A stretch of 64,000 bases of DNA from a virus: the IMG/VR virus record IMGVR_UViG_3300022602_000031, positions 64,001 through 128,000 of that record; one strand, 5' to 3'. Below, piece after piece: positions 1-64,000 of this stretch. Numbering within the stretch: the first letter of the stretch is position 1; every line of letters begins with the position of its first letter. The notes beneath the pieces were generated by a model. The model saw only the letters and a program-made list of their open reading frames with translations. It was not told the DNA's origin and ran no database searches. The position numbers and the translations under genes were made by a program.

Positions 1-91
1 TAAAACTGCTAAAACTGCCGTTGACAATTCACAAGCATCCGACGTAATGTCAAATGTTTATGAAATGAAACGTTTAGCAGGGCTTAATTAA
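1..91 (+). CDS. gp22: C-terminus of prohead core/scaffolding protein (partial)
   Basis: Frame 2 is open to TAA 89-91 (…SNVYEMKRLAGLN*) and lies directly upstream of the major capsid gene, the usual scaffold position. Confidence 0.7.
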   Translation, partial: KTAKTAVDNSQASDVMSNVYEMKRLAGLN

Positions 92-116
92 ACCCTAAAA
101 GGAAAGAGGAAATATC

Positions 117-1295
117 ATGACACAAGCATTATTAGAAAGCCGTTGGGGCGAGACCAAAGAAGCCCTGTTAGAAGGCCTACAAGGTTCTAAGCGCACCACA
201 ATGGGTGTGATTTTAGAAAACACTCGTAAAATGTTAGCTGAGAACGCAACAGCTGGCTCTACACAAGCAGGTAACGTAGCAACACTTAACCGTGTTATTC
301 TACCAGTTATCCGTCGTGTAATGCCAACAGTTATCGCTAACGAAATCGTTGGTGTACAACCAATGACAGGTCCAGTAGCACAAATTCATACACTACGTGT
401 ACGTTACGCTGATCCAGTAACTGATAGTTCTGGTTATGCAACTAGCGTTACAGCTGGTGATGAAGCTTTATCACCATTCAAGATCGCTGTAGCATATTCT
501 GGTAGCAACGCTACTGGTCAAGCTACTTCAACAGCGGCACTTGAAGGCGTAGCTGGTAACCGTATCAACGTTCAAATCTTGAAACAAGTTGTTGAAGCTA
601 AGACACGTAAATTGGCTGCTCGTTGGACATTTGAAGCCGCGCAAGATGCACAATCTATGCACGGTTTGGATGTTGAAGCAGAAATTATGGCTGCTTTAGC
701 ACAAGAAATCACAGTTGAGATCGACCAAGAAATTCTAGGTTCTCTACGTGCTCTTGCCGCAACTGATTACACATTTGACCAATCTGCCGTTTCTGGTACA
801 GCAACTTTCGTTGGTGACGAACACGCCGCATTGGCAGTTCTAATCAACCGTACAGCTAACTTGATCGCACAACGTACACGTCGTGGCGCAGGTAACTGGG
901 CAGTTGTTTCTCCAGCTTCATTGACAGTTCTACAATCTGCTACTACTAGCGCATTTGCTCGTACAACAGAAGGTACATTCGAAGCTCCTACAAACACTAA
1001 GTTTGTTGGTACATTGAATGGCGCAATGAAGATTTATGTTGACGGTTATGCTAACGACAGCCAAGCAGTTCTAGTTGGTTACAAAGGTTCTAGCGAGGCA
1101 GATGCTGCCGCGTTCTATTGCCCTTATATCCCATTGATGAGCTCTGGTGTTGTTCTAGACCCAAGCACATTCGAACCAGTAGTTTCGTTTATGACACGTT
1201 ATGGATATGTTGAGTTAACAAACACAGCATCATCTCTAGGTAACGCTGGCGACTACGTTGGTGAGATTGCTGTAGCAAACTTATCATTCCAATAA
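117..1295 (+). CDS. gp23: Major capsid protein, T4 gp23 family
   Basis: RRVMPTVIANEIVGVQPMTGP, RKLAARWTFEAAQD, EITVEIDQEI, FYCPYIPL and FMTRYG motifs; purine-rich RBS upstream. Confidence 0.97.
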   Translation: MTQALLESRWGETKEALLEGLQGSKRTTMGVILENTRKMLAENATAGSTQAGNVATLNRVILPVIRRVMPTVIANEIVGVQPMTGPVAQIHTLRVRYADPVTDSSGYATSVTAGDEALSPFKIAVAYSGSNATGQATSTAALEGVAGNRINVQILKQVVEAKTRKLAARWTFEAAQDAQSMHGLDVEAEIMAALAQEITVEIDQEILGSLRALAATDYTFDQSAVSGTATFVGDEHAALAVLINRTANLIAQRTRRGAGNWAVVSPASLTVLQSATTSAFARTTEGTFEAPTNTKFVGTLNGAMKIYVDGYANDSQAVLVGYKGSSEADAAAFYCPYIPLMSSGVVLDPSTFEPVVSFMTRYGYVELTNTASSLGNAGDYVGEIAVANLSFQ

Positions 1296-1329
1296 TATTG
1301 GATTGTCTAACCCAGGGATGGGAAGGAAT

Positions 1330-1355
1330 AAAAAAGGCTCTTCGGAGCCTTTTTT
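1330..1355 (+). terminator. Intrinsic terminator after gp23
   Basis: AAAAAAGGCTC-TTCG-GAGCCTTTTTT: C(UUCG)G tetraloop with A/T tracts on both sides. Confidence 0.92.
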
Positions 1356-1375
1356 GTTGGCGGTGAGATACATAA

Positions 1376-1383
1376 GATAAATA
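1376..1383 (+). promoter_or_regulatory. T4-like late promoter core (GATAAATA)
   Basis: Matches the NNTAAATA motif found before most structural genes; similar to T4 TATAAATA. Confidence 0.7.
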
Positions 1384-1414
1384 TTTTTGTAGCAACAGCT
1401 ACAGCTCGTGTTTA

Positions 1415-1430
1415 ACACACATACACACAT
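1415..1430 (+). repeat. Tandem 8-mer (ACACACAT)x2 next to the Shine-Dalgarno
   Basis: acacacat acacacat directly before taaaggag and ATG 1445. Confidence 0.8.
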
Positions 1431-1444
1431 TAAAGGAGAAAAAT

Positions 1445-1672
1445 ATGAGCAAAACACCTTACGAGATTCGTCTCGAACTACTCAAAATGGCTAACGAAAT
1501 CCTTGTGACGCCAGTCTTCCAACAACGTCAAGCATTGACTGATGAGTATCACTCTAAGTTAACTGACGCTAATCGAGGAACGCATCCGTTTCCAACCTTA
1601 CCAGATTTTCCGTCTAGCACAGACATTGTGAGCAAGGCCGAAGAACTCAAGAAGTTTGTAGATCAAGCGTAA
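1445..1672 (+). CDS. Small hypothetical protein (75 aa), monocistronic
   Basis: Strong SD AAAGGAG, own promoter core and own terminator. Confidence 0.85.
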   Translation: MSKTPYEIRLELLKMANEILVTPVFQQRQALTDEYHSKLTDANRGTHPFPTLPDFPSSTDIVSKAEELKKFVDQA

Positions 1673-1676
1673 AACT

Positions 1677-1699
1677 AAAGCCCCGCAAGGGGCTTTTTT
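1677..1699 (+). terminator. Intrinsic terminator
   Basis: AAAGCCCC-GCAA-GGGGCTTTTTT, GNRA loop. Confidence 0.9.
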
Positions 1700-1731
1700 G
1701 TTGACCGTATGTTTTGTACAGTAAATACTAG

Positions 1732-2418
1732 ATGAATAAAATGTTAGTGGGGTTTGGCGATAGCTGGACCTTTGGATCAGAACTCGATCGCCCAGCCAGT
1801 CAATGCTGGCTATACCAACTTTCAAATTTAGTAGGGTGTCCTAGTATCAATAAAGGAACACCGGCAAGCAGTATTGGTCATTTAAGTATACAACTCTTTG
1901 ATTTTATTAAGAATAATACCTACAATGATTACCATAAAATTTTTATGGTGGGGTTAACCGGATCTACACGTTACCTTAGTTATAGTAATCAACTTGAAGA
2001 ATTTGTAAACATCACACCAGAAGCAAACTACCGCACAGGTGACCTACACCACAGTGGTAAGCCACCAGACACAGTACAAGATTTTAATATTATTAGCAGT
2101 GAAACATATCGACGTGTACAGCACACACAATGGGACACATTCTTAGCGGCACAGACTATTTTTCAATTTCAACAATATTGTACGAATCAAAATATTACTT
2201 GCTATTTTTTTAGCTATTTTGATCAATTTGATTTTTCTAGTTATACTGATGTTATTGATACTACAGTCATACATCCAACAACAATCACACGGTCGATAAC
2301 AGGAATGGACTATACCAACAAGGACGTAATGAAGCATCCTTGTTTTGAAGGAAAGATATCACATCCTAATATATACGGCCACGAACAAATAGCAAAATTA
2401 TTATATACAAAAATATGA
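1732..2418 (+). CDS. SGNH/GDSL-fold hydrolase or acyltransferase-like protein
   Basis: GFGDSWTFG block I and C-terminal HPNIYGH. Confidence 0.8.
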   Translation: MNKMLVGFGDSWTFGSELDRPASQCWLYQLSNLVGCPSINKGTPASSIGHLSIQLFDFIKNNTYNDYHKIFMVGLTGSTRYLSYSNQLEEFVNITPEANYRTGDLHHSGKPPDTVQDFNIISSETYRRVQHTQWDTFLAAQTIFQFQQYCTNQNITCYFFSYFDQFDFSSYTDVIDTTVIHPTTITRSITGMDYTNKDVMKHPCFEGKISHPNIYGHEQIAKLLYTKI

Positions 2419-3386
2419 TTACAGTTTATCAAGGAATAGAAGGTGATGATATAGCCTGGCACCTAAAATTACTAGGTGCGGATATTACTCAATTACCCAA
2501 AGACATATTGTTTATCCCATTAAACAATCATTATGGATTACACACAGAATCATTTGTTGAAGATACTATAGAACAATCAAAAAATTATCGCGCTGTGATA
2601 TTTTATGATATAGTCAATTCAGGAGATTGGGAACATCCAAGATTTTGTGCATTTACTAAAAACTTTCCGCACCCCAATAAACATTGGCTAACAGTTAATC
2701 AACAACAATTCCAGGTACAAAATATAAACATCATACCTTGGGACTTTATGTGGAACAGATATCGTGCCTACTATACAGACACGCCGCCTCCGGGTAACAT
2801 ACATCACTATGCCGGCTCTACAGCATATCAATTACCAGATCTAACAACAGCAGATAAAAAGAAAAAGTTTATGAGTTTGTGTGGTAGAGAATATGGATAT
2901 CGTACACATTTATTTGACTTAGTTAAAGACTTAGATGGATACATCAGTAACCGTACCAAAGGAATATTTTTAGAACAACAAGATATAGTTGGTGCTTTTG
3001 TTCCTGCGCCTAACAAGTTTTACTTAAATAGTTGTTTAAGTGTATACGTTGAAAGTAATTGTGTTCGACCAGAATTAATACACATCACTGAAAAAACCTA
3101 TGAACCATTGGTTAAAGGACATTTTATATTGCCGTTTAGTAATCCTGGAACTATATCACGTATACAAACACTAGGGTTTGAGCTGCCGGACTTTATAGAC
3201 TATAGCTACGATCAAGAACCAGATGTGGCATTAAGATTTGAAAAATTTAAAACTGAATTATTCAGATTATTAGATTTAGATTTATACCAATTACACAGCA
3301 AACACCACACAATGTTTTTACATAACCAACAATGTCTAAAAACTATACCATACGATAATAGATTGTTAAAAATTCTCAATGTTTAA
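2415..3386 (+). CDS. Putative GT-B glycosyltransferase (GT10/fucosyltransferase-like E…TEK motif)
   Basis: KFMSLCGR…R, VYVESN…ITEKTYEPL…HFILPF…GF…DYSYD; paralogue of 55583 and 57332. Confidence 0.55.
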   Translation: MITVYQGIEGDDIAWHLKLLGADITQLPKDILFIPLNNHYGLHTESFVEDTIEQSKNYRAVIFYDIVNSGDWEHPRFCAFTKNFPHPNKHWLTVNQQQFQVQNINIIPWDFMWNRYRAYYTDTPPPGNIHHYAGSTAYQLPDLTTADKKKKFMSLCGREYGYRTHLFDLVKDLDGYISNRTKGIFLEQQDIVGAFVPAPNKFYLNSCLSVYVESNCVRPELIHITEKTYEPLVKGHFILPFSNPGTISRIQTLGFELPDFIDYSYDQEPDVALRFEKFKTELFRLLDLDLYQLHSKHHTMFLHNQQCLKTIPYDNRLLKILNV

Positions 3387-4251
3387 ATTTTACCCGGAAC
3401 TTACTTTTGAAGCTAGCCTAGATCACAAACACACAGATTGGTCACCTGACCGTATGGAAACATATCGTCAATGGTACTCAGAAGATATCAAAGGAAAAAG
3501 CACACTACTAATGACCGTAGGTGATAGCTGGACCTGGGGAGACCACTTAGGCAACATAGACTGGGACAAGGCCAGCGATGATCCTGTTCGGCTGAAACAA
3601 ATATTTGGTAGACTATTAGCTGACCGGTTAGATGCTGATTGGGTTAATCTAGCTCGTCCTGGATGTAGCAACTATTGGATGCTGGAACAATTATTAGACA
3701 TACAAAAGCATTTGGCCAACAACAACTATCAACGAGTTGTTGTAGTAGTTACACTTACAGAAGATCTACGTGAAGCAACATACACACGCCGATTAAATGT
3801 TGACCGTCCCTACAGAGAATTTTGGGACACTAGTGAAACTATCAAAGATTTTTTAATTAAAGTAGAACAATTTTTATTCAATAACCTAGAGCATTATTTT
3901 AAACAGTTGCCCCAGGTAGAGGCCTATGTATCAAGAGCGTTTACTGACAGCTGGACAACTAGGCCGCTACTGCTAGATAAAACCTGGTGCGATATAATAC
4001 AGGAACAGTACCAATACTCAGACTATCAACGTCCAGTTCCTTTTATAGGACAGATGTCAATTGATCCATTAAACGAAAAATACATTACAACAGATCAACA
4101 AAAAATAGAGTTCCTAGACATAATGGAACGTGTAGGAACACGTTGGAAGTTTCTTGGATCAAGTCCTTACAATTTAAAAGGCAGTACTTGTCATCCTAAT
4201 CCTGAGGGTCATAGACTATGGTCTGACTATCTTTATAGTCAAATAGCATAA
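3379..4251 (+). CDS. SGNH/GDSL-fold hydrolase or acyltransferase-like protein
   Basis: VGDSWTWG, NLARPGCSN, HPNPEGH. Confidence 0.8.
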   Translation: MFKFYPELTFEASLDHKHTDWSPDRMETYRQWYSEDIKGKSTLLMTVGDSWTWGDHLGNIDWDKASDDPVRLKQIFGRLLADRLDADWVNLARPGCSNYWMLEQLLDIQKHLANNNYQRVVVVVTLTEDLREATYTRRLNVDRPYREFWDTSETIKDFLIKVEQFLFNNLEHYFKQLPQVEAYVSRAFTDSWTTRPLLLDKTWCDIIQEQYQYSDYQRPVPFIGQMSIDPLNEKYITTDQQKIEFLDIMERVGTRWKFLGSSPYNLKGSTCHPNPEGHRLWSDYLYSQIA

Positions 4252-4254
4252 ATA
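4249..4254 (+). promoter_or_regulatory. Late promoter core TAAATA
   Basis: GCATAAATAG overlapping the upstream stop codon; followed by a structured leader and SD AAAGGAG. Confidence 0.65.
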
Positions 4255-4325
4255 GTTATGTTCATTAGAACTCTCGGAGTAGCCACTTCGGGTAGCCTAG
4301 AACGCTATTTAAAGGAGAAAATAAA

Positions 4326-4766
4326 ATGGCAAAATTAAAAATCGCGGCAAAAGAATCAAACGGTACACTACACGATCAATATACTGGTCCATCTAAATTA
4401 GGTGGTACAGGTGGTGCTAGCCAGGCTATCACATCAACTGGCGTAAAAACTATCGCTATCGCTTACAATACTACAGCAAATGCTCAAATTGCTAACGGTT
4501 ACATTGTAGCACAAAAAGGTGCTCATAAGTTCCGTGTAGTTGATCAATCTGTAGCCAACGCTACTACAGTTACATTGGTTAATGCTACAGGTAATTTAAG
4601 AACAGCTAGCCAAGGTACTATTACTGGTTACAACACTAGTAACGTAGCATTTAACGCAAGCCGTATTACTAACAAATTTGTTTACGATTTTGCTGGTAAC
4701 AAAATGCGTTATGTATTAAGCCCAACAGTAGCCGGCAACGGTTTTGCTAACGTGGCTTCGTACTAA
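4326..4766 (+). CDS. Putative abundant virion structural protein (146 aa)
   Basis: Strong SD, capsid-like codon usage, own terminator, first gene of the fibre region. Confidence 0.6.
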   Translation: MAKLKIAAKESNGTLHDQYTGPSKLGGTGGASQAITSTGVKTIAIAYNTTANAQIANGYIVAQKGAHKFRVVDQSVANATTVTLVNATGNLRTASQGTITGYNTSNVAFNASRITNKFVYDFAGNKMRYVLSPTVAGNGFANVASY

Positions 4767-4786
4767 TCTAAATTAATTTAGATAAT

Positions 4787-4809
4787 AAAACCCGCTCCGG
4801 CGGGTTTTT
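4787..4809 (+). terminator. Intrinsic terminator
   Basis: AAAACCCGC-TCCG-GCGGGTTTTT. Confidence 0.88.
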
Positions 4810-4839
4810 GTTTGATTTAAGCATAAGATCTATAGAGCA

Positions 4840-4845
4840 TAAATA
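4840..4845 (+). promoter_or_regulatory. Late promoter core TAAATA
   Basis: GCATAAATAT upstream of ATG 4867, with SD AGGA. Confidence 0.65.
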
Positions 4846-4866
4846 TAGTATAAACAGGATACTTAA

Positions 4867-5439
4867 ATGAGCGTCACCAAAAGAATCAAAGGTAATTATA
4901 CCATAATTAACAGAGATCCTACTCTAGGGACCTCGTCTAACGTAACAATATCCACTAACACATTGTATATCGATGGTAATTTAATTGTTGGCGGAAATGC
5001 CCAACAGGTTACACGTACCGATACAGCAATCACAGACAATATCATTTATTTAAATTCAGGTGATGCCGGCCCGGGTGTAACTTTAAACACAGCTGGTCTT
5101 GAAATTAACCGAGGTAGTCTAGCAAACGTTGGCTTACTTTGGAATGAATCAGTTAAGGCCTGGCAAGTCAGTGATCAAACTGGTGGTAATTTTTCTAACG
5201 TAGCTACCAGTGTTGGTGGCGGGACAGCAATTACAGCTTTGTTTCAGGACTCAGCACCTAAACTAAGTGCTAACATAAATTTAAACAGCCACACAATATA
5301 CGACAGCACAACAGGTAATGTTTCAGCAAACATCAGCAACGTTGGCGCAGGCGGTACTGGTGTATACAGCAATACATATCTTGGCAATCACGAATTGATA
5401 TCAAAGCGTATGGCTTTGATTTATAATAATCTTCTTTAG
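4867..5439 (+). CDS. Tail/baseplate-associated structural protein
   Basis: YIDGNLIVGG…ITDNIIYLN…AGLEINRG fibre-type module. Confidence 0.6.
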   Translation: MSVTKRIKGNYTIINRDPTLGTSSNVTISTNTLYIDGNLIVGGNAQQVTRTDTAITDNIIYLNSGDAGPGVTLNTAGLEINRGSLANVGLLWNESVKAWQVSDQTGGNFSNVATSVGGGTAITALFQDSAPKLSANINLNSHTIYDSTTGNVSANISNVGAGGTGVYSNTYLGNHELISKRMALIYNNLL

Positions 5440-5448
5440 GAATAAAAA

Positions 5449-5763
5449 ATGAGTATACAGAACACAGTTTTATCAACCACAGTGGCTAACATTTTAGTTG
5501 GCAGCGGTTCTCTTGGAACAGCAACTACTACCGTTTACTTGTGCAATCGTAGCGCATCAAACGTTCTTGTTAATCTGTATGCTGTAAGTTCCGGATCTAT
5601 TGCCAGTAGCAACAACATCATTTATAGCAACGTTATATTAACTACAAATGAAACTTATATTATGGACGTGGAGAAAATCTTCTTAGGCACCGGTGATATG
5701 TTACAGGCTAATGCTGGAACAAACAATGCCGTTGTAGCAACAGTAAGCAGTATAGGTATCTAA
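5449..5763 (+). CDS. Small beta-rich structural protein (paralogue of 25743)
   Basis: V.LCN…V…I…KIFLGTGDMLQ pattern shared with 25743..26075. Confidence 0.6.
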   Translation: MSIQNTVLSTTVANILVGSGSLGTATTTVYLCNRSASNVLVNLYAVSSGSIASSNNIIYSNVILTTNETYIMDVEKIFLGTGDMLQANAGTNNAVVATVSSIGI

Positions 5764-5765
5764 TC

Positions 5766-6194
5766 ATGGGACGCTTTCTTAAAAACGCCCAACTGAATAG
5801 TCGGAGTAAAGCAATTCAGATCCCTCTAGGATCTAGTGCCATTGGTCCTGATCAGGCTGTTAATGGTCAGATGCGATTTAACCAAGACAACAGTAAAATT
5901 GAATTCTATTATAACAGCACCTGGAATCAGGTAGCTAAGATTGGATCTACACAACTAGTAGCAGACTCGTTTAACGGCACTGGCTCACAGACAGATTTTA
6001 CAATGTCACAGGCCGAAACAGATCCAACTGCTATATTAGTAACCATTGGTGGTGTTTATCAAATCCCTACAACACATTATACAGTCAGCGGAACTACTAT
6101 TCATTTTACAAGTGCTCCACCAGCTCCTGGTGTGAATCCTAACCAAATCATAGTTATTCACAATATCACTAGTACCAAAACAATCGGAGACTAA
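5766..6194 (+). CDS. Baseplate/fibre-associated structural protein
   Basis: GQMRFN…IEFYYNSTW plus F.GTGSQT.F…V.IGGVYQ.P…Y.VSGTT module shared with 8209 and 14257. Confidence 0.6.
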   Translation: MGRFLKNAQLNSRSKAIQIPLGSSAIGPDQAVNGQMRFNQDNSKIEFYYNSTWNQVAKIGSTQLVADSFNGTGSQTDFTMSQAETDPTAILVTIGGVYQIPTTHYTVSGTTIHFTSAPPAPGVNPNQIIVIHNITSTKTIGD

Positions 6195-6197
6195 TCA

Positions 6198-8207
6198 GTG
6201 GCAATTGGTAAAATAACGGGGACAATGTTATACAACAACCTGGAACGCCAGGGTGTACCCTTATCCATTGACGCAAACTTAGTTTACTTTGATGTAGCTA
6301 ATCGTTTCGTTGGTATTAACACAGCCAGTCCGGCCTATGCGTTAGATTCAACTGGTAATGCTCGTATTGCCAATCTATACATATTAGGCAACACAATCAG
6401 TAGTAACACAGGCGTTATTAGTCTTGGTTCTACTAGTAATATTTCTATCACTGGTGGCGCTCCTTATAATCTGTTAACAACAGACGGTAATGGTAATATG
6501 TCTTGGAACAGCGTTACCAGCATCATTACTAACAGTGGTGCGTTTGGTAATACCATTAACCTTGGTGCCAACACAGCAGGTTACTTGGTTAGTAACGCAG
6601 TATCACTAACAACTTCTACGTCAGTGACAAACGCTATTACACAATTAAACTATGTACTAGGCAAACTAGTACCTCCAAGCCCACCACCATTTCCTAATAG
6701 TACTACAATTTCTGTTGGAACTACTAACACTGGATTGATGTGTAACTTTACACAAACAGATAATTCAGGTTGGGGCAATCTTAGTGTCAGCGCAGGCACC
6801 GGCGTTAGTACTTTACGTGCCGCAACAATGAGTACCAGCGGTACTCCTATATTAAACGTTGGTCCTGGTAGCTCTGGTACTATTACTGCCTATATTAATA
6901 ACGTGCCAAACGGTAACGTAACATTAACAGGATCAAATTCAAATACAACCAATGGTAACCTTTATGTCTATAACGTACAAGATTACCACAACGTAGTAAG
7001 TAGTGTGACAGCTGGCTTCTGGACTAGCTTTAGTGCTTATGCTACAGCCACCGGTGGTATGTTGCCAGGGTGGAATCGTGTACGTCTTTATGATTCAAGT
7101 ACAGGCGCCGCGACCAATGACGCAACCTGGTACTATGATTCAAGCACACCGGGTAACCCAACTTACAGCAATACCAGTATTTCATTGACATCAAACGTGG
7201 TAACGTATTCAAGTACAATACCAATGTTTACTAGCTCAGCACAATTTACCTTAAAAGGCAACGTAAGTAACCTAAGTGGTGATACATACCCAAACACATC
7301 AACTCCGTTGGCTGGTATAGCCGGCGGAGCATTCCAAGCGCCGGTAAGTTTAAACTATGCTGGATTTGGAGTTACTTCCCCGCTAGCCAGAAATCTTTAT
7401 GTCAGTTCTGGTAGTGCGTATTTTCAAACAACTACTAATATTGTAGCTTCGGGTTTTAGTTCTAGTGCAACTGGGCCACAGGTACAGGTTACCAATGGCT
7501 ATAATACTGCTAACCAAACTTTTAGTCCGGGCGTAACTATTTTATATAAAAATGGTACAGGTAATACCATCGAAGAAACTATTATTACAGTACCGGGTAG
7601 TTTAGGTAGTGGATACAGTAGCAACGGATATCGTATTGTTAATCCTGACGCCGGTACAGCCGCAGATAATCCTACCTACACTGGTAGTGAATCAGCATTC
7701 AACAGTCAAACAGGTGCGTTTTATACAACTGATGCAACAGCAGTAGCAAATAAAATACAATTTGATCAAACAAACTATTCTACTGGTTACTTACCAGTTG
7801 GTCCTAATCTGTCAACACAGGGATCGGCACAATATTTTACATTCAGATTCCAGCGTAGTGCGTTAAGTAAGTTTAACGTTTCCTACACTGGTATACTAGC
7901 CGGACTATGGATCGCACTACCTGGAGTAACTGACGTTAGCTATGCTAGCCCAACAAAAGGGTGGACTAGTTTAGCCAGTGCTTACCTAGGATCAGGAGTT
8001 CCAGGAACAGGTTCAGGCGGTAACGGTAGTACAGGAGCCGCAGTTGGCGGTAATGCCACATTAAATTCATCAGGTACATATAGTATTACTGGTACATTTG
8101 GAACAGCAAGTTCAACAAGTAGTACCAATAACTATATCTACGTTAGAGTTAAATTAACATCAGGACAATCATTGACGGCGCTGAGTATAGCGGCCGCAAC
8201 TAACTAA
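6198..8207 (+). CDS. Tail fibre/baseplate structural protein (669 aa, GTG start)
   Basis: Ser/Thr/Gly/Asn-rich; VGINTASPAYALDSTG fibre motif. Confidence 0.65.
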   Translation: MAIGKITGTMLYNNLERQGVPLSIDANLVYFDVANRFVGINTASPAYALDSTGNARIANLYILGNTISSNTGVISLGSTSNISITGGAPYNLLTTDGNGNMSWNSVTSIITNSGAFGNTINLGANTAGYLVSNAVSLTTSTSVTNAITQLNYVLGKLVPPSPPPFPNSTTISVGTTNTGLMCNFTQTDNSGWGNLSVSAGTGVSTLRAATMSTSGTPILNVGPGSSGTITAYINNVPNGNVTLTGSNSNTTNGNLYVYNVQDYHNVVSSVTAGFWTSFSAYATATGGMLPGWNRVRLYDSSTGAATNDATWYYDSSTPGNPTYSNTSISLTSNVVTYSSTIPMFTSSAQFTLKGNVSNLSGDTYPNTSTPLAGIAGGAFQAPVSLNYAGFGVTSPLARNLYVSSGSAYFQTTTNIVASGFSSSATGPQVQVTNGYNTANQTFSPGVTILYKNGTGNTIEETIITVPGSLGSGYSSNGYRIVNPDAGTAADNPTYTGSESAFNSQTGAFYTTDATAVANKIQFDQTNYSTGYLPVGPNLSTQGSAQYFTFRFQRSALSKFNVSYTGILAGLWIALPGVTDVSYASPTKGWTSLASAYLGSGVPGTGSGGNGSTGAAVGGNATLNSSGTYSITGTFGTASSTSSTNNYIYVRVKLTSGQSLTALSIAAATN

Positions 8208-8208
8208 T

Positions 8209-11058
8209 ATGCCAATTAATCAGACCAACCAGGTAGACTATCTCTTTAAGAAAATTGGTTATAGCGTAGCTAAGACAGATACTACCACGGCCAAGAGTCC
8301 TAGTAACGAAACTATTGCCAGTCCTTTAAACTTACGTGGCGACGTAATTTGGCAACAGTCTGGACTGATACCAGCCACACAGCCATCATCGTCTACTGGA
8401 GTAGTTACAGTCTACAGTGATGCTAATAGCAATACTATTAAAACTACAGCAGACTCAACTAGTACAACATACCGTACCTGGAAAACTGGTATTACCGGAT
8501 GGATCAATCCTAGCTTTGGCGCAACCTATTCTGTTAAAGTCTATTGGGATAGTACTAGCACAATTAGTCCACAGACATCTGGAACACAGTTATTCCCAGA
8601 TGGTACCGGTAATGACGACGAGTGGTTCTTTGACTACGACGCAGGTGTACTAACATTCCCAGATAACATTCCCACAACAGTCGCAGCCGGCGGAACAAAA
8701 ACTATCTATATTGTTGGAGCAGTCTACAATGGTATTATTGGTATTGGTAACATTAATGCTAATACTATTGTTGGTACACTAGCTACAGCCAACGTTGGCT
8801 TATATGCCAACGTTTTAACAACATCAACTAACTTTAACTACTATCCAATTTTAGGTAATATATTTGGTGGTAACACGCAACATTTTGTCAGCTCTGCTAT
8901 TACACTAAATGCCAGCACTGGTAACTTAACAGTTAGTAATGTAACAGCAACTCAATTCAACGGCAGTTTAATTGGACCAGTATCGACCCCAACACAAACA
9001 TTAATTACCACAGTTGGTACACTGACCAATTTAACAGTGGCTGGTAATACAACAACAGCCAACCTATTGGCTACCAATGGCAATATTGTAAATTTAATTT
9101 CTACAGTCGCAAATATTTCTACCGCTAATATTGTTACTGCAAATATTACAACAGCAGTAGGTAATGTCGCAACATTTACCTATTTAAACAGCGCAGTAAG
9201 TACAATTACCAATTTAACCGTAACAGCCAATACCATAACTGGTAATTTATATACTCCACAGGCCAACGTATCTACATTGATAGCGTCTGGTAATGTATAT
9301 GCCGGCGCTCTAGTCGGCCCATTTTATGGCAACGTAAATACTACCTGGGTGTTAGGTGGCAACGGTAATGTAAATATTCAACCTGGCGGATTAAGTGTTA
9401 CTAACCTAATAGGCAATACAGCAGTAAGTTTACCAGTAGGAACTACACTACAACGTCCGGCAAACGTAGCCGGTTATACTCGATACAATAGCGATATAAA
9501 TTCATTGGAATATTTCAATGGCACAATATGGGTTAGCGTCACTGGTGCTATTTCAGATCAAACCTTTAGTGGTGATGGTGTTAGTCAATCATTCAGTTTA
9601 AATAGCGCAACTACTGCAAGTGGTATATTAGTCAGCGTTAACGGTGTTGTACAAAATCCAAACACATATACAGTCAATGGTGCCGGAACACAAATTACAT
9701 TTTCTGAAATACCATTGACAACTGACGTAATTGATATTCGTTATTTGGGTGCGGCATTGGCCACAACCTCATCGTATGGTAACACTCAGGTTGCCGCTTA
9801 TCTTCTAGCTAATCCGCAAGGTTCAACTTATAGTAATAGTAATGTGGCCAGCTATTTGGTTAGTGGTACAGATTCTACTATATCAACTATACAGGCCAAC
9901 GTTGGCACCTTGTACCTGGGCAATTCGTTGACCAACTCTAGCTTAACAGCATTCAAGAACTATGCTAACCTGACATTTGCTATTGGTTCAGGTAACGCCA
10001 ACATTACCAGTGCGCTGTCCAGCTATTCAGGCAATATCAATGCCAATTATCTTGTGGCTAACACTATTATTACTAGTGGTAGTACATCATCTAATATCAG
10101 TGGTGTAAATTGGCTTACGGCTAATGCTATCACAAGCGGTAACCTGTTGACTGGCAACATATATTTTGCTAACGGTACAAGTTATATGTATGGTGTTTCA
10201 AATTATATGACTAGCCAATTTTTAACTTGGGCTTACAATCAATCATTTTCCTCACCGGTAACTATGGGCGGAACTGGAACAGCATTAAACGTACTCAATG
10301 GTAATATTAATGTTGGACAAAATAATACAAATTTTATGGGAATAAGTACTAGCGGTACAATATATGCTGGTACACCATATGCTGGCTATAACCCAGCCAA
10401 CAGCGTAGTTGCATATGGCAATGTATACGTAGGCTTCCAGAATTGGCCTTACGGACTTTATACATACGGTGGAGTATTCTGGGCCGGAAATAATCAACCC
10501 TACAACGGAGTAAATTTATACAGTAACGTCACGGTGGCCAGTTTCTTACCAACTTACTCAGGAAATATATCTGCTAACGTGCATTTTGGTAATACGTATG
10601 CTTATGCCAACGGGGTAAGTATTCTAAATGGTTTATACTCAAATTCTAATGTGGCCAGCTACCTAACTACTGGTAATATTACGATAGGTAATACTTTCCA
10701 ACAGAGCGGTTACTATGAAAACTTTAGTAACGTAACCAACTCCGGTGGTAACCTAACCTGCAACTTAAACTCCGGCGACATATTCTATGCCGCTTTAACA
10801 GGTAATGTTACAGCTAATTTTACCAACGTAATTCCGGCAGTAGGCACCACAGTTAGTGCTACAATTATTTTTGATCTAGATGTTAACCCTTACACTATCA
10901 GTAACATACAAATCAATGGAGTTAATCAAACTGTGCGATGGGCTGGCGGCTTGTCTCCTTATGTCACTGCAAGCAATACTAACATTGCCAGCTTTAGTAT
11001 GTTTAATCTAAACGGTACTATTTATAGAGTATTGGGACAAATCGGTAACTACGGATAA
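8209..11058 (+). CDS. Tail fibre protein (949 aa)
   Basis: Fibre shaft repeats; C-terminal beta domain (…VRWAGG…FSMF…YRVLG) shared with 31022. Confidence 0.7.
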   Translation: MPINQTNQVDYLFKKIGYSVAKTDTTTAKSPSNETIASPLNLRGDVIWQQSGLIPATQPSSSTGVVTVYSDANSNTIKTTADSTSTTYRTWKTGITGWINPSFGATYSVKVYWDSTSTISPQTSGTQLFPDGTGNDDEWFFDYDAGVLTFPDNIPTTVAAGGTKTIYIVGAVYNGIIGIGNINANTIVGTLATANVGLYANVLTTSTNFNYYPILGNIFGGNTQHFVSSAITLNASTGNLTVSNVTATQFNGSLIGPVSTPTQTLITTVGTLTNLTVAGNTTTANLLATNGNIVNLISTVANISTANIVTANITTAVGNVATFTYLNSAVSTITNLTVTANTITGNLYTPQANVSTLIASGNVYAGALVGPFYGNVNTTWVLGGNGNVNIQPGGLSVTNLIGNTAVSLPVGTTLQRPANVAGYTRYNSDINSLEYFNGTIWVSVTGAISDQTFSGDGVSQSFSLNSATTASGILVSVNGVVQNPNTYTVNGAGTQITFSEIPLTTDVIDIRYLGAALATTSSYGNTQVAAYLLANPQGSTYSNSNVASYLVSGTDSTISTIQANVGTLYLGNSLTNSSLTAFKNYANLTFAIGSGNANITSALSSYSGNINANYLVANTIITSGSTSSNISGVNWLTANAITSGNLLTGNIYFANGTSYMYGVSNYMTSQFLTWAYNQSFSSPVTMGGTGTALNVLNGNINVGQNNTNFMGISTSGTIYAGTPYAGYNPANSVVAYGNVYVGFQNWPYGLYTYGGVFWAGNNQPYNGVNLYSNVTVASFLPTYSGNISANVHFGNTYAYANGVSILNGLYSNSNVASYLTTGNITIGNTFQQSGYYENFSNVTNSGGNLTCNLNSGDIFYAALTGNVTANFTNVIPAVGTTVSATIIFDLDVNPYTISNIQINGVNQTVRWAGGLSPYVTASNTNIASFSMFNLNGTIYRVLGQIGNYG

Positions 11059-11062
11059 TTCT

Positions 11063-12043
11063 ATGAAATTTGGTAGAACTACTGGAATTTTATCCCCCTC
11101 TAGCGTAGGACCTGCAAAAGTAAAAAGAGCTGTTTCGGTAGCTGGCAGTCTTTTTACCGCTACTATAACAAGCAATCAACAAGAATTAAATTTAGCCACT
11201 TGGGCTACTAGTCAAGGGTGGAAACCTAACCAACCTGGTAATATCACTGTAAACTCTGGGGTGTATATTTGGAGCAACAATACTGCCAATGCCGCTTTGA
11301 CCACTGGTTCTTGGCAGTACGGATTGACCTTAGTCAACAACGGGTACATCATGGGAATGGGAGGCAACGGCACTAGCGGTGGTAATGCATTTCCGGGTGG
11401 GGCCGCTATCAATTTAGTTACCAATGCAAATATAATAAATCTTGGATACATAGCCGGCGGAGGCGGCGGCGGTGCCGGATGGGGTGGTTTGGGCGGAGGC
11501 GGTGCAGGCGGCGGATTATCGGCGCTTGGCAACGTGGCAGGTGGTGCTCCAGGACAGACTGGATTATACGGAGCAGGAGGACGGATACTACCAGGCACAG
11601 GCGGCGCTAGTGTAAATACTACCGGGATACAATCTTCAACAAGTGTTGGGGCAAATGGTGGTGGTGCAGGCGGTGGCGGATCCGCTTACACACAATCCGT
11701 CTCATACTTAAATAGTCCTTATGGCACATGGTCCTTTCTTTTTGTTGGCGCCGAGCACTATGCAGGTGCAGGTGGCGGCGGTTGGGGAGCCAAAGGGGGA
11801 GATGCTGTGTATTATTCTGACAACAGAGATGGCAACGGAAATATTTCTGTTGTGGCATACGCAAACATATCAGGCGCTGGAGGCAGTGGGTCAGGTCAGG
11901 GCGGAAATACTACAGTAACTGGGACATACAGCACAAGTACTTTTTATCGTGGTGGTACGGGAGGAAGTGCTATACAGTTAAATAATTTTTCTGTGACCTG
12001 GCAAGGTAGCAACACCGGTGCTGTATACGGAAATGTATCATAA
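11063..12043 (+). CDS. Glycine-rich gp38-like adhesin
   Basis: VNNGYIMGMGG, GGAAINL, GYIAGGGGGG, poly-Gly blocks and C-terminal GSAI…W…G.VYG resemble T-even gp38 polyglycine adhesins. Confidence 0.65.
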   Translation: MKFGRTTGILSPSSVGPAKVKRAVSVAGSLFTATITSNQQELNLATWATSQGWKPNQPGNITVNSGVYIWSNNTANAALTTGSWQYGLTLVNNGYIMGMGGNGTSGGNAFPGGAAINLVTNANIINLGYIAGGGGGGAGWGGLGGGGAGGGLSALGNVAGGAPGQTGLYGAGGRILPGTGGASVNTTGIQSSTSVGANGGGAGGGGSAYTQSVSYLNSPYGTWSFLFVGAEHYAGAGGGGWGAKGGDAVYYSDNRDGNGNISVVAYANISGAGGSGSGQGGNTTVTGTYSTSTFYRGGTGGSAIQLNNFSVTWQGSNTGAVYGNVS

Positions 12044-13209
12044 TGGCCATAACAATTGAAAACGGTATTAGTATGGGAGGTGGGATATCTATATCTCCAC
12101 CATGGCCACCAACTTGGTTGCAGGCATATTCCGCAACTGCACCGACATTCACTGGCCGAATAGTATTAGTTAATGCGCTTGAATCTATCTACAATGCTGG
12201 TAGTACTACCATGCAAAGTTCATATATTAGAACACAAATAACCCCGACGGCAACTTGGACATCTTATACAACAACACCAGCCACATCTGCTCAGTTTATT
12301 GCCGTCGCTTCTAGTGGGTCGGTTATAATGGCTATTTCTACAACTGGACAAGTGGTAACAACTACAGACTCAGTTACCTGGTCTACCGCAACTTCATTAC
12401 CGACGCTTAATCCTTCAGCTAACAACGCATGGAGATTTTTAGCATACGCCAACGGCACCTGGGTAGCCCAGCCCGGATACTCTAATACTGGTACATTTAC
12501 TCCTTCGGGACAAATTGCCTATTCGACCAATAATGGTTCGTCTTGGACCAGTAGCACCAGTGCGGTAACAGCATCAAATTGGAATGGGTTGACCGGAGCC
12601 GGTAATAATTTCACAATGTATTCCCAGGATGGGCACACAGCATATAGTACAAATGGTTCTAGCTGGACCAACGTTGCTCCGGCTTCTAGTGGTTGGCCAG
12701 CAGGCATAGGTCCTTATAGTACTCCAGTATGGACTGGCAGTCAATGGTATATGGCATGGAGTCAAGGAACAACCGACCAGATGTCATATCTTACAAGTTC
12801 AAACGGTGGTACCTGGACTGGTGGTACCATGACAGTAACCGGTATGTCAAGTTCGTCAACTCCGACGCTTGCTTACGGAAATAGCACTTACGTTATTGTG
12901 GATCCTATTCATAAAGGTACCTGTTGGACCAGCTCAAATGGAACAACTTGGACAGCCAATCCAAACGCATTTAATTATAATGCCACATGGGACGTTCCCC
13001 TTGGATATAGTATGTTTAATTTGATATACACCAACGGAATGTTTGTTTATTATTTTACTGCTTATAACTCAGGCTATGTGGGAGTTGTTTATACCAGCAC
13101 AAATGGATTAAAGTGGGCAGAGAATACTACTGCGCCCAGTTACGGATCTCCGTGGATATATGCAGGTGGCGGCGATACCAATCAGGTTATATTTGGACTG
13201 AATTCATAA
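12043..13209 (+). CDS. Putative beta-propeller receptor-binding protein
   Basis: Repeated (Y/T)S.NG..WT Asp-box/BNR-like units. Confidence 0.6.
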   Translation: MAITIENGISMGGGISISPPWPPTWLQAYSATAPTFTGRIVLVNALESIYNAGSTTMQSSYIRTQITPTATWTSYTTTPATSAQFIAVASSGSVIMAISTTGQVVTTTDSVTWSTATSLPTLNPSANNAWRFLAYANGTWVAQPGYSNTGTFTPSGQIAYSTNNGSSWTSSTSAVTASNWNGLTGAGNNFTMYSQDGHTAYSTNGSSWTNVAPASSGWPAGIGPYSTPVWTGSQWYMAWSQGTTDQMSYLTSSNGGTWTGGTMTVTGMSSSSTPTLAYGNSTYVIVDPIHKGTCWTSSNGTTWTANPNAFNYNATWDVPLGYSMFNLIYTNGMFVYYFTAYNSGYVGVVYTSTNGLKWAENTTAPSYGSPWIYAGGGDTNQVIFGLNS

Positions 13210-13226
13210 CAGCAGGACAATAAAAT

Positions 13227-14186
13227 ATGGGCATTGTAATAGAACCGGGAATTACATTAGGTGGCAACATCAAAGTTGGTTTCACCGGCTTGCCCAATAA
13301 TCCAATTTCGGTAACAATTAGTAGTTCACAAAAAGAATTAAACTTATCTACCTTTGTAGCAAATCTTAATGTCTGGGACGGGTATAGTGCTGTTACTGTT
13401 ACTATAAATTCTGGGGTTTATATCTGGAGTGCTAATACTGCCAACGCCGCACTTGATATGGGTGGCAAATGGCCATCGGGAGTAACAGTAATTAATAATG
13501 GCTATATTATGGGTATGGGCGGACAAGGTGGCACATACGGAAGCGCCAATGGTGGCAATGGCGGCCCGGCTATTAATCTCACTGACGGTATAGCTATTAG
13601 AAATAACAGTTATATTGTTGGTGGAGGCGGTGGCGGAGCTTCTGACAATTTTGCCGGAGGTGGTGGTGGCGCCGGGGGTGGATACGGTGGTAATACCATA
13701 GAATCCGGTGCCAATGGTGGTGGTCAGGGCGGCCTAATAGGTGGCTTTGGATTTAATGGTCTATCTAATTACGCCGCCGGAGGCGGCGGTGGGTGTGTAA
13801 TACCCGGTACTGGTGGCGGATATGTAAGTACCAACGGTGTTCCTGGTGATTACGATTTCCCGGGGTACGGTGGAGGCTCAGGTGGCAGTGGTGGAGCCGC
13901 TACAAGAAATTATATTAGTGGAACAGTACAGGTTTGGCACTATGCTGGGGCTGGTGGTGGCGGATGGGGTCAACCGGGCGGAAATGCTGGAAACGACGCA
14001 ATAATAGGAAACGTTGGGTCAATACAGTCAGGCTCGGGCGGTACTGCAAATAGTGCCGGTGTTTCTACAACCACTGGTACTAGTAATCCAATTTACTATG
14101 GCGGCGCCGGCGGGCCAGCTATTAAAACAAATGGCTACAGTATAATCTGGGTAGCTACAGGTACAGTTTGGGGCTCAATATCATAA
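13227..14186 (+). CDS. Second glycine-rich gp38-like adhesin
   Basis: Paralogue of 11063 (NSGVYIWS.NTANAAL, INNGYIMGMGG, GGPAI…IW…G.VWG). Confidence 0.65.
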   Translation: MGIVIEPGITLGGNIKVGFTGLPNNPISVTISSSQKELNLSTFVANLNVWDGYSAVTVTINSGVYIWSANTANAALDMGGKWPSGVTVINNGYIMGMGGQGGTYGSANGGNGGPAINLTDGIAIRNNSYIVGGGGGGASDNFAGGGGGAGGGYGGNTIESGANGGGQGGLIGGFGFNGLSNYAAGGGGGCVIPGTGGGYVSTNGVPGDYDFPGYGGGSGGSGGAATRNYISGTVQVWHYAGAGGGGWGQPGGNAGNDAIIGNVGSIQSGSGGTANSAGVSTTTGTSNPIYYGGAGGPAIKTNGYSIIWVATGTVWGSIS

Positions 14187-14219
14187 TTTTAGCGCACTTT
14201 ACATTATTTGCTAGAGCGA

Positions 14220-14225
14220 TAAATA
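14220..14225 (+). promoter_or_regulatory. Late promoter core TAAATA
   Basis: CGATAAATAA upstream of ATG 14257, with SD GAGGA. Confidence 0.65.
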
Positions 14226-14256
14226 ACAATATTACCCAAATACTGAGGATCTGAGC

Positions 14257-17200
14257 ATGGCTGTTACCCGAATTCAAAATAACCAGATTACTGACCAAAC
14301 CATTCAGTACCAAAAAATTGCACCTGGTACCTTAGTCGGCTCTGTTTTTAACCCAACACTGACGCTAAATTCCAACATTACTATTGTTGGTAATTTATCT
14401 GTTAGCGGTAACAGCACAACAATCAACTCTACTAACACCTATGTTAACGATCCCTTGATTGTATTCAACAATGGTTACGCTGGTGTGCCAGCATACGATA
14501 TTGGTATGTTAGTAAACCGTGCTCTAGGCACACTAACAGGTTATGCTTCAGGACAAAATACAGCGTTTATATGGAAAGAAGCGGATCAGGCATTTGAAGC
14601 CATTGTTACAACTGAAACAGGACAAACTGCCGGCGCTGTAGGAATCAGCGGATACGCCAACATTAAATCTGGCAACTTATTTGCCAACAGTTTAACTACC
14701 ACCACTGGTATAATTTATTCGCCAGGCGGTGTACAAAATACTCCAATTGGAAGTGTTACACCAAACACAGGCGCATTTACAACTGGTGCCTTTACAACAC
14801 TACAGGCAACAAACTTTAACTCAGGCAATGCCGCAATTACAGGCAGCCAAACATATATTGGTACAAGTGGTACACCAATTGCCAACATCTATGCTGGCTA
14901 TGCCAGTTTAACTACAGCACAAATTACTAACGATACCGCGGTAAACTTTTATTCAGGTAACGTTTTTATAAATGGTGGTTACATCACTAACCTAGCTAAC
15001 ATTTATGTTACTACAGCCTATGCCACAAACTTTAGCACACCAAACCTAGCTGTTACAACACAGTCAGTAACCAATTTAACTGCCACAAACTTTTATACAG
15101 CCAATGCAAGAATTGCTGGCGGCTACTTAACTGGATTGTCTAACGTAACTACAACGTTTGACACAGTAACAAACTTATATGCCGCTAACGCAACAATCGC
15201 AAGTGGTACATTCACCGGCGCCGCTGTTAACGCAGTAGCCGGTAATATTACAACTGGTTACTTTGGTTCATTAAACACAGCCAACGCAGTAGTCACCGGT
15301 GGTTACATTGCCGGTATCTCTAACATTAGCGCCAGCTATGGAACCTTTACAAACTTTGCCACCGGTAACGCTGTAATCACTGGCGGTAGTTTAAACGGCA
15401 TTCCGGTTGGAGCATCATCACAGAGTTCTGGTGCGTTTACAACTATTAGCGGTACTAATCAATTGTTTATTAGTTCTGCTATTAACAGCATAACTTCTAA
15501 TACTGGAGCTATAGTTGTTACTGGCGGCTTAGGAGTAGGTGGTAACTTAAACGTAGGTGGTCAGGCATTAATCACTGGCAACCTGACTGTCACTGGTAAC
15601 TTATCAGTAACTGGTCAAAGTGTAAGCATTGGTTCGAGTTCATTAAGTGTAACAGACCCAATTATTAACTTACATACACCAACCGATCTAACTCCGCTGA
15701 CAAGTAACGACGGATTTGATATTGGTATTAAAATTCACTATTATGATACTTCAGACTCTGCGGCATTCTTTGGTCGTGCTAATGACACTGGATTCTTGGA
15801 ATGGTATGCTCGTGGTACAGATACAGCAAACGTATTCACAGGCACAGCATATGGTACAATTAAATCTGGCGAATACTATGCTTCTAACACAACACCTAGT
15901 ACAAGTAGTTCAACTGGTGCCTTGCGTATTTCTGGCGGAGCTGGTATTGCTGGCGCAATTTATTCAGGTCCGTTAAACTCCACATATGGTAACATTTTAA
16001 ATAGTTTGTATGCTGGTAGTATCAATACAGCCAACGCTGTTATCAGCGGCGGATATATTAGTGCGTTAACTAACGCAACAATAACCACAGCATCGATTAC
16101 AAATTTAACTACAACATCGTTAATTCCAACCAATTTTTCATCACCAAACGCATACGTAACTGGTGGTACACTAAACAACGTAATAATTGGTAATGTTACT
16201 CCGGCTGCCGCTACATTTACTACTATAGTATCAACTGGCACTTCGATACACGCAGGTAACATTGTTGGTAATAGTGGTACAGCAAGTACAAGTACAACAA
16301 CTGGCGCATTGGTAATTGCCGGATCCGGTGGTGCTGGCATTGGCGGCGCATTAAACGTTGGTGGCATCAGCAACTTCTCTGCTAACCTATTATTAACAGC
16401 CGCAACTAACACAAACAACAACACAACCGGTGCATTGGTAATTCCAAACGGTGGCCTGGCAGTTACTGGTAACATTAACTCAGCAGGTCAGCTGTTTGTT
16501 GGGTCGTTAGCACAAGCAACTCCATTAACAAGTGCAATCGCTGTTAAACGTGGCACAAGCTCAACTGGTGCTGGTGTACAATATACACAAGACGCTTTAA
16601 TCAATGGTACTAATACTGGTTCAAGTGACTTTATTGCTTACGCCAATAACTATAACCTAGCAGTTGGCGACCAAGGGTGGATGGACATGGGTTTCACTGG
16701 CGATGCGTTCAGTGACGTTAACTATACAATTACCAAATCAAACGATGGTTACGTATTTGCGTCTGGTGCTAACACATCAGTTGGCGGCAATTTGGTTATG
16801 GCAACTGGCAGTACTGGTGGATACAATGACATAGTTATTGGTGTAGGTGGATTTATAGCCAATGCTGAAGTCGCGCGATTCCACGGTAACGTAAATAACT
16901 CAGGTAACTTTACATTAAAACTACCTACTAACAATAACCTAACTGCCAATACTGGAGCATTCCAGCTCTGGGGTGGCGCAAGTATTACGGGTAACGTATA
17001 CCACGGCGGTGCTACCTTATTCAACGGTAGCGGCACAGCTGGTAATGATGTAATAGTCAAAGGTAAAAACGATGCTACATTAATTTGGGCACGTCCTGGA
17101 TCAACATATGATCAGGTAGTTATTGGTAACTCAGCCACTACTAGTACTTTAGTCACTGGTGCTAAGTTAATTATTAACACAACAGATTCTATTTTATTAC

Positions 17201-17985
17201 CAAGTGGTAGTAACAGTCAGCGTCCTGGTAACAGTGGCGGGGTTGATACTGCTGGTATGTTGCGTTATAACAATTTTTCAGGATTTATAGAATGGTATAA
17301 CGGCACAAGTTGGCAAGGTGCTACTACAAACTTTACTGTAATTGTTGATCAACAGTTTACAGGAACGGGTAGCCAAACAGCATTTACACTAAGTCAGTCA
17401 GCAACAACAGCTGGTACACTTGTAAGTATTAACGGTGTTATACAGATTCCAACACTAGCTTACTCTGTAAGTGGTACAACATTAACATTTACAGAAGCTC
17501 CAGCAAACACTGACGTTATTGATGTACGTATTCTAACAACAACACAAACAGTCACTGGAATTGCCAGCCTGAACGGACTATTCCAGGTATCAGTTGACAA
17601 CAACGGTGCCTATATTACCACTGGTACTAGTGTTCCTGTTGTTACAACTAGCTATTTAAGCAACGGTGCTGAAGTATGTGGAGTAGCAAACGTAGCAGTT
17701 GGTAGTGCTGGTGTTCCGGTACAAATTGACAGCTTTAGCGCATCTACTTATCGTACAGCCAAGTATACAATTCAGGCTACTTACGGTTCAAATTATCAGT
17801 CTTATGAAGCCTTAATGATACAAAACGGTACCACAGCGGCAATCACAGGCTATGGTAACGTAACATTAGGTTCTAACCTGGGTGTAGTAAGTGCTACAGT
17901 CAGTGGTGGCAACGCAATATTGAACTACACAGCAGTAAATGCCACAACGCAGGTAAGAGTTAAAAAAGAATATATGCTGATTTAA
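14257..17985 (+). CDS. Long tail fibre protein (1242 aa)
   Basis: Repeated S.STGAL.V.GG.G motifs, DP.I.L module, RP…G.LRYN module, C-terminal YRTAKY.IQ domain. Confidence 0.7.
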   Translation: MAVTRIQNNQITDQTIQYQKIAPGTLVGSVFNPTLTLNSNITIVGNLSVSGNSTTINSTNTYVNDPLIVFNNGYAGVPAYDIGMLVNRALGTLTGYASGQNTAFIWKEADQAFEAIVTTETGQTAGAVGISGYANIKSGNLFANSLTTTTGIIYSPGGVQNTPIGSVTPNTGAFTTGAFTTLQATNFNSGNAAITGSQTYIGTSGTPIANIYAGYASLTTAQITNDTAVNFYSGNVFINGGYITNLANIYVTTAYATNFSTPNLAVTTQSVTNLTATNFYTANARIAGGYLTGLSNVTTTFDTVTNLYAANATIASGTFTGAAVNAVAGNITTGYFGSLNTANAVVTGGYIAGISNISASYGTFTNFATGNAVITGGSLNGIPVGASSQSSGAFTTISGTNQLFISSAINSITSNTGAIVVTGGLGVGGNLNVGGQALITGNLTVTGNLSVTGQSVSIGSSSLSVTDPIINLHTPTDLTPLTSNDGFDIGIKIHYYDTSDSAAFFGRANDTGFLEWYARGTDTANVFTGTAYGTIKSGEYYASNTTPSTSSSTGALRISGGAGIAGAIYSGPLNSTYGNILNSLYAGSINTANAVISGGYISALTNATITTASITNLTTTSLIPTNFSSPNAYVTGGTLNNVIIGNVTPAAATFTTIVSTGTSIHAGNIVGNSGTASTSTTTGALVIAGSGGAGIGGALNVGGISNFSANLLLTAATNTNNNTTGALVIPNGGLAVTGNINSAGQLFVGSLAQATPLTSAIAVKRGTSSTGAGVQYTQDALINGTNTGSSDFIAYANNYNLAVGDQGWMDMGFTGDAFSDVNYTITKSNDGYVFASGANTSVGGNLVMATGSTGGYNDIVIGVGGFIANAEVARFHGNVNNSGNFTLKLPTNNNLTANTGAFQLWGGASITGNVYHGGATLFNGSGTAGNDVIVKGKNDATLIWARPGSTYDQVVIGNSATTSTLVTGAKLIINTTDSILLPSGSNSQRPGNSGGVDTAGMLRYNNFSGFIEWYNGTSWQGATTNFTVIVDQQFTGTGSQTAFTLSQSATTAGTLVSINGVIQIPTLAYSVSGTTLTFTEAPANTDVIDVRILTTTQTVTGIASLNGLFQVSVDNNGAYITTGTSVPVVTTSYLSNGAEVCGVANVAVGSAGVPVQIDSFSASTYRTAKYTIQATYGSNYQSYEALMIQNGTTAAITGYGNVTLGSNLGVVSATVSGGNAILNYTAVNATTQVRVKKEYMLI

Positions 17986-18014
17986 CAATCGATTGCTAAT
18001 TTTTATAACACACC

Positions 18015-18036
18015 AAAGGGCCTATACGGGCCCTTT
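18015..18036 (+). terminator. Hairpin, probable terminator
   Basis: AAAGGGCC-TATACG-GGCCCTTT between two fibre genes. Confidence 0.7.
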
Positions 18037-18048
18037 ACCATTTTGTGA

Positions 18049-18054
18049 TAAATA
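18049..18054 (+). promoter_or_regulatory. Late promoter core TAAATA
   Basis: TGATAAATAT upstream of ATG 18074. Confidence 0.65.
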
Positions 18055-18073
18055 TACAAAATGGTGAGAATAT

Positions 18074-21000
18074 ATGGCATTAACTAGACCGCGCTTAGGG
18101 CAATTATTAACAAATTCGGCCAGCCTAACCGATAATTTAACGGTTATTAATTCTGCGGCAACGCAGGCCAACGTCGATGTAGGCTTTATTTTTAATCGAA
18201 CAGATGGCGTAGGTAGTGTTGCTAACGTAGCATTATACTGGAATGAAGCCGGCCAAGGATTTGTACTCGGTTATACAGCCGATGACGGCTCTTCTAACGG
18301 CAATATCAATTCCGCTGGGTATGCTAACTTAACCACATACGGACTAAATGTAACCAGCAACGTTGCAATTGGTACCGCCTCAACAAACTATCTAACAGCC
18401 AATGGCGGCGCAACAGGCTTTGGTCCAACTATTACTGTAGCTGGAGCAGACACTAACATTGATTTAAATTTACGTGCCAAAGGCTCTGCTAACGTTTCAA
18501 TAAACAGCCCGTTAAAAATCAGTGGCAACACTATTAGTATCAACTCAGTTACTGGCGCATTTATTGTTACTGGCGGAGTTGGTGTTGGTGGTAATATTAA
18601 TATTGCCGGATCCGCAGGTAATGCTTTAGTAACTACAGCAAACATTTTAGCTGGTAACTTTGTTACATCAACAGGTAACATTTATGCTGGTAATATTGTT
18701 ACCACAGCACAAGGTATTGCTGGTAATATTTCTGGTGTTAACTACTTGCTGGCCAATGCCGCAATATATAATCAATCTGTTACAACTGGTAACTTATTGA
18801 CCAATAGCATCTACTATGCCAATGGTGCTCCATACGCATTTAGTTTTTATTCAAACGCCAACCTAACCGCTTACTTAACAAATGTAAGTATCATTGCCTA
18901 CAACGATTCAAACGTAGCTAAATTCTTATCAACTAACTTTGGATCAAACAGTATTTCTACAACTGGCAATGTATCGGCTGGTAATATAATCAGCACCATA
19001 TACACAACCACTGCTGGTTCTAATGCTAACTTAAATTTATCACCAGATGGTTCTGGTAGCGTTGTAGTTCCGACTGCACAGGTATATGTTACTGGAAACG
19101 TTACTGCTGGTAACGTATTAACCAATACACTATTATACGCAAATGGCCAACCATATGCGCTTTCTTATTTTACCACAGCCAACGTTGGTGCTTACTTACC
19201 AACCTATACCGGAAATATTCAAGCTGGTAACGTAACTATCACTGGTAACTTAACCGTTGCTAATATTATCTATACCAATCAAGAAGTTATTACTTCTACT
19301 GAAACCATACAAGGTAATCTGGTAGCGGCGGCCACAACACCAAGTACAAGTACTACAACAGGTGCATTAGTTGTTAAAGGCGGCACAGGTATTGCTGGTA
19401 ACGCAATCGTTGGCGGTAACGTACAGGCTACCGGCACAATACAATACGGATCAGGCCAAGGCGGGTTAATATTTAGAACACTAGCAGGCGGAACAGGTGC
19501 CGCAATTTACAATACTAATATTGTACCTAGTGCTCAAAATTATGCAATGACTACAGATGGTACGTCGGTAACATTTAATGCTCCATCTGGTGGCGGAGTT
19601 TATACTGGCATTAACAACAGTATCATTACTACAGTACAGGCCGGTACACCAAGTGCCACGCAAGCAACTGGACAAAGCCTAGTAGTCAGTAACGGTTTAG
19701 GTGTAACTGGCGACAGCTACTTTAGCGGCAATTTAGGTATTAGCGGTAACACATCAGCCGGTAACATTACCATTGGTAAATTTAATAATGCATCACTGAT
19801 TATTAATTCCCCATCAAGTTCTAGAACTGCTACAATTGGTTTTGTTGATTCATTCAACCTTGATGTTCAACCGGGAGTTGGATATTTAATATTAGCACGT
19901 AACGGACAAAATACAGGTGTTGGTGGCAACATCCAACCAGCGCATCGGTTAAGCGTTGGCGGAGACATATACTCGTCTGGTAATGTTATAGTAACAAGTA
20001 ATTTAACTGTTGGTGGAACACTAACAGCTACAGGTAACGTTCAGTTCCTTAACTACGAATATGTAACCAACACCGAATACGTAAACACAATCACAGCTAC
20101 AACAGTAACAGCCGCAACCATTGGTAACACAGGTGCCGCCTTAACTGGTGCTACGTTAGGTCTATCCGGTGCAGCCACAGTTGGTAACTTAATAACAACC
20201 AATGGCTTATTCTGGTCTAATGGTGTAGCATTTGCTACAAGTACTTACAGTAACGCTAACGTAGCCAGCTATTTACCGATCTATGCTGGTAATATTGGCT
20301 CTGGTAATATCACAACTACCGGCGGTATATTCTGGGCCAATGGTCAAAGTTATGGCTCGGGTTCTGTTTATGGTAATGCCAACGTAGCGTCATACCTGAC
20401 CACGTTAACAACGCCAGTTATTACACAAGCAAACATTGTTTCAAATTCATCCACTAATAGTACCAGTGCCACAACTGGCGCTATTGTTGTGCCTTATGGT
20501 GGTGTTGGTGTTGGCGGTAACTTATTTGTTGGTGGCAACATTGTTGGTACGTATACTAACGTAACAATCACGTCTGGCGCCTACACAACAACACTAGATC
20601 CATATGGTAATATTAGTTTACCATCGGGCAATTTAATCATTGGTAACATATTTGCCTATACAATTGGTAACACTGGCACACAATTGGTTGGTAATGGCTC
20701 AGGTATTACTGGTGTTGCGGCCAGCGGATTAGCTGGTACAGCAAATACAGCGCAGGTAGCTCTTACTACACAAATTACCAACTCAACTAGCTCGGGTATT
20801 TACTATCCAACGTTTGCTAATATTACAGCTGGTAATACACAACTATGGGCTAGTAGCACAAACTTATTCTTCCAACCAAGTTCTGGTAACTTAACCGCGG
20901 TAAACTTTAATGGTCAATATTACGGTGCTATTATTACACCAATACAGACTAACATACTACAGGTTGGCAATTTAAATTCATTAAGTGTTGGTAACGTAAC

Positions 21001-23659
21001 AACATTATTTGGCAATACAGTTATTGCCAATACTACTCCAAGCACTAGTGCCACTACCGGAGCATTAACAGTTCCAACAGGTGGTGTTGGTATTGGTGGT
21101 AACTTATTTGTTGGCGGTAATGCTAATATAAACATTGCCAATATTACCAATACCTATACTGGTACAATACAATCAACTACAGCATTTGGTAATTTATGGA
21201 ACACCAGCAACACCGTTGGTAATATCTATGTTGGTACAAGTACTGCCAACGTAACCATTACTGGTAATGCTAACATTGCCAACTTAACAATTACTAACCT
21301 GCTATGGCCAAACGGTATTTCATACTCGTCTGGTATTGTAGCAGGTATTACAAACTATGGTAACAGTAACGTAGCTGGATACTTACCAACCTACACAGGC
21401 AACATTGGCGCGGTTTACACATTAGGTGGAGTGTATTGGGCAGGTAACAATACACCGTTTGGCTACAGTAATACAGCGGCAGCGGCATTTTTGCCGGTTT
21501 ACTCAGGTAACTTACGTGCCGGCAACGTAACTATCACTGGTAATCTAACAGTTGCTAATATTATCTACACAAACCAAGAAATAATTACCACAACAGATAC
21601 TATACAAGGCAACTTGGTGGCCGCAAGTGGCACAGCAAGTACTAATACCACATCGGGTGCGTTGGTTGTTATCGGTGGTGCTGGTGTTAGTGGAAACGTC
21701 TATGCTGGTGCTAACTTAAATGTTGGCCTAAACTCTACTGTCAGTGGTTATCAGGTAATTAATAACTTAACCAATCAACCAGCATTACAGATCATTGGTA
21801 ACAGCTGGCGCGGCGGAGTTGGTTATCACGATTTCTTACAAGTTACAAATACCTACACTGGAGCAACTACTCCGACCAAATGGTTCCGTTTAAACAGCAC
21901 CGGCGGATTGGAAATTGTTAACAGTGGGTATAGTCAAGTTATCTTTTCTCTGGATGATGGCGGTAACGTAATTGCTACTAGTAATATCACTGCCAGCAAC
22001 AGACTTATAACCAGTGGAGGTTTATTCTGGAGTAACGGTGTTAGCTATGGATCCAGTATTAGTGCCGCAATTGGTGTTTATGGTAATGCCAACGTAGCCG
22101 GCTATTTGCCAACCTATGGTGGTAACGTCTTAGCCAGCACAGTTTACAGTAACGGTTATTTCTGGGCAGCCAATGGCTTCTCAATAGTATATGGTAACAT
22201 TGCCGCTAATGCTTATGTAAGCAACACCTTATTGCCAAACTATCAAGGCAATCTACAAGCTGGTAACTTGTTAGTAACCAGTGCCAGTGGGCAAGGCGGA
22301 AATATTAGCACAGGTAATATTTTATCTAGTGGATATTTCTGGGCTAACGGCGCACCATTTATTACCAGCAACTACGGTAATGCCAACGTAGCTTCTTACT
22401 TAACATCCTATGGCGGATTCTTATTTGCTAGCCAGGTACGTACTAATAGTAATATTCAGGTCGGCGGTAATTTAATTGTTACTAACGATAGTTACTTACT
22501 TGGTAATGCTACAATCACCGGCAACCTGATAGTTGCTAACATTACATATTTAAATCAAGAATTTGTCAGCACAAGTGAAGTGGTTACAGGTAATTTGGTT
22601 GCTAACTCTGGAACAACAAGTTCTAATGTAAGCACTGGTGCTATGGTAGTTGTTGGTGGTGCGGGTATCAGCGGAGCTTTAAACGTTGGTGGTAACCTAA
22701 CAGTTGCTAACATACAAACTACAGGTACCAGCGGTAATATTAGTGGAGTTGACAATTTATTTGCTAACGTTATCAATCTGGCATCTAATATTAATGCCTC
22801 AACCGGCAATTTGAATATTTCTGGTAATATTAACTATACCGGAAATGTATTCTCGGGCGGTATACCAACTGGTACTAACAGTTATTATAATATAGCACCG
22901 TTGAATTTAAATAACAGCTTAACCGGCGGCGTAAAAACTCAGCTGAACCTGATCAACACAGGTGGGTCATCTGGTGCTGGTAGTGCTATTGATTTTTACA
23001 CCTATACCAATCAGGCTACAAGTACAGCACCTGGAGCTAGACTTAGTGTCATTGATGACGGAGTTTATTCCGCCAGCTGGAATTTTTATACCAAAACTCC
23101 TGGCGCACCTAGCAATACACTAACATCTAGATTTAGTATCAGCGATATAGGTATTGTTACTGTTTCGTCTACTAGTCCGGCAGCCAACGTCAGTTCTGGA
23201 GCACTACAAGTAGCTGGTGGTATCAGTACCCCGGGTAACGTATATGCCAACGCAATTTATACAACAACTGGACTGTATTGGGCAGGCAATAATAACATTA
23301 TCAGCATCGGCGGCGGTGGCGGAAGCCCAGTGGGTGTTTCTGGTGCTATTCAGTACAATAATGGTGGTGTACTTGCAGCCGCAAACCTAATTTACAACTC
23401 AGGTAATAATACAATTCTAGCTAACGGTAATGTTAACTCAACCAGTAACGTTAGCGGTACTATGCAGATTGTGGGTGGTATGGGTGTTACTGGCAACATT
23501 TTTGCCAACGCAGTTTATACTACAACAGGTATTTTCTGGCAAGGTAACGGTTATCCAATGAGTACAGGTAGTTTATTCCCGTACCTGGATATGGGCTTTA
23601 TTACAGATACTACTGCCCCGGTCCCTGCTGTGTTTGATTTAGGCTCTGTAGCACCTTAG
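18074..23659 (+). CDS. Very long tail fibre protein (1861 aa)
   Basis: Many W.NG…Y.NANV..YL and TGAL.V.GG repeats; ends with D[ML]G motifs. Confidence 0.72.
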   Translation: MALTRPRLGQLLTNSASLTDNLTVINSAATQANVDVGFIFNRTDGVGSVANVALYWNEAGQGFVLGYTADDGSSNGNINSAGYANLTTYGLNVTSNVAIGTASTNYLTANGGATGFGPTITVAGADTNIDLNLRAKGSANVSINSPLKISGNTISINSVTGAFIVTGGVGVGGNINIAGSAGNALVTTANILAGNFVTSTGNIYAGNIVTTAQGIAGNISGVNYLLANAAIYNQSVTTGNLLTNSIYYANGAPYAFSFYSNANLTAYLTNVSIIAYNDSNVAKFLSTNFGSNSISTTGNVSAGNIISTIYTTTAGSNANLNLSPDGSGSVVVPTAQVYVTGNVTAGNVLTNTLLYANGQPYALSYFTTANVGAYLPTYTGNIQAGNVTITGNLTVANIIYTNQEVITSTETIQGNLVAAATTPSTSTTTGALVVKGGTGIAGNAIVGGNVQATGTIQYGSGQGGLIFRTLAGGTGAAIYNTNIVPSAQNYAMTTDGTSVTFNAPSGGGVYTGINNSIITTVQAGTPSATQATGQSLVVSNGLGVTGDSYFSGNLGISGNTSAGNITIGKFNNASLIINSPSSSRTATIGFVDSFNLDVQPGVGYLILARNGQNTGVGGNIQPAHRLSVGGDIYSSGNVIVTSNLTVGGTLTATGNVQFLNYEYVTNTEYVNTITATTVTAATIGNTGAALTGATLGLSGAATVGNLITTNGLFWSNGVAFATSTYSNANVASYLPIYAGNIGSGNITTTGGIFWANGQSYGSGSVYGNANVASYLTTLTTPVITQANIVSNSSTNSTSATTGAIVVPYGGVGVGGNLFVGGNIVGTYTNVTITSGAYTTTLDPYGNISLPSGNLIIGNIFAYTIGNTGTQLVGNGSGITGVAASGLAGTANTAQVALTTQITNSTSSGIYYPTFANITAGNTQLWASSTNLFFQPSSGNLTAVNFNGQYYGAIITPIQTNILQVGNLNSLSVGNVTTLFGNTVIANTTPSTSATTGALTVPTGGVGIGGNLFVGGNANINIANITNTYTGTIQSTTAFGNLWNTSNTVGNIYVGTSTANVTITGNANIANLTITNLLWPNGISYSSGIVAGITNYGNSNVAGYLPTYTGNIGAVYTLGGVYWAGNNTPFGYSNTAAAAFLPVYSGNLRAGNVTITGNLTVANIIYTNQEIITTTDTIQGNLVAASGTASTNTTSGALVVIGGAGVSGNVYAGANLNVGLNSTVSGYQVINNLTNQPALQIIGNSWRGGVGYHDFLQVTNTYTGATTPTKWFRLNSTGGLEIVNSGYSQVIFSLDDGGNVIATSNITASNRLITSGGLFWSNGVSYGSSISAAIGVYGNANVAGYLPTYGGNVLASTVYSNGYFWAANGFSIVYGNIAANAYVSNTLLPNYQGNLQAGNLLVTSASGQGGNISTGNILSSGYFWANGAPFITSNYGNANVASYLTSYGGFLFASQVRTNSNIQVGGNLIVTNDSYLLGNATITGNLIVANITYLNQEFVSTSEVVTGNLVANSGTTSSNVSTGAMVVVGGAGISGALNVGGNLTVANIQTTGTSGNISGVDNLFANVINLASNINASTGNLNISGNINYTGNVFSGGIPTGTNSYYNIAPLNLNNSLTGGVKTQLNLINTGGSSGAGSAIDFYTYTNQATSTAPGARLSVIDDGVYSASWNFYTKTPGAPSNTLTSRFSISDIGIVTVSSTSPAANVSSGALQVAGGISTPGNVYANAIYTTTGLYWAGNNNIISIGGGGGSPVGVSGAIQYNNGGVLAAANLIYNSGNNTILANGNVNSTSNVSGTMQIVGGMGVTGNIFANAVYTTTGIFWQGNGYPMSTGSLFPYLDMGFITDTTAPVPAVFDLGSVAP

Positions 23660-23672
23660 GATATAGTTTAGA

Positions 23673-23678
23673 TAAATA
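23673..23678 (+). promoter_or_regulatory. Late promoter core TAAATA
   Basis: AGATAAATAT upstream of ATG 23706. Confidence 0.65.
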
Positions 23679-23705
23679 TAACAATATAACGGAATTTGAA
23701 TATAA

Positions 23706-25730
23706 ATGTCAACACAATTTCAACTTAGACGAGGAACAGCGGCCCAAACAGCAGCCTTCACAGGTGCGCCGGGCGAAGTTACGGTCAATACGACCAGCAA
23801 CACGCTAACCCTACACGACTCCGTTACCCCGGGCGGTTGGCCTATATTAAGTGCCAATGCCGCACAAAACGTCTATAACAAAAGTATTTTTAGTGCCAAC
23901 TTAGTTGGTACACAAGCAATCAGCGGTAACATAATTCCAACAACAGGTAATTTATATACCTTAGGTAACGCCGCTTATCCATTTAAGAGTTTATATGTTT
24001 CTGGTAATACAATTTACCTTGGTAATGCTATATTATCTACTACCAGCAACAGTTTTACAATTATTAACCCAGCCGGCGGATCATTTAGTGTTACTGGTGA
24101 CAATGTTAGCGGCTCAACTGGTATTTTTGCTAACTTACAAATTACTAGTAATACCCCTTCAACCAGTGCCACAACTGGTGCTTTACAAATTGGCGGTGGA
24201 GCAGGAATTGCGGGAGATGTCTACACAGGCGGTAACGCAATTATTGGTGGCAATCTAACAGTACTAGGTACAACTACAACTGTTAATACCGAAATTATTA
24301 ATCAAAGCGAAGTAGTTACTGCTAACCTAACAGTCAACGGTCGCGGTGTAATTGCTGGCAACGTTTCTACTGCTAATTTAAGTGTGGCTGGTACTATTAC
24401 ATCAACTGGGTCAATGTATTCCGGTGGTGGATATTTTTACAGTAACGGTGCTTCAATATTAGCTGGATTCTTGACTAACACCTTCCAAGGTAATATGACC
24501 CTTGGTAACCTGACAGCAGGAAACATTACTTCTGGTGTTGGTATTGCTGGGCAAGGTGGAACAATTTATGTTAGCGCATCCAACGGTAACGATAGTGCTC
24601 TTAACGCAGGTACATTTAATAATCCATTCAAGACAATCAAGGCCGCGTTGGCAGTAGCACAGGCTGGACAAACAGTTCAAGTCGGTCCTGGTGTTTACAC
24701 AGAAAACAACCCAATTACAGTTCCAGCCTATACCAGCTTGTTAGGCAACGATTTGCGTACAGTATTCATTACTCCACAAAATCCTAACAGTGATTTAATT
24801 TGGGTTAACCCGGGTGTGTTCATCAACGGCTTCACTCTACGTGACTATAACGCTAGCGGTTTTGCTTATCCTAGCACAGGTAATATTGCGGCAACAGTAA
24901 GTCCGTATATTCAAAACATTACAAGTAAAACAACTGCCGCAACTTCTACCGCAGTAACCATTGACGGCAACTTGTGTAGCAGTGGTTTCAAGGCAATGAT
25001 TATTGGTTTCTTTACAATCATTAACCAAAACGGTTATGGTATTGTTCTAAAGAATTCAGCGTACAGTCAGCTAGTTAACATATACACAATTGGTTGCGAA
25101 CAAGGTATCGTAGCACAGTCGGGTAGCTTTGTAACACTCAACGGTTCAGACACCAGTATTGGTAACGTGGCTCTACGTGCCGATGGATACGGCCCACTAC
25201 TGACCTATGGTAATACTCTTGGGTATAGCGCACTAGGTTCGTTTAACGTAAACATGAATGGAAATATTGCTCCTAAAGTTAATCAGGTTATGATTATCAA
25301 CGGAGATACAAACTACTACAGTATTGACACAGTTTCCTTTGTTGGTAACACTGGAACTTATGCTAATACCTGGCAGGTGAAAGTGTTGGAAACTTATGGT
25401 AGTAACCTAGCACCGGTGACCAATATCGCATTCTATCAGCGTAGTGCAATTATTGCGTCAGCACACACATTTGAATATGTAGGCGCTGGTAATTTTATGT
25501 CTAACGCACTACCACAGTTTGGCGGTATTCCAGACCCAACTTATTCAGTTATACAAACTAATGGTGGACACGTTACTTACACAGCAACTGACCATAAAGG
25601 TAACTTTATGATTGGTCCAAATTTAACTATTAACCAGGTTACTGGTACTATCACAGGTGATAGCTTTAACAGAAGTATGTTTGCGTTGGTAACACCATAC
25701 ATACTAGCACTACAAACGGCGTTATCGTAA
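23706..25730 (+). CDS. Tail spike/adhesin with Mtd-N-like head and pectin-lyase-like beta-helix
   Basis: N-terminal QLRRGT…FTGAPGE.TV.T…L.LHD..TPGG; IYVSASNGND…NPFKTIKAAL…V.VGPGVY.E beta-helix start. Confidence 0.7.
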   Translation: MSTQFQLRRGTAAQTAAFTGAPGEVTVNTTSNTLTLHDSVTPGGWPILSANAAQNVYNKSIFSANLVGTQAISGNIIPTTGNLYTLGNAAYPFKSLYVSGNTIYLGNAILSTTSNSFTIINPAGGSFSVTGDNVSGSTGIFANLQITSNTPSTSATTGALQIGGGAGIAGDVYTGGNAIIGGNLTVLGTTTTVNTEIINQSEVVTANLTVNGRGVIAGNVSTANLSVAGTITSTGSMYSGGGYFYSNGASILAGFLTNTFQGNMTLGNLTAGNITSGVGIAGQGGTIYVSASNGNDSALNAGTFNNPFKTIKAALAVAQAGQTVQVGPGVYTENNPITVPAYTSLLGNDLRTVFITPQNPNSDLIWVNPGVFINGFTLRDYNASGFAYPSTGNIAATVSPYIQNITSKTTAATSTAVTIDGNLCSSGFKAMIIGFFTIINQNGYGIVLKNSAYSQLVNIYTIGCEQGIVAQSGSFVTLNGSDTSIGNVALRADGYGPLLTYGNTLGYSALGSFNVNMNGNIAPKVNQVMIINGDTNYYSIDTVSFVGNTGTYANTWQVKVLETYGSNLAPVTNIAFYQRSAIIASAHTFEYVGAGNFMSNALPQFGGIPDPTYSVIQTNGGHVTYTATDHKGNFMIGPNLTINQVTGTITGDSFNRSMFALVTPYILALQTALS

Positions 25731-25742
25731 AAGGAAAGAAAA

Positions 25743-26075
25743 ATGGCAGTCTTAAACGCATTCAAAACTATTGTAGCAAACGTAACTACTACGTCTAACG
25801 TAATTTACTCTGCTCCAACTGGATATACTACAGTTGTACTACTTGCTCAAGTAGCCAACAACAGTAACGCCAACGTCTACTACGTAACTGGACAACACGT
25901 GCGCGGTGGAGTCCCAACAACATTGGTAGCTAACATACCAGTACCAGTAAGTGACGCAGTTTCGTTGTTGACTGGTAAATTAATCTTAGCCACTTACGAT
26001 AGTATTCAGGTTGTTGGTAGTGATAACGTCTCCGGACAAATCTTATTAAGCATATTAGAAACAGCGAACCCATAA
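25743..26075 (+). CDS. Small beta-rich structural protein (paralogue of 5449)
   Basis: IYSAP…VLLAQVAN…GKLILATYDSIQV…LSILE. Confidence 0.6.
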   Translation: MAVLNAFKTIVANVTTTSNVIYSAPTGYTTVVLLAQVANNSNANVYYVTGQHVRGGVPTTLVANIPVPVSDAVSLLTGKLILATYDSIQVVGSDNVSGQILLSILETANP

Positions 26076-26078
26076 TAT

Positions 26079-29000
26079 ATGAGCCAGTCTAAATTTAGTA
26101 GAGCAGTTTCGGGTCGCGTACCAGTAGTAAGCCCGACCCAAGTATCAAGTTCAAGATATCAGTTCTTGAGCTTGGACCAGGCAGAACCTAACTTAGGTTA
26201 TGGTTCTAATAATGCCATCTTATCTACAAATATATCAGGTAGTCGTGTTTGGACAACAGGGCCAACTTTAAGCAACGTATACTTAACCAGTAATGCTAAC
26301 ATAGGTGGTATTACTGTAAACTCAACAGGTATTTTTTGGCCTAACGGCGCACAGTACGGATCTGGTACAGTTTATTCTAACGCAAACGTACAACTATTAT
26401 TAAGTGCCTATACTGGTAACCTAATTACCACAGGTAACATCATTACTATCGGTAGCATCACAGCCGACGTTATAACAGCCAACACACAATATTTTACCGG
26501 CGGTAAAGTAGTAACTACCAATGGCGTGTATTGGGCCAATGGATCTCCATACTACGGCGATGCTAACGTATCGACTTATATACAAAACTTCTCAGGTAAC
26601 CTAGGCGGATATGTAGCAGGCAATCAGCCCTACATTACAGGATTACCGGGGGTAAATACCATCACTGTTCAAAATGGTGTTACCTTAGGTTCGCAAGGTA
26701 TTTACTGGGCAAACGGTAGTCCTTACGGTTCGGGTACAGCATATTCAAACGCTAACGTAAGTAGTTTATTAACAGTCTACGGTGGTGTAATTCGTGGTAA
26801 CATTCTTTATTCTAATAACGTAATTGCTGGTAATTTAACCAGCAATACAAACATTTTAGCGCAAGGCCAAATTACTACCACCAATGGTATATATTGGGCC
26901 AATGGTGTAAGCTATACTGCTGGATTAACATCGTATAGTAATGCCAACGTTGGCGGATATCTATCTCAGTACTCAGGAAATCTTGGCGGCACCATTAGTA
27001 CAGCAAGCCAACCATACATTACCAGTGTCGGTACATTAAACGGTTTAACTGTAACAAATGGTATATCAGTAACTGGCTCAAGCAGTTTTGGTGGCCCAAC
27101 TACATTAAACGGAACTACAACCGTTAACGGTAACTTGGTAGTTGCGGCACAAGGCGAATACACAAACGACTTATACGTTGGCGGTAACTTGTATGTTTCT
27201 GGACAAACAACTACAATCAACGCCAATGCGATTACAACCAATGATTTATATCTTACACTAGCCAATAATGCAGTTAGTAAAACTGCGGCCAACGGCGCTG
27301 GTATATATTTAAACAGCGTTGCTGGCGGCTCAAACTACGGCTACTTCCGTTATGACAATAACGCCATGGGCGGTAGCGGATCGTGGGATACCAATCTTGG
27401 TCTTCAACCATATTGGACAGGTAACTTAAACCTAGGCGGCCCAGCAAACTACTGGGGCAACGTTTACGCCACAGGTATTGTTACAGGTTCTATCAACACC
27501 TTTGCCAGCCAAGCGTATTTTAATACATTCTTTGCTACAAGTATCAATGCTGGTACTGTTAATGCTACACTCATTGGTAACATCGGAACTACACTTATTG
27601 GTAGTCTAGGTACAGCTAGCCAAACAACAATTACCAGCGTTGGTACATTAACTGGACTACAGGTAGCCGGTTGGGGTAACATTGGCCTAGGTATCTTTAC
27701 ATCAAACATCAGTGCTGGTACAATTGGTAACGTTGGAGCAGTATTTAACGGTAGTCAGATTAACGTTGGTAGTGCTTATATTCCTACCCTAAACACTACC
27801 TATGCTAACATTACAACAGCTAACTTAGGCGCATTAACTGGTGCGCTAAACGTACAAGGTGTTGCTTCATTCTACAGTAATATTTTAGCCGCAAGTGGTG
27901 TAGCAAGTACAAGTACAGGTACTGGTGCTATCACTGTTTCTGGCTCAGGTGGTGTTGGTGTTGGTGGTAACGTTACAGCTGGCGGACTAGTTGGTCCGCT
28001 ATACGGCACAGTAATGACAGCCAGTCAGCCAAACATTACTACAGTCGGTACACTTACAAACTTAATAGTTGCTGGTAACTTAACAGTACAAGGCGCAAGC
28101 ACAATAATTGGATCCACAGACTTAACTGTCAACGACTCAATTATCAACTTACATACTGCCGCTAACCTGGCACCGTTGACAACAAACGACGGTCGCGACA
28201 TTGGATTTAAATTACACTACTACGATAGTGTATTATCCACTGGTGATAATTTAGCCTTCTTGGGTCGTGCCAATGATTCAGGATTCTTGGAATTTTACAA
28301 CACTGGTTATGAAGGTGTTGCCAACGTATTCATTGGTAATACCTATGGCACAATTAAAACTGGTGAATTCTATGCGGCAAACTCTACAGCCGCAACAAGT
28401 TCAAGTACAGGTGCACTACGTGTAGCTGGTGGCGCAGGTATTGGTGGACAAGTTTATTCAGCCGGTATCAATAGTACAACTGGTAATTTGGTAACAGCAT
28501 ACTTAGGTACTGTTTACGCTGGTACTATTAATGGCGCCACAATTGGTAACACAGGCGCCGCGATTCAAGGTGCTACAGTTAACTCTACTGGTGCTGTTAC
28601 AGCCGGTAACATTATTACTACAAACGGTATTTTCTGGCCCAATGGTGTTAGCTATGGTCAAGGTACGTTTACATCATTTAGTACGGCCAACATTGACCAA
28701 TACTTACCGGGGTACCAAGGCAATGTCAGCTCTGGTAACCTAACAACAAATGGTCAGTTATTTGTACGTGGTAATGCTATTATTCAAGGCAACTTAATTG
28801 TAGCCAACGTTACATACCTAACACAAGAAATAGTTACCACATCAGAAAGCATAACTGGTGCGCTATCAGCAACTGGTAACATATCAACTACTTCTAATTT
28901 AAACGTATCTGGTACTACCTATGTTAATGGTATTTTACCAAATGCCAACGTATCATACAACCTTGGTAGTGCAAACTACTCTTTTGCTAACATTTATGTT

Positions 29001-29378
29001 GGTAATATTATTACACCAAGCGGAACACTAGGTGCTGGCGGTAATATTAATGCCGCAACAGTAACAGCTACTACTGGCGTATATGCTCCGGGCTTTTTCT
29101 GGAGTACCAACGGTGCTAGTATTTTAAGCAGTATTGTGGTTAGTGGCGGGGGTGGAGGCGGTAGTGGCACAGCAATAGCTGGTGCGTATTTCTCAGGATA
29201 TACCAACTTCTCGGGTAGCCCAATTAACGATTTTGGCGCTAGCGAGAGTTATGTAAACTCTGGCGGTAGCCCTTACAGTGACCCATTTGGGCAAACTCTA
29301 AGCACATATACAGTAGATTTCAATGAATTAGAAACTACCTTACAGACTTTAGATTTAGGTAGCAACTCATTTGTTTAA
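26079..29378 (+). CDS. Long tail fibre protein (1099 aa)
   Basis: W.NG repeats, a module shared with 14257, C-terminal DFG/DLG motifs. Confidence 0.7.
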   Translation: MSQSKFSRAVSGRVPVVSPTQVSSSRYQFLSLDQAEPNLGYGSNNAILSTNISGSRVWTTGPTLSNVYLTSNANIGGITVNSTGIFWPNGAQYGSGTVYSNANVQLLLSAYTGNLITTGNIITIGSITADVITANTQYFTGGKVVTTNGVYWANGSPYYGDANVSTYIQNFSGNLGGYVAGNQPYITGLPGVNTITVQNGVTLGSQGIYWANGSPYGSGTAYSNANVSSLLTVYGGVIRGNILYSNNVIAGNLTSNTNILAQGQITTTNGIYWANGVSYTAGLTSYSNANVGGYLSQYSGNLGGTISTASQPYITSVGTLNGLTVTNGISVTGSSSFGGPTTLNGTTTVNGNLVVAAQGEYTNDLYVGGNLYVSGQTTTINANAITTNDLYLTLANNAVSKTAANGAGIYLNSVAGGSNYGYFRYDNNAMGGSGSWDTNLGLQPYWTGNLNLGGPANYWGNVYATGIVTGSINTFASQAYFNTFFATSINAGTVNATLIGNIGTTLIGSLGTASQTTITSVGTLTGLQVAGWGNIGLGIFTSNISAGTIGNVGAVFNGSQINVGSAYIPTLNTTYANITTANLGALTGALNVQGVASFYSNILAASGVASTSTGTGAITVSGSGGVGVGGNVTAGGLVGPLYGTVMTASQPNITTVGTLTNLIVAGNLTVQGASTIIGSTDLTVNDSIINLHTAANLAPLTTNDGRDIGFKLHYYDSVLSTGDNLAFLGRANDSGFLEFYNTGYEGVANVFIGNTYGTIKTGEFYAANSTAATSSSTGALRVAGGAGIGGQVYSAGINSTTGNLVTAYLGTVYAGTINGATIGNTGAAIQGATVNSTGAVTAGNIITTNGIFWPNGVSYGQGTFTSFSTANIDQYLPGYQGNVSSGNLTTNGQLFVRGNAIIQGNLIVANVTYLTQEIVTTSESITGALSATGNISTTSNLNVSGTTYVNGILPNANVSYNLGSANYSFANIYVGNIITPSGTLGAGGNINAATVTATTGVYAPGFFWSTNGASILSSIVVSGGGGGGSGTAIAGAYFSGYTNFSGSPINDFGASESYVNSGGSPYSDPFGQTLSTYTVDFNELETTLQTLDLGSNSFV

Positions 29379-29382
29379 CGGA

Positions 29383-29388
29383 TAAATA
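29383..29388 (+). promoter_or_regulatory. Late promoter core TAAATA
   Basis: GGATAAATAA upstream of ATG 29412, with SD GAGGA. Confidence 0.65.
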
Positions 29389-29411
29389 AGATATAGAGGA
29401 CGATATAAAAA

Positions 29412-30305
29412 ATGCCAACACAAGTACAGTTTAGACGAGGAACTAATGCCCAAAACCAAGCGTTTACGGGAGCCGTCGGTGAAATCACCGTTGATACCAC
29501 ACTTGGCACTCTACACGTACATGATGGTGTTACAGCCGGTGGTAATACTCTAGTAAGAGCAAACGGTGTTATTTACGGTTCCACAATTTATCAAAATAAC
29601 GTTCGCGTATTTAAGAATTCAACAGCATCTTCTGCTCCAAGCAGTCCAGTAGCAGGTGATGAGTGGTATGACAGCAGTTCAGATATACTATACAAATATG
29701 TATATGACGGTACTAACTATCAATGGGTTGATACCAGTCAAACTGTAAACTATCAAACTTTAGCTGTTACAGGTAATGCTACAGTTGGTGGCTACCTAAC
29801 AGCACAAAACTTTATCCTAACCGGTAACCTAACACCACAGTCTAATATTAGTTCTAATATTGGTAGTACAAGTACCTGGTATAGCAACGTATATGCTGTA
29901 AGATTTAACGGCATCAGCGTACAGGCACAATATGCCGACCTAGCAGAAAACTATATAGCAGATGAAGCGTATGCTCCTGGTACTGTAGTTGTGTTTGGCG
30001 GTGAAAAAGAAATTACAACAAGTGCTATCAGCCACGATGTACGTGCCGCTGGTGTTATCAGTACTGATCCAGCTTACTTAATGAACGACGGAGTTGACGG
30101 ATTACCAGTTGCTTTAACTGGTCGTGTTCCTTGTTTAGTAAAAGGCCCAGTAGACAAAGGCGATCGACTGGTAAACGTGGCTCCGGGCGTAGCCGGACGT
30201 TTAGAAAAAGAAAAATATGAGCCAGGTTGTATCATTGGCAAGAGCTTGAATGCTATTGAAGATGATAGCGTTAAATTAATTGAAATAGCAGTAGGAAGAT
30301 ACTAA
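29412..30305 (+). CDS. Fibre tip protein with Mtd-N-like head and C-terminal peptidase G2/intramolecular-chaperone-like domain
   Basis: QFRRGT…FTGAVGEITVDT…VHDGVTAGG; YADLAENY…PGTVV.FGG…GV.ST.PAYLMN…ALTGRVP. Confidence 0.7.
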   Translation: MPTQVQFRRGTNAQNQAFTGAVGEITVDTTLGTLHVHDGVTAGGNTLVRANGVIYGSTIYQNNVRVFKNSTASSAPSSPVAGDEWYDSSSDILYKYVYDGTNYQWVDTSQTVNYQTLAVTGNATVGGYLTAQNFILTGNLTPQSNISSNIGSTSTWYSNVYAVRFNGISVQAQYADLAENYIADEAYAPGTVVVFGGEKEITTSAISHDVRAAGVISTDPAYLMNDGVDGLPVALTGRVPCLVKGPVDKGDRLVNVAPGVAGRLEKEKYEPGCIIGKSLNAIEDDSVKLIEIAVGRY

Positions 30306-30306
30306 T

Positions 30307-31008
30307 ATGGCATTTCCATCATCACCATCATCAAACCAACAGGCTACCGTTAACGGTGTAGTATACACCTATAACAGTAGTAAAACAGCCTGGCAACGTA
30401 CAACAAGTAGTAGCACAAACTTAACTGTGGCTTCTATTGCGGTAACCAGTGCTATCACAAGTCCAAACTTATACATTAGTGGACCAACTACTATTACTGG
30501 TACAGTTACATTGACCAGTACACAACCACTATTGCCAGCATCCAATGCCGCAGTTGACATTGGTAGTAGTACACAATGGTTCCGTACATTTTACGGTAAG
30601 TCAACACAGGCACAATACGCTGACTTGGCAGAGAACTATTTAGGTGACCGCGACGACTATATGCCAGGTACTGTTATGATATTTGGTGGCTCAGCAGAAG
30701 TTACTGCTGTACAAAAAGAATACGATACTCGTGTAGCAGGAGTTGTTTCTGACAATCCAGCTTACTTGATGAATGTGGCAGATGTAGGCAATCGCTTTAT
30801 GGTTCCTATTGCCTTAACTGGACGAGTTCCGACTAAAGTCCAAGGCCCAGTTGAAATTGGTGATGTTCTAGTTACTAGTAGCCAATACGGTATCGCACAA
30901 AAAATTGATAATGCTAAATTTGTTCCTGGATGTATTTTAGGTAAAGCACTAGGAAAAATTGAAGATAATTCTGTGGGAACTATCGAAGTCGTTATTGGTC
31001 GTTTCTAA
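30307..31008 (+). CDS. Fibre-associated protein with peptidase G2/intramolecular-chaperone-like domain
   Basis: FPSSP…YTYN…W head; AQYADLAENY…GVVSDNPAYLMN…ALTGRVP. Confidence 0.68.
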   Translation: MAFPSSPSSNQQATVNGVVYTYNSSKTAWQRTTSSSTNLTVASIAVTSAITSPNLYISGPTTITGTVTLTSTQPLLPASNAAVDIGSSTQWFRTFYGKSTQAQYADLAENYLGDRDDYMPGTVMIFGGSAEVTAVQKEYDTRVAGVVSDNPAYLMNVADVGNRFMVPIALTGRVPTKVQGPVEIGDVLVTSSQYGIAQKIDNAKFVPGCILGKALGKIEDNSVGTIEVVIGRF

Positions 31009-31021
31009 ATGAGGGCTAACC

Positions 31022-32341
31022 GTGGCAACTAATATTATCGGTAGCGGAGCAGAAACAGCCCAATTATATCTAAGCGAGGCAGCCTACCCAGTAGGTACCC
31101 TAGTCAAACCTAGCGGCAATAATCCATACGAAGTTACATTGTGTGTAACACCTTATTGTACTCAACCAATTGGCGTTGTTAGTACTAACCCTGGTATATT
31201 ATCAAACGCTGATGCTGATTTAACAGTCAGACAAGGCGGCGCATATATTCCAGTTACTACGCACGGTAGAACCATTGCTTTAGTACAAGGGCCAGCGTTT
31301 GCTGGTGATAAGTTAGTAGCAGGTAACATTCCTGGCACACTAATGAGCTTGGAACAAAATCCTCCAACTACAGTTAGTGGTATGGGTATTGCCCCAACAG
31401 TATTGGCAATCTGTTTAGATACAAACCAAACCAAAAGTCCACAACCATTGAAAGTTGTAGTAAAAGGTGGCACCCCTAACCCCACCGGCAATCTAATTGT
31501 TAATAATATTACTAATATTGGAACCAGTACTGTAGGTAGTTTAGTAACTACTAATGGTGTTAACTGGGCCAATGGTATTCCGTACTCGCCTGGTACCATT
31601 ACCACTACACAATTTTTTAACGGTAGTACAACACAACTTTCATCAATGTTTACCAACATTGGCGAAGTAGCTACTGTGTCTAATGCGTCGGTAAGTGGCA
31701 CAATTCCTTTTTATGTAACTAGTCAAAGCGTACTATATTATCAAGGTACTGCTACCTCTAACTTTACAATTAATGTATTAGGGTCAAATGTAAACGTATA
31801 TTCATCAACTCCAACAGTCCAGGCACAGGGTACTGTTAATGCCTATACAATGACTATTAATGAAGTTGGTACTGGATCATTTACTTCAGGTATGAAAGTT
31901 GGATCTGCAGGTTATACTATCAATGGTGCTACTTATCCTCCACTATTTGCTAACACAGTAATACAAACAGGTTCAGGCACAACTGGTACATACACACTAA
32001 ACAACTGGGGCTACTTACCAGCACAGTCTGCTATATACGGATACGCTGTAACAAGTACAACTGGTACCAGCCTGAGTACACTATTACAGCCCGGTCAGAG
32101 TTTAAGTATTACCTTCTTAAACACAAACGGTGGTACTCCTTATTATCTAACCGGCTTTCAAATCGATGGTATAGCACAATCAGTTCGTTGGCAAAACGGT
32201 GCTTCTCCAAGTTATGGATCTGCTAATAGTATTGATGTTTATTCGTTTACTATTATACGTACCTACGCTACACAAATTGTAACCCCACCAACTTGTATTC
32301 CTGTATATACTGTACTTGGTAGCATAACCAAGTTCGCATAG
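31022..32341 (+). CDS. Fibre protein with degenerate chaperone-like N-terminus and fibre C-terminal domain (GTG start)
   Basis: AETAQLY…YPVGTLV…GVVSTNPG; C-terminal VRWQNG.SP…DVYSFTII…YTVLGS. Confidence 0.6.
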   Translation: MATNIIGSGAETAQLYLSEAAYPVGTLVKPSGNNPYEVTLCVTPYCTQPIGVVSTNPGILSNADADLTVRQGGAYIPVTTHGRTIALVQGPAFAGDKLVAGNIPGTLMSLEQNPPTTVSGMGIAPTVLAICLDTNQTKSPQPLKVVVKGGTPNPTGNLIVNNITNIGTSTVGSLVTTNGVNWANGIPYSPGTITTTQFFNGSTTQLSSMFTNIGEVATVSNASVSGTIPFYVTSQSVLYYQGTATSNFTINVLGSNVNVYSSTPTVQAQGTVNAYTMTINEVGTGSFTSGMKVGSAGYTINGATYPPLFANTVIQTGSGTTGTYTLNNWGYLPAQSAIYGYAVTSTTGTSLSTLLQPGQSLSITFLNTNGGTPYYLTGFQIDGIAQSVRWQNGASPSYGSANSIDVYSFTIIRTYATQIVTPPTCIPVYTVLGSITKFA

Positions 32342-32349
32342 GATCCGCT

Positions 32350-33105
32350 ATGCCAGCATTAAGTACACTAGGCGGCGCAAGCGTAAAAGATTTTAGAAGA
32401 AATCAAACGCCTCCATCAAACGGATTATTTTTATTCTTAGATGCAAGTAATCTATCCAGCTACCCGGGTTCGGGTAGCGTGTGGTATGATCTTAGTGGTC
32501 GTCAAAATCACATGAATATTGTGTCTAGTGCCTGGGCTAGTGGTACACCGGCATATATGAATTTCAATGGTAGTTACGGGTGTGCTAAATCGGCATCGGG
32601 ATCAGACATACACATCAGTGGAAATATAACAGCCATTGTTTGGTGTATTCCACTAAACAGCACAGGCAATTGGCGTACACTATTTCGTGGACTATCTGGC
32701 AGTCAAAACCATCAGGTTATATTTCAAGCAGGCAGTTGGGCCGTTGGTATGTACGATAACGATCACGGCACAGGATTTAACAATTCAGGATATAGTCAAC
32801 AAAGTTTACCTGGCTATCCAAACAGTTGGGTAATGATGACCTGGCAGTTTTCTACTTCAAGTCCACAGTATCAACTAAGCATTAACGGCAGTCCTAGTAG
32901 TATTGTTGGTAGTATATCTAGTTCAAACGCCACGTTTAATGATGGTATATGTAGTCTTGGTGCTTACAATAACGGTGACTTTAACCCGGCCAATGCTAGC
33001 CAGTATTTTGGACTTATCAGTCAGTGCGCCATTTATCAACGCAATTTAAACAACGACGAAATATTACAATATTTTACGGCTACACGTGGTCGTTTTGGGG
33101 TATAG
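32350..33105 (+). CDS. LamG/concanavalin-A-like lectin tip protein
   Basis: LFLDASN.SSYPGSGSVWYDLSG and IYQRNL..DEI.QYF motifs. Confidence 0.78.
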   Translation: MPALSTLGGASVKDFRRNQTPPSNGLFLFLDASNLSSYPGSGSVWYDLSGRQNHMNIVSSAWASGTPAYMNFNGSYGCAKSASGSDIHISGNITAIVWCIPLNSTGNWRTLFRGLSGSQNHQVIFQAGSWAVGMYDNDHGTGFNNSGYSQQSLPGYPNSWVMMTWQFSTSSPQYQLSINGSPSSIVGSISSSNATFNDGICSLGAYNNGDFNPANASQYFGLISQCAIYQRNLNNDEILQYFTATRGRFGV

Positions 33106-33111
33106 CATATT

Positions 33112-33852
33112 ATGCAACAATTAAGAAAAATATACCGCTCAAACTATGCCGGCGAACACATTGTTGGAAAACTCACGTTGTCCGATAATGCCTGGGATCC
33201 AAGCACAGAGTACATTCCTAATGCGGTGTTTAATACACACACAACTAGTCGGGCGGTTGTTATTGGCAACGGTGAAAGCCGTCAAGGATTTAATCTACAG
33301 CATATTGCCAATCACAAAGGCGGATTACTAGCAGCCGACAAATTACAAAGCTATGGATGTAATGCCTTGTACAGAGATTTTACACCAGATTTTTTAGTAG
33401 CAATTGGCGATACAATAGTTGACGAAATTGCTCAAAGTGAATATACCAAAGACAATATTTGTTACGCAACATCAGAATCTGTATTAAAGTATCCTGAACA
33501 ATTTTATCTGGTACCACAAAACCTACACTACGATGCCGGCGCATTGGCCGCTTACCTAGCCTGCTTTGATGGACATACTAAAGTCTTTTTACTTGGCTTT
33601 GACAACTATCCAGGTCCTGAAACAACAAATAACATTTACAAAGATACAAACGGTTATCCAGCCAACAATCACGTGTTAAATGGCGACTTCTTTACCAAGT
33701 CTTTAAATATGGTAATGACAACCTACAGTGATGTTGAATTTATAAGAGTGATGCCAAACACAGCCGCTTACATTCCCGACGGATGGAAAGGTATTACTAA
33801 TTTTAGACAAATTGACTATCGTGGATTTGTTACTGAATCAGACTTAGGTTAG
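33112..33852 (+). CDS. Conserved phage protein with GT29/MptE-like Rossmann motifs
   Basis: VIGNGESR, YGCNALYRDF.PD.LVA, V.LLGFD. Confidence 0.5.
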   Translation: MQQLRKIYRSNYAGEHIVGKLTLSDNAWDPSTEYIPNAVFNTHTTSRAVVIGNGESRQGFNLQHIANHKGGLLAADKLQSYGCNALYRDFTPDFLVAIGDTIVDEIAQSEYTKDNICYATSESVLKYPEQFYLVPQNLHYDAGALAAYLACFDGHTKVFLLGFDNYPGPETTNNIYKDTNGYPANNHVLNGDFFTKSLNMVMTTYSDVEFIRVMPNTAAYIPDGWKGITNFRQIDYRGFVTESDLG

Positions 33853-34280
33853 TTTAGAATACTTTCTAAAGTCTTAATTTTCTTTTTAATAATATCAAAA
33901 TTAAAACTACGCCACAGCCCAGGATGTAGTGGCTTGGGATGATCCTGCATTTCTACCCAGCAATACCCTCGGTGTTCTTTGTTAAGAGTTGGCACAAACT
34001 CTGTATCAACGTTTACTAAAAATGTATAATAAACAAATTTATTATTGTCTGATGTAAATGTTTCTAAGGGAATAAATTTCTTCTTGGTATAATCAACACC
34101 AATTTCTTCTTGTATTTCTCTTACCAATGCCTGTATAACAGTTTCGTTGGATTCTATTTTTCCACCAACAATACCCCAAAAGCCTTGTTGGCGACTTTTG
34201 TTACGCAGTAAAAAAAGATAACGATTGGTAGACCTGGCGTAAATTAATGCGCCAACACCTTCGGTGTGTTTATCTGACAT
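33849..34280 (-). CDS. NUDIX hydrolase (probable start 34280, TAATG-coupled to gp15)
   Basis: Perfect Nudix box GKIESNETVIQALVREIQEEIGV. Confidence 0.92.
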   Translation of the reverse strand: MSDKHTEGVGALIYARSTNRYLFLLRNKSRQQGFWGIVGGKIESNETVIQALVREIQEEIGVDYTKKKFIPLETFTSDNNKFVYYTFLVNVDTEFVPTLNKEHRGYCWVEMQDHPKPLHPGLWRSFNFDIIKKKIKTLESILN

Positions 34281-35683
34281 TATAGAACCAAACTCCACTC
34301 TCCGGCTTTGTACAGGCCTTCATAGCTTCTAGTCCATTCACCTTCGTACCAACGATATTGTACTGGTGCTGGATTACCGGCTACAGTAGTTCTTAAATTT
34401 GAAACATACTGTATACCTGGATTACGTTGACTATCAAAACTCACAGTCCAATAACTGCCATTCCACTCAATGATATCATTGGCATTGGCTACTAACTGGG
34501 TTGATTCAGGACCTGCCCAGGCCGCGGCACTTTCGCTGTCAAAACTACCAATTGGATTTAGTATAAGGTAACGAGTATGTAATGCAGGGGTTAAGATATT
34601 ACTATCAACAGTAACAGTAAATGGATCAATGATAGCATTAACTGGTGGTAATGTATTGGCAGGCTTGGTAGCATCATCTACCGAGAATATAAGTTGACTA
34701 GGATCTACAGGATTCATTGCTACAGTACCAACTATCTCGTGACTACCACCTGGGTATGGAAATTGTAAACGAGCCTGACTGATACCGTTGACTATCTTTC
34801 CATACATATTAATTAACCCGTTCCAGTCGGCTTTTTCACCTACAACAACACCATCGTTGTCGTGAGCAGTATGAGTGTACAAAGTTAAAATATTAGGACC
34901 AGTGTAAACAACTTCGTAGCCCAACGGAGTAAAACGTTGTTGACTCATTAGGCCGTTAAGAACAGTAACAACACCCGAACTCAGATCTCCTTGTGCGTCG
35001 TATATGCTAGCGATAATTTCCGCAACTACTCCGCCTTTCTTGACCTTAGCAGGTAAGGTTAACCAAATTGGTAATTCAAAAGTTAAATTAGCAATATCAA
35101 TTTGTGTATCGTCGCCCATCATTGGTACGCTACGACTTGTATAAGAAACATCAGATAACTCTATAGCACTTAAACTGGTCCAATCAAGATAGTTGTCTGT
35201 GCTTTGTATTTCCAATGCCGGATTAAACAAAGGTAGTATTTGTTCAATAATTTGATGTTTTTGTTCAGTGTTGCTGGTCCAAATATCGGCTTTGAGTGTT
35301 AGCTTATACGGTGCTGGCATTAGGCGCTCTACAGTATAGATACCTTCTTGACTGCCAACATAACTCTGTGATACCGGGTCAAATGATTGTTCACGAACAC
35401 GTCTAGTATCTTCAAAGTAGGGATTTTGTAAACGATTACGATCATACGCTAATCCGCCAATGTAAACAGCAATAGCAGGAACAGCATTAAGAGTGTTCTC
35501 GCTATTACCTCGTAGGATCATTGCGGCCTGACGACTTTGATCACCATAGTAGACTGGAATAGTTTGTAGTGTCTGATTGCCTTGTTCGTCTTTGCCAAAT
35601 TCAACCTGAAAGTTAGATAGCATACGAATAAACTGTATTACAAATCGACGGATTTGTCCATCGTAGTTAAATTGTACTGGCAT
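34280..35683 (-). CDS. gp15: Tail sheath stabiliser/completion protein, gp15-like, with C-terminal extension
   Basis: FNYD.QIRRF..QF…F.NF.V; IPV.YG; EQILPLFNP; next to gp14. Confidence 0.8.
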   Translation of the reverse strand: MPVQFNYDGQIRRFVIQFIRMLSNFQVEFGKDEQGNQTLQTIPVYYGDQSRQAAMILRGNSENTLNAVPAIAVYIGGLAYDRNRLQNPYFEDTRRVREQSFDPVSQSYVGSQEGIYTVERLMPAPYKLTLKADIWTSNTEQKHQIIEQILPLFNPALEIQSTDNYLDWTSLSAIELSDVSYTSRSVPMMGDDTQIDIANLTFELPIWLTLPAKVKKGGVVAEIIASIYDAQGDLSSGVVTVLNGLMSQQRFTPLGYEVVYTGPNILTLYTHTAHDNDGVVVGEKADWNGLINMYGKIVNGISQARLQFPYPGGSHEIVGTVAMNPVDPSQLIFSVDDATKPANTLPPVNAIIDPFTVTVDSNILTPALHTRYLILNPIGSFDSESAAAWAGPESTQLVANANDIIEWNGSYWTVSFDSQRNPGIQYVSNLRTTVAGNPAPVQYRWYEGEWTRSYEGLYKAGEWSLVL

Positions 35684-36825
35684 TAGTTATCGGCCTTTGG
35701 TCTTAAAATTTTGCTTAGTGGTTGAGTAGTAGTATTATTTACATAACTCATGCGCTGTGTCAAAGTATCTGTTCCAGGTGTGATATTAGCACGTACACTA
35801 TCTTCAATCTTGATCCAGCTAGTACCGTTGAAACGGAATAGGCGATTTGGCAAATAGTCTAAACGCAAGAAATAATCTCCTATAGCAGGTTGAGCCGGGA
35901 ACGCTACGCCAGCACCAGTTACTAGGCCATTTGGCGCACGGCCATCGCCGGTTAAGTAACCTTGTACTTTACTTGTTGGGCTCACTGGAGTTGAGTCTGC
36001 AGTAATATTAGTATTGTCTGCTGTTATAGTAGTAGAACTATCATCAGGATAACTGCTATTGCCCCCAACTGGGCTACCATCGTTGTTGGTAGCTAAATCA
36101 TAAAATGGGCTTGTGTCGTAACCAGATTTAGGAACGTCAAGTTCGGCCTGAGCAACAATGGAATTGTTGATATTAATAAACTTATCGTAGGTACTTAAAA
36201 TTTGTCCAACTGGCGTATCTGTTCCGGGGCCAGCTTTGATGTTGTTGAGAATGTCTTTGTATTCTTGGCTATCTACCAATGGGTTGAGTTTAACACGCCA
36301 TAAATGTGGCCACCAGGTTGGACTAAAACCTTCTGACGCAAAACTAGCATCACCAACAACATAGTAACGTTTTAGTGCCGCTGGTAAGTCTCCGTCTAAA
36401 GCATCATAATCTTTTAGGTGCTGAAGTTCTAGTACATCGCCGGCTATTAACTTACGGCCAATGGTATCCACCATATCACGCAAATGGAACACCATGAAGA
36501 TTGTACCAGTTTGTAAGAATAAACCAAATTGACTTAAGTCAAAGTCTTGATCAGCACGTTGATAAATTCCACGCATTTTATAAACGTCTTGGCTGTACTT
36601 GCGGTCACGATTTTCTACCCATAGCAGGTCTTGAATGTTCTGCTCACTTTGATTTAAATAATCTGGACGGGTCGGGTCTGTGCTACCAGTTTGTTCTACT
36701 GGCCCAAGATACTTGTTTAATAGTACACCAGTACCGCCAATGGTAAACATTTCTGAAATTCTGCGATCAAAAAACTTATAATCATTTGAGTGTTGACCGT
36801 CTTTCCAAAGACTTAAACGTGGCAT
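35683..36825 (-). CDS. gp14: Neck/head-closure protein, gp14-like (probable start 36825)
   Basis: DLLWVENRDRKY, DFDLSQFG, GDVLEL.H; SD AGGA before MPRLSL; coupled to gp15. Confidence 0.72.
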   Translation of the reverse strand: MPRLSLWKDGQHSNDYKFFDRRISEMFTIGGTGVLLNKYLGPVEQTGSTDPTRPDYLNQSEQNIQDLLWVENRDRKYSQDVYKMRGIYQRADQDFDLSQFGLFLQTGTIFMVFHLRDMVDTIGRKLIAGDVLELQHLKDYDALDGDLPAALKRYYVVGDASFASEGFSPTWWPHLWRVKLNPLVDSQEYKDILNNIKAGPGTDTPVGQILSTYDKFININNSIVAQAELDVPKSGYDTSPFYDLATNNDGSPVGGNSSYPDDSSTTITADNTNITADSTPVSPTSKVQGYLTGDGRAPNGLVTGAGVAFPAQPAIGDYFLRLDYLPNRLFRFNGTSWIKIEDSVRANITPGTDTLTQRMSYVNNTTTQPLSKILRPKADN

Positions 36826-36845
36826 AGCTATTCCTATTAGTCTAG

Positions 36846-36851
36846 TATTTA
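36846..36851 (-). promoter_or_regulatory. Late promoter core TAAATA for gp14-gp15-NUDIX
   Basis: Minus strand GATAAATAC upstream of ATG 36825. Confidence 0.65.
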
Positions 36852-36858
36852 TCCCCTG

Positions 36859-36887
36859 TTGACGGCTAATTCCCAAAATGTTATAAT
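36859..36887 (+). promoter_or_regulatory. Sigma70-type early promoter
   Basis: TTGACG-N17-TATAAT with extended TG. Confidence 0.85.
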
Positions 36888-36893
36888 CATATT

Positions 36894-37136
36894 ATGAGCC
36901 AGAGAATTGACGAGCTATTCTTCAAAATTATTGCCTGTAAGCAAGAGCACCAACGCGATCTTAAGCGTATATGGCACAACTGTAAACGCACAGAAGATGA
37001 GATCAGCCGGGAAGATGTAGTTTGTCGCAGAAAAGGCAGAGATACTGCTCGTATGATAGAGCTTAAACAAGAGCTTGAAGAAGATGTAAACTTATTAGAG
37101 CAGTATTTGGTTTTTGCTACTTTGCTCAATGGTTGA
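36894..37136 (+). CDS. Small helical hypothetical early protein
   Basis: 80-aa ORF starting 6 nt after the -10 box. Confidence 0.7.
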   Translation: MSQRIDELFFKIIACKQEHQRDLKRIWHNCKRTEDEISREDVVCRRKGRDTARMIELKQELEEDVNLLEQYLVFATLLNG

Positions 37137-37161
37137 CTAAATATTTCCAAAATGTTATAAT
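37133..37161 (+). promoter_or_regulatory. Sigma70-type early promoter
   Basis: TTGACT-N17-TATAAT with extended TG; shares CCAAAATGTTATAAT with the 36859 promoter. Confidence 0.85.
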
Positions 37162-37166
37162 AGTTT

Positions 37167-37679
37167 ATGTTAATATTCTTGGACACCGAATTTACTGACT
37201 TTGCCGAATCCGAATGCGATTTAATATCCATTGGATTAGTCGACGAAAATGGTAGGGAATTCTACGCAGAAAGCACACAGTACAGACAAGAAGCCTGTTC
37301 AGATTTTGTTCGGGAAATAGTGCTACCATTATTGGGACGGCACCCAGATCGTGTAGTAGATAATTATTACGGTATTGCTATAAAACTTAACGAATGGTTA
37401 AAGTACTACCAAAGTACTATTGTTACCATATGTTTTGATTATAATACCGATTGGCATTTAATGTCCAAAATGTTATTATTACTACCTGAAGAAGAATTAT
37501 TTGTAAATATCCAGGCTACAAATATCTGGGGTGACCTAGATAAACAGGCCCTGGATTGGTTTTGGTTAGAGAAAGACACAATAGGTTGGCAACAGCATAT
37601 GGCATTGTATGATGCCCACGCCAATATGTTCGCATACAAACCTTTAGTAAGGGAAAGACACAATGAAACTCAACGGTAA
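37167..37679 (+). CDS. DEDDh 3'-5' exo(ribo)nuclease, Rv2179c-like
   Basis: FLDTEF, LISIGLV, FDYNTD, HMALYDA motifs. Confidence 0.85.
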   Translation: MLIFLDTEFTDFAESECDLISIGLVDENGREFYAESTQYRQEACSDFVREIVLPLLGRHPDRVVDNYYGIAIKLNEWLKYYQSTIVTICFDYNTDWHLMSKMLLLLPEEELFVNIQATNIWGDLDKQALDWFWLEKDTIGWQQHMALYDAHANMFAYKPLVRERHNETQR

Positions 37680-38832
37680 GACAGTAAAGGCTCGACATAA
37701 GGCACAACGTAATCCGGCACTACACGATGAAAAGTATACCGGTGGCGAACCAGTGTGGGACACTGAACGTGCCTTGGCAATGTCTAAAGAAGACTTTGAC
37801 CATCATATGCGTAAGAGTTTTTACTACTACAATTATTACTACAATCAAAAAGACTGTAAGAAGTATGTAGTTGAGTGGTTAAAGAAAACAGCCGAATTTA
37901 CCAAAGAGGAAATTAAAGCCTACGAGCGTAGTCCGGATCGTGCTACAGAAATGACAGTATGTAGTTTGATTATGGCACATCGTCAAGGTATGCCATTGTT
38001 GGCTGAACACATAGCCTACATTGATACTCAAATTGAGCGAGCCATTACACACGCCACGGACGAAGTAGTTGAAGTTGCGGTGGATGCCAAACCCAAGGCC
38101 TATGTACCTACCATACAAGATCGTCTAAATGAAAAGACCAGCGAAACCATTGGCGAACTTGAAGGACACTACGATCAGTTTATCACCGACAAGAAATATA
38201 CATTCAAACCCTACGACTTTTTAGTAGCTAATAACGTACCACAAAGTCAACTTGGCAAATACGAAGAACTATTCCAACGACGTTTTGTGGAACTAGCACA
38301 GGCCTTTAATAAAGAGGACGAGCAGGTAGCTGAAGGTTACAGCCATTACAAAACAGCCGACTTTAAACGTATTATGGGCTTTATCGATCAAATACTAAAT
38401 GACATTATGGCCTATCGTAATGTTAAAAAAGCCACTAAGAAAGTTCGTGCTCCACGTAGTGTCAGCAAAGAAAAAGTTGTTGCTAAACTAAAATTTGCCA
38501 AAGAAGACAAAACGCTTAAAATTGTAAGTATCAACCCAGCCGACATCATTGGCGCACAAGAGCTGTGGGTTTACAACACTAAAACACGCAAGTTGGGCAA
38601 GTACATAGCTGATAGCATACGTGGCCCACTGAATGTTAAAGGTACTACAATTACCGGTTTTGATGAGTTTAAATCAGTGACAAAAACCCTGCGTAAACCC
38701 GAGGAAAAACTCAAAGAATTTGCTAAGGCTACTAAAGTACAGCTACGCAAATTCTTAGAAGATATCAAAGCTACAGATACCAAACTTAATGGCCGCATAA
38801 ACGCAGAAACGGTGCTACTCCGAGTTCAGTAA
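37663..38832 (+). CDS. Conserved hypothetical phage protein (389 aa)
   Basis: Long ORF with phage-like codon usage; C-terminal VYNTKTRKL…VKGTTITGFD…KTLRKP block. Confidence 0.75.
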   Translation: MKLNGKTVKARHKAQRNPALHDEKYTGGEPVWDTERALAMSKEDFDHHMRKSFYYYNYYYNQKDCKKYVVEWLKKTAEFTKEEIKAYERSPDRATEMTVCSLIMAHRQGMPLLAEHIAYIDTQIERAITHATDEVVEVAVDAKPKAYVPTIQDRLNEKTSETIGELEGHYDQFITDKKYTFKPYDFLVANNVPQSQLGKYEELFQRRFVELAQAFNKEDEQVAEGYSHYKTADFKRIMGFIDQILNDIMAYRNVKKATKKVRAPRSVSKEKVVAKLKFAKEDKTLKIVSINPADIIGAQELWVYNTKTRKLGKYIADSIRGPLNVKGTTITGFDEFKSVTKTLRKPEEKLKEFAKATKVQLRKFLEDIKATDTKLNGRINAETVLLRVQ

Positions 38833-38838
38833 TAAATA
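38833..38838 (+). promoter_or_regulatory. Late promoter core TAAATA
   Basis: AATAAATAC upstream of gp13, with SD GGAG. Confidence 0.65.
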
Positions 38839-38860
38839 CTGTATAACGGAGTAAAGCACA

Positions 38861-39808
38861 ATGACACCATTTACCGGTAATGTAGTAGAAGATCCCGGAT
38901 TCACAGCAAATCTAAACGTACAGACTAAAAGCCTGTACGACCCTACAACAGGATCCGGCCCCGGACACATCGAGTTTAATGGTACGCCTGACGTATATAC
39001 TCCTGGCAACACTGATCCAAATTGGCAGTACGGTGATACCACTAATAGCCTACGTGCCGCAATAACAGATTACATTCGTATGCGTTTGGCCGATGGCATT
39101 GTTGACGTTGAGCTAGACAAAGAACACTACGAAATGGGTATTAATCAGGCCCTGATTAGATATCGCCAACGTGCTCAAAATTCTACAGAAGAAAGTTATG
39201 TAAGTATGACTTTGCTTCCTGAAACACAAGAATACATACTACCAAAAGAAATTATGCAAGTGCGCCAAATCTTCCGCCGCGGTATTGGTAGCGTAACAGG
39301 TACTGGTAGCCAGTTTGAACCATTTAGTTCAGGCTATCTAAACACTTATATGTTGGTAGCCGGACGTGTTGGCGGATTAACTAACTACGAACTATTTGTT
39401 GACTATCAAAAACTAGCAATGAAGATGTTTGGTGGACACATTAATTTTACCTTTAATCCGATTACTAAAAAGTTAACATTGGTTCGTAAAATGCCTTGGC
39501 AAGGCGCCAACCCAGATCAAACACAAATGGAAAATGTTTTACTTTGGGTATTCAATCAAAAACCGGACCAAATGTTGTTTAACGACCCCTACATTTATCC
39601 TTGGATCCAAGAGTATGCCTACAACTTCTGTAAAATGATCCTAGGTGAAGCTCGCGAAAAGTTTGGCCAAATTGCTGGACCACAAGGTGGTACTACACTA
39701 AATGGTGCTACCCTAAAAGGCGAAGCCAAAGAGGGTATGGAAAAGCTCGAAGAAGAACTCAAACAATATGTGGACAACAGTCAGCCCTTAACTTGGTTAA
39801 TGGGATAA
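38861..39808 (+). CDS. gp13: Neck protein/head-tail adaptor, gp13-like
   Basis: ITDYIRMRL…VDVEL…; WIQEYA…K..LGEAR.KF…PQGG..LNG..LK.EA. Confidence 0.85.
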   Translation: MTPFTGNVVEDPGFTANLNVQTKSLYDPTTGSGPGHIEFNGTPDVYTPGNTDPNWQYGDTTNSLRAAITDYIRMRLADGIVDVELDKEHYEMGINQALIRYRQRAQNSTEESYVSMTLLPETQEYILPKEIMQVRQIFRRGIGSVTGTGSQFEPFSSGYLNTYMLVAGRVGGLTNYELFVDYQKLAMKMFGGHINFTFNPITKKLTLVRKMPWQGANPDQTQMENVLLWVFNQKPDQMLFNDPYIYPWIQEYAYNFCKMILGEAREKFGQIAGPQGGTTLNGATLKGEAKEGMEKLEEELKQYVDNSQPLTWLMG

Positions 39809-39812
39809 TATC

Positions 39813-40430
39813 GTGCGTATTGACGAAGTGTTGGGATTACCAGTTCCAGGAAAAACAACATCAATCAGAATTACTCCACCATTAGAAAGACCACAGGCTC
39901 ATAAACTTTTAAGTTTGGCAGATGTTTGTCCTAGCCAAAATAATCCTGAGTATGTTACAATAAGTTGGAAACAGACAGCTAAATCAGTATTACAACAAAA
40001 AGGATTGTATATTTGGACTCATCCAACGTTTGGTATTTTTTATGTAGGTATTGCTCGGGCAGATAATTTAGGGCAAAGATGGGATGCACATACTCAGAAA
40101 TTATTAAATCGTGCTAAAGTTTACTATCCCAAAAGATGGAAAGAATTTGCTCAGATTTTTTTAGCACAAGGTGTTAGTGCGTTAGACAGCAGTCAGGTTG
40201 CTAAAGATTTAGAAGGAATTAAAATTTATTTTTATCCAATTAACAAACCTGGAAATATTACCGATAAAGACTATGCTCGTGCTATTGAAGATTTGGAAAC
40301 ACGTATAGAAGCCAGATGGAACCCCAGGGCGCAAGGAAAATATAATCCAAATTTCCCAACTGTAACAAAAAATACCGACAACACAATTCCACGAGATCCC
40401 CGCGGAATGGTAAACCTTAAAAAGAAATAG
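39813..40430 (+). CDS. GIY-YIG-family nuclease (GTG start)
   Basis: GLYIW…FYVGIA…QRWDAH…LET…WNP; visibly more AT-rich than its neighbours. Confidence 0.65.
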   Translation: MRIDEVLGLPVPGKTTSIRITPPLERPQAHKLLSLADVCPSQNNPEYVTISWKQTAKSVLQQKGLYIWTHPTFGIFYVGIARADNLGQRWDAHTQKLLNRAKVYYPKRWKEFAQIFLAQGVSALDSSQVAKDLEGIKIYFYPINKPGNITDKDYARAIEDLETRIEARWNPRAQGKYNPNFPTVTKNTDNTIPRDPRGMVNLKKK

Positions 40431-40459
40431 TTGACAAATACCAAAAAGTATGTAAAAAT
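40431..40459 (+). promoter_or_regulatory. Possible sigma70-type promoter for dNMP kinase
   Basis: Perfect TTGACA, but only a weak -10 region (TGTAAAAAT). Confidence 0.4.
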
Positions 40460-40485
40460 AGCCCTTAATAGAAGAGGGCTTTTTT
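40460..40485 (+). terminator. Probable intrinsic terminator
   Basis: AGCCCT…AGGGCT stem followed by a T tract. Confidence 0.65.
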
Positions 40486-41130
40486 ATGATCATCGGCGTA
40501 TGCGGTTTTATTGGTAGTGGTAAAGACACAGTAGCAGACTACTTGGTAAACTTTCACGAGTTTAGACGAGACAGTTTTGCCGCTACACTCAAGGACGCAG
40601 TCAGCGCAGTATTTGGCTGGGACAGAGAACTACTAGAAGGACGTACTAAAGAAGCACGTGCTTGGCGTGAGCAAGTAGATCCTTGGTGGGCACAACGATT
40701 GGATATGCCTAATCTATCCCCACGCTGGGTACTACAATATTGGGGCACAGAAGTAGCACGTAAGAGTTTCCATGATGATATATGGATTGCTAGCCTAGAA
40801 CACAAGCTACAGAGTTCTGGAGATAATATTATTATTAGTGATTGTAGGTTTCCAAATGAAATTAAAAGTATTAAAAACGCCGGCGGCAAAGTTCTTTGGG
40901 TACAGCGTGGTGATTTGCCTGAGTGGTATAGTTGTGCTTTACTCGATAATAAAAGTCAAGGTCGCCACGCTAGTGAAAGCAAAGAGAAAAAACAAATAGG
41001 TATGAAGTATCAGTACCCTAATGTACACGCCAGTGAGTGGGCCTGGATTGGTACTGAATTTGATGCCGAAATTGACAACAACGGAACTATTGAAGACCTG
41101 TACACACAGATTAAAAATCTGGTTCGATAG
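40486..41130 (+). CDS. gp1: Deoxynucleoside monophosphate kinase (T4 gene 1 family)
   Basis: IIGVCGFIGSGKDT P-loop, FAATLKD, PRWVLQYWGTE, ISDCRFPNE, HASE. Confidence 0.95.
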   Translation: MIIGVCGFIGSGKDTVADYLVNFHEFRRDSFAATLKDAVSAVFGWDRELLEGRTKEARAWREQVDPWWAQRLDMPNLSPRWVLQYWGTEVARKSFHDDIWIASLEHKLQSSGDNIIISDCRFPNEIKSIKNAGGKVLWVQRGDLPEWYSCALLDNKSQGRHASESKEKKQIGMKYQYPNVHASEWAWIGTEFDAEIDNNGTIEDLYTQIKNLVR

Positions 41131-41461
41131 GGGCGGCTTTCCACGGTAGCTTATTACCTTGTATTTCTATTCTGCAGTTAGCACAAACAGTTTTTAAATT
41201 AAGCCAGTTGTTGTTTTTAAGATTGCCGTCAACATGAAACACTGACATTTGCCGAGCAGTTTTAGATTTAAAGTTACAGAGTTCGCAACGTTCTTTTTTC
41301 TTATAGCCCGACTTTGCCCACGCTGGCGGTTGCGGTTTTAATTTCTTCCCTTTACGAATGCAGGCCGCACAGGTATTTCTATAATGCCTAACACCATCAC
41401 GAATATAGTTGATAGCAACCAAACTATCTAAACATATTGGACATAAATCGCGTTTTAGCAT
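41111..41461 (-). CDS. Zinc-finger HNH-like protein
   Basis: CPIC, CAAC, CELC, HVDGNLKNN..LNLKTVCANC. Confidence 0.75.
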   Translation of the reverse strand: MLKRDLCPICLDSLVAINYIRDGVRHYRNTCAACIRKGKKLKPQPPAWAKSGYKKKERCELCNFKSKTARQMSVFHVDGNLKNNNWLNLKTVCANCRIEIQGNKLPWKAAPIEPDF

Positions 41462-41466
41462 ATAGT

Positions 41467-41472
41467 TATTTA
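41467..41472 (-). promoter_or_regulatory. Late promoter core TAAATA, leaderless geometry
   Basis: Minus strand GTAAATA-ACTAT-ATG. Confidence 0.6.
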
Positions 41473-41525
41473 CACTAAACCTTTACAAAGGCTCCTGTAA
41501 CACGGCAAATTTTGGTTCATTCCGA

Positions 41526-41531
41526 TAAATA
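41526..41531 (+). promoter_or_regulatory. Late promoter core TAAATA for the sheath gene
   Basis: CGATAAATAA upstream of SD AAAGGA and ATG 41564. Confidence 0.68.
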
Positions 41532-41563
41532 ACTTTAACTATGTATTATAAAGGAACATAACC

Positions 41564-44500
41564 ATGGCACTAGTATCCCCAGGAATTCAAATTTCCGTAA
41601 CCGATCAAAGTCAATACGTACCAAATCAGGTCGGTTCAGTACCACTAGTTTTATTAGCTACAGCGCAAGATAAAGCATATAACGGCTCTGTAGCGTCAGG
41701 CACAACCAAAGCCAATGCTGGCAAACTATTAAGTTTTACAAGTCAACGTGACTTAGTAACTGGAATGGGACTTCCAAGTTTCCAGATTAGTTCAGCTGGT
41801 ACACCGGTTAATGCTAGCGAAGTTAGCGAATACGGCTTAATGGCAGCTTACTCAGCATTGGGACTAGGCAATCAATTGTTTGCTATTCGTGCTGATATTG
41901 ACCTAGCACAATTAACCGGCACAGCTAATCGTCCAGTTGGAATGCCAATGGATGGTACATACTGGTTGAATCTAGCAACTACAGAATTTGGTATCTACAG
42001 TTTAAATCGTAACACTGGCGGGTTTGATCATATCGAGCCTTGGTTATTAACAGACCTAACACAATTAACTAATGACACATTTGGTTATTATGGTGGCACT
42101 CCATTTGCTTACCCAAGCAACTCAGTTGGCGCCATCGGCGACTACGCTGTTGTATTTGTAAACGACAGCTCAAGCACAGCAACAACTGATGGATTACCTG
42201 GCACAAGCGCACCAATCCTACGTTTATTCTACAAAGCAGGACGCTATGGTAGTTCTAGCGCAGGTAATTCTGCACTAGGCGTAAGTGTTGATGGTAGCGA
42301 TAATATCACTGGCACATTGTCAAATCAATGGGTTGAAGTTGGTAGCAAAGATTGGCAACGTAGTATTCCTGTATGGCAGTCAAGCAAGATTGATGGTAAC
42401 TTATCAATCCCATCTTCTGGCATTAGTTCAGGTGACACATTGTTTAGTATCAACGGTGTTAATGTTATTGTAAATACAACCAATTTCCCAGGTTGGGTAA
42501 GTGGTGTAGCATATCCATTGACAGCGTCTAGACTAGCTACAGCAATTAATACAGCAAATACTGGTAGCACACACATTACTGGTGTTTATGCTCAGTCAAA
42601 CGGTGGTGTACTATATCTATACGCAACTAGCGCCGCAGACAGTACAGGTGCCAACGCTGGCTTATCTACAGCTGATACCGGCGTACTTGTAACTGGCGGT
42701 AAGATTTCAGGAACTACACTTTTAGGATTGGGTATTCCAACAACTGTTCAAGGTAGCCCATATTTCTTCTACGGTGACTACGCAAGTGCTCCAACTACAT
42801 CTGGTGGCGCATATCAAGGTTGGGGTCTAAGCACAACTGATACAATGCCACGTCCAAGTAGCTCTGTGTGGTGGAAAACTTCTGCTTTAGGTGGCGGTTG
42901 GAATCCGGTGCTTGAGCAATACAGCGCAAGCTCAGACCAATGGACAGCGGTCAGTGCTCCAATGTATCAAAACATTCCTACAGCATTAGCTAGTTTAGAT
43001 CCAACAGGTGGTGGCGTAAGCGTACCAGCTGGTCAGGTTATTGCTGAGTTTTATATCAGCGACAATTCACGTGGTAACAATTTACGTTTCCAGGTTAAAG
43101 GTCAAAGCACATCTGCTTCAGCAACTGGCGGTGTAATTGATTACAACACCAGTGGATTTGCGGCAGCCTTGGCAGCAGACCATAGCCAATACTTTACTGT
43201 AAGTGCTACATATCCAGGATTAGCTTCATTGATTAATTATGGTCTAGTATCTACAGCGGCTAGTGGTACAGCGTGTACTCCAGCAAGTATTGTACAACAA
43301 ATTTTATCATTGAATATTCCTTATGTAACTGCTAGTATTTCAACAACTGGTGGTAGCACAGGAACAATTCCAAGTAGCGAACAACAAACAATTACACTAA
43401 CACATACATTAGGTGGTCAAATTGTATTGACTCCAAGTAACAGTAGCGGTGTAGCATTGGGTAGCCCAAATACATTATTAGGTGACCTAGGTTTCCGTTC
43501 TAATGTTAATCCAGCACTAAATGGTTCTGGTTACTCAGTTAATGCAACAAATGGTAAGGTTATTATCAGTAGTTTCTCAAACATCACTAACGATATTAAT
43601 TACACTACATCAAGCCCATACACAGCACCAGCTGATGGTACATACTGGTACTACAGCAACTTTGCCGATGTAGATATTATGATCAACAACGGCGGTCATT
43701 GGAAAGGTTACAAAAACGTTACTAACGATATCCGTAACTATCCATTGAACCAAACAGATCCAAACGGTGTTATTGTTGCGGCAAGTGCCCCAACAAGTCA
43801 AACAGATGCAACAGCACTAGTAGCCGGTGACATTTGGTTAGACAGCAGTGATTTAGTTAACTATCCTAAATTAAGTCGTTGGGATGGTTCTAAGTGGGTA
43901 GCAATTGATAACACAGACCACGTGACAGCAAACGGTATTATATTTGCTGATGCACGTTGGGACACAAATGGTCAGACTGATGTTATTAACGCCAGCTTCC
44001 CAAGTATTACATCACTATTGACTAGTGACTACTTAGATCAAGACGCACCAGATCCACGTCGTTATCCAAAAGGTACATTGTTGTTTAATACACGTCGTTC
44101 AGGTTTCAACGTTAAACGTTACGTTAAGAACTATTTTAACAATGTTAGCTATCCTAACCCAGGTTCAATCCCAGGTACATCCAATTCATTACCACAAATT
44201 GCTGATGCATGGGTAAGCGACAGCGGTACAGATAGCAAAGGTCGTATGCTAGCAGGTTCTGCCGCGCAACGTGCTATTGTTGTTGCCGCAATGAAATCCG
44301 CAGTTGACTCTAACTTAGATGTTCGTGAAGACAGCTACGCATTTAATATTATTTGCGCTCCTGGTTATCCAGAGTTGATTCCTAATATGGTATCATTAAA
44401 TGATGACCGTAGTGATACAGCGTTTATCATTGGCGACACACCATTGACATTAGGCACAAACATTGTAGATATTACTAACTGGGAAACAGATGCAGATGGT

Positions 44501-45193
44501 TCTGGTTTAGCAACAGCAAGTCCATACTTAGCTGTATACTACCCAGCAGGTTTAACAAACGACTTATCTGGTAACGCAGTTGTAGTCCCAGCTAGCCACG
44601 CTGTTCTACGTACATTCTTGTACAGCGACAATGTAAGCTATCCTTGGTTTGCTCCAGCTGGTGTAAACCGTGGCTTGGTAAGTAACCTAAGCGATGTTGG
44701 TTATGTTAATGCCGCAACTGGTACATTTGTACACAATGCTGTTAATCAAGGCTTACGTGATGCGCTTTACAATTTAAAACTTAACCCAATTACTCAACTA
44801 CCTAACGTTGGTTTAGTAGTTTGGGGTCAAGAAACACGCAGTGGTGATAGTACAGCACGTAATCGTGTAAACGTAGTACGTTTAGAAAACTACTTACGTA
44901 CAATCTTCAAGCGTGTAAGTAATGGTTACTTGTTTGAACCTAACGATACAATTACTCGTAAGAGTATCGCAAGTCAAATTGAAAGTGCGTTACACGACCT
45001 ATTGAGCAAGCGCGGTTTGTATGACTTCTTGGTAATTTGTGATACAAGCAATAACACATCAAGCACAATCGCTAATAATCAATTGTTTGTTGATGTAGCA
45101 ATTGAGCCAATGAAGGATGTCGAGTTTATCTACATTCCAATAGCATTGTATAACCCAGGTGCTATCGCAACCTTGGGCCAACAGTCAACCTAA
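41564..45193 (+). CDS. gp18: Contractile tail sheath protein (1209 aa, large insertion)
   Basis: LVSPGIQISVTDQSQY N-terminus; C-terminal PWFAPAG.NRG, NPI…WGQET…RVNVVRL…LFEPND..TR…EFIYIP. Confidence 0.95.
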   Translation: MALVSPGIQISVTDQSQYVPNQVGSVPLVLLATAQDKAYNGSVASGTTKANAGKLLSFTSQRDLVTGMGLPSFQISSAGTPVNASEVSEYGLMAAYSALGLGNQLFAIRADIDLAQLTGTANRPVGMPMDGTYWLNLATTEFGIYSLNRNTGGFDHIEPWLLTDLTQLTNDTFGYYGGTPFAYPSNSVGAIGDYAVVFVNDSSSTATTDGLPGTSAPILRLFYKAGRYGSSSAGNSALGVSVDGSDNITGTLSNQWVEVGSKDWQRSIPVWQSSKIDGNLSIPSSGISSGDTLFSINGVNVIVNTTNFPGWVSGVAYPLTASRLATAINTANTGSTHITGVYAQSNGGVLYLYATSAADSTGANAGLSTADTGVLVTGGKISGTTLLGLGIPTTVQGSPYFFYGDYASAPTTSGGAYQGWGLSTTDTMPRPSSSVWWKTSALGGGWNPVLEQYSASSDQWTAVSAPMYQNIPTALASLDPTGGGVSVPAGQVIAEFYISDNSRGNNLRFQVKGQSTSASATGGVIDYNTSGFAAALAADHSQYFTVSATYPGLASLINYGLVSTAASGTACTPASIVQQILSLNIPYVTASISTTGGSTGTIPSSEQQTITLTHTLGGQIVLTPSNSSGVALGSPNTLLGDLGFRSNVNPALNGSGYSVNATNGKVIISSFSNITNDINYTTSSPYTAPADGTYWYYSNFADVDIMINNGGHWKGYKNVTNDIRNYPLNQTDPNGVIVAASAPTSQTDATALVAGDIWLDSSDLVNYPKLSRWDGSKWVAIDNTDHVTANGIIFADARWDTNGQTDVINASFPSITSLLTSDYLDQDAPDPRRYPKGTLLFNTRRSGFNVKRYVKNYFNNVSYPNPGSIPGTSNSLPQIADAWVSDSGTDSKGRMLAGSAAQRAIVVAAMKSAVDSNLDVREDSYAFNIICAPGYPELIPNMVSLNDDRSDTAFIIGDTPLTLGTNIVDITNWETDADGSGLATASPYLAVYYPAGLTNDLSGNAVVVPASHAVLRTFLYSDNVSYPWFAPAGVNRGLVSNLSDVGYVNAATGTFVHNAVNQGLRDALYNLKLNPITQLPNVGLVVWGQETRSGDSTARNRVNVVRLENYLRTIFKRVSNGYLFEPNDTITRKSIASQIESALHDLLSKRGLYDFLVICDTSNNTSSTIANNQLFVDVAIEPMKDVEFIYIPIALYNPGAIATLGQQST

Positions 45194-45202
45194 GAATATA
45201 GA

Positions 45203-45208
45203 TAAATA
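45203..45208 (+). promoter_or_regulatory. Late promoter core TAAATA for the tube gene
   Basis: AGATAAATAA upstream of SD AGGAG and ATG 45227. Confidence 0.68.
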
Positions 45209-45226
45209 AGAATATAGGAGAATAAC

Positions 45227-45841
45227 ATGGCCGTAGCAAGTTTAAGTAAATTTACAGTACCATTGGCAAACAATCAAAGCCCTGACAACCAGGGCTTGTT
45301 GATGCCAAAACTCAAATATCGTTTCCGTGCGACATTTGTTAGTTTTGGTGCTACAGGGACAGGTACAACAGAGCTAACAAAACAGGTTCAGGATATCAAA
45401 CGTCCTAACGTAAACTTTAACCCAATTACTATTGATGTTTACAACAGTAAGGTGTTCTTACAAGGTAAACCAGAATGGCAAGAGACTACAGTTTCATTAC
45501 GTGATGACAGCTCTGGTGCAGTAAGCAAGTTGGTTGGACAACAAATCCAGAAGCAATTTGATTTCTTAGAGCAAGCTAGTGCTCCAAGTGGTATCAACTA
45601 CAAGTTCCAATTGGAGTTTGATATGTTGGATGGTGGTAACGGCGCTATTGCTCCAACAGTACTTGAATCTTGGGTACTTGATGGTTGTTTCCTAAGTCAG
45701 GTTGACTATGGAGACATGGCTTATAACTCAAGTGATCCTGCATTGATTACACTAAACATTAAATTTGATAACGCGACACAAACTTATGGTACAGCTGGTT
45801 CTAATTGGCCAACTAATACCCCAGGCGATACAGTTAACTAA
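45227..45841 (+). CDS. gp19: Tail tube protein
   Basis: Follows the sheath gene; LKYRFR, GKPEWQE.T..LRDD, L..LD.GNG…W.L.GCF…YGD..Y. Confidence 0.9.
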   Translation: MAVASLSKFTVPLANNQSPDNQGLLMPKLKYRFRATFVSFGATGTGTTELTKQVQDIKRPNVNFNPITIDVYNSKVFLQGKPEWQETTVSLRDDSSGAVSKLVGQQIQKQFDFLEQASAPSGINYKFQLEFDMLDGGNGAIAPTVLESWVLDGCFLSQVDYGDMAYNSSDPALITLNIKFDNATQTYGTAGSNWPTNTPGDTVN

Positions 45842-45862
45842 TTTAAACGAAAATTTAAAACA

Positions 45863-45889
45863 GCCCGGCTTAAAACACCGGGTTTTTTT
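45863..45889 (+). terminator. Intrinsic terminator after the tube gene
   Basis: GCCCGG-N9-CCGGGT followed by a T tract. Confidence 0.8.
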
Positions 45890-45895
45890 ATGAGA

Positions 45896-45901
45896 TAAAT
45901 A
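45896..45901 (+). promoter_or_regulatory. Late promoter core TAAATA, leaderless geometry
   Basis: GATAAATA-TTGTT-ATG 45907. Confidence 0.62.
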
Positions 45902-45906
45902 TTGTT

Positions 45907-47496
45907 ATGGCCTTACAAAACACTACGCTTCGCAGTTACCAACACGCTAGTCGAATTTTTACTGATGGTAATTTCCGACTAAGCCCCAAGTACGGTTTTC
46001 TATTTTATGTTGAATTTGATTTTAATCCGTTAATTACTAGTGTTAGCAATAACGCCGCCCAAGAACTTGGAATGATTGTTAAAACGGTATCGTTACCAAA
46101 ATTTACAGTCGATCATAAAATACAAAATGCCTACAATCGTGTAAACATCAGTCAGCATAAAATTAAATACGATCCGGTACAAATTACATTCCACGATGAC
46201 CAGGCCGACGTGGTTCGTAATTTTTGGTATGACTATTATAGTTTTTACTACAGAGACAGTGACTACGCTGATGCAACATATCAAGGTATAAGCAAATATC
46301 AACGCCGCCCAACATTTGATTGGGGATATAGTCTTCGTCCAACACTAGGCAAATATGTTAGTAGTGGGCAATACCAACCCTACCAATATATTCAGGGTAT
46401 TCGAATTTATAGTTTATATCAAAAAAACTTTAGCGAATATCAGTTAGTTAATCCAACAATTATTAGTTTTAGTCACGGTGAACATAACCAGGCAGACAAT
46501 AATGGCCTAGTACAACACTCAATGAGTATTCAATTTGAAACAGTAAAGTATCTAACTGGCTATACAACAGGAAGCACAGCTGGCGGATATATAGACTTAC
46601 ACTACGACAATACCCCAAGTCCAAATGCCAATGGTCAAAATGTAAATCAGATAGCTGATGACATGGGCGGAACAGTACAGACTTCAACTGACGTTATAGA
46701 TTTAGCATATACTAATCCGTTAACTGATCCATTGAGAGGATTTAGTAATGGTATATCAATGGGCATTAATGCTGTTGGCGGACAAGGCGGGGCTTTATCT
46801 TTTGGTCAGGCATTTCAATCTGCTACAAATCAATCTGGTGCCAATGGTGCCGGTGGTGGCTTTAATATTCCAACCCTAGGTAGTTTAACACAAGGCGCAA
46901 CAAACGCAAGTCTGGTTGCCGCACAGCTACAAACAGCCGCATCAACAATAGCTGGTACTGTTACAGCTAATTTTGCCAATGGTGTTGTAGGCGGTATTGC
47001 TAAAGGACTTGGTCCACAGGGAGGCGCTATTGTTGGCGGTATTGCTAGTGCTATTATCAATCCTAAGGCCGCATTAGCCGCAGTTGAAAATATTGCGGTA
47101 ACCTATGTAACACAAAAAGTTGCACAGTGGGCTATTAACACCACTACACCGTATATAAATGATTTATCAAATGCTATTGCTAAAGGTGTTAATAATTATA
47201 TTACTCAACCAATTACATCAGCTTTTGGAGATGTGTCATCATACGCATCAGCACAATACCAGGCTTTTGTTGGCGGCGGAACTGTTGTAAATTCTGTTGG
47301 TGCTAGTGGAGCATCTTATGTTGCAGTTGGCCCTGGCGATATACTAGGCTCTCAAGATTATGCATTAGGTCTTGCCGCAGGCGGAGCAACATCGGAACAA
47401 ATTTCTACTTCACTACAAACTCTTGGGTTTGATCCAGCGATTGCTGATTTATATGGCTACCAGGCTGTTAACATTGGCTCATTTGTTAACCTTTAA
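45907..47496 (+). CDS. Tail-tube-fold baseplate/tube initiator (gp54/gp48-like) with Gly/Ala-rich extension
   Basis: VKTVSLPKF…NAYNR…IKYDPV.ITFHDD…L.NP.I.SF.H…..I.FE tube-like N-terminal half. Confidence 0.65.
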   Translation: MALQNTTLRSYQHASRIFTDGNFRLSPKYGFLFYVEFDFNPLITSVSNNAAQELGMIVKTVSLPKFTVDHKIQNAYNRVNISQHKIKYDPVQITFHDDQADVVRNFWYDYYSFYYRDSDYADATYQGISKYQRRPTFDWGYSLRPTLGKYVSSGQYQPYQYIQGIRIYSLYQKNFSEYQLVNPTIISFSHGEHNQADNNGLVQHSMSIQFETVKYLTGYTTGSTAGGYIDLHYDNTPSPNANGQNVNQIADDMGGTVQTSTDVIDLAYTNPLTDPLRGFSNGISMGINAVGGQGGALSFGQAFQSATNQSGANGAGGGFNIPTLGSLTQGATNASLVAAQLQTAASTIAGTVTANFANGVVGGIAKGLGPQGGAIVGGIASAIINPKAALAAVENIAVTYVTQKVAQWAINTTTPYINDLSNAIAKGVNNYITQPITSAFGDVSSYASAQYQAFVGGGTVVNSVGASGASYVAVGPGDILGSQDYALGLAAGGATSEQISTSLQTLGFDPAIADLYGYQAVNIGSFVNL

Positions 47497-47499
47497 TCT

Positions 47500-47889
47500 A
47501 TGAATACAAATACCACTTCGGCAACAAACATATCTGGCCCAAATGCCAGTAGTGCCTCTAATTTAGATACTAATCAGTATTTTACAAATTTATATACAAT
47601 TGATCTAAGCATTGGCCCTGACACAAATGATGCGTTAGTGGCATTTTTTCAAGAGTACACTGGTAATAAAATTGCTGGACAAAATTTAGCCGGCACAGTA
47701 TTGTACACCGCCAAGGCTCAAAATTTAAATCCAATGTTGGTCTTGGACAATTTTCAAAAATTGCCTAAAGATCAAATGAATAGTTATTTGTTGGCTTTTT
47801 TAAATTCAACACGAGTGCCGACTAGCGCACTAGGTATCAAGACTACCAGTTCAACTAGTTCGTTCATTAAACGAACAATCTTATTATGA
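47500..47889 (+). CDS. Hypothetical baseplate-region protein
   Basis: 129-aa ORF coupled to gp4. Confidence 0.65.
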   Translation: MNTNTTSATNISGPNASSASNLDTNQYFTNLYTIDLSIGPDTNDALVAFFQEYTGNKIAGQNLAGTVLYTAKAQNLNPMLVLDNFQKLPKDQMNSYLLAFLNSTRVPTSALGIKTTSSTSSFIKRTILL

Positions 47890-48317
47890 GTAAATATTCC
47901 CAAGGAAAATATCAAATAATTAACCCAGCCAAATACGTAGGTAACAAAAGTCCAACGTATCGGTCTAGCTGGGAGTTAGTGTTTATGCAATTCTGCGACA
48001 ACAATCCTAGCGTATTACAATGGGCTAGCGAAGCAGTACACATTAACTATCGTAATCCATTGACTGGCAAAAATACTATATATGTTCCAGACTTTTTAAT
48101 TACCTATATAGATGCTCGTGGCCAACAACACGCAGAAGTGATTGAAGTTAAACCCACAAAAGAAACTAACCTAGTTGAAGCTGGCAAAAACCCACGCAAC
48201 CAAGCCGCGGCTATACTTAATATGGCCAAATGGGAATCAGCCAAAGCCTGGTGCCAGGCACAGGGACTAAAGTTTCGTGTTGTTACGGAAAATGATATAT
48301 TCCACATGGGTCGATAG
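47886..48317 (+). CDS. gp4: Head completion nuclease (TnsA-like fold)
   Basis: NPAKY.G…YRSSWE..FM..CD.NP.V..WASE…Y.PDF…EVKP…N.AKW..A..WC…F.V.TE. Confidence 0.92.
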   Translation: MSKYSQGKYQIINPAKYVGNKSPTYRSSWELVFMQFCDNNPSVLQWASEAVHINYRNPLTGKNTIYVPDFLITYIDARGQQHAEVIEVKPTKETNLVEAGKNPRNQAAAILNMAKWESAKAWCQAQGLKFRVVTENDIFHMGR

Positions 48318-48328
48318 TTAAATACTAT

Positions 48329-48817
48329 ATGACCAAGAAATTAGAAGAACTTTTCAATCTCCCATCTGCGGATGCTACTCCAGAAGAAACTGAGCAAACT
48401 ATTGCTGAACATCGCGAACTAATTACGGATGTTGATCAGGCCATAGATAAAATTGATGCGGCTCTACCCACAGTCAATGACCTAGACACAGGTGACAATG
48501 AGCTAGATGAACTAGCTAAACTAGCACAAAGCAAAGCTGAGGATCTTATTGATTTGGGTATGAACGTTGAACCACGCTTTTCGGGTGTTATTCTACAAAC
48601 AGCTGGGGTGATGCTAGGACACGCTATTACAGCTAAAACTGCTAAACTAGACAAAAAACTAAAAATGGTACAGCTACAGTTAGCTAAAGCCAAATTAGAT
48701 CATCAAATTAAAAAAGACACTAAAGATCCAGTTGAAGAAGCTGTAGAAGGACACGGCGTTGTACTAGATCGTAATGAATTATTAAAACAGATACTCAGCA
48801 ACAAGCAGAGCAAATAA
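48329..48817 (+). CDS. Helical protein, possible terminase small subunit
   Basis: Coiled-coil-like, ends DRNELLK; located in the packaging module; assignment is positional only. Confidence 0.4.
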   Translation: MTKKLEELFNLPSADATPEETEQTIAEHRELITDVDQAIDKIDAALPTVNDLDTGDNELDELAKLAQSKAEDLIDLGMNVEPRFSGVILQTAGVMLGHAITAKTAKLDKKLKMVQLQLAKAKLDHQIKKDTKDPVEEAVEGHGVVLDRNELLKQILSNKQSK

Positions 48818-48826
48818 TGCAATCTG

Positions 48827-48834
48827 TATAAATA
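48827..48834 (+). promoter_or_regulatory. Late promoter, exact T4 consensus TATAAATA
   Basis: Exact match upstream of SD AGGA and ATG 48853. Confidence 0.75.
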
Positions 48835-48852
48835 TACAATAATAGGATTATA

Positions 48853-49440
48853 ATGATGAAACCATTCCAATCATACATTTTTGAAATTAATAAGCCATAC
48901 GAATTTCGTATTAAGATGGCAACCGTTAATCCAAGTAGTGTAATGGACCAAATTAAAAACGCACTAGATACATATCAGCTAGAAAGTGTTAGTGCTGTTA
49001 AAAGTATACCAATTCAGGAGCATCGCGAATTCCCACAATGGGGTCCTTGCGAGTGCTGGCAGTTTGATGTTAAAGTTGCTTATCCAGTAACTGTTCCACA
49101 AATCCGCCAGACATTAAAAGAACGTGCCCAGTTAAATCCAGACTGGTTAGCCGTGCGTAATCTAAATGAAGCCATTGACACCGAAGAAGCAGAAGCTCTT
49201 GGCCAAGACCATGATGGTGCTTTATTAGATGAAGAAGAATTAAAAGATGCACCAGGTGCACAAGAACTAGCAGGCCAGAGTCGCATCGGCAGTCTATTAA
49301 AAGAATTAGAATCACGTAAATTTGAATTTGCTGAAAACAGTAATGAAGCAGGCAAAACAACCAACGATGCTCCAATGAGCGATAAGAGTCCAGTTGGAAC
49401 AACACAAAATGTAGTATATCGCAAACCCAAAGGCAATTAA
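48853..49440 (+). CDS. Putative internal head/core protein
   Basis: N-terminal MKPFQSYIFE resembles the T4 capsid-targeting sequence; acidic. Confidence 0.5.
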   Translation: MMKPFQSYIFEINKPYEFRIKMATVNPSSVMDQIKNALDTYQLESVSAVKSIPIQEHREFPQWGPCECWQFDVKVAYPVTVPQIRQTLKERAQLNPDWLAVRNLNEAIDTEEAEALGQDHDGALLDEEELKDAPGAQELAGQSRIGSLLKELESRKFEFAENSNEAGKTTNDAPMSDKSPVGTTQNVVYRKPKGN

Positions 49441-49441
49441 A

Positions 49442-51268
49442 ATGAGCAAGAACCATCCACACGATAATATCTATAGCATCCTAGGCAAGTTGGAAGCACT
49501 ACAACCAACTCCACAAGAACGTCACAATGCTAAAGTACAACAGATCCGCGAAAGCGTCGAAAGTCAAGGTTCTATCCTTAAAGGTCTACGTGATGTTAGT
49601 TCAGTTGAACAACGTCTAGCTCGACAGTTTGCTGAAAGCCAAGTTAACGAAAAAGCAGTTAGCCAAGCTCAACAAAAGTTTATGGGTATGGTTCATGCCG
49701 CACAAAAAGGTGCAAAGGCCGCAAGTCCAGAAGTTGCTAAAGTTGCTAAGTCAATGGGCAAAAAAGATGCTCGTGATTTTGCCGCTACTAAGCACAAAGG
49801 TTTGCCACAGCACGTTAAAGAAAAATATGATCCAGTTAAGGCAGTTAAACAATGCGCCAAAAACTATATGGATGAATTTGGCTATGATAGTGTAAATCAA
49901 TTGGAAGCAGAAGACATTGAATCCATTGGTATGGATTGCCAAATGAATTATCAAGACGTTTGCGAAATTTTAGGTATTCAACTACCTGATAGTTTAGGTC
50001 CAGTTAAGTCATATGGTCCAAACAAACATGGCAACATTGTTGATTTTGAAGAAAGTACTTGTAATGAGTGCGGTATGTGTGAAAGCGAATGTAGTTGTGA
50101 CCATACCAACGAAGGCGAAACAAAACACAAAGACGGTGTTACTCGTCATACTAAAACAGATTATCCTGGATACCCAAGTAGTGATCTAGAAAAAGATGAC
50201 GACAGCGATGCTCCAACAAGCAAGGGCGGCAAAGGTCGCCCACGTAAAGCACAAACTAAAAAGCCACGTCCATCTGGCGAACGTGCTGGTATTACGGGTC
50301 GCCCAAAGAAAGACGCTGGCGAAAAGAGCGCAGACAATTTACCGTTCTCTAGCAAAAACAAAATAGGGCATGACCCATTTGGTCGTGTCAAATCTGGTGC
50401 TGAGAAAAAAGGTTCTAAAATCAAAGGTAAAAAGCATACTATGAGCGAAAGTATCATGGAAAGCGTTAACTTTAAACGTATGATGGAAGAACAACATATG
50501 ACTCTAGACGAAATGCTAGAGTGTATGAATACTGATATTGCTATGTTTAAAGAAAGTGGTGTATGTTCTGATCGTCTACGCGATATGATGGAAGTATACG
50601 CACACGCTAAACGTCAAATGGAAGAAACAATCGACCCAACTAATCCACGTGATTATGAAATCCCAACTGTTATGCGTAAGGCAGCTGGACAGGCTCCATT
50701 GACACGTCAAGATATCATTAACAAAGATCGCAAGCCAGAGTTTGATTATCATCAACGTGCTCACGGTACACCACATCCAGACTCATTAGATGCTGAATTA
50801 AATGAACTAGCAAAATTAGCTGGATTATCATTGGCCGACGAAGGTAATGCTTTTACAGGTAAACTAAAAGCTACACCTAAAGGTGAAAAATTTGATCTAG
50901 ACGGTAAAGAGTATACTGATACAAGTAGTCTTGATGAAGAACCAAACGAAGGTAACGCATTTGGCGCCGCAGTAGCTAAAGCCAAAGCCGATGGTATTCA
51001 ACCTGGTGAAAAAGTTGAAGTTGGTGGCAAAGAGTATCCAGTTAAAGAAGGTACCATTGAAGTTGATGACGCTGGTGCAAATCCAGTAAACAAGCCAAAG
51101 CCAAAGTATGGCAATATCAAGCAAATTAAATCACAAGGTGATGATTTAAACCGTGAAAAGAAACAAGACCCACGTACAGCAAACCGTGCCGCTAACCCAT
51201 TAACTAATGTTCCAACATTAGAAGCTCGTTTGGCAGCCGAGTACGAGAGTATTAAAAAATCAGCCTAA
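49442..51268 (+). CDS. Highly charged putative internal head protein with DUF3008-like, AT-hook-like and Cys-rich segments
   Basis: KAVSQAQQKFMGMV…DFAATKHKGLP; GRPRK and GRPKK; CNECGMCESECSC; ELAKLAGL. Confidence 0.6.
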   Translation: MSKNHPHDNIYSILGKLEALQPTPQERHNAKVQQIRESVESQGSILKGLRDVSSVEQRLARQFAESQVNEKAVSQAQQKFMGMVHAAQKGAKAASPEVAKVAKSMGKKDARDFAATKHKGLPQHVKEKYDPVKAVKQCAKNYMDEFGYDSVNQLEAEDIESIGMDCQMNYQDVCEILGIQLPDSLGPVKSYGPNKHGNIVDFEESTCNECGMCESECSCDHTNEGETKHKDGVTRHTKTDYPGYPSSDLEKDDDSDAPTSKGGKGRPRKAQTKKPRPSGERAGITGRPKKDAGEKSADNLPFSSKNKIGHDPFGRVKSGAEKKGSKIKGKKHTMSESIMESVNFKRMMEEQHMTLDEMLECMNTDIAMFKESGVCSDRLRDMMEVYAHAKRQMEETIDPTNPRDYEIPTVMRKAAGQAPLTRQDIINKDRKPEFDYHQRAHGTPHPDSLDAELNELAKLAGLSLADEGNAFTGKLKATPKGEKFDLDGKEYTDTSSLDEEPNEGNAFGAAVAKAKADGIQPGEKVEVGGKEYPVKEGTIEVDDAGANPVNKPKPKYGNIKQIKSQGDDLNREKKQDPRTANRAANPLTNVPTLEARLAAEYESIKKSA

Positions 51269-51630
51269 TGAAAATAACTGAAATTATTTCTGAAAGCACT
51301 ATCCCGGACGATCAGTTATCTGCCGCGCCCGGGATGAAGGTTCACCCAGAACTACAAAGTTCAGATCCATATATGGCATTTAAGTTTGGTATTAATTTAG
51401 CCGCTAGTCCGTTTACAGATCAAAAGGCTGATTTAGATGGACCAGTTGGACAGCAATTAATTACTGTAGCCTATACTGACGCCTGTGAAAAAATAATCGA
51501 TGCCGCTGAAAAAGCGCACGGAACACAGAGCAAACGTATAAATCCGCGTGGTAGTCAAGAAAATCCTGATGTACATAAAGTTAGTCCACATCGTACAGTC
51601 GGCGCAATTACCCTTATTAAGAAAAAATGA
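51268..51630 (+). CDS. Putative internal head protein
   Basis: Starts MKITEIISE; TAATG-coupled to the upstream gene. Confidence 0.5.
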   Translation: MKITEIISESTIPDDQLSAAPGMKVHPELQSSDPYMAFKFGINLAASPFTDQKADLDGPVGQQLITVAYTDACEKIIDAAEKAHGTQSKRINPRGSQENPDVHKVSPHRTVGAITLIKKK

Positions 51631-52016
51631 AAGAATATCGCATAACCAGCGCAAACTTTGTATTGCCTGGTGAAACCGGTGACACCGATGCGGTTATGGA
51701 CTCTCACGATTTAGCTGAGATCAAACGTCTAGCAGGTATTACAGGACTGTTAGAATCTGGCGCCGGAATGTATGCTGGAGTTGATGTACCACAGGCCAGC
51801 GAAGAAGGTATTATGAGTCCAATGGGCAGTAATATCAGTGTTACAGCACAAGAGCGCAACGAACTATTAAAAGAATATCACGCACAACCAGGCACTGATT
51901 TATGGTTCCTGATTAACTTTACCCGTCCGTACCTAAACGGAAGCCTGAGAGCTCACGTGGAAGCGTATTTAAAGGAACATCCTGAATATCGCCCACAGAA
52001 ATATCCGGGTTCTTAA
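51627..52016 (+). CDS. Hypothetical protein with EIKRLAGI motif
   Basis: ATGA-coupled; carries the scaffold-like LAG[IL] motif. Confidence 0.6.
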   Translation: MKEYRITSANFVLPGETGDTDAVMDSHDLAEIKRLAGITGLLESGAGMYAGVDVPQASEEGIMSPMGSNISVTAQERNELLKEYHAQPGTDLWFLINFTRPYLNGSLRAHVEAYLKEHPEYRPQKYPGS

Positions 52017-52524
52017 TTCCAAGATAATTATACCAACTAGCATTAGGCACAGTAATGGGCCTATGTCGCCACTTATTGGCCAGACTATAGTAGTCGGGTT
52101 TATAAGGTTTACGCAACGGTCTATGCAGTTTGCTACCTTTAGACCAATTACAAGGTTTACAACAAGTAACAGTATTTTCCCAATTGGTTTTACCGCCAGC
52201 CATACGAGGAATAACGTGATCAATAGTTAGGTCGTGATGATCAAATACTTCATTACAATATTGACAGGTGTATAGATCGCGTAAGTATAAGTTACTACGA
52301 CTAAACTTAACTGCTTTTTTGTAGTTAAAGTATTCTTTGGTTACGCACACGCTTGGTACAGGTATTTCTAACTTTTCGCTACGTACAACCCAATTGTCGT
52401 AGGTTTCAAGAATAGAAACTCGTTCTAAGAAGTATAATTTGATAGCGTGTTGCCAACTAACGACACTTAAAGGAAGTACGCTAATTGGCTCGTAATTTTG
52501 ATTTAACAGTAATGTGTTTGACAT
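51919..52524 (-). CDS. HNH endonuclease
   Basis: RDLYTCQYC…LTIDHVIPR..GG.T.WEN.VTCCKPCN..KG. Confidence 0.92.
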   Translation of the reverse strand: MSNTLLLNQNYEPISVLPLSVVSWQHAIKLYFLERVSILETYDNWVVRSEKLEIPVPSVCVTKEYFNYKKAVKFSRSNLYLRDLYTCQYCNEVFDHHDLTIDHVIPRMAGGKTNWENTVTCCKPCNWSKGSKLHRPLRKPYKPDYYSLANKWRHRPITVPNASWYNYLGIKNPDISVGDIQDVPLNTLPRELSGFRLGTDG

Positions 52525-52537
52525 TAAATATATTTAA
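52524..52537. promoter_or_regulatory. Palindromic bidirectional late promoter TTAAATATATTTAA
   Basis: Perfect 14-bp palindrome carrying TAAATA on both strands in the 15-bp gap between divergent ATGs. Confidence 0.6.
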
Positions 52538-52539
52538 CT

Positions 52540-54102
52540 ATGAGTAAAGAACTAGAAACAGCAATTATTAAGGCACCCTATAAACGGATGTCTTATACCG
52601 AAGAACAAATACTAGAAATAGCTAGGTGCGCCGATCCTATAACCGGCCCCCAACATTTTTTAGATCATTATTTCTTTATACAACACCCAACTAAAGGTGC
52701 GATTCAATATCACCCTTTTGAGTACCAAGAGCGACTCATTGAATCATATCACAATTATAGATTCTCTATAAGCCTAATGCCTAGACAAACGGGCAAATCA
52801 ACTACAGCCGCTGGCTACTTATTATGGTATGCTATGTTTGTTCCTGACAGTACTATTTTAGTGGCCGCACACAAGTATTTAGGCGCACAGGAAATCATGC
52901 AACGTGTTCGGTACGCCTACGAAAACTGTCCTGACTTTATTAGAGCAGGTGTAACTAGTTATAACAAAGGATCGTTAGACTTTGAAAACGGAAGTCGTAT
53001 CGTAAGTCAGACAACAACAGAAAACACAGGTCGTGGTATGTCCATATCACTACTATACTGTGACGAGTTTGCGTTCGTTCGACCAACTATTGCTAGTGAA
53101 TTCTGGACTTCTATTACACCTACACTAGCAACTGGTGGTAAATGTATTATTACATCAACACCAAATTCAGACGAAGATCAGTTTGCGCAGATCTGGCGTG
53201 GTGCCAACAAGACACTGGATATGAATGGCAACGAAACAGAACTAGGTATTAATGGATTTAAAGCATTCCGTAGCCGTTGGGAAGAACATCCAGAGCGTGA
53301 TGAATTTTGGGCCGCACAGATGCGAGCACAGTTAGGCGAAGAACGTTTCCGCCGCGAGATGGAATGTGAATTCATTATCTATGATGAAACATTAATCAAC
53401 CCATTGAAATTAGTTGAGATGGCCGGTATTGACCCAGTAGAACGACAAGGGCAGGTGCGTTGGTATAAAAAGCCAGCTAAAGATCATACTTACTTTATTG
53501 CATTGGATCCAAGTTTGGGCACTGGTGGAGACCCAAGTGCTATACAGGTATTTGAAATGCCAGGATGTAAACAGGTAGCTGAATGGTGTGATAATAAAAC
53601 TCCAGTACAACGTCAGGTACGTATCTTACAAGAAATTTGTAGTTACATATCAGATAGTATTGGTACACAAAATAACATTTACTATTCTGTAGAAAACAAT
53701 ACATTAGGCGAAGCCGCATTAGTAGCCATCGCTGAAATTGGTGAAGAAAACTACAAGGGTATATTTTTAAGTGAACCAGCACGTACTGGAAATGTACGTA
53801 GATACCGTAAAGGGTTTAATACATCACAGAAAGTAAAATTAACTGCCTGTAGTAAGCTAAAAAGTCTAGTAGAAACTAATCGTATGTTTCTTGCTAGTAA
53901 AGCACTAATTAGCGAGTTAAAAACCTTTGTTGCTAGCGGAAACAGCTATGCGGCTAAATTGGGCGAGCACGATGACTTGGTTATGTCTACTATTCTTGCT
54001 ATTAGAATGATGCAAACCCTACAAAATTACGACGCCGCGCTAGACGCTGAAATTAAGGACGCTAACGAGTTCATTGAGCCTATGCCATTCATAATGATCT
54101 GA
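52540..54102 (+). CDS. gp17: Terminase large subunit
   Basis: PRQTGKST Walker A, LLYCDEFAF Walker B, ITSTP motif III, IALDPS nuclease motif, HDDLVM. Confidence 0.97.
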   Translation: MSKELETAIIKAPYKRMSYTEEQILEIARCADPITGPQHFLDHYFFIQHPTKGAIQYHPFEYQERLIESYHNYRFSISLMPRQTGKSTTAAGYLLWYAMFVPDSTILVAAHKYLGAQEIMQRVRYAYENCPDFIRAGVTSYNKGSLDFENGSRIVSQTTTENTGRGMSISLLYCDEFAFVRPTIASEFWTSITPTLATGGKCIITSTPNSDEDQFAQIWRGANKTLDMNGNETELGINGFKAFRSRWEEHPERDEFWAAQMRAQLGEERFRREMECEFIIYDETLINPLKLVEMAGIDPVERQGQVRWYKKPAKDHTYFIALDPSLGTGGDPSAIQVFEMPGCKQVAEWCDNKTPVQRQVRILQEICSYISDSIGTQNNIYYSVENNTLGEAALVAIAEIGEENYKGIFLSEPARTGNVRRYRKGFNTSQKVKLTACSKLKSLVETNRMFLASKALISELKTFVASGNSYAAKLGEHDDLVMSTILAIRMMQTLQNYDAALDAEIKDANEFIEPMPFIMI

Positions 54103-54108
54103 TAAATA
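54103..54108 (+). promoter_or_regulatory. Late promoter core TAAATA, leaderless geometry
   Basis: GATAAATA-GTTTT-ATG 54114. Confidence 0.62.
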
Positions 54109-54113
54109 GTTTT

Positions 54114-55571
54114 ATGTCTAAAGAAATTGAATCTATATCCGCCGCACTATTTGATAAAATACGTTCACGCTTTACTAATGTAACGCTGGGCGACGAAAAC
54201 GCCAAGGCTGAAACAGATCCTGAGAAGGCTCGCTTTTTTAACTTTGTATATACCTCCGAAGACGGTGCTGAATTTGGCAACGTAACTATTAGTCTAATCG
54301 ATGAAACCAGTTTAAAAGTATACTATGGCACAAATATATCTGGCGAAATGGACCGCGAACAACGCAAAACTTGGTATGAATTTTTACGTAATCTAAGACT
54401 ATTTGCCAAACGCAATTTACTTACATTCGACACACGAGATATTAATAAATCAAATCTAGATCTTAACGACGTTAAACAACAGGCTAAATCCGACAATGTT
54501 TATTCCACTGATGAAATGCCAGTGACAGAAAGTCGTATTAATTACAGTGGCTCAAGCCGTCATAGCTATGCTCACGTTGGCGAATGTAAATTAATTATTC
54601 GCCATACAGGAGCAGTAGACGAAGATGTGCAAGGCGCCCGCACAAGACATATACAAGAAATATTTGTTGAAACACACCGCGGCGAAAGATTCTTATTAAA
54701 CCACACTAACCTACACGGCGCCGTAGCAATGGCTAACCATTTAAGCGAAGGTGGCACACCTTATGATGAAATAGCTGAAAGCATTGACAATATGGTTTAT
54801 GAAATGAACTGTATGCGTCATTTTGTACGTAGCTCAAAGCGTCGCCAATTTGAAGATCAAGAAACTGTTGATATGACACAGGCGGCCATTGATCACTATG
54901 AAAATTTAAAAAGTCGTTTAAAACATTTACGCAGTAAACGTTATTATGATCAGTATGTTAAAGAGTTTACTCCAGCTGAAAATATCGAAGATGGCTTTGA
55001 CGCTGACGCACTCAAAGAACGTTTTGTTAAAAAGATCTATGACAGTCGTTTTGATGAAGCATTGCCAATTGTCTATCGTGAATACAAGCGTCGCCAAAAT
55101 AGTCTAAGCAGTGAACTAGAAGAGTGGGCCGAAGATGTGACAGAGTCTACTTGGACTAAGCCAGACAACAAAGAAAAAATTGAAGCACTACGTGAAATAT
55201 TAAAAACACCATTACTAGTTGGTATCGACGGAATTGATGCTACTGCTAAAATAGAACCTATCATTGGCAGTGATGAATTAAATGACAAAATTGAAGCATT
55301 GGCTGGCCCCGAAGGCCAAGGACCCGACGCCGACGCACGTGGACTAGTTAAAGAGTGGCTAGTACAAAATATGCCACAACTATTACGTGATTTAGAAGTA
55401 GGCGAAAAAAATGTAGCCGACGCCCAAACCAATTGGGCACAACCTGTAAGCCCACAACAATCAAACGATAACGAATATGGTAGCCAACCAAATCATCCTA
55501 ATGTCAGTAATATGACCATGGAAGACACTGACAGTTTGGACTTTATTCGCAGTCTTGCTGGCATTCGCTAA
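54114..55571 (+). CDS. Conserved hypothetical, probable head/core protein
   Basis: Acidic 485-aa ORF ending FIRSLAGIR, like the scaffold C-terminus. Confidence 0.6.
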   Translation: MSKEIESISAALFDKIRSRFTNVTLGDENAKAETDPEKARFFNFVYTSEDGAEFGNVTISLIDETSLKVYYGTNISGEMDREQRKTWYEFLRNLRLFAKRNLLTFDTRDINKSNLDLNDVKQQAKSDNVYSTDEMPVTESRINYSGSSRHSYAHVGECKLIIRHTGAVDEDVQGARTRHIQEIFVETHRGERFLLNHTNLHGAVAMANHLSEGGTPYDEIAESIDNMVYEMNCMRHFVRSSKRRQFEDQETVDMTQAAIDHYENLKSRLKHLRSKRYYDQYVKEFTPAENIEDGFDADALKERFVKKIYDSRFDEALPIVYREYKRRQNSLSSELEEWAEDVTESTWTKPDNKEKIEALREILKTPLLVGIDGIDATAKIEPIIGSDELNDKIEALAGPEGQGPDADARGLVKEWLVQNMPQLLRDLEVGEKNVADAQTNWAQPVSPQQSNDNEYGSQPNHPNVSNMTMEDTDSLDFIRSLAGIR

Positions 55572-55582
55572 TAAGTATATGC

Positions 55583-56596
55583 ATGGAAATAATCAAAGCC
55601 ACTAATGGCTTTCCTTATGCTTGGAAAGCGGGCCGTGTTGAACGACTTATACGCAGTATACTAGAAACCAAAGCCCAAGAACAACTTAATGTCAATCGTG
55701 TAATGATTGTCAATCCAACCTGGCTACACGAAACTAATCTAGCCGAAGACATCCAAAATACCCGTCCAGATTTTATTATCTGTCATAACTTTGTAGATCC
55801 TGCTGTACCAAAAATATTTGAAGCAATACAAAACAGTGGCGTGCCGTACATTATACTAGGTAACAGTGAGCAATATCGTTTAGACTTTTGGGCAATGGTC
55901 TGTGACTTTTATTTTCAAGACTATACCGAGCAAGATGTAGAAGTACAGTCCGGCGCACGTAAATTTATCTGCTTAAATCGTAAACCACACCCACATCGTG
56001 TAGCACTAGTCAATCAATTATTACCATTGAAAGATTTGGGCTACATAAGTTTAGGTACACCGGGTAGCCCTATTACTATCGAAGAAGAATTCAGCGACGA
56101 TCAAGGCATCCGCGACGAATATCAAAATTTAGGTGTCGAACGTTTTGTAAGCAATCAAATACGCAATGATATTTTTAGTCTCGGCAGTCTTGAAGTATGG
56201 CGTCGTAGTTTCTTATGCTTAGTAACAGAAACAGAATTCAGTAATGCTAATCCTGGCAATTTTTTTACCAGCGAAAAAACATTTAAACCTATTATAGGTA
56301 TGCGACCATTTTTTATATATGGGCAACCACAGTTACGTGCTTATTTAAAAGCCGAAGGGTTTGACATATTTGAAGATATATTTGATTACAGTATAGTAAA
56401 CAATTCTGCCGCAGATCCTATGCAACAGCAACAGTACGCACAGGTAGCAATAAACGCTATTACACAACTTGGCGACCCAGTGGAATTGTATCGCCGGCAT
56501 TTTTATCGATTCCAACAAAACAAAGCTAGATTTCATACTTACGTATACAAACAATGGCAACGACTCAATGAACTTGATCTACGACAATTTATTTGA
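55583..56596 (+). CDS. Putative GT-B glycosyltransferase (GT10-like)
   Basis: RKFICLNRKPHPHR, LVTETE…SEKTFKPI..MRPF..YG…L..EGF…FDYS. Confidence 0.55.
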   Translation: MEIIKATNGFPYAWKAGRVERLIRSILETKAQEQLNVNRVMIVNPTWLHETNLAEDIQNTRPDFIICHNFVDPAVPKIFEAIQNSGVPYIILGNSEQYRLDFWAMVCDFYFQDYTEQDVEVQSGARKFICLNRKPHPHRVALVNQLLPLKDLGYISLGTPGSPITIEEEFSDDQGIRDEYQNLGVERFVSNQIRNDIFSLGSLEVWRRSFLCLVTETEFSNANPGNFFTSEKTFKPIIGMRPFFIYGQPQLRAYLKAEGFDIFEDIFDYSIVNNSAADPMQQQQYAQVAINAITQLGDPVELYRRHFYRFQQNKARFHTYVYKQWQRLNELDLRQFI

Positions 56597-57335
56597 TGTC
56601 CCACAGTGGAGTCTTGTTAACAATCCTTTTTATCAGTATGACCGCGGAAGTCAACATACTCTAATCACTGTTGGTGATTCGTGGACCTGGGGTGATAGTC
56701 TGGGTAAAACCAAAGTGCGAAATCAAATCGATGACGAAGCATATAGACTCAAACACGTGTATGGAAATATTGTCAGCGAACAACTTGGGTATAATTGGGC
56801 TAATTTGGCGTTACCTGGTGCTAGTAATGCTAGAGTGCTCAATTGGTTGTTTCGATATCTCGATAGGCTAATAAACGAAGACGTTACCTGTGTAATAACA
56901 TTAACAGAATCAGGGCGCCACGAAGAACTTAGATTTGTTGACTACACACGTACACAACAGCAAACATTAGAAATCATACTAGATCATACCTACGATCGTA
57001 TTGCCATAATGCAGGCTAAATTTCCTAGTATTAAATTTATTGTAGCACATAACTTTACAGACAGTCGCCCGTCCACAATTCCCATACTTGAAAAATCTTG
57101 GCTGGAAGTGTTGTTAAACAAACAGATTCAAAAAGACACGCACATTGTTGTGTCAGAACACATTGAACAAATGAATTACGATCGGTGGTATGCTGATGTT
57201 GCTGAAATTGTAGATAGAGCCAATGATAGAATTGATTTGTTGGACAGTTGCGATTATTGTAATACTGGTGATACAAGACACCCCAATGAACAAGGCCACA
57301 ATTTGTGGGCCAACTACTTATTAACACAATTATGA
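56568..57335 (+). CDS. SGNH-fold protein (probable start ATG 56568)
   Basis: VGDSWTWG, NLALPGASN, DTRHPNEQGH; paralogue of 3379. Confidence 0.8.
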   Translation: MNLIYDNLFDVPQWSLVNNPFYQYDRGSQHTLITVGDSWTWGDSLGKTKVRNQIDDEAYRLKHVYGNIVSEQLGYNWANLALPGASNARVLNWLFRYLDRLINEDVTCVITLTESGRHEELRFVDYTRTQQQTLEIILDHTYDRIAIMQAKFPSIKFIVAHNFTDSRPSTIPILEKSWLEVLLNKQIQKDTHIVVSEHIEQMNYDRWYADVAEIVDRANDRIDLLDSCDYCNTGDTRHPNEQGHNLWANYLLTQL

Positions 57336-58288
57336 TCGAACAGGCCGTTACCGTCACTGACACAGAGATACTGATACTAGCACAGTTCTTTATACACAAA
57401 GACTTTGCGGTAACCAAACGCGACGTGTTACTGGATATACTAGGGCGACACTATCGAGACCAAACGGTACGCATACGATTACTAGACGGGGAAAACAGCA
57501 ACTTCAGTGGGTTTACAGATTTTCTGTTATGGATTAGTCAAAACCTAAACATACCTCGAGAACGTTTTATCATCGAAAGTCACAGACCCGATGAGCCCTT
57601 CCCACACTCAAAACTACGTTTGGGAATTTTTATCAGTGTCAATCAATACTTGCCAACTATAGTACCCGATCTAGGCCAGGCACGTTTTGTTGGAACTCTA
57701 TTAGGTAGATACAATATAAATCGAGTTAGATTAGCCTACGAATTAGATTGTGCTTTCCCCGACGATACATACATAACATTTCAACCAAAGTTAGATTTTG
57801 TTGTTAGGGACCTACAGCATTTTGGTAGCTTATATCAAAATGAATTAGCGTGGCTACACAACAAACAATTTGACATTGATTTACAAAGCCGTCATCATAT
57901 GGGAATGATAGACTGGCCTGAAAGTTGTCAGGCCTACGGAAATGTATGGAACCAGTATCAAATTGAAGTTGTATCCGAGACAGACAGCATAAGCGATTAT
58001 TGGTTTACTGAAAAGACTGCTAACTGTTTGGCAACAGGTAAACCGTTTGTACTAGTAGCCGGCACGGGTAGCCTACAACGCCTGCGTGATATGGGTTTCC
58101 AAACATTTGGGGAAGTTTTAGATGAGTCCTACGATTTAGCCAAACACCCATACGAACGCATTAAACGCTTGACAACCAGCCTACAACAGTTGTATACTAG
58201 CCCAAGTAAAGCAGATGATTTAAAACAGCTTTACCGTTTGGCTAGCCAAAATATTGAACATTATCGACAATTTTCAGTTCGGCAATAA
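57332..58288 (+). CDS. Putative GT-B glycosyltransferase (GT10-like; probable start 57332)
   Basis: LLGR…NR, EVVSETD…FTEKTANCL..GKPF…G..L..L..MGF…DESYD; ATGA-coupled. Confidence 0.55.
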   Translation: MIEQAVTVTDTEILILAQFFIHKDFAVTKRDVLLDILGRHYRDQTVRIRLLDGENSNFSGFTDFLLWISQNLNIPRERFIIESHRPDEPFPHSKLRLGIFISVNQYLPTIVPDLGQARFVGTLLGRYNINRVRLAYELDCAFPDDTYITFQPKLDFVVRDLQHFGSLYQNELAWLHNKQFDIDLQSRHHMGMIDWPESCQAYGNVWNQYQIEVVSETDSISDYWFTEKTANCLATGKPFVLVAGTGSLQRLRDMGFQTFGEVLDESYDLAKHPYERIKRLTTSLQQLYTSPSKADDLKQLYRLASQNIEHYRQFSVRQ

Positions 58289-58305
58289 AAATTCTAAAAA
58301 ATTGT

Positions 58306-58335
58306 TTGACAAGCTAAATATTATTGTTATATACT
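58306..58335 (+). promoter_or_regulatory. Composite promoter for gp32 (sigma70-type with embedded TAAATA)
   Basis: TTGACA-N18-TATACT; TAAATA at 58315-58320. Confidence 0.65.
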
Positions 58336-58396
58336 TGCAGGGTGCTTGTATATATCTAGGCATATTATTAAGACCATCTTATAAAGGAAAAACATT

Positions 58397-59389
58397 ATGG
58401 CAATGACATTAGCAGAAATCCGCGCAAAACTTCAAGCAAACGAAAATCGCGGTCAAGGTAGTAAACAATCAGGTGGCGACAACGCTATCTATCCACACTG
58501 GAACATCGCAGAAGGTTCCACAACTCGAGTAAGATTCCTCCCAGACGGTAACACAAGTAACAGCTTCTTTTGGGCTGAGCGAGCAATGATTAATTTAGAG
58601 TTCGCAGGTGTAAAAGGTCAGGTTGACAGCAAACGTGTAACAGTCAAAGTTCCTTGTATGGAAATGTACGGAGAACAATGTCCAATTTTAGCTGAGGTAC
58701 GTCCTTGGTTTAAAGATCCAAGTTTAGAAGATATGGGTCGTAAGTATTGGAAAAAGAAGAGTTATGTATTCCAAGGTTTTGTACGTGAAAACGCACTGAC
58801 AGATGATACAACTCCAGAGAACCCAATCCGTCGCTTTACTATCAGCCCACAGATTTTTAATATCATTAAAGCGGCATTGATGGATCCAGAGATGGAAGAA
58901 TTGCCAACTGACTACGGTCGTGGCCTAGATTTCCAAATTGTTAAAACATCCAAAGGTGGCTATGCTGACTACTCTACAAGTAAGTGGTCACGTAAAGAAT
59001 CTGCTCTTACAGCAGAAGAACAAGCCGCTATTGATCAATTCGGTCTATTTAATCTGTCAGACTTCTTACCTAAGAAGCCAACTGAAGCAGACTTAAAAGT
59101 ATTGGTAGAAATGTTCCACGCTAGTGTCGAAGGCGAGCCATATGACGCCGAGCGTTGGGGTGCTTACTACAAACCATTTGGTTTAGATGTTGGTAATGCT
59201 AGTAAGCCAGCGGCACCAGCGGCCGATGATGCTGACGAAACACCAGCACCTGTAGCCAAAGCGGCTCCAGCAGTAGACGAAGATGATACACCAGCTCCTA
59301 CAGCTCCAGTGGCAGCTCCGGCAGCGGCACCATCCAGTCAACGTGCTGAAGACATCCTAGCGATGATCCGTAATCGCCAAAAGCAGTAA
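58397..59389 (+). CDS. gp32: Single-stranded DNA-binding protein
   Basis: VRFLPDG, CPIL, KYWKKKSY, P.D…G.DF..VK..KGGY.DY..SKW; Ala/Pro/acidic linker. Confidence 0.93.
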   Translation: MAMTLAEIRAKLQANENRGQGSKQSGGDNAIYPHWNIAEGSTTRVRFLPDGNTSNSFFWAERAMINLEFAGVKGQVDSKRVTVKVPCMEMYGEQCPILAEVRPWFKDPSLEDMGRKYWKKKSYVFQGFVRENALTDDTTPENPIRRFTISPQIFNIIKAALMDPEMEELPTDYGRGLDFQIVKTSKGGYADYSTSKWSRKESALTAEEQAAIDQFGLFNLSDFLPKKPTEADLKVLVEMFHASVEGEPYDAERWGAYYKPFGLDVGNASKPAAPAADDADETPAPVAKAAPAVDEDDTPAPTAPVAAPAAAPSSQRAEDILAMIRNRQKQ

Positions 59390-59410
59390 TAATATAGCTT
59401 GTGTCTAAAA

Positions 59411-59436
59411 TAGTGGGGGAAGACGATCCCCCACTA
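59411..59436 (+). promoter_or_regulatory. Perfect 10-bp hairpin without U tract (attenuator, processing or stabilising element)
   Basis: TAGTGGGGGA-AGACGA-TCCCCCACTA, 7 nt before ATG 59444. Confidence 0.6.
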
Positions 59437-59443
59437 CCTGTTT

Positions 59444-60055
59444 ATGTTATCATACATTGACCCGATACTGTTCCCAGACGAGTGCGAGATACTTGAAATA
59501 TCTCCAATGAACTACGTCTATCCTATTTTTAAAAACGGTAGTAGTGGTCTTAGAGAAAAAGCTATACGTACACTTACTGCCGACCAGATGCGCAAACTTG
59601 GCAACGTAAACATTTATTTGCGTGACCCATTTGAACGTTATGTAAGCGGAGTACAAACTTACTTACGCTACAATCCACATCTTGATCGCACAACAGCATT
59701 GACAATGATTGATCAATACCTGTTCTTAGATCGACACTTTGCTCTACAGTTCCATTGGATAGTAAACTTACAAAGATTTGCGGATGATCTATGGATGACC
59801 TTTTTACCAATGTCGGAGCTCAACGATAACATCAATGAAACTTGGAACACTATCAGTAGAGATGAAACATTAATAGAGTATTTCAGCAATAATAAAAAAT
59901 TACAGTTTTATCTAATGCTAGATAAAATCCTATTAGATTTTATAGGGCAACCATCTAAGATGACAATGATACTAGCACACATTAAAGTAGAGTATCCTGA
60001 ACTATACGCAGAAATAATTCAACGAAGCAGAAACTTATGCGCTGTCCTAGACTAG
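59444..60055 (+). CDS. Sulfotransferase-like protein (Sulfotransfer_2/HNK-1 type)
   Basis: PIFKNGSS (5'-PAPS-binding loop-like), LRDPFERYVSG (3'-phosphate motif), DRHF..Q. Confidence 0.7.
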   Translation: MLSYIDPILFPDECEILEISPMNYVYPIFKNGSSGLREKAIRTLTADQMRKLGNVNIYLRDPFERYVSGVQTYLRYNPHLDRTTALTMIDQYLFLDRHFALQFHWIVNLQRFADDLWMTFLPMSELNDNINETWNTISRDETLIEYFSNNKKLQFYLMLDKILLDFIGQPSKMTMILAHIKVEYPELYAEIIQRSRNLCAVLD

Positions 60056-60921
60056 ATCACTTTGTACGCTTTAATCATAATGGCACAGTTAGTCGCTGTG
60101 GGCATATGGTTAATCCTGCACAGTTTGATTCTCTAGCACAAATGGATTCTAGTGTATGGTTGCGTAAGATTAAAGAACAGTTTGAACAAGACCAATGGCC
60201 AAACGAATGCCGTCGTTGCGAAGAAACAGAACGGTTAAATGGTGTTAGTGTACGTACACACAGTATCGATTTTGACAGCCAACAAACACAGGCAGACTAC
60301 TTAACAGTTGGTGGTGTACTAGACAATATATGCAACAGCGCCTGTATGACTTGCCACGAGGGATTGAGTACAAAGATTGGCAGTCTAAAAAGTAAAACAT
60401 ATACAATAGTAGATAATACCAATCGCTTTTGGGCATTGCCACAAGAACGTATTGTACACTTAGACCTAAATGGCGGCGAGCCTAGCCATAGTCGAAATTA
60501 CAAGACAGTTATTAACAACCTACCAGTCACAGTTAAGAGTATTAGATTAAATACAAATTGTAGCACATTACTAACAGAGCTAGAAGATTTAGTTGCTCGC
60601 GGCATTGATGTTACAGTTACAGTAAGCCTAGATGGAATTCAAGAAGTACACGACTTTATACGTTGGCCCATTAAATGGGATAAGTTCTACGCAAATCTTA
60701 TGGCATATAAGCGTATGCCTGTAAAGTTAAATCTATGGACAACGGTTAGTGTATTAAATGAACATCAATTACCGGAAATTATCGCCTTTGCACGGTTGCA
60801 CGGCATTGATCACGAGTACGCATACTTAAAACATCCGGCAGTATTAGATGTCAATAATAAAGATCAGGCGTCAATTCAAGCATACATACAAGAACAAAAG
60901 AAGTTACGAGGCATAGAATGA
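60037..60921 (+). CDS. Radical SAM protein with N-terminal twitch/SPASM-like Cys domain
   Basis: CNSACMTC, LNGGEP, SLDG; N-terminal CPRL…SRC…ECRRC. Confidence 0.88.
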   Translation: MRCPRLDHFVRFNHNGTVSRCGHMVNPAQFDSLAQMDSSVWLRKIKEQFEQDQWPNECRRCEETERLNGVSVRTHSIDFDSQQTQADYLTVGGVLDNICNSACMTCHEGLSTKIGSLKSKTYTIVDNTNRFWALPQERIVHLDLNGGEPSHSRNYKTVINNLPVTVKSIRLNTNCSTLLTELEDLVARGIDVTVTVSLDGIQEVHDFIRWPIKWDKFYANLMAYKRMPVKLNLWTTVSVLNEHQLPEIIAFARLHGIDHEYAYLKHPAVLDVNNKDQASIQAYIQEQKKLRGIE

Positions 60922-61409
60922 AAATAGCAATCACCGGACATACATCAGGTATTGGGCAAGCACTAGCCGAAGCATACCACGGACACGACATTGTTGGCCT
61001 AAGTAAACGTGATGGTAATAATATACGCAATACTCCAAAGATTGCTAGTTTAATAGAACCTTGTGATATGTTTATTAACAATGCTCAAGAAGGATTTGCA
61101 CAAACAGAATTATTATTTGAAGTAACTCAACGCTGGGCAACTACTAACAAACAAATTATAGTTATTAGTACAATGATGACTCAGCAACCTATTAGTAGCA
61201 TAGAAGGAATGGATGAGTATCGACTACAAAAAGTCGCTCTAGAGCAAGCAGTGCAACAGTTAAGATTCAAATATCCACAAGGTCCTAAAATTACTATTGT
61301 GCGCCCCGGCCGTGTTGATAACCCAAAATTATGGGCAAGAACATTAGTTGGCCTATTTAGAATGGCCGAATCCAATGGCCTGGCTATCCCGGATATATCT
61401 CTAAGATGA
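60918..61409 (+). CDS. Minimal short-chain dehydrogenase/reductase
   Basis: TGHTSGIG, FINNA, ISTM, YRLQK (YxxxK), RPG. Confidence 0.85.
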   Translation: MKIAITGHTSGIGQALAEAYHGHDIVGLSKRDGNNIRNTPKIASLIEPCDMFINNAQEGFAQTELLFEVTQRWATTNKQIIVISTMMTQQPISSIEGMDEYRLQKVALEQAVQQLRFKYPQGPKITIVRPGRVDNPKLWARTLVGLFRMAESNGLAIPDISLR

Positions 61410-62542
61410 CACCAAAAGACGTATTAACCAATCCTTACTTTTGCCCTATGCCGTGGACAGGGCTTATGTATAACTTCAACGGTGATGTTAAAAACTGTAT
61501 ACGTAGCAGTGAACCGATTGGTAACATTAAAAGTAGTCCTATAGAATCTATCCTGACCAATATGCATAATCAGGATACACAGTTTCGTATGATTCAAGGA
61601 ACCCCAGGACAAAAATGTTTTCCCTGCTATGAATTAGATCAAGGTCAACGTGGATTTAATCATATCAGCGACCGCGTATTTTATATTAAAGAATTAAAGT
61701 CTGTGCCAATGGATACATATCGTATGGGGCATCACGATCTACATACCATTGATGTACGGTGGACCAATTTATGTAACTTTGCCTGTACCTATTGCGGTCC
61801 AAGATTTAGCAGTCGGTGGGCAGAAGAACTTGGAGCAGAACAGTCAGTGCCTACGGAAGAACAACGTAGTAAATTTAAAGAATATATATTCCGTCACGCA
61901 CCAACATTGAAACACGTATATATGGCCGGTGGCGAACCTTTATTAATGAAAGAAAATCTAGAGCTATTAAACCTATTAGATCCTGATGTTAATTTACGCA
62001 TCAATACAAATCTAAGCAAAGTAGATACTCGTGTATTTGATCGTGTTTGCGAATTTCGTAATGTACATTGGACTGTTAGTGTGGACTCAATTGAATCGGA
62101 ATACGAATACATTAGATATGGCGGTCGCTGGACAGACTTTTTAGATAATCTAATGACTATCAAAAAACTTGGACACAAGGTTTCGTTTAATATGTTACAT
62201 TTTATATTAAACTACAACAGCATATTTGGGTGTGTTGATTATTTTAAAGAACAAGGTTTCCATAATAACAGTTTTATTATCGGACCTTTGTTGACTCCTG
62301 AATATCTAAATGTTAGACATTTACCAGACTCAGTATTAGATACAGTCAAGGCTACGCTCGAAGACCGTATCAATGCTAAACCAGGATTCCTATTAGAAAA
62401 TAGTTATGTGAATATGCTTAACTATATTAAACAGCCAATGCTAAAAAACCTAGCAAACTCGTTTACTCAAATTGGTATTATAGATCAACGTAGAGGATTA
62501 GACAGTAGTAAAATCTTTCAGGAGTTATATGGATACCGTTAA
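61406..62542 (+). CDS. Radical SAM protein with N-terminal twitch/SPASM-like domain
   Basis: CNFACTYC, MAGGEP, NTN, SVDS; N-terminal FCPMPW…KNC…KCFPC. Confidence 0.9.
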   Translation: MTPKDVLTNPYFCPMPWTGLMYNFNGDVKNCIRSSEPIGNIKSSPIESILTNMHNQDTQFRMIQGTPGQKCFPCYELDQGQRGFNHISDRVFYIKELKSVPMDTYRMGHHDLHTIDVRWTNLCNFACTYCGPRFSSRWAEELGAEQSVPTEEQRSKFKEYIFRHAPTLKHVYMAGGEPLLMKENLELLNLLDPDVNLRINTNLSKVDTRVFDRVCEFRNVHWTVSVDSIESEYEYIRYGGRWTDFLDNLMTIKKLGHKVSFNMLHFILNYNSIFGCVDYFKEQGFHNNSFIIGPLLTPEYLNVRHLPDSVLDTVKATLEDRINAKPGFLLENSYVNMLNYIKQPMLKNLANSFTQIGIIDQRRGLDSSKIFQELYGYR

Positions 62543-63638
62543 CTCTATTGGGTTTGCTTTAGATCCTGCTAATGTACCTAGCTTTTTGCTTGATTGGGAG
62601 TTGACCAAGTTATGTAATTTGGATTGTAGCTATTGTACAGTTGGTATCAACGGTGGTCACGATAACACAACCAAGCATCCACCATTGGCAGACTGTTTAC
62701 AGTCAATTGATTTTATGTATGAGTATGTAGATCAATATATGCTGTATAAAAAGCCAACTCAGCGTAAAGTAGTATTAAACGTCTACGGAGGGGAAAGTTT
62801 ATTTCACCCTGACATTGTAGAAATCTTGCGCGAATGCCATAGTAGATACGAACACTATAGTGATCGTTGGGATTTGACCATTACCTGCACTACCAATGCT
62901 GTAGTAGGCGCAAGGCGTTGGGCAGAGATAGTGCCAATGGTAGACGAATTTACTGTAAGTTACCATCCAGAGAATTTACCCAAACAACGTCAACAATATT
63001 TGGATAACTTAATGTATCTTCAGGCACAAGGTAAACGATTTAAAGCCATTGTTATGATGCATAATCAACCTGAGCTGTTTGCCGATGCCGAATCTGTTGT
63101 AGCGTTTTGCCAAGACCACAATATGCGTTATTTGGCTAAACCTTTAGACAACACCAGTGAACGTTGGGCCTACACACCAGAACAGTTTGCTCGTATCACT
63201 GAACAACCTGTGACATTTGTTAAAAAAGTCAGCAGTATCAATGAAGGCCGGGCCTGCTGTGGTGGTCGTAGACTTAGCCTAAATGGCGATCTACGAAGTA
63301 ACGTTGGGTTTGTAGCCCGGCAAGGATTCACTGGTTGGTCGTGTAGTGTAAATTGGTTCTTTTTATTCGTACGTCAACTTGATGGTGCGGTGTTTACCAA
63401 TAAAGATTGCCGTATGAGTACGACTGGAAAAGAAGAACCACTGGGAAATATTGCTGAAGCAAAAAAGATTATAAGTAAGCTACAGACCCAATTAGAAACC
63501 AACACAATGCCCATTATAAGTTGTAAAAAAGCAATTTGTCGTTGTGGGTTCTGTGCCCCAAAAGCTGAAAGTGAACAAGACTTTCGAGCGTTAATTAAGA
63601 GAAACGTTGTAGTTGACGTTTTTCAAAAAGAGTGTTAA
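62529..63638 (+). CDS. Radical SAM protein with C-terminal Cys-rich auxiliary domain
   Basis: CNLDCSYC, YGGESLFHP, CTTN; C-terminal CCGG…CS.NW…DC…CKKAICRCGFC. Confidence 0.9.
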   Translation: MDTVNSIGFALDPANVPSFLLDWELTKLCNLDCSYCTVGINGGHDNTTKHPPLADCLQSIDFMYEYVDQYMLYKKPTQRKVVLNVYGGESLFHPDIVEILRECHSRYEHYSDRWDLTITCTTNAVVGARRWAEIVPMVDEFTVSYHPENLPKQRQQYLDNLMYLQAQGKRFKAIVMMHNQPELFADAESVVAFCQDHNMRYLAKPLDNTSERWAYTPEQFARITEQPVTFVKKVSSINEGRACCGGRRLSLNGDLRSNVGFVARQGFTGWSCSVNWFFLFVRQLDGAVFTNKDCRMSTTGKEEPLGNIAEAKKIISKLQTQLETNTMPIISCKKAICRCGFCAPKAESEQDFRALIKRNVVVDVFQKEC

Positions 63639-63673
63639 CATAGCATTAATCAATTATCAACAAGGAAACAATT

Positions 63674-64000
63674 ATGGGCAAACCATTTGACGTATCAAAA
63701 TTTCGCAAAAGCATCACAAAAAGTATCGACGGTATCTCCGTGGGCTTTACTGATCCAACAGATTGGATCTCAACAAATAATTACGCACTTAACTATTTGA
63801 TCAGTGGCGACTTTAACAAAGGCGTTCCACTAGGTAAAGTTACTGTGTTTGCTGGCGAATCGGGCGCAGGTAAATCATTTATCTGTAGCGGTAACTTAAT
63901 CAAGAACGCACAAGAGCAAGGCATTTATGTTATTCTTATTGATACAGAAAACGCCCTTGACGAGCCTTGGCTCAAAGCACTTGGTGTGGACACAAGTGAA
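63674..64000 (+). CDS. uvsX: RecA-like recombinase (partial, runs off the window)
   Basis: MGKPFDVSKFRK…NYLISG…GKVTVFAGESGAGKS Walker A…IDTENALD; SD AAGGA. Confidence 0.93.
   Translation, partial: MGKPFDVSKFRKSITKSIDGISVGFTDPTDWISTNNYALNYLISGDFNKGVPLGKVTVFAGESGAGKSFICSGNLIKNAQEQGIYVILIDTENALDEPWLKALGVDTSE

What the first reader, a model, noticed from the sequence alone, without database searches (positions are those of the whole stretch)
59444..63638. Five-gene sulfotransferase / rSAM / mini-SDR / rSAM / rSAM operon between gp32 and uvsX
All junctions overlap (19, 4, 4 and 14 bp), indicating one coupled unit. Two rSAMs place the Cys-rich auxiliary domain N-terminal to CxxxCxxC, the reverse of the usual twitch/SPASM order. 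The third has a C-terminal Cys-rich domain. The SDR is only 163 aa yet keeps TGxxxGIG, NNA and YxxxK. Established: twitch rSAMs such as BtrN oxidise sugars, and SDRs reduce or epimerise them. Inference: a pathway making an unusual sulfated sugar or nucleotide for the glycan system, or a DNA hypermodification given its replication-gene neighbours. I found no precursor peptide.
Basis: partly seen in the sequence, partly recalled or inferred. Interest (0 to 1): 0.78.

Follow-up and report, generated by a model that had tools for sequence, protein, structure and literature searches.

The report
Sulfotransferase-like plus radical-SAM phage cassette
An uncultured giant lake phage carries, in a gene-insertion hotspot between two DNA-replication genes, a modular set of tailoring enzymes whose never-separated core is a tiny sulfotransferase-like protein and an unusual radical-SAM enzyme; it probably modifies a sugar, and the chemistry has not been described.

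Summary
In detail: five co-directional ORFs with 19/4/4/14-bp overlaps and every stated motif. It is not one unit. Over 117 distinct gp32-uvsX intervals from related uncultured phages:
- g1 (sulfotransferase-like) and g2 (short N-twitch rSAM) are perfectly linked (51 both, 0 single).
- g3 (mini-SDR) occurs only with g4 (N-twitch rSAM) and only where g1-g2 are present.
- g5 assorts independently (8 alone, 6 with the cassette, 45 cassettes without it).

In a sample drawn through gp32, half the relatives have gp32 abutting uvsX. The site is therefore an insertion hotspot, and the replication neighbours say little about function.

The "reversed" Cys-domain order is the curated but uncharacterised NCBIfam family NF033640. 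This phage lineage carries 7-12 copies per genome, mostly beside glycosyltransferase, SGNH and NDP-sugar dehydratase genes. g1 is a sulfotransferase by fold and invariant PAPS-loop motifs, but by no curated threshold.

Best reading: carbohydrate-tailoring cargo (sulfation or sulfate activation plus radical chemistry; radical oxidation/dehydration plus NADPH ketoreduction). The substrate is unknown. PAPS supply is doubtful. Other first-stage readers of this scan noted the same cassette on other DNA.

The parts
59411..59436 (+). GC-rich hairpin (10-bp stem) between the gp32 stop and the g1 ATG; a likely attenuating terminator or mRNA-end structure that uncouples gp32 from the cassette
   Evidence: terminator-like site; sequence; hairpins with different stem sequences and T-rich tails sit at the same place in about 27 of 41 distinct loci; the other loci have only 10-24 nt between the genes.
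59444..60055 (+). g1: minimal (203 aa) sulfotransferase-fold protein; obligate partner of g2
   Evidence: No Pfam, PHROG or NCBIfam hit. AF2 model pLDDT 82. VIA-align top 19 rows are all sulfotransferase-fold proteins: 3-OST-5 Z 6.0, NDST1 4.8, Stf9 4.7. Invariant K30/G32/S34, R60/P62/R65/S68, H98, Q102, D160. 10 of 46 members weakly hit PF03567. Atlas structural neighbour is a viral Sulfotransfer_2 cluster, TM 0.62.
60037..60921 (+). g2: short N-terminal-twitch radical SAM enzyme; always found with g1
   Evidence: NF033640 130 bits (below the cut-off of 170) and PF04055 27.1 bits. Invariant C3/C21/C58/C61, C99/C103/C106 and GGEP146-149. Linked to g1 in 51 of 51 slots.
60918..61409 (+). g3: truncated classical-type SDR (163 aa), probably NADP(H)-dependent; optional module together with g4
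   Evidence: Weak Pfam and NCBIfam SDR hits. Profile against PDB: FabG and carbonyl reductases, E 1e-7, in two stretches. Invariant TGHxxGIG, NNAQ, Y101xxxK105, PG; S/T85; a basic residue after strand 2.
61406..62542 (+). g4: full-length N-terminal-twitch radical SAM enzyme (NF033640 member)
   Evidence: NF033640 232.7 bits against a cut-off of 170; PF04055 65.5; PF13186 at residues 13-74. BtrN twitch alignment. Invariant Cys pattern.
62529..63638 (+). g5: radical SAM enzyme with an N-terminal CxxxCxxC and a distinct eight-Cys C-terminal domain; an independent, mobile member
   Evidence: PF04055 29.2 bits (cut-off 29.5); no SPASM hit; no PDB sequence hit. Conserved Cys in 44 homologues. Found alone in the slot, before g1 or after g4. 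Remote homologues lie in multi-rSAM clusters with an NDP-sugar dehydratase.
58397..59389 (+). gp32-type ssDNA-binding protein; conserved left border of the insertion hotspot
   Evidence: phrog_1192 E 7e-69; tblastn hits to jumbo phages.
63674..64000 (+). uvsX recombinase (runs off the window); conserved right border of the hotspot
   Evidence: Conserved at 72-91% identity in the related loci.
55583..58288 (+). Variable upstream trio: GT-B glycosyltransferase-fold protein (55583-56596), SGNH/GDSL-like protein (56469-57335), and a GT-related protein (57305-58288) sharing a C-terminal region with o4 and o132
   Evidence: AF2 model pLDDT 78. Foldseek: fucosyltransferase and other GT-B enzymes, probability 0.9 or above. 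VIA: T4 BGT and phage HY126 GT, Z 11.0. GDSL hits are weak. Paralogy. Present in some cassette-bearing loci and absent in others.

Best explanation
The stretch is accessory cargo in a hotspot between gp32 and uvsX of a freshwater jumbo-phage lineage. It is built from three separable parts.

(A) An obligate pair. g1 is a 203-aa sulfotransferase-fold protein that keeps the residues which bind PAPS and the catalytic Lys and His. g2 is a short radical SAM enzyme with an N-terminal four-Cys twitch domain.

(B) An optional pair. g3 is a truncated, NADP(H)-type SDR ketoreductase. g4 is a full-length N-twitch radical SAM enzyme (NF033640).

(C) g5 is an independent radical SAM enzyme with its own eight-Cys C-terminal domain.

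Inferred mechanism, not shown here. The enzymes tailor a carbohydrate, either a nucleotide-sugar or a sugar already within a glycan. Each N-twitch rSAM abstracts a sugar C-H, and the auxiliary cluster takes the electron. In pair B the resulting keto or dehydrated intermediate is reduced by the SDR, giving net epimerisation or deoxygenation, as in BtrN and AprD4/AprD3. In pair A the sulfotransferase either decorates the product or installs sulfate as a leaving group next to the radical site.

The product would feed the phage's very large glycan-building gene set. The final acceptor (virion, host envelope or DNA) is unknown.
For: Shown:
- Architecture and motifs.
- Linkage over 117 distinct slots: g1&g2 51 both/0 single; g3&g4 43 both/3 g4 only; g5 independent. 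A permuted order g3-g4-g1-g2 occurs in L021, L022 and L232.
- Hotspot: 35 of 67 slots sampled through gp32 are empty and 21 hold other cargo, including SGNH-like, other rSAM, formyltransferase-like and cupin-like genes.
- g1 sulfotransferase fold and motifs.
- g4 is an NF033640 member with a BtrN-like twitch domain. g3 resembles FabG and carbonyl reductases.

Context pointing to sugars:
- Seven NF033640 paralogues lie in this 180-kb fragment, five of them tandem in a cluster that another reader describes as GT/SGNH-rich.
- 10-12 copies are present in the complete relative G001, and 7-11 in relatives whose slot is empty.
- g5 and N-twitch homologues in distant phages sit beside homologues of o146, an NDP-sugar 4,6-dehydratase (PF16363 E 2e-49), and of o94.
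- o94 (up337), directly upstream of gp32, has a GT-B fold.

Precedent: AprD4, a radical SAM diol dehydratase, works with the NADPH-dependent reductase AprD3 to deoxygenate a sugar (PMC5461906).
Against: - No substrate evidence exists. No characterised NF033640 member was found in the literature searched.
- g1 reaches no curated sulfotransferase threshold, and its best structural Z is only 6.0, with no Foldseek hit at E <= 0.001.
- PAPS supply is doubtful. No APS kinase is present in this fragment or in the complete relative; its P-loop kinase scores 23.8 bits against a cut-off of 138.7. APS kinase passed the cut-off in only 5 of 41 genomes of the tentative host genus. The host assignment itself is weak.
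- The GT-B neighbour's best structural matches include the T4 DNA glucosyltransferases, so a DNA-linked sugar is not excluded.
- Twitch and SPASM rSAMs also commonly act on peptides.
- The upstream GT/SGNH trio is absent from several cassette-bearing loci, so the coupling to it is loose.
Confidence: 0.5

Rival explanations
1. DNA hypermodification. The cassette is made alongside the replication proteins and modifies a base or a DNA-linked sugar, for example by sulfating or radically rearranging a group on phage DNA to evade host nucleases.
For: It lies between gp32 and uvsX on the same strand, at this position in every locus with enough flank. The upstream GT-B protein's top structural rows are T4 beta-glucosyltransferase (Z 11.0) and alpha-glucosyltransferase (Z 9.8).
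Against: The junction is a hotspot, empty in 35 of 67 relatives, so position carries little functional weight. The GT-B rows are tied within 1 Z unit with many non-DNA glycosyltransferases. The complete cassette-bearing relative has a canonical ThyA that passes the equivalog cut-off, and no second PF00303 gene. None was found in this fragment either. The paralogues lie in glycan-type clusters.
Confidence: 0.12
2. Peptide or protein modification. The twitch-type rSAMs crosslink or epimerise a phage or host protein, and g1 sulfates it, in the manner of RiPP maturases or of RaxST/TPST.
For: Many secondary NCBIfam hits of g2, g4 and g5 are peptide maturases, all far below cut-off. The same genome has an rSAM/SPASM cassette tied to an Asn-Cys fibre protein (earlier notes). 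Tyrosylprotein sulfotransferases appear among the fold matches at Z 2.8-2.9.
Against: There is no precursor ORF and no intergenic room. No RRE-type or leader-binding domain was detected. Carbohydrate sulfotransferases outrank TPSTs. The best specific similarity of the twitch domain is to BtrN, a sugar/cyclitol enzyme.
Confidence: 0.12
3. Small-molecule or nucleotide metabolism unrelated to glycans, for example making or destroying a signalling nucleotide or cofactor as anti-defence, with g1 acting on a 3'-phospho-nucleotide other than PAPS.
For: PAPS may be scarce in the likely host. Expression with early or middle genes is plausible. Weak viperin-family similarity of g4 and g5, far below cut-off. 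All family neighbours are viral and unnamed.
Against: No specific similarity to any known anti-defence or nucleotide-modifying rSAM. PADLOC was not scanned and no defence link was seen. The genomic association of the paralogues is with GT, SGNH and NDP-sugar genes.
Confidence: 0.15
4. One reading: a single five-gene operon whose members co-evolve to make one sulfated sugar or nucleotide.
For: All five overlap in this window. The same five occur together in L009, L037 and L058-L060.
Against: g5 occurs alone in 8 slots, before g1 in others, and is missing from 45 of 51 cassettes. g1-g2 occur without g3-g4 in 6-8 slots.
Confidence: 0.08

Closest known systems
NCBIfam NF033640 (N_Twi_rSAM, twitch domain-containing radical SAM protein)
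   Same: g4 passes the curated cut-off (232.7 against 170 bits). It has four N-terminal Cys, then CxxxCxxC and GGEP. g2 shares the architecture.
   Different: g2 is about 100 residues shorter and scores below the cut-off (130 bits). The family has no characterised member that I could find. Here it is expanded to 7-12 copies per phage genome, and one copy is strictly paired with a sulfotransferase-like gene.
BtrN (2-deoxy-scyllo-inosamine dehydrogenase, twitch radical SAM; PDB 4m7s/4m7t)
   Same: The auxiliary four-Cys twitch domain aligns with the g4 N-terminus (E 3e-4). BtrN acts on a carbohydrate-like substrate. This is a works-like analogy for C-H abstraction with oxidation to a ketone.
   Different: In BtrN the domain is C-terminal, whereas here it is N-terminal. 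The core identity is low. The activity was not tested.
AprD4/AprD3 (radical SAM diol dehydratase plus NADPH-dependent reductase; apramycin C3' deoxygenation)
   Same: A two-gene logic of an rSAM followed by a nicotinamide-dependent ketoreductase acting on a sugar (PMC5461906), as proposed here for g4 and g3.
   Different: No sequence comparison was possible, because no AprD sequences were available from the tools. g3 is a truncated 163-aa SDR. This is an analogy only.
Carbohydrate sulfotransferases (Pfam PF03567 Sulfotransfer_2; heparan sulfate 3-O/2-O/6-O-sulfotransferases, NDST, mycobacterial Stf)
   Same: The fold (Z 4.6-6.0). The strand-loop-helix with K-x-G-S/T, like the 5'-phosphosulfate loop. 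The strand-helix with R-x-P-x-x-R-x-x-S, like the 3'-phosphate site. A conserved His.
   Different: Only 203 aa. No curated model is reached. The family of 272 clusters is separate, and its neighbours are all viral where taxa are known. The donor and acceptor are unknown.
Hyperplastic regions of T4-like phage genomes
   Same: Variable accessory cargo sits between conserved core genes (gp32 and uvsX). The slot is empty in half of the close relatives.
   Different: Here the cargo is a recurrent enzyme cassette, always in the same slot and often behind a covarying hairpin.

Membership tests
Radical SAM superfamily (PF04055) | CxxxCxxC cluster motif and a GGE-type SAM-binding motif; Pfam gathering score 29.5 | tested here: met
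   g4 scores 65.5 bits. g2 (27.1) and g5 (29.2) fall just under the score, but the Cys triad and GGEP/GGES are invariant in 12-44 homologues.
NF033640 N_Twi_rSAM | Curated whole-protein cut-off of 170 bits | tested here: met
   g4 scores 232.7 bits over model positions 2-396.
NF033640 N_Twi_rSAM | The same cut-off applied to g2 | tested here: not met
   g2 scores 130.4 bits over model positions 13-335. It is a truncated relative with the same four-Cys N-terminal domain.
Twitch/SPASM auxiliary cluster domain (PF13186) | A Cys-rich domain that matches the model and binds an auxiliary [4Fe-4S] cluster | tested here: met
   g4 residues 13-74 score 24.1 bits against 21.5 and align to the BtrN twitch domain. 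Cluster binding itself is not testable here. The C-terminal domain of g5 does not match PF13186.
Classical SDR (PF00106) | Pfam gathering score 26.6 | tested here: not met
   g3 scores 17.2 bits, over the N-terminal stretch only.
Classical SDR (PF00106) | TGxxxGxG, NNAG, the Ser-Tyr-Lys triad and the PG motif | tested here: met
   Invariant T6-G7-x3-G11-I-G13, N55-A-Q, S/T85, Y101, K105 and P130-G131. The profile hits FabG and carbonyl reductases in PDB at E 1e-7. About 40 residues between strands 2 and 4, and the C-terminal substrate loop, are missing.
Sulfotransferase (PF03567 / PF00685) | Pfam gathering score | tested here: not met
   g1 has no hit at E <= 1. 10 of 46 family members hit PF03567 weakly (best E 0.0016), and two slot paralogues score 13.7-16 bits against a cut-off of 22.
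Sulfotransferase (PF03567 / PF00685) | Sulfotransferase fold with 5'-PSB and 3'-PB PAPS-binding motifs and a catalytic base | tested here: inconclusive
   The top 19 VIA rows are all sulfotransferase-fold proteins, but Z is at most 6.0 and Foldseek gives no hit at E <= 0.001. K30 is kept in 111 of 120 members, R60 and R65 in 120, S68 in 103 and H98 in 118. The residue-level structural superposition was not seen.
Sulfotransferase (PF03567 / PF00685) | PAPS-dependent sulfate transfer | not testable with these tools
   This needs an enzyme assay. PAPS supply is uncertain.
AprD4/AprD3-type deoxygenation pair | Sequence kinship to AprD4 or AprD3 | not tested
   No AprD sequences were available from a tool. 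The analogy comes from PMC5461906.
RiPP maturase system | An adjacent precursor peptide gene | tested here: not met
   No intergenic space or small ORF lies between the genes. No peptide gene recurred in more than 100 related loci.

The most novel reading that the evidence does not exclude
The never-separated pair of a sulfotransferase-like protein and an N-twitch radical SAM enzyme carries out sulfate-activated radical chemistry. g1 installs sulfate as a leaving group, and g2 makes the neighbouring carbon radical so that sulfate is eliminated. This would be an undescribed route to deoxy or unsaturated sugars. Alternatively the product is a sulfated sugar displayed on the virion or on phage DNA.
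Probability: 0.12. Interest if true: 0.85.

Novelty: new variant of a known kind. Interest (0 to 1): 0.58.

Why it matters
The curated but uncharacterised N-twitch radical SAM family is a hallmark expansion of one lineage of uncultured freshwater jumbo phages, at 7-12 copies per genome. No copy passed the cut-off in 14 control cellular genomes.

One copy is strictly coupled to a minimal sulfotransferase-like protein found in at least 360 viral contig stretches. This gives enzymologists a compact two-gene system, with an optional SDR-rSAM pair, for assigning the family's first function.

It also points to unusually elaborate, possibly sulfated, phage-made glycans whose biological target is unknown: virion coat, host surface or DNA. 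Finally, the analysis shows that the gp32-uvsX junction is a cargo hotspot, which warns against reading function from those neighbours.

Tried and rejected
- Megablast and tblastn against deposited phages found almost nothing. No DNA match; g4 hits only Ralstonia phage RsoM2USA weakly; paralogue o7 hits only Vibrio phages K566/K567 and RsoM2USA, with all neighbours annotated as hypothetical.
- Plasmids: no match.
- PDB sequence searches with g1 profiles gave only chance-level hits. g5 had no PDB sequence hit.
- A search for fused, longer g1 forms found none, which is weak evidence. The 512-aa GT17-domain structural neighbour from the atlas therefore stays an unconfirmed lead.
- Genome-contig scan with the g4 profile found nothing. 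An alignment of the phage's paralogues was too diverged to use. The o7 scan gave only a Polynucleobacter-binned 2.5-kb contig and a Chitinophagaceae contig with two N-twitch rSAMs beside a cox operon, whose context was uninformative.
- 'relatives' cannot be drawn for a virus record.
- Literature searches for N-terminal twitch/SPASM rSAMs, rSAM with jumbo phage and glycosyltransferase, and rSAM with nucleotide sugar, twitch and epimerase returned nothing relevant.
- Phage-encoded PAPS synthesis is rejected. The APS-kinase-like hit in G001 is a generic P-loop kinase fused to an NMNAT-like domain.
- A MotA-type middle promoter at the conserved GCTTGTGTC box was considered and dropped, because the spacing to the TAAAAT is too short (own reasoning).

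Full report
**1. Observation**

They lie on the + strand between a gp32-type SSB gene and uvsX. Base composition is like that of the neighbours.

The window is bases 64001-128000 of a 180-kb IMG/VR record that CheckV rates about 50% complete. Its gp32 is under 60% identical to those of Sinorhizobium phage Phosso, Pseudomonas phage PA5oct and Agrobacterium phage Atu_ph07. This is therefore an uncultured jumbo phage. No deposited phage has the cassette.

**2. Gene identities**

*g4 and g2.* g4 passes the curated cut-off of NCBIfam NF033640, 'twitch domain-containing radical SAM protein' (232.7 against 170 bits). g2 is a shorter relative at 130 bits.
- Both keep four invariant N-terminal cysteines ahead of CxxxCxxC and GGEP.
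- The N-terminus of g4 matches Pfam SPASM and aligns with the C-terminal twitch domain of BtrN.
- The 'reversed' order is therefore real, but it is the defining trait of an already curated family. I found no paper that characterises any member of it.

*g5.* It has an N-terminal CxxxCxxC, GGES, and eight invariant C-terminal cysteines. This domain matches no SPASM model and no PDB sequence.

*g3.* It is a truncated classical-type SDR.
- TGHxxGIG, NNAQ, S/T85, Y101xxxK105 and PG are invariant.
- Its profile finds FabG and carbonyl reductases in two stretches.
- A basic residue after strand 2 suggests NADP(H). That is an inference from general SDR knowledge.
- It falls below Pfam's SDR threshold.

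*g1.* It has no hit in Pfam, PHROGs or NCBIfam. Its 625 relatives are all unnamed.
- An AlphaFold model (pLDDT 82) gave no Foldseek match at E <= 0.001.
- In an all-against-representatives alignment, the top 19 of 48,161 chains are all sulfotransferase-fold proteins: 18 sulfotransferases plus retinol dehydratase, a SULT-family enzyme. The best are 3-OST-5 at Z 6.0, NDST1 at 4.8 and Stf9 at 4.7.
- Across 120 diverse family members, K30 (111), R60 and R65 (120), S68 (103), H98 and Q102 (118) and D160 (116) are kept.
- Their positions in the model are a strand-loop-helix and a strand-helix. From general knowledge of the family, these correspond to the 5'-phosphosulfate and 3'-phosphate sites of sulfotransferases.
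- Ten of 46 members weakly hit Pfam Sulfotransfer_2, and no other family recurs.
- The protein atlas adds a viral Sulfotransfer_2 cluster as a structural neighbour.

I therefore accept 'sulfotransferase-fold, probably PAPS-type' for g1, but not membership by any curated threshold.

**3. Is it one unit?**

No. I fetched about 230 related viral loci, using g4, g1, g5, a g1-family profile and gp32 as queries. Across 117 distinct complete gp32-uvsX intervals:
- g1 and g2 are perfectly linked: 51 slots have both and none has only one.
- g3 never occurs without g4 or without g1-g2: 43 slots have g3 with g4, and 3 have g4 alone.
- g5 occurs alone in 8 slots and with g1-g4 in 6, and is missing from 45 cassettes.
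- g5 can lie before g1 or after g4.
- The order g3-g4-g1-g2 also exists. This supports two two-gene modules.

Other members come and go:
- a 157-189-aa family with an HxD...H pattern between g2 and g3;
- a second g1 paralogue;
- a protein of about 430 aa after g4;
- an SGNH-like protein.

In the sample drawn through gp32, which is the least biased one, 35 of 67 slots are empty, with gp32 and uvsX 58-73 bp apart. Another 21 hold unrelated cargo, including SGNH-like, other rSAM, formyltransferase-like and cupin-like genes. Ten hold the g1-g2 cassette. The junction is therefore an insertion hotspot.

In about two-thirds of the distinct loci, this window included (59411-59436), a GC-rich hairpin lies between gp32 and g1. 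Its stem sequences differ between loci and it has a T-rich tail. The cassette is probably transcribed by read-through at a lower level than gp32. This is an inference.

**4. Context and function**

The N-twitch family is greatly expanded in this lineage:
- seven copies over the cut-off in this half genome, five of them in tandem;
- ten over the cut-off, plus two just below it, in the complete 357-kb relative G001;
- eleven and seven in two relatives whose slot is empty;
- none over the cut-off in 14 control cellular genomes.

Several observations tie these families to carbohydrate chemistry:
- In distant phages, homologues of g5 and of the N-twitch rSAMs lie with homologues of o146 and o94.
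- o146 is an NDP-sugar 4,6-dehydratase.
- o94 (up337), directly upstream of gp32 in this window, has a GT-B glycosyltransferase fold.
- The closest specific similarity of the twitch domain is to BtrN.
- The AprD4/AprD3 pair is a precedent for an rSAM with an NADPH-dependent reductase acting on a sugar (PMC5461906).

Carbohydrate tailoring is thus the best-supported reading. I propose radical oxidation or dehydration followed by ketoreduction for g4+g3. For g1+g2 I propose sulfation, or sulfate activation coupled to radical chemistry. All substrate and mechanism statements are inferences.

**5. Points against, and the rivals**

*PAPS supply.*
- No APS kinase is encoded in this fragment or in G001.
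- In the genus of a MAG labelled Polynucleobacter, which holds a 78%-identical contig of a paralogue, APS kinase passed the cut-off in only 5 of 41 genomes. That MAG is only a weak clue to the host.
- If that genus is the host, the donor of g1 is an open problem.

*DNA hypermodification.* It is weakened by the hotspot result and by a canonical ThyA in G001. It is not excluded, because the T4 DNA glucosyltransferases are among the tied best structural matches of the GT-B neighbour.

*Peptide modification.* It lacks a precursor gene.

*A small-molecule or anti-defence role.* It cannot be excluded.

**6. Novelty**

The enzyme superfamilies are known, and the N-twitch arrangement is already catalogued. 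What is new:
- the strict pairing of a sulfotransferase-like protein with an N-twitch rSAM;
- the modular cassette built around that pair;
- its fixed hotspot;
- the scale of the family's expansion in one phage lineage.

Other first-stage readers of this scan noted the same cassette in other genomes, in variants with a DSBH-like gene or with two sulfotransferase-like genes and an ANL-like gene. Those are unchecked notes. My loci L016/L114 and L127/L131 show the corresponding architectures.

Noticed in passing
window 59395-59443 and the same position in L010, L016, L018, L027, L030, L105, L109 and others: A conserved box, GCTTGTGTC, lies just upstream of the covarying hairpin between gp32 and g1. 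The g1 ATG follows the hairpin's T-rich tail with no visible Shine-Dalgarno sequence. This may be a regulatory or processing element of the gp32 mRNA end.
   Followed up: partly
G000:C1:3285-11725 (before the window); G001:C1:318256-324692; G002 and G003: NF033640 N-twitch radical SAM genes are expanded to 7-12 copies per genome in this phage lineage, including five in tandem. None passes the cut-off in 14 control cellular genomes.
   Followed up: partly
L016:4989-5462, L114:7541-8014, L136:2179-2748, L159:2171-2716; remnant at L030:7481-7675: A conserved 157-189-aa protein family with an HxD...H pattern and a C-terminal PRIVASFTFHxEP motif is inserted between g2 and g3 in many relatives. It has no Pfam hit. 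Another first-stage reader called it 2OG/DSBH-like. L030 keeps only a 64-aa remnant.
   Followed up: partly
L131:5350-6000, L120:2875-3510; L127:8723-10003, L131:8733-10040: Some relatives carry a second g1-like paralogue (PKNGTRS / RDPxxRFxS / HxxPQ; weak PF03567) before g1, and an unknown protein of about 430 aa after g4 in place of g3. Another first-stage reader called the latter ANL-like.
   Followed up: partly
window 55583-58288: The trio upstream of gp32 is glycan-type: a GT-B fold protein (VIA top rows T4 beta-glucosyltransferase and phage HY126 GT, Z 11.0), an SGNH/GDSL-like protein paralogous to o52, and a protein sharing its C-terminal part with o4 and o132. The trio is present in only some cassette-bearing relatives.
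   Followed up: partly
L251 (CAYVBV010000193.1, 2.5-kb contig of a MAG labelled uncultured Polynucleobacter): The contig encodes a protein 78% identical to the phage's N-twitch paralogue o7. It is probably phage DNA binned with its host, which hints at the host and agrees with another agent's note of a Polynucleobacter-1 RNA motif in this genome.
   Followed up: partly
L252:6620-8026 (-) and about 7959-9305 (+): A genuine Chitinophagaceae-type contig (cox operon, T9SS protease, porin) carries two divergently oriented N-twitch radical SAM paralogues, 34-38% identical to o7. Cellular members therefore exist and also come in pairs.
   Followed up: partly
L250:610-1467 (G001:C1:329909-330766): A 285-aa protein with an N-terminal P-loop kinase domain (best Pfam hit APS_kinase at 29.7 bits, far below the NCBIfam equivalog cut-off) and an NMN-adenylyltransferase-like C-terminus lies about 5 kb from the tandem rSAM cluster of the complete relative. 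It may be NadR-like NAD salvage rather than sulfate activation.
   Followed up: partly
L198:7997-8722, L199:3837-4553, L224:4724-5620, L189:7991-9388, L199:4744-5181: Other cargo found in the gp32-uvsX slot of relatives: a formyltransferase-like protein, SGNH-like proteins, further radical SAM enzymes and a cupin-like protein. The hotspot collects tailoring-type enzymes generally.
   Followed up: no
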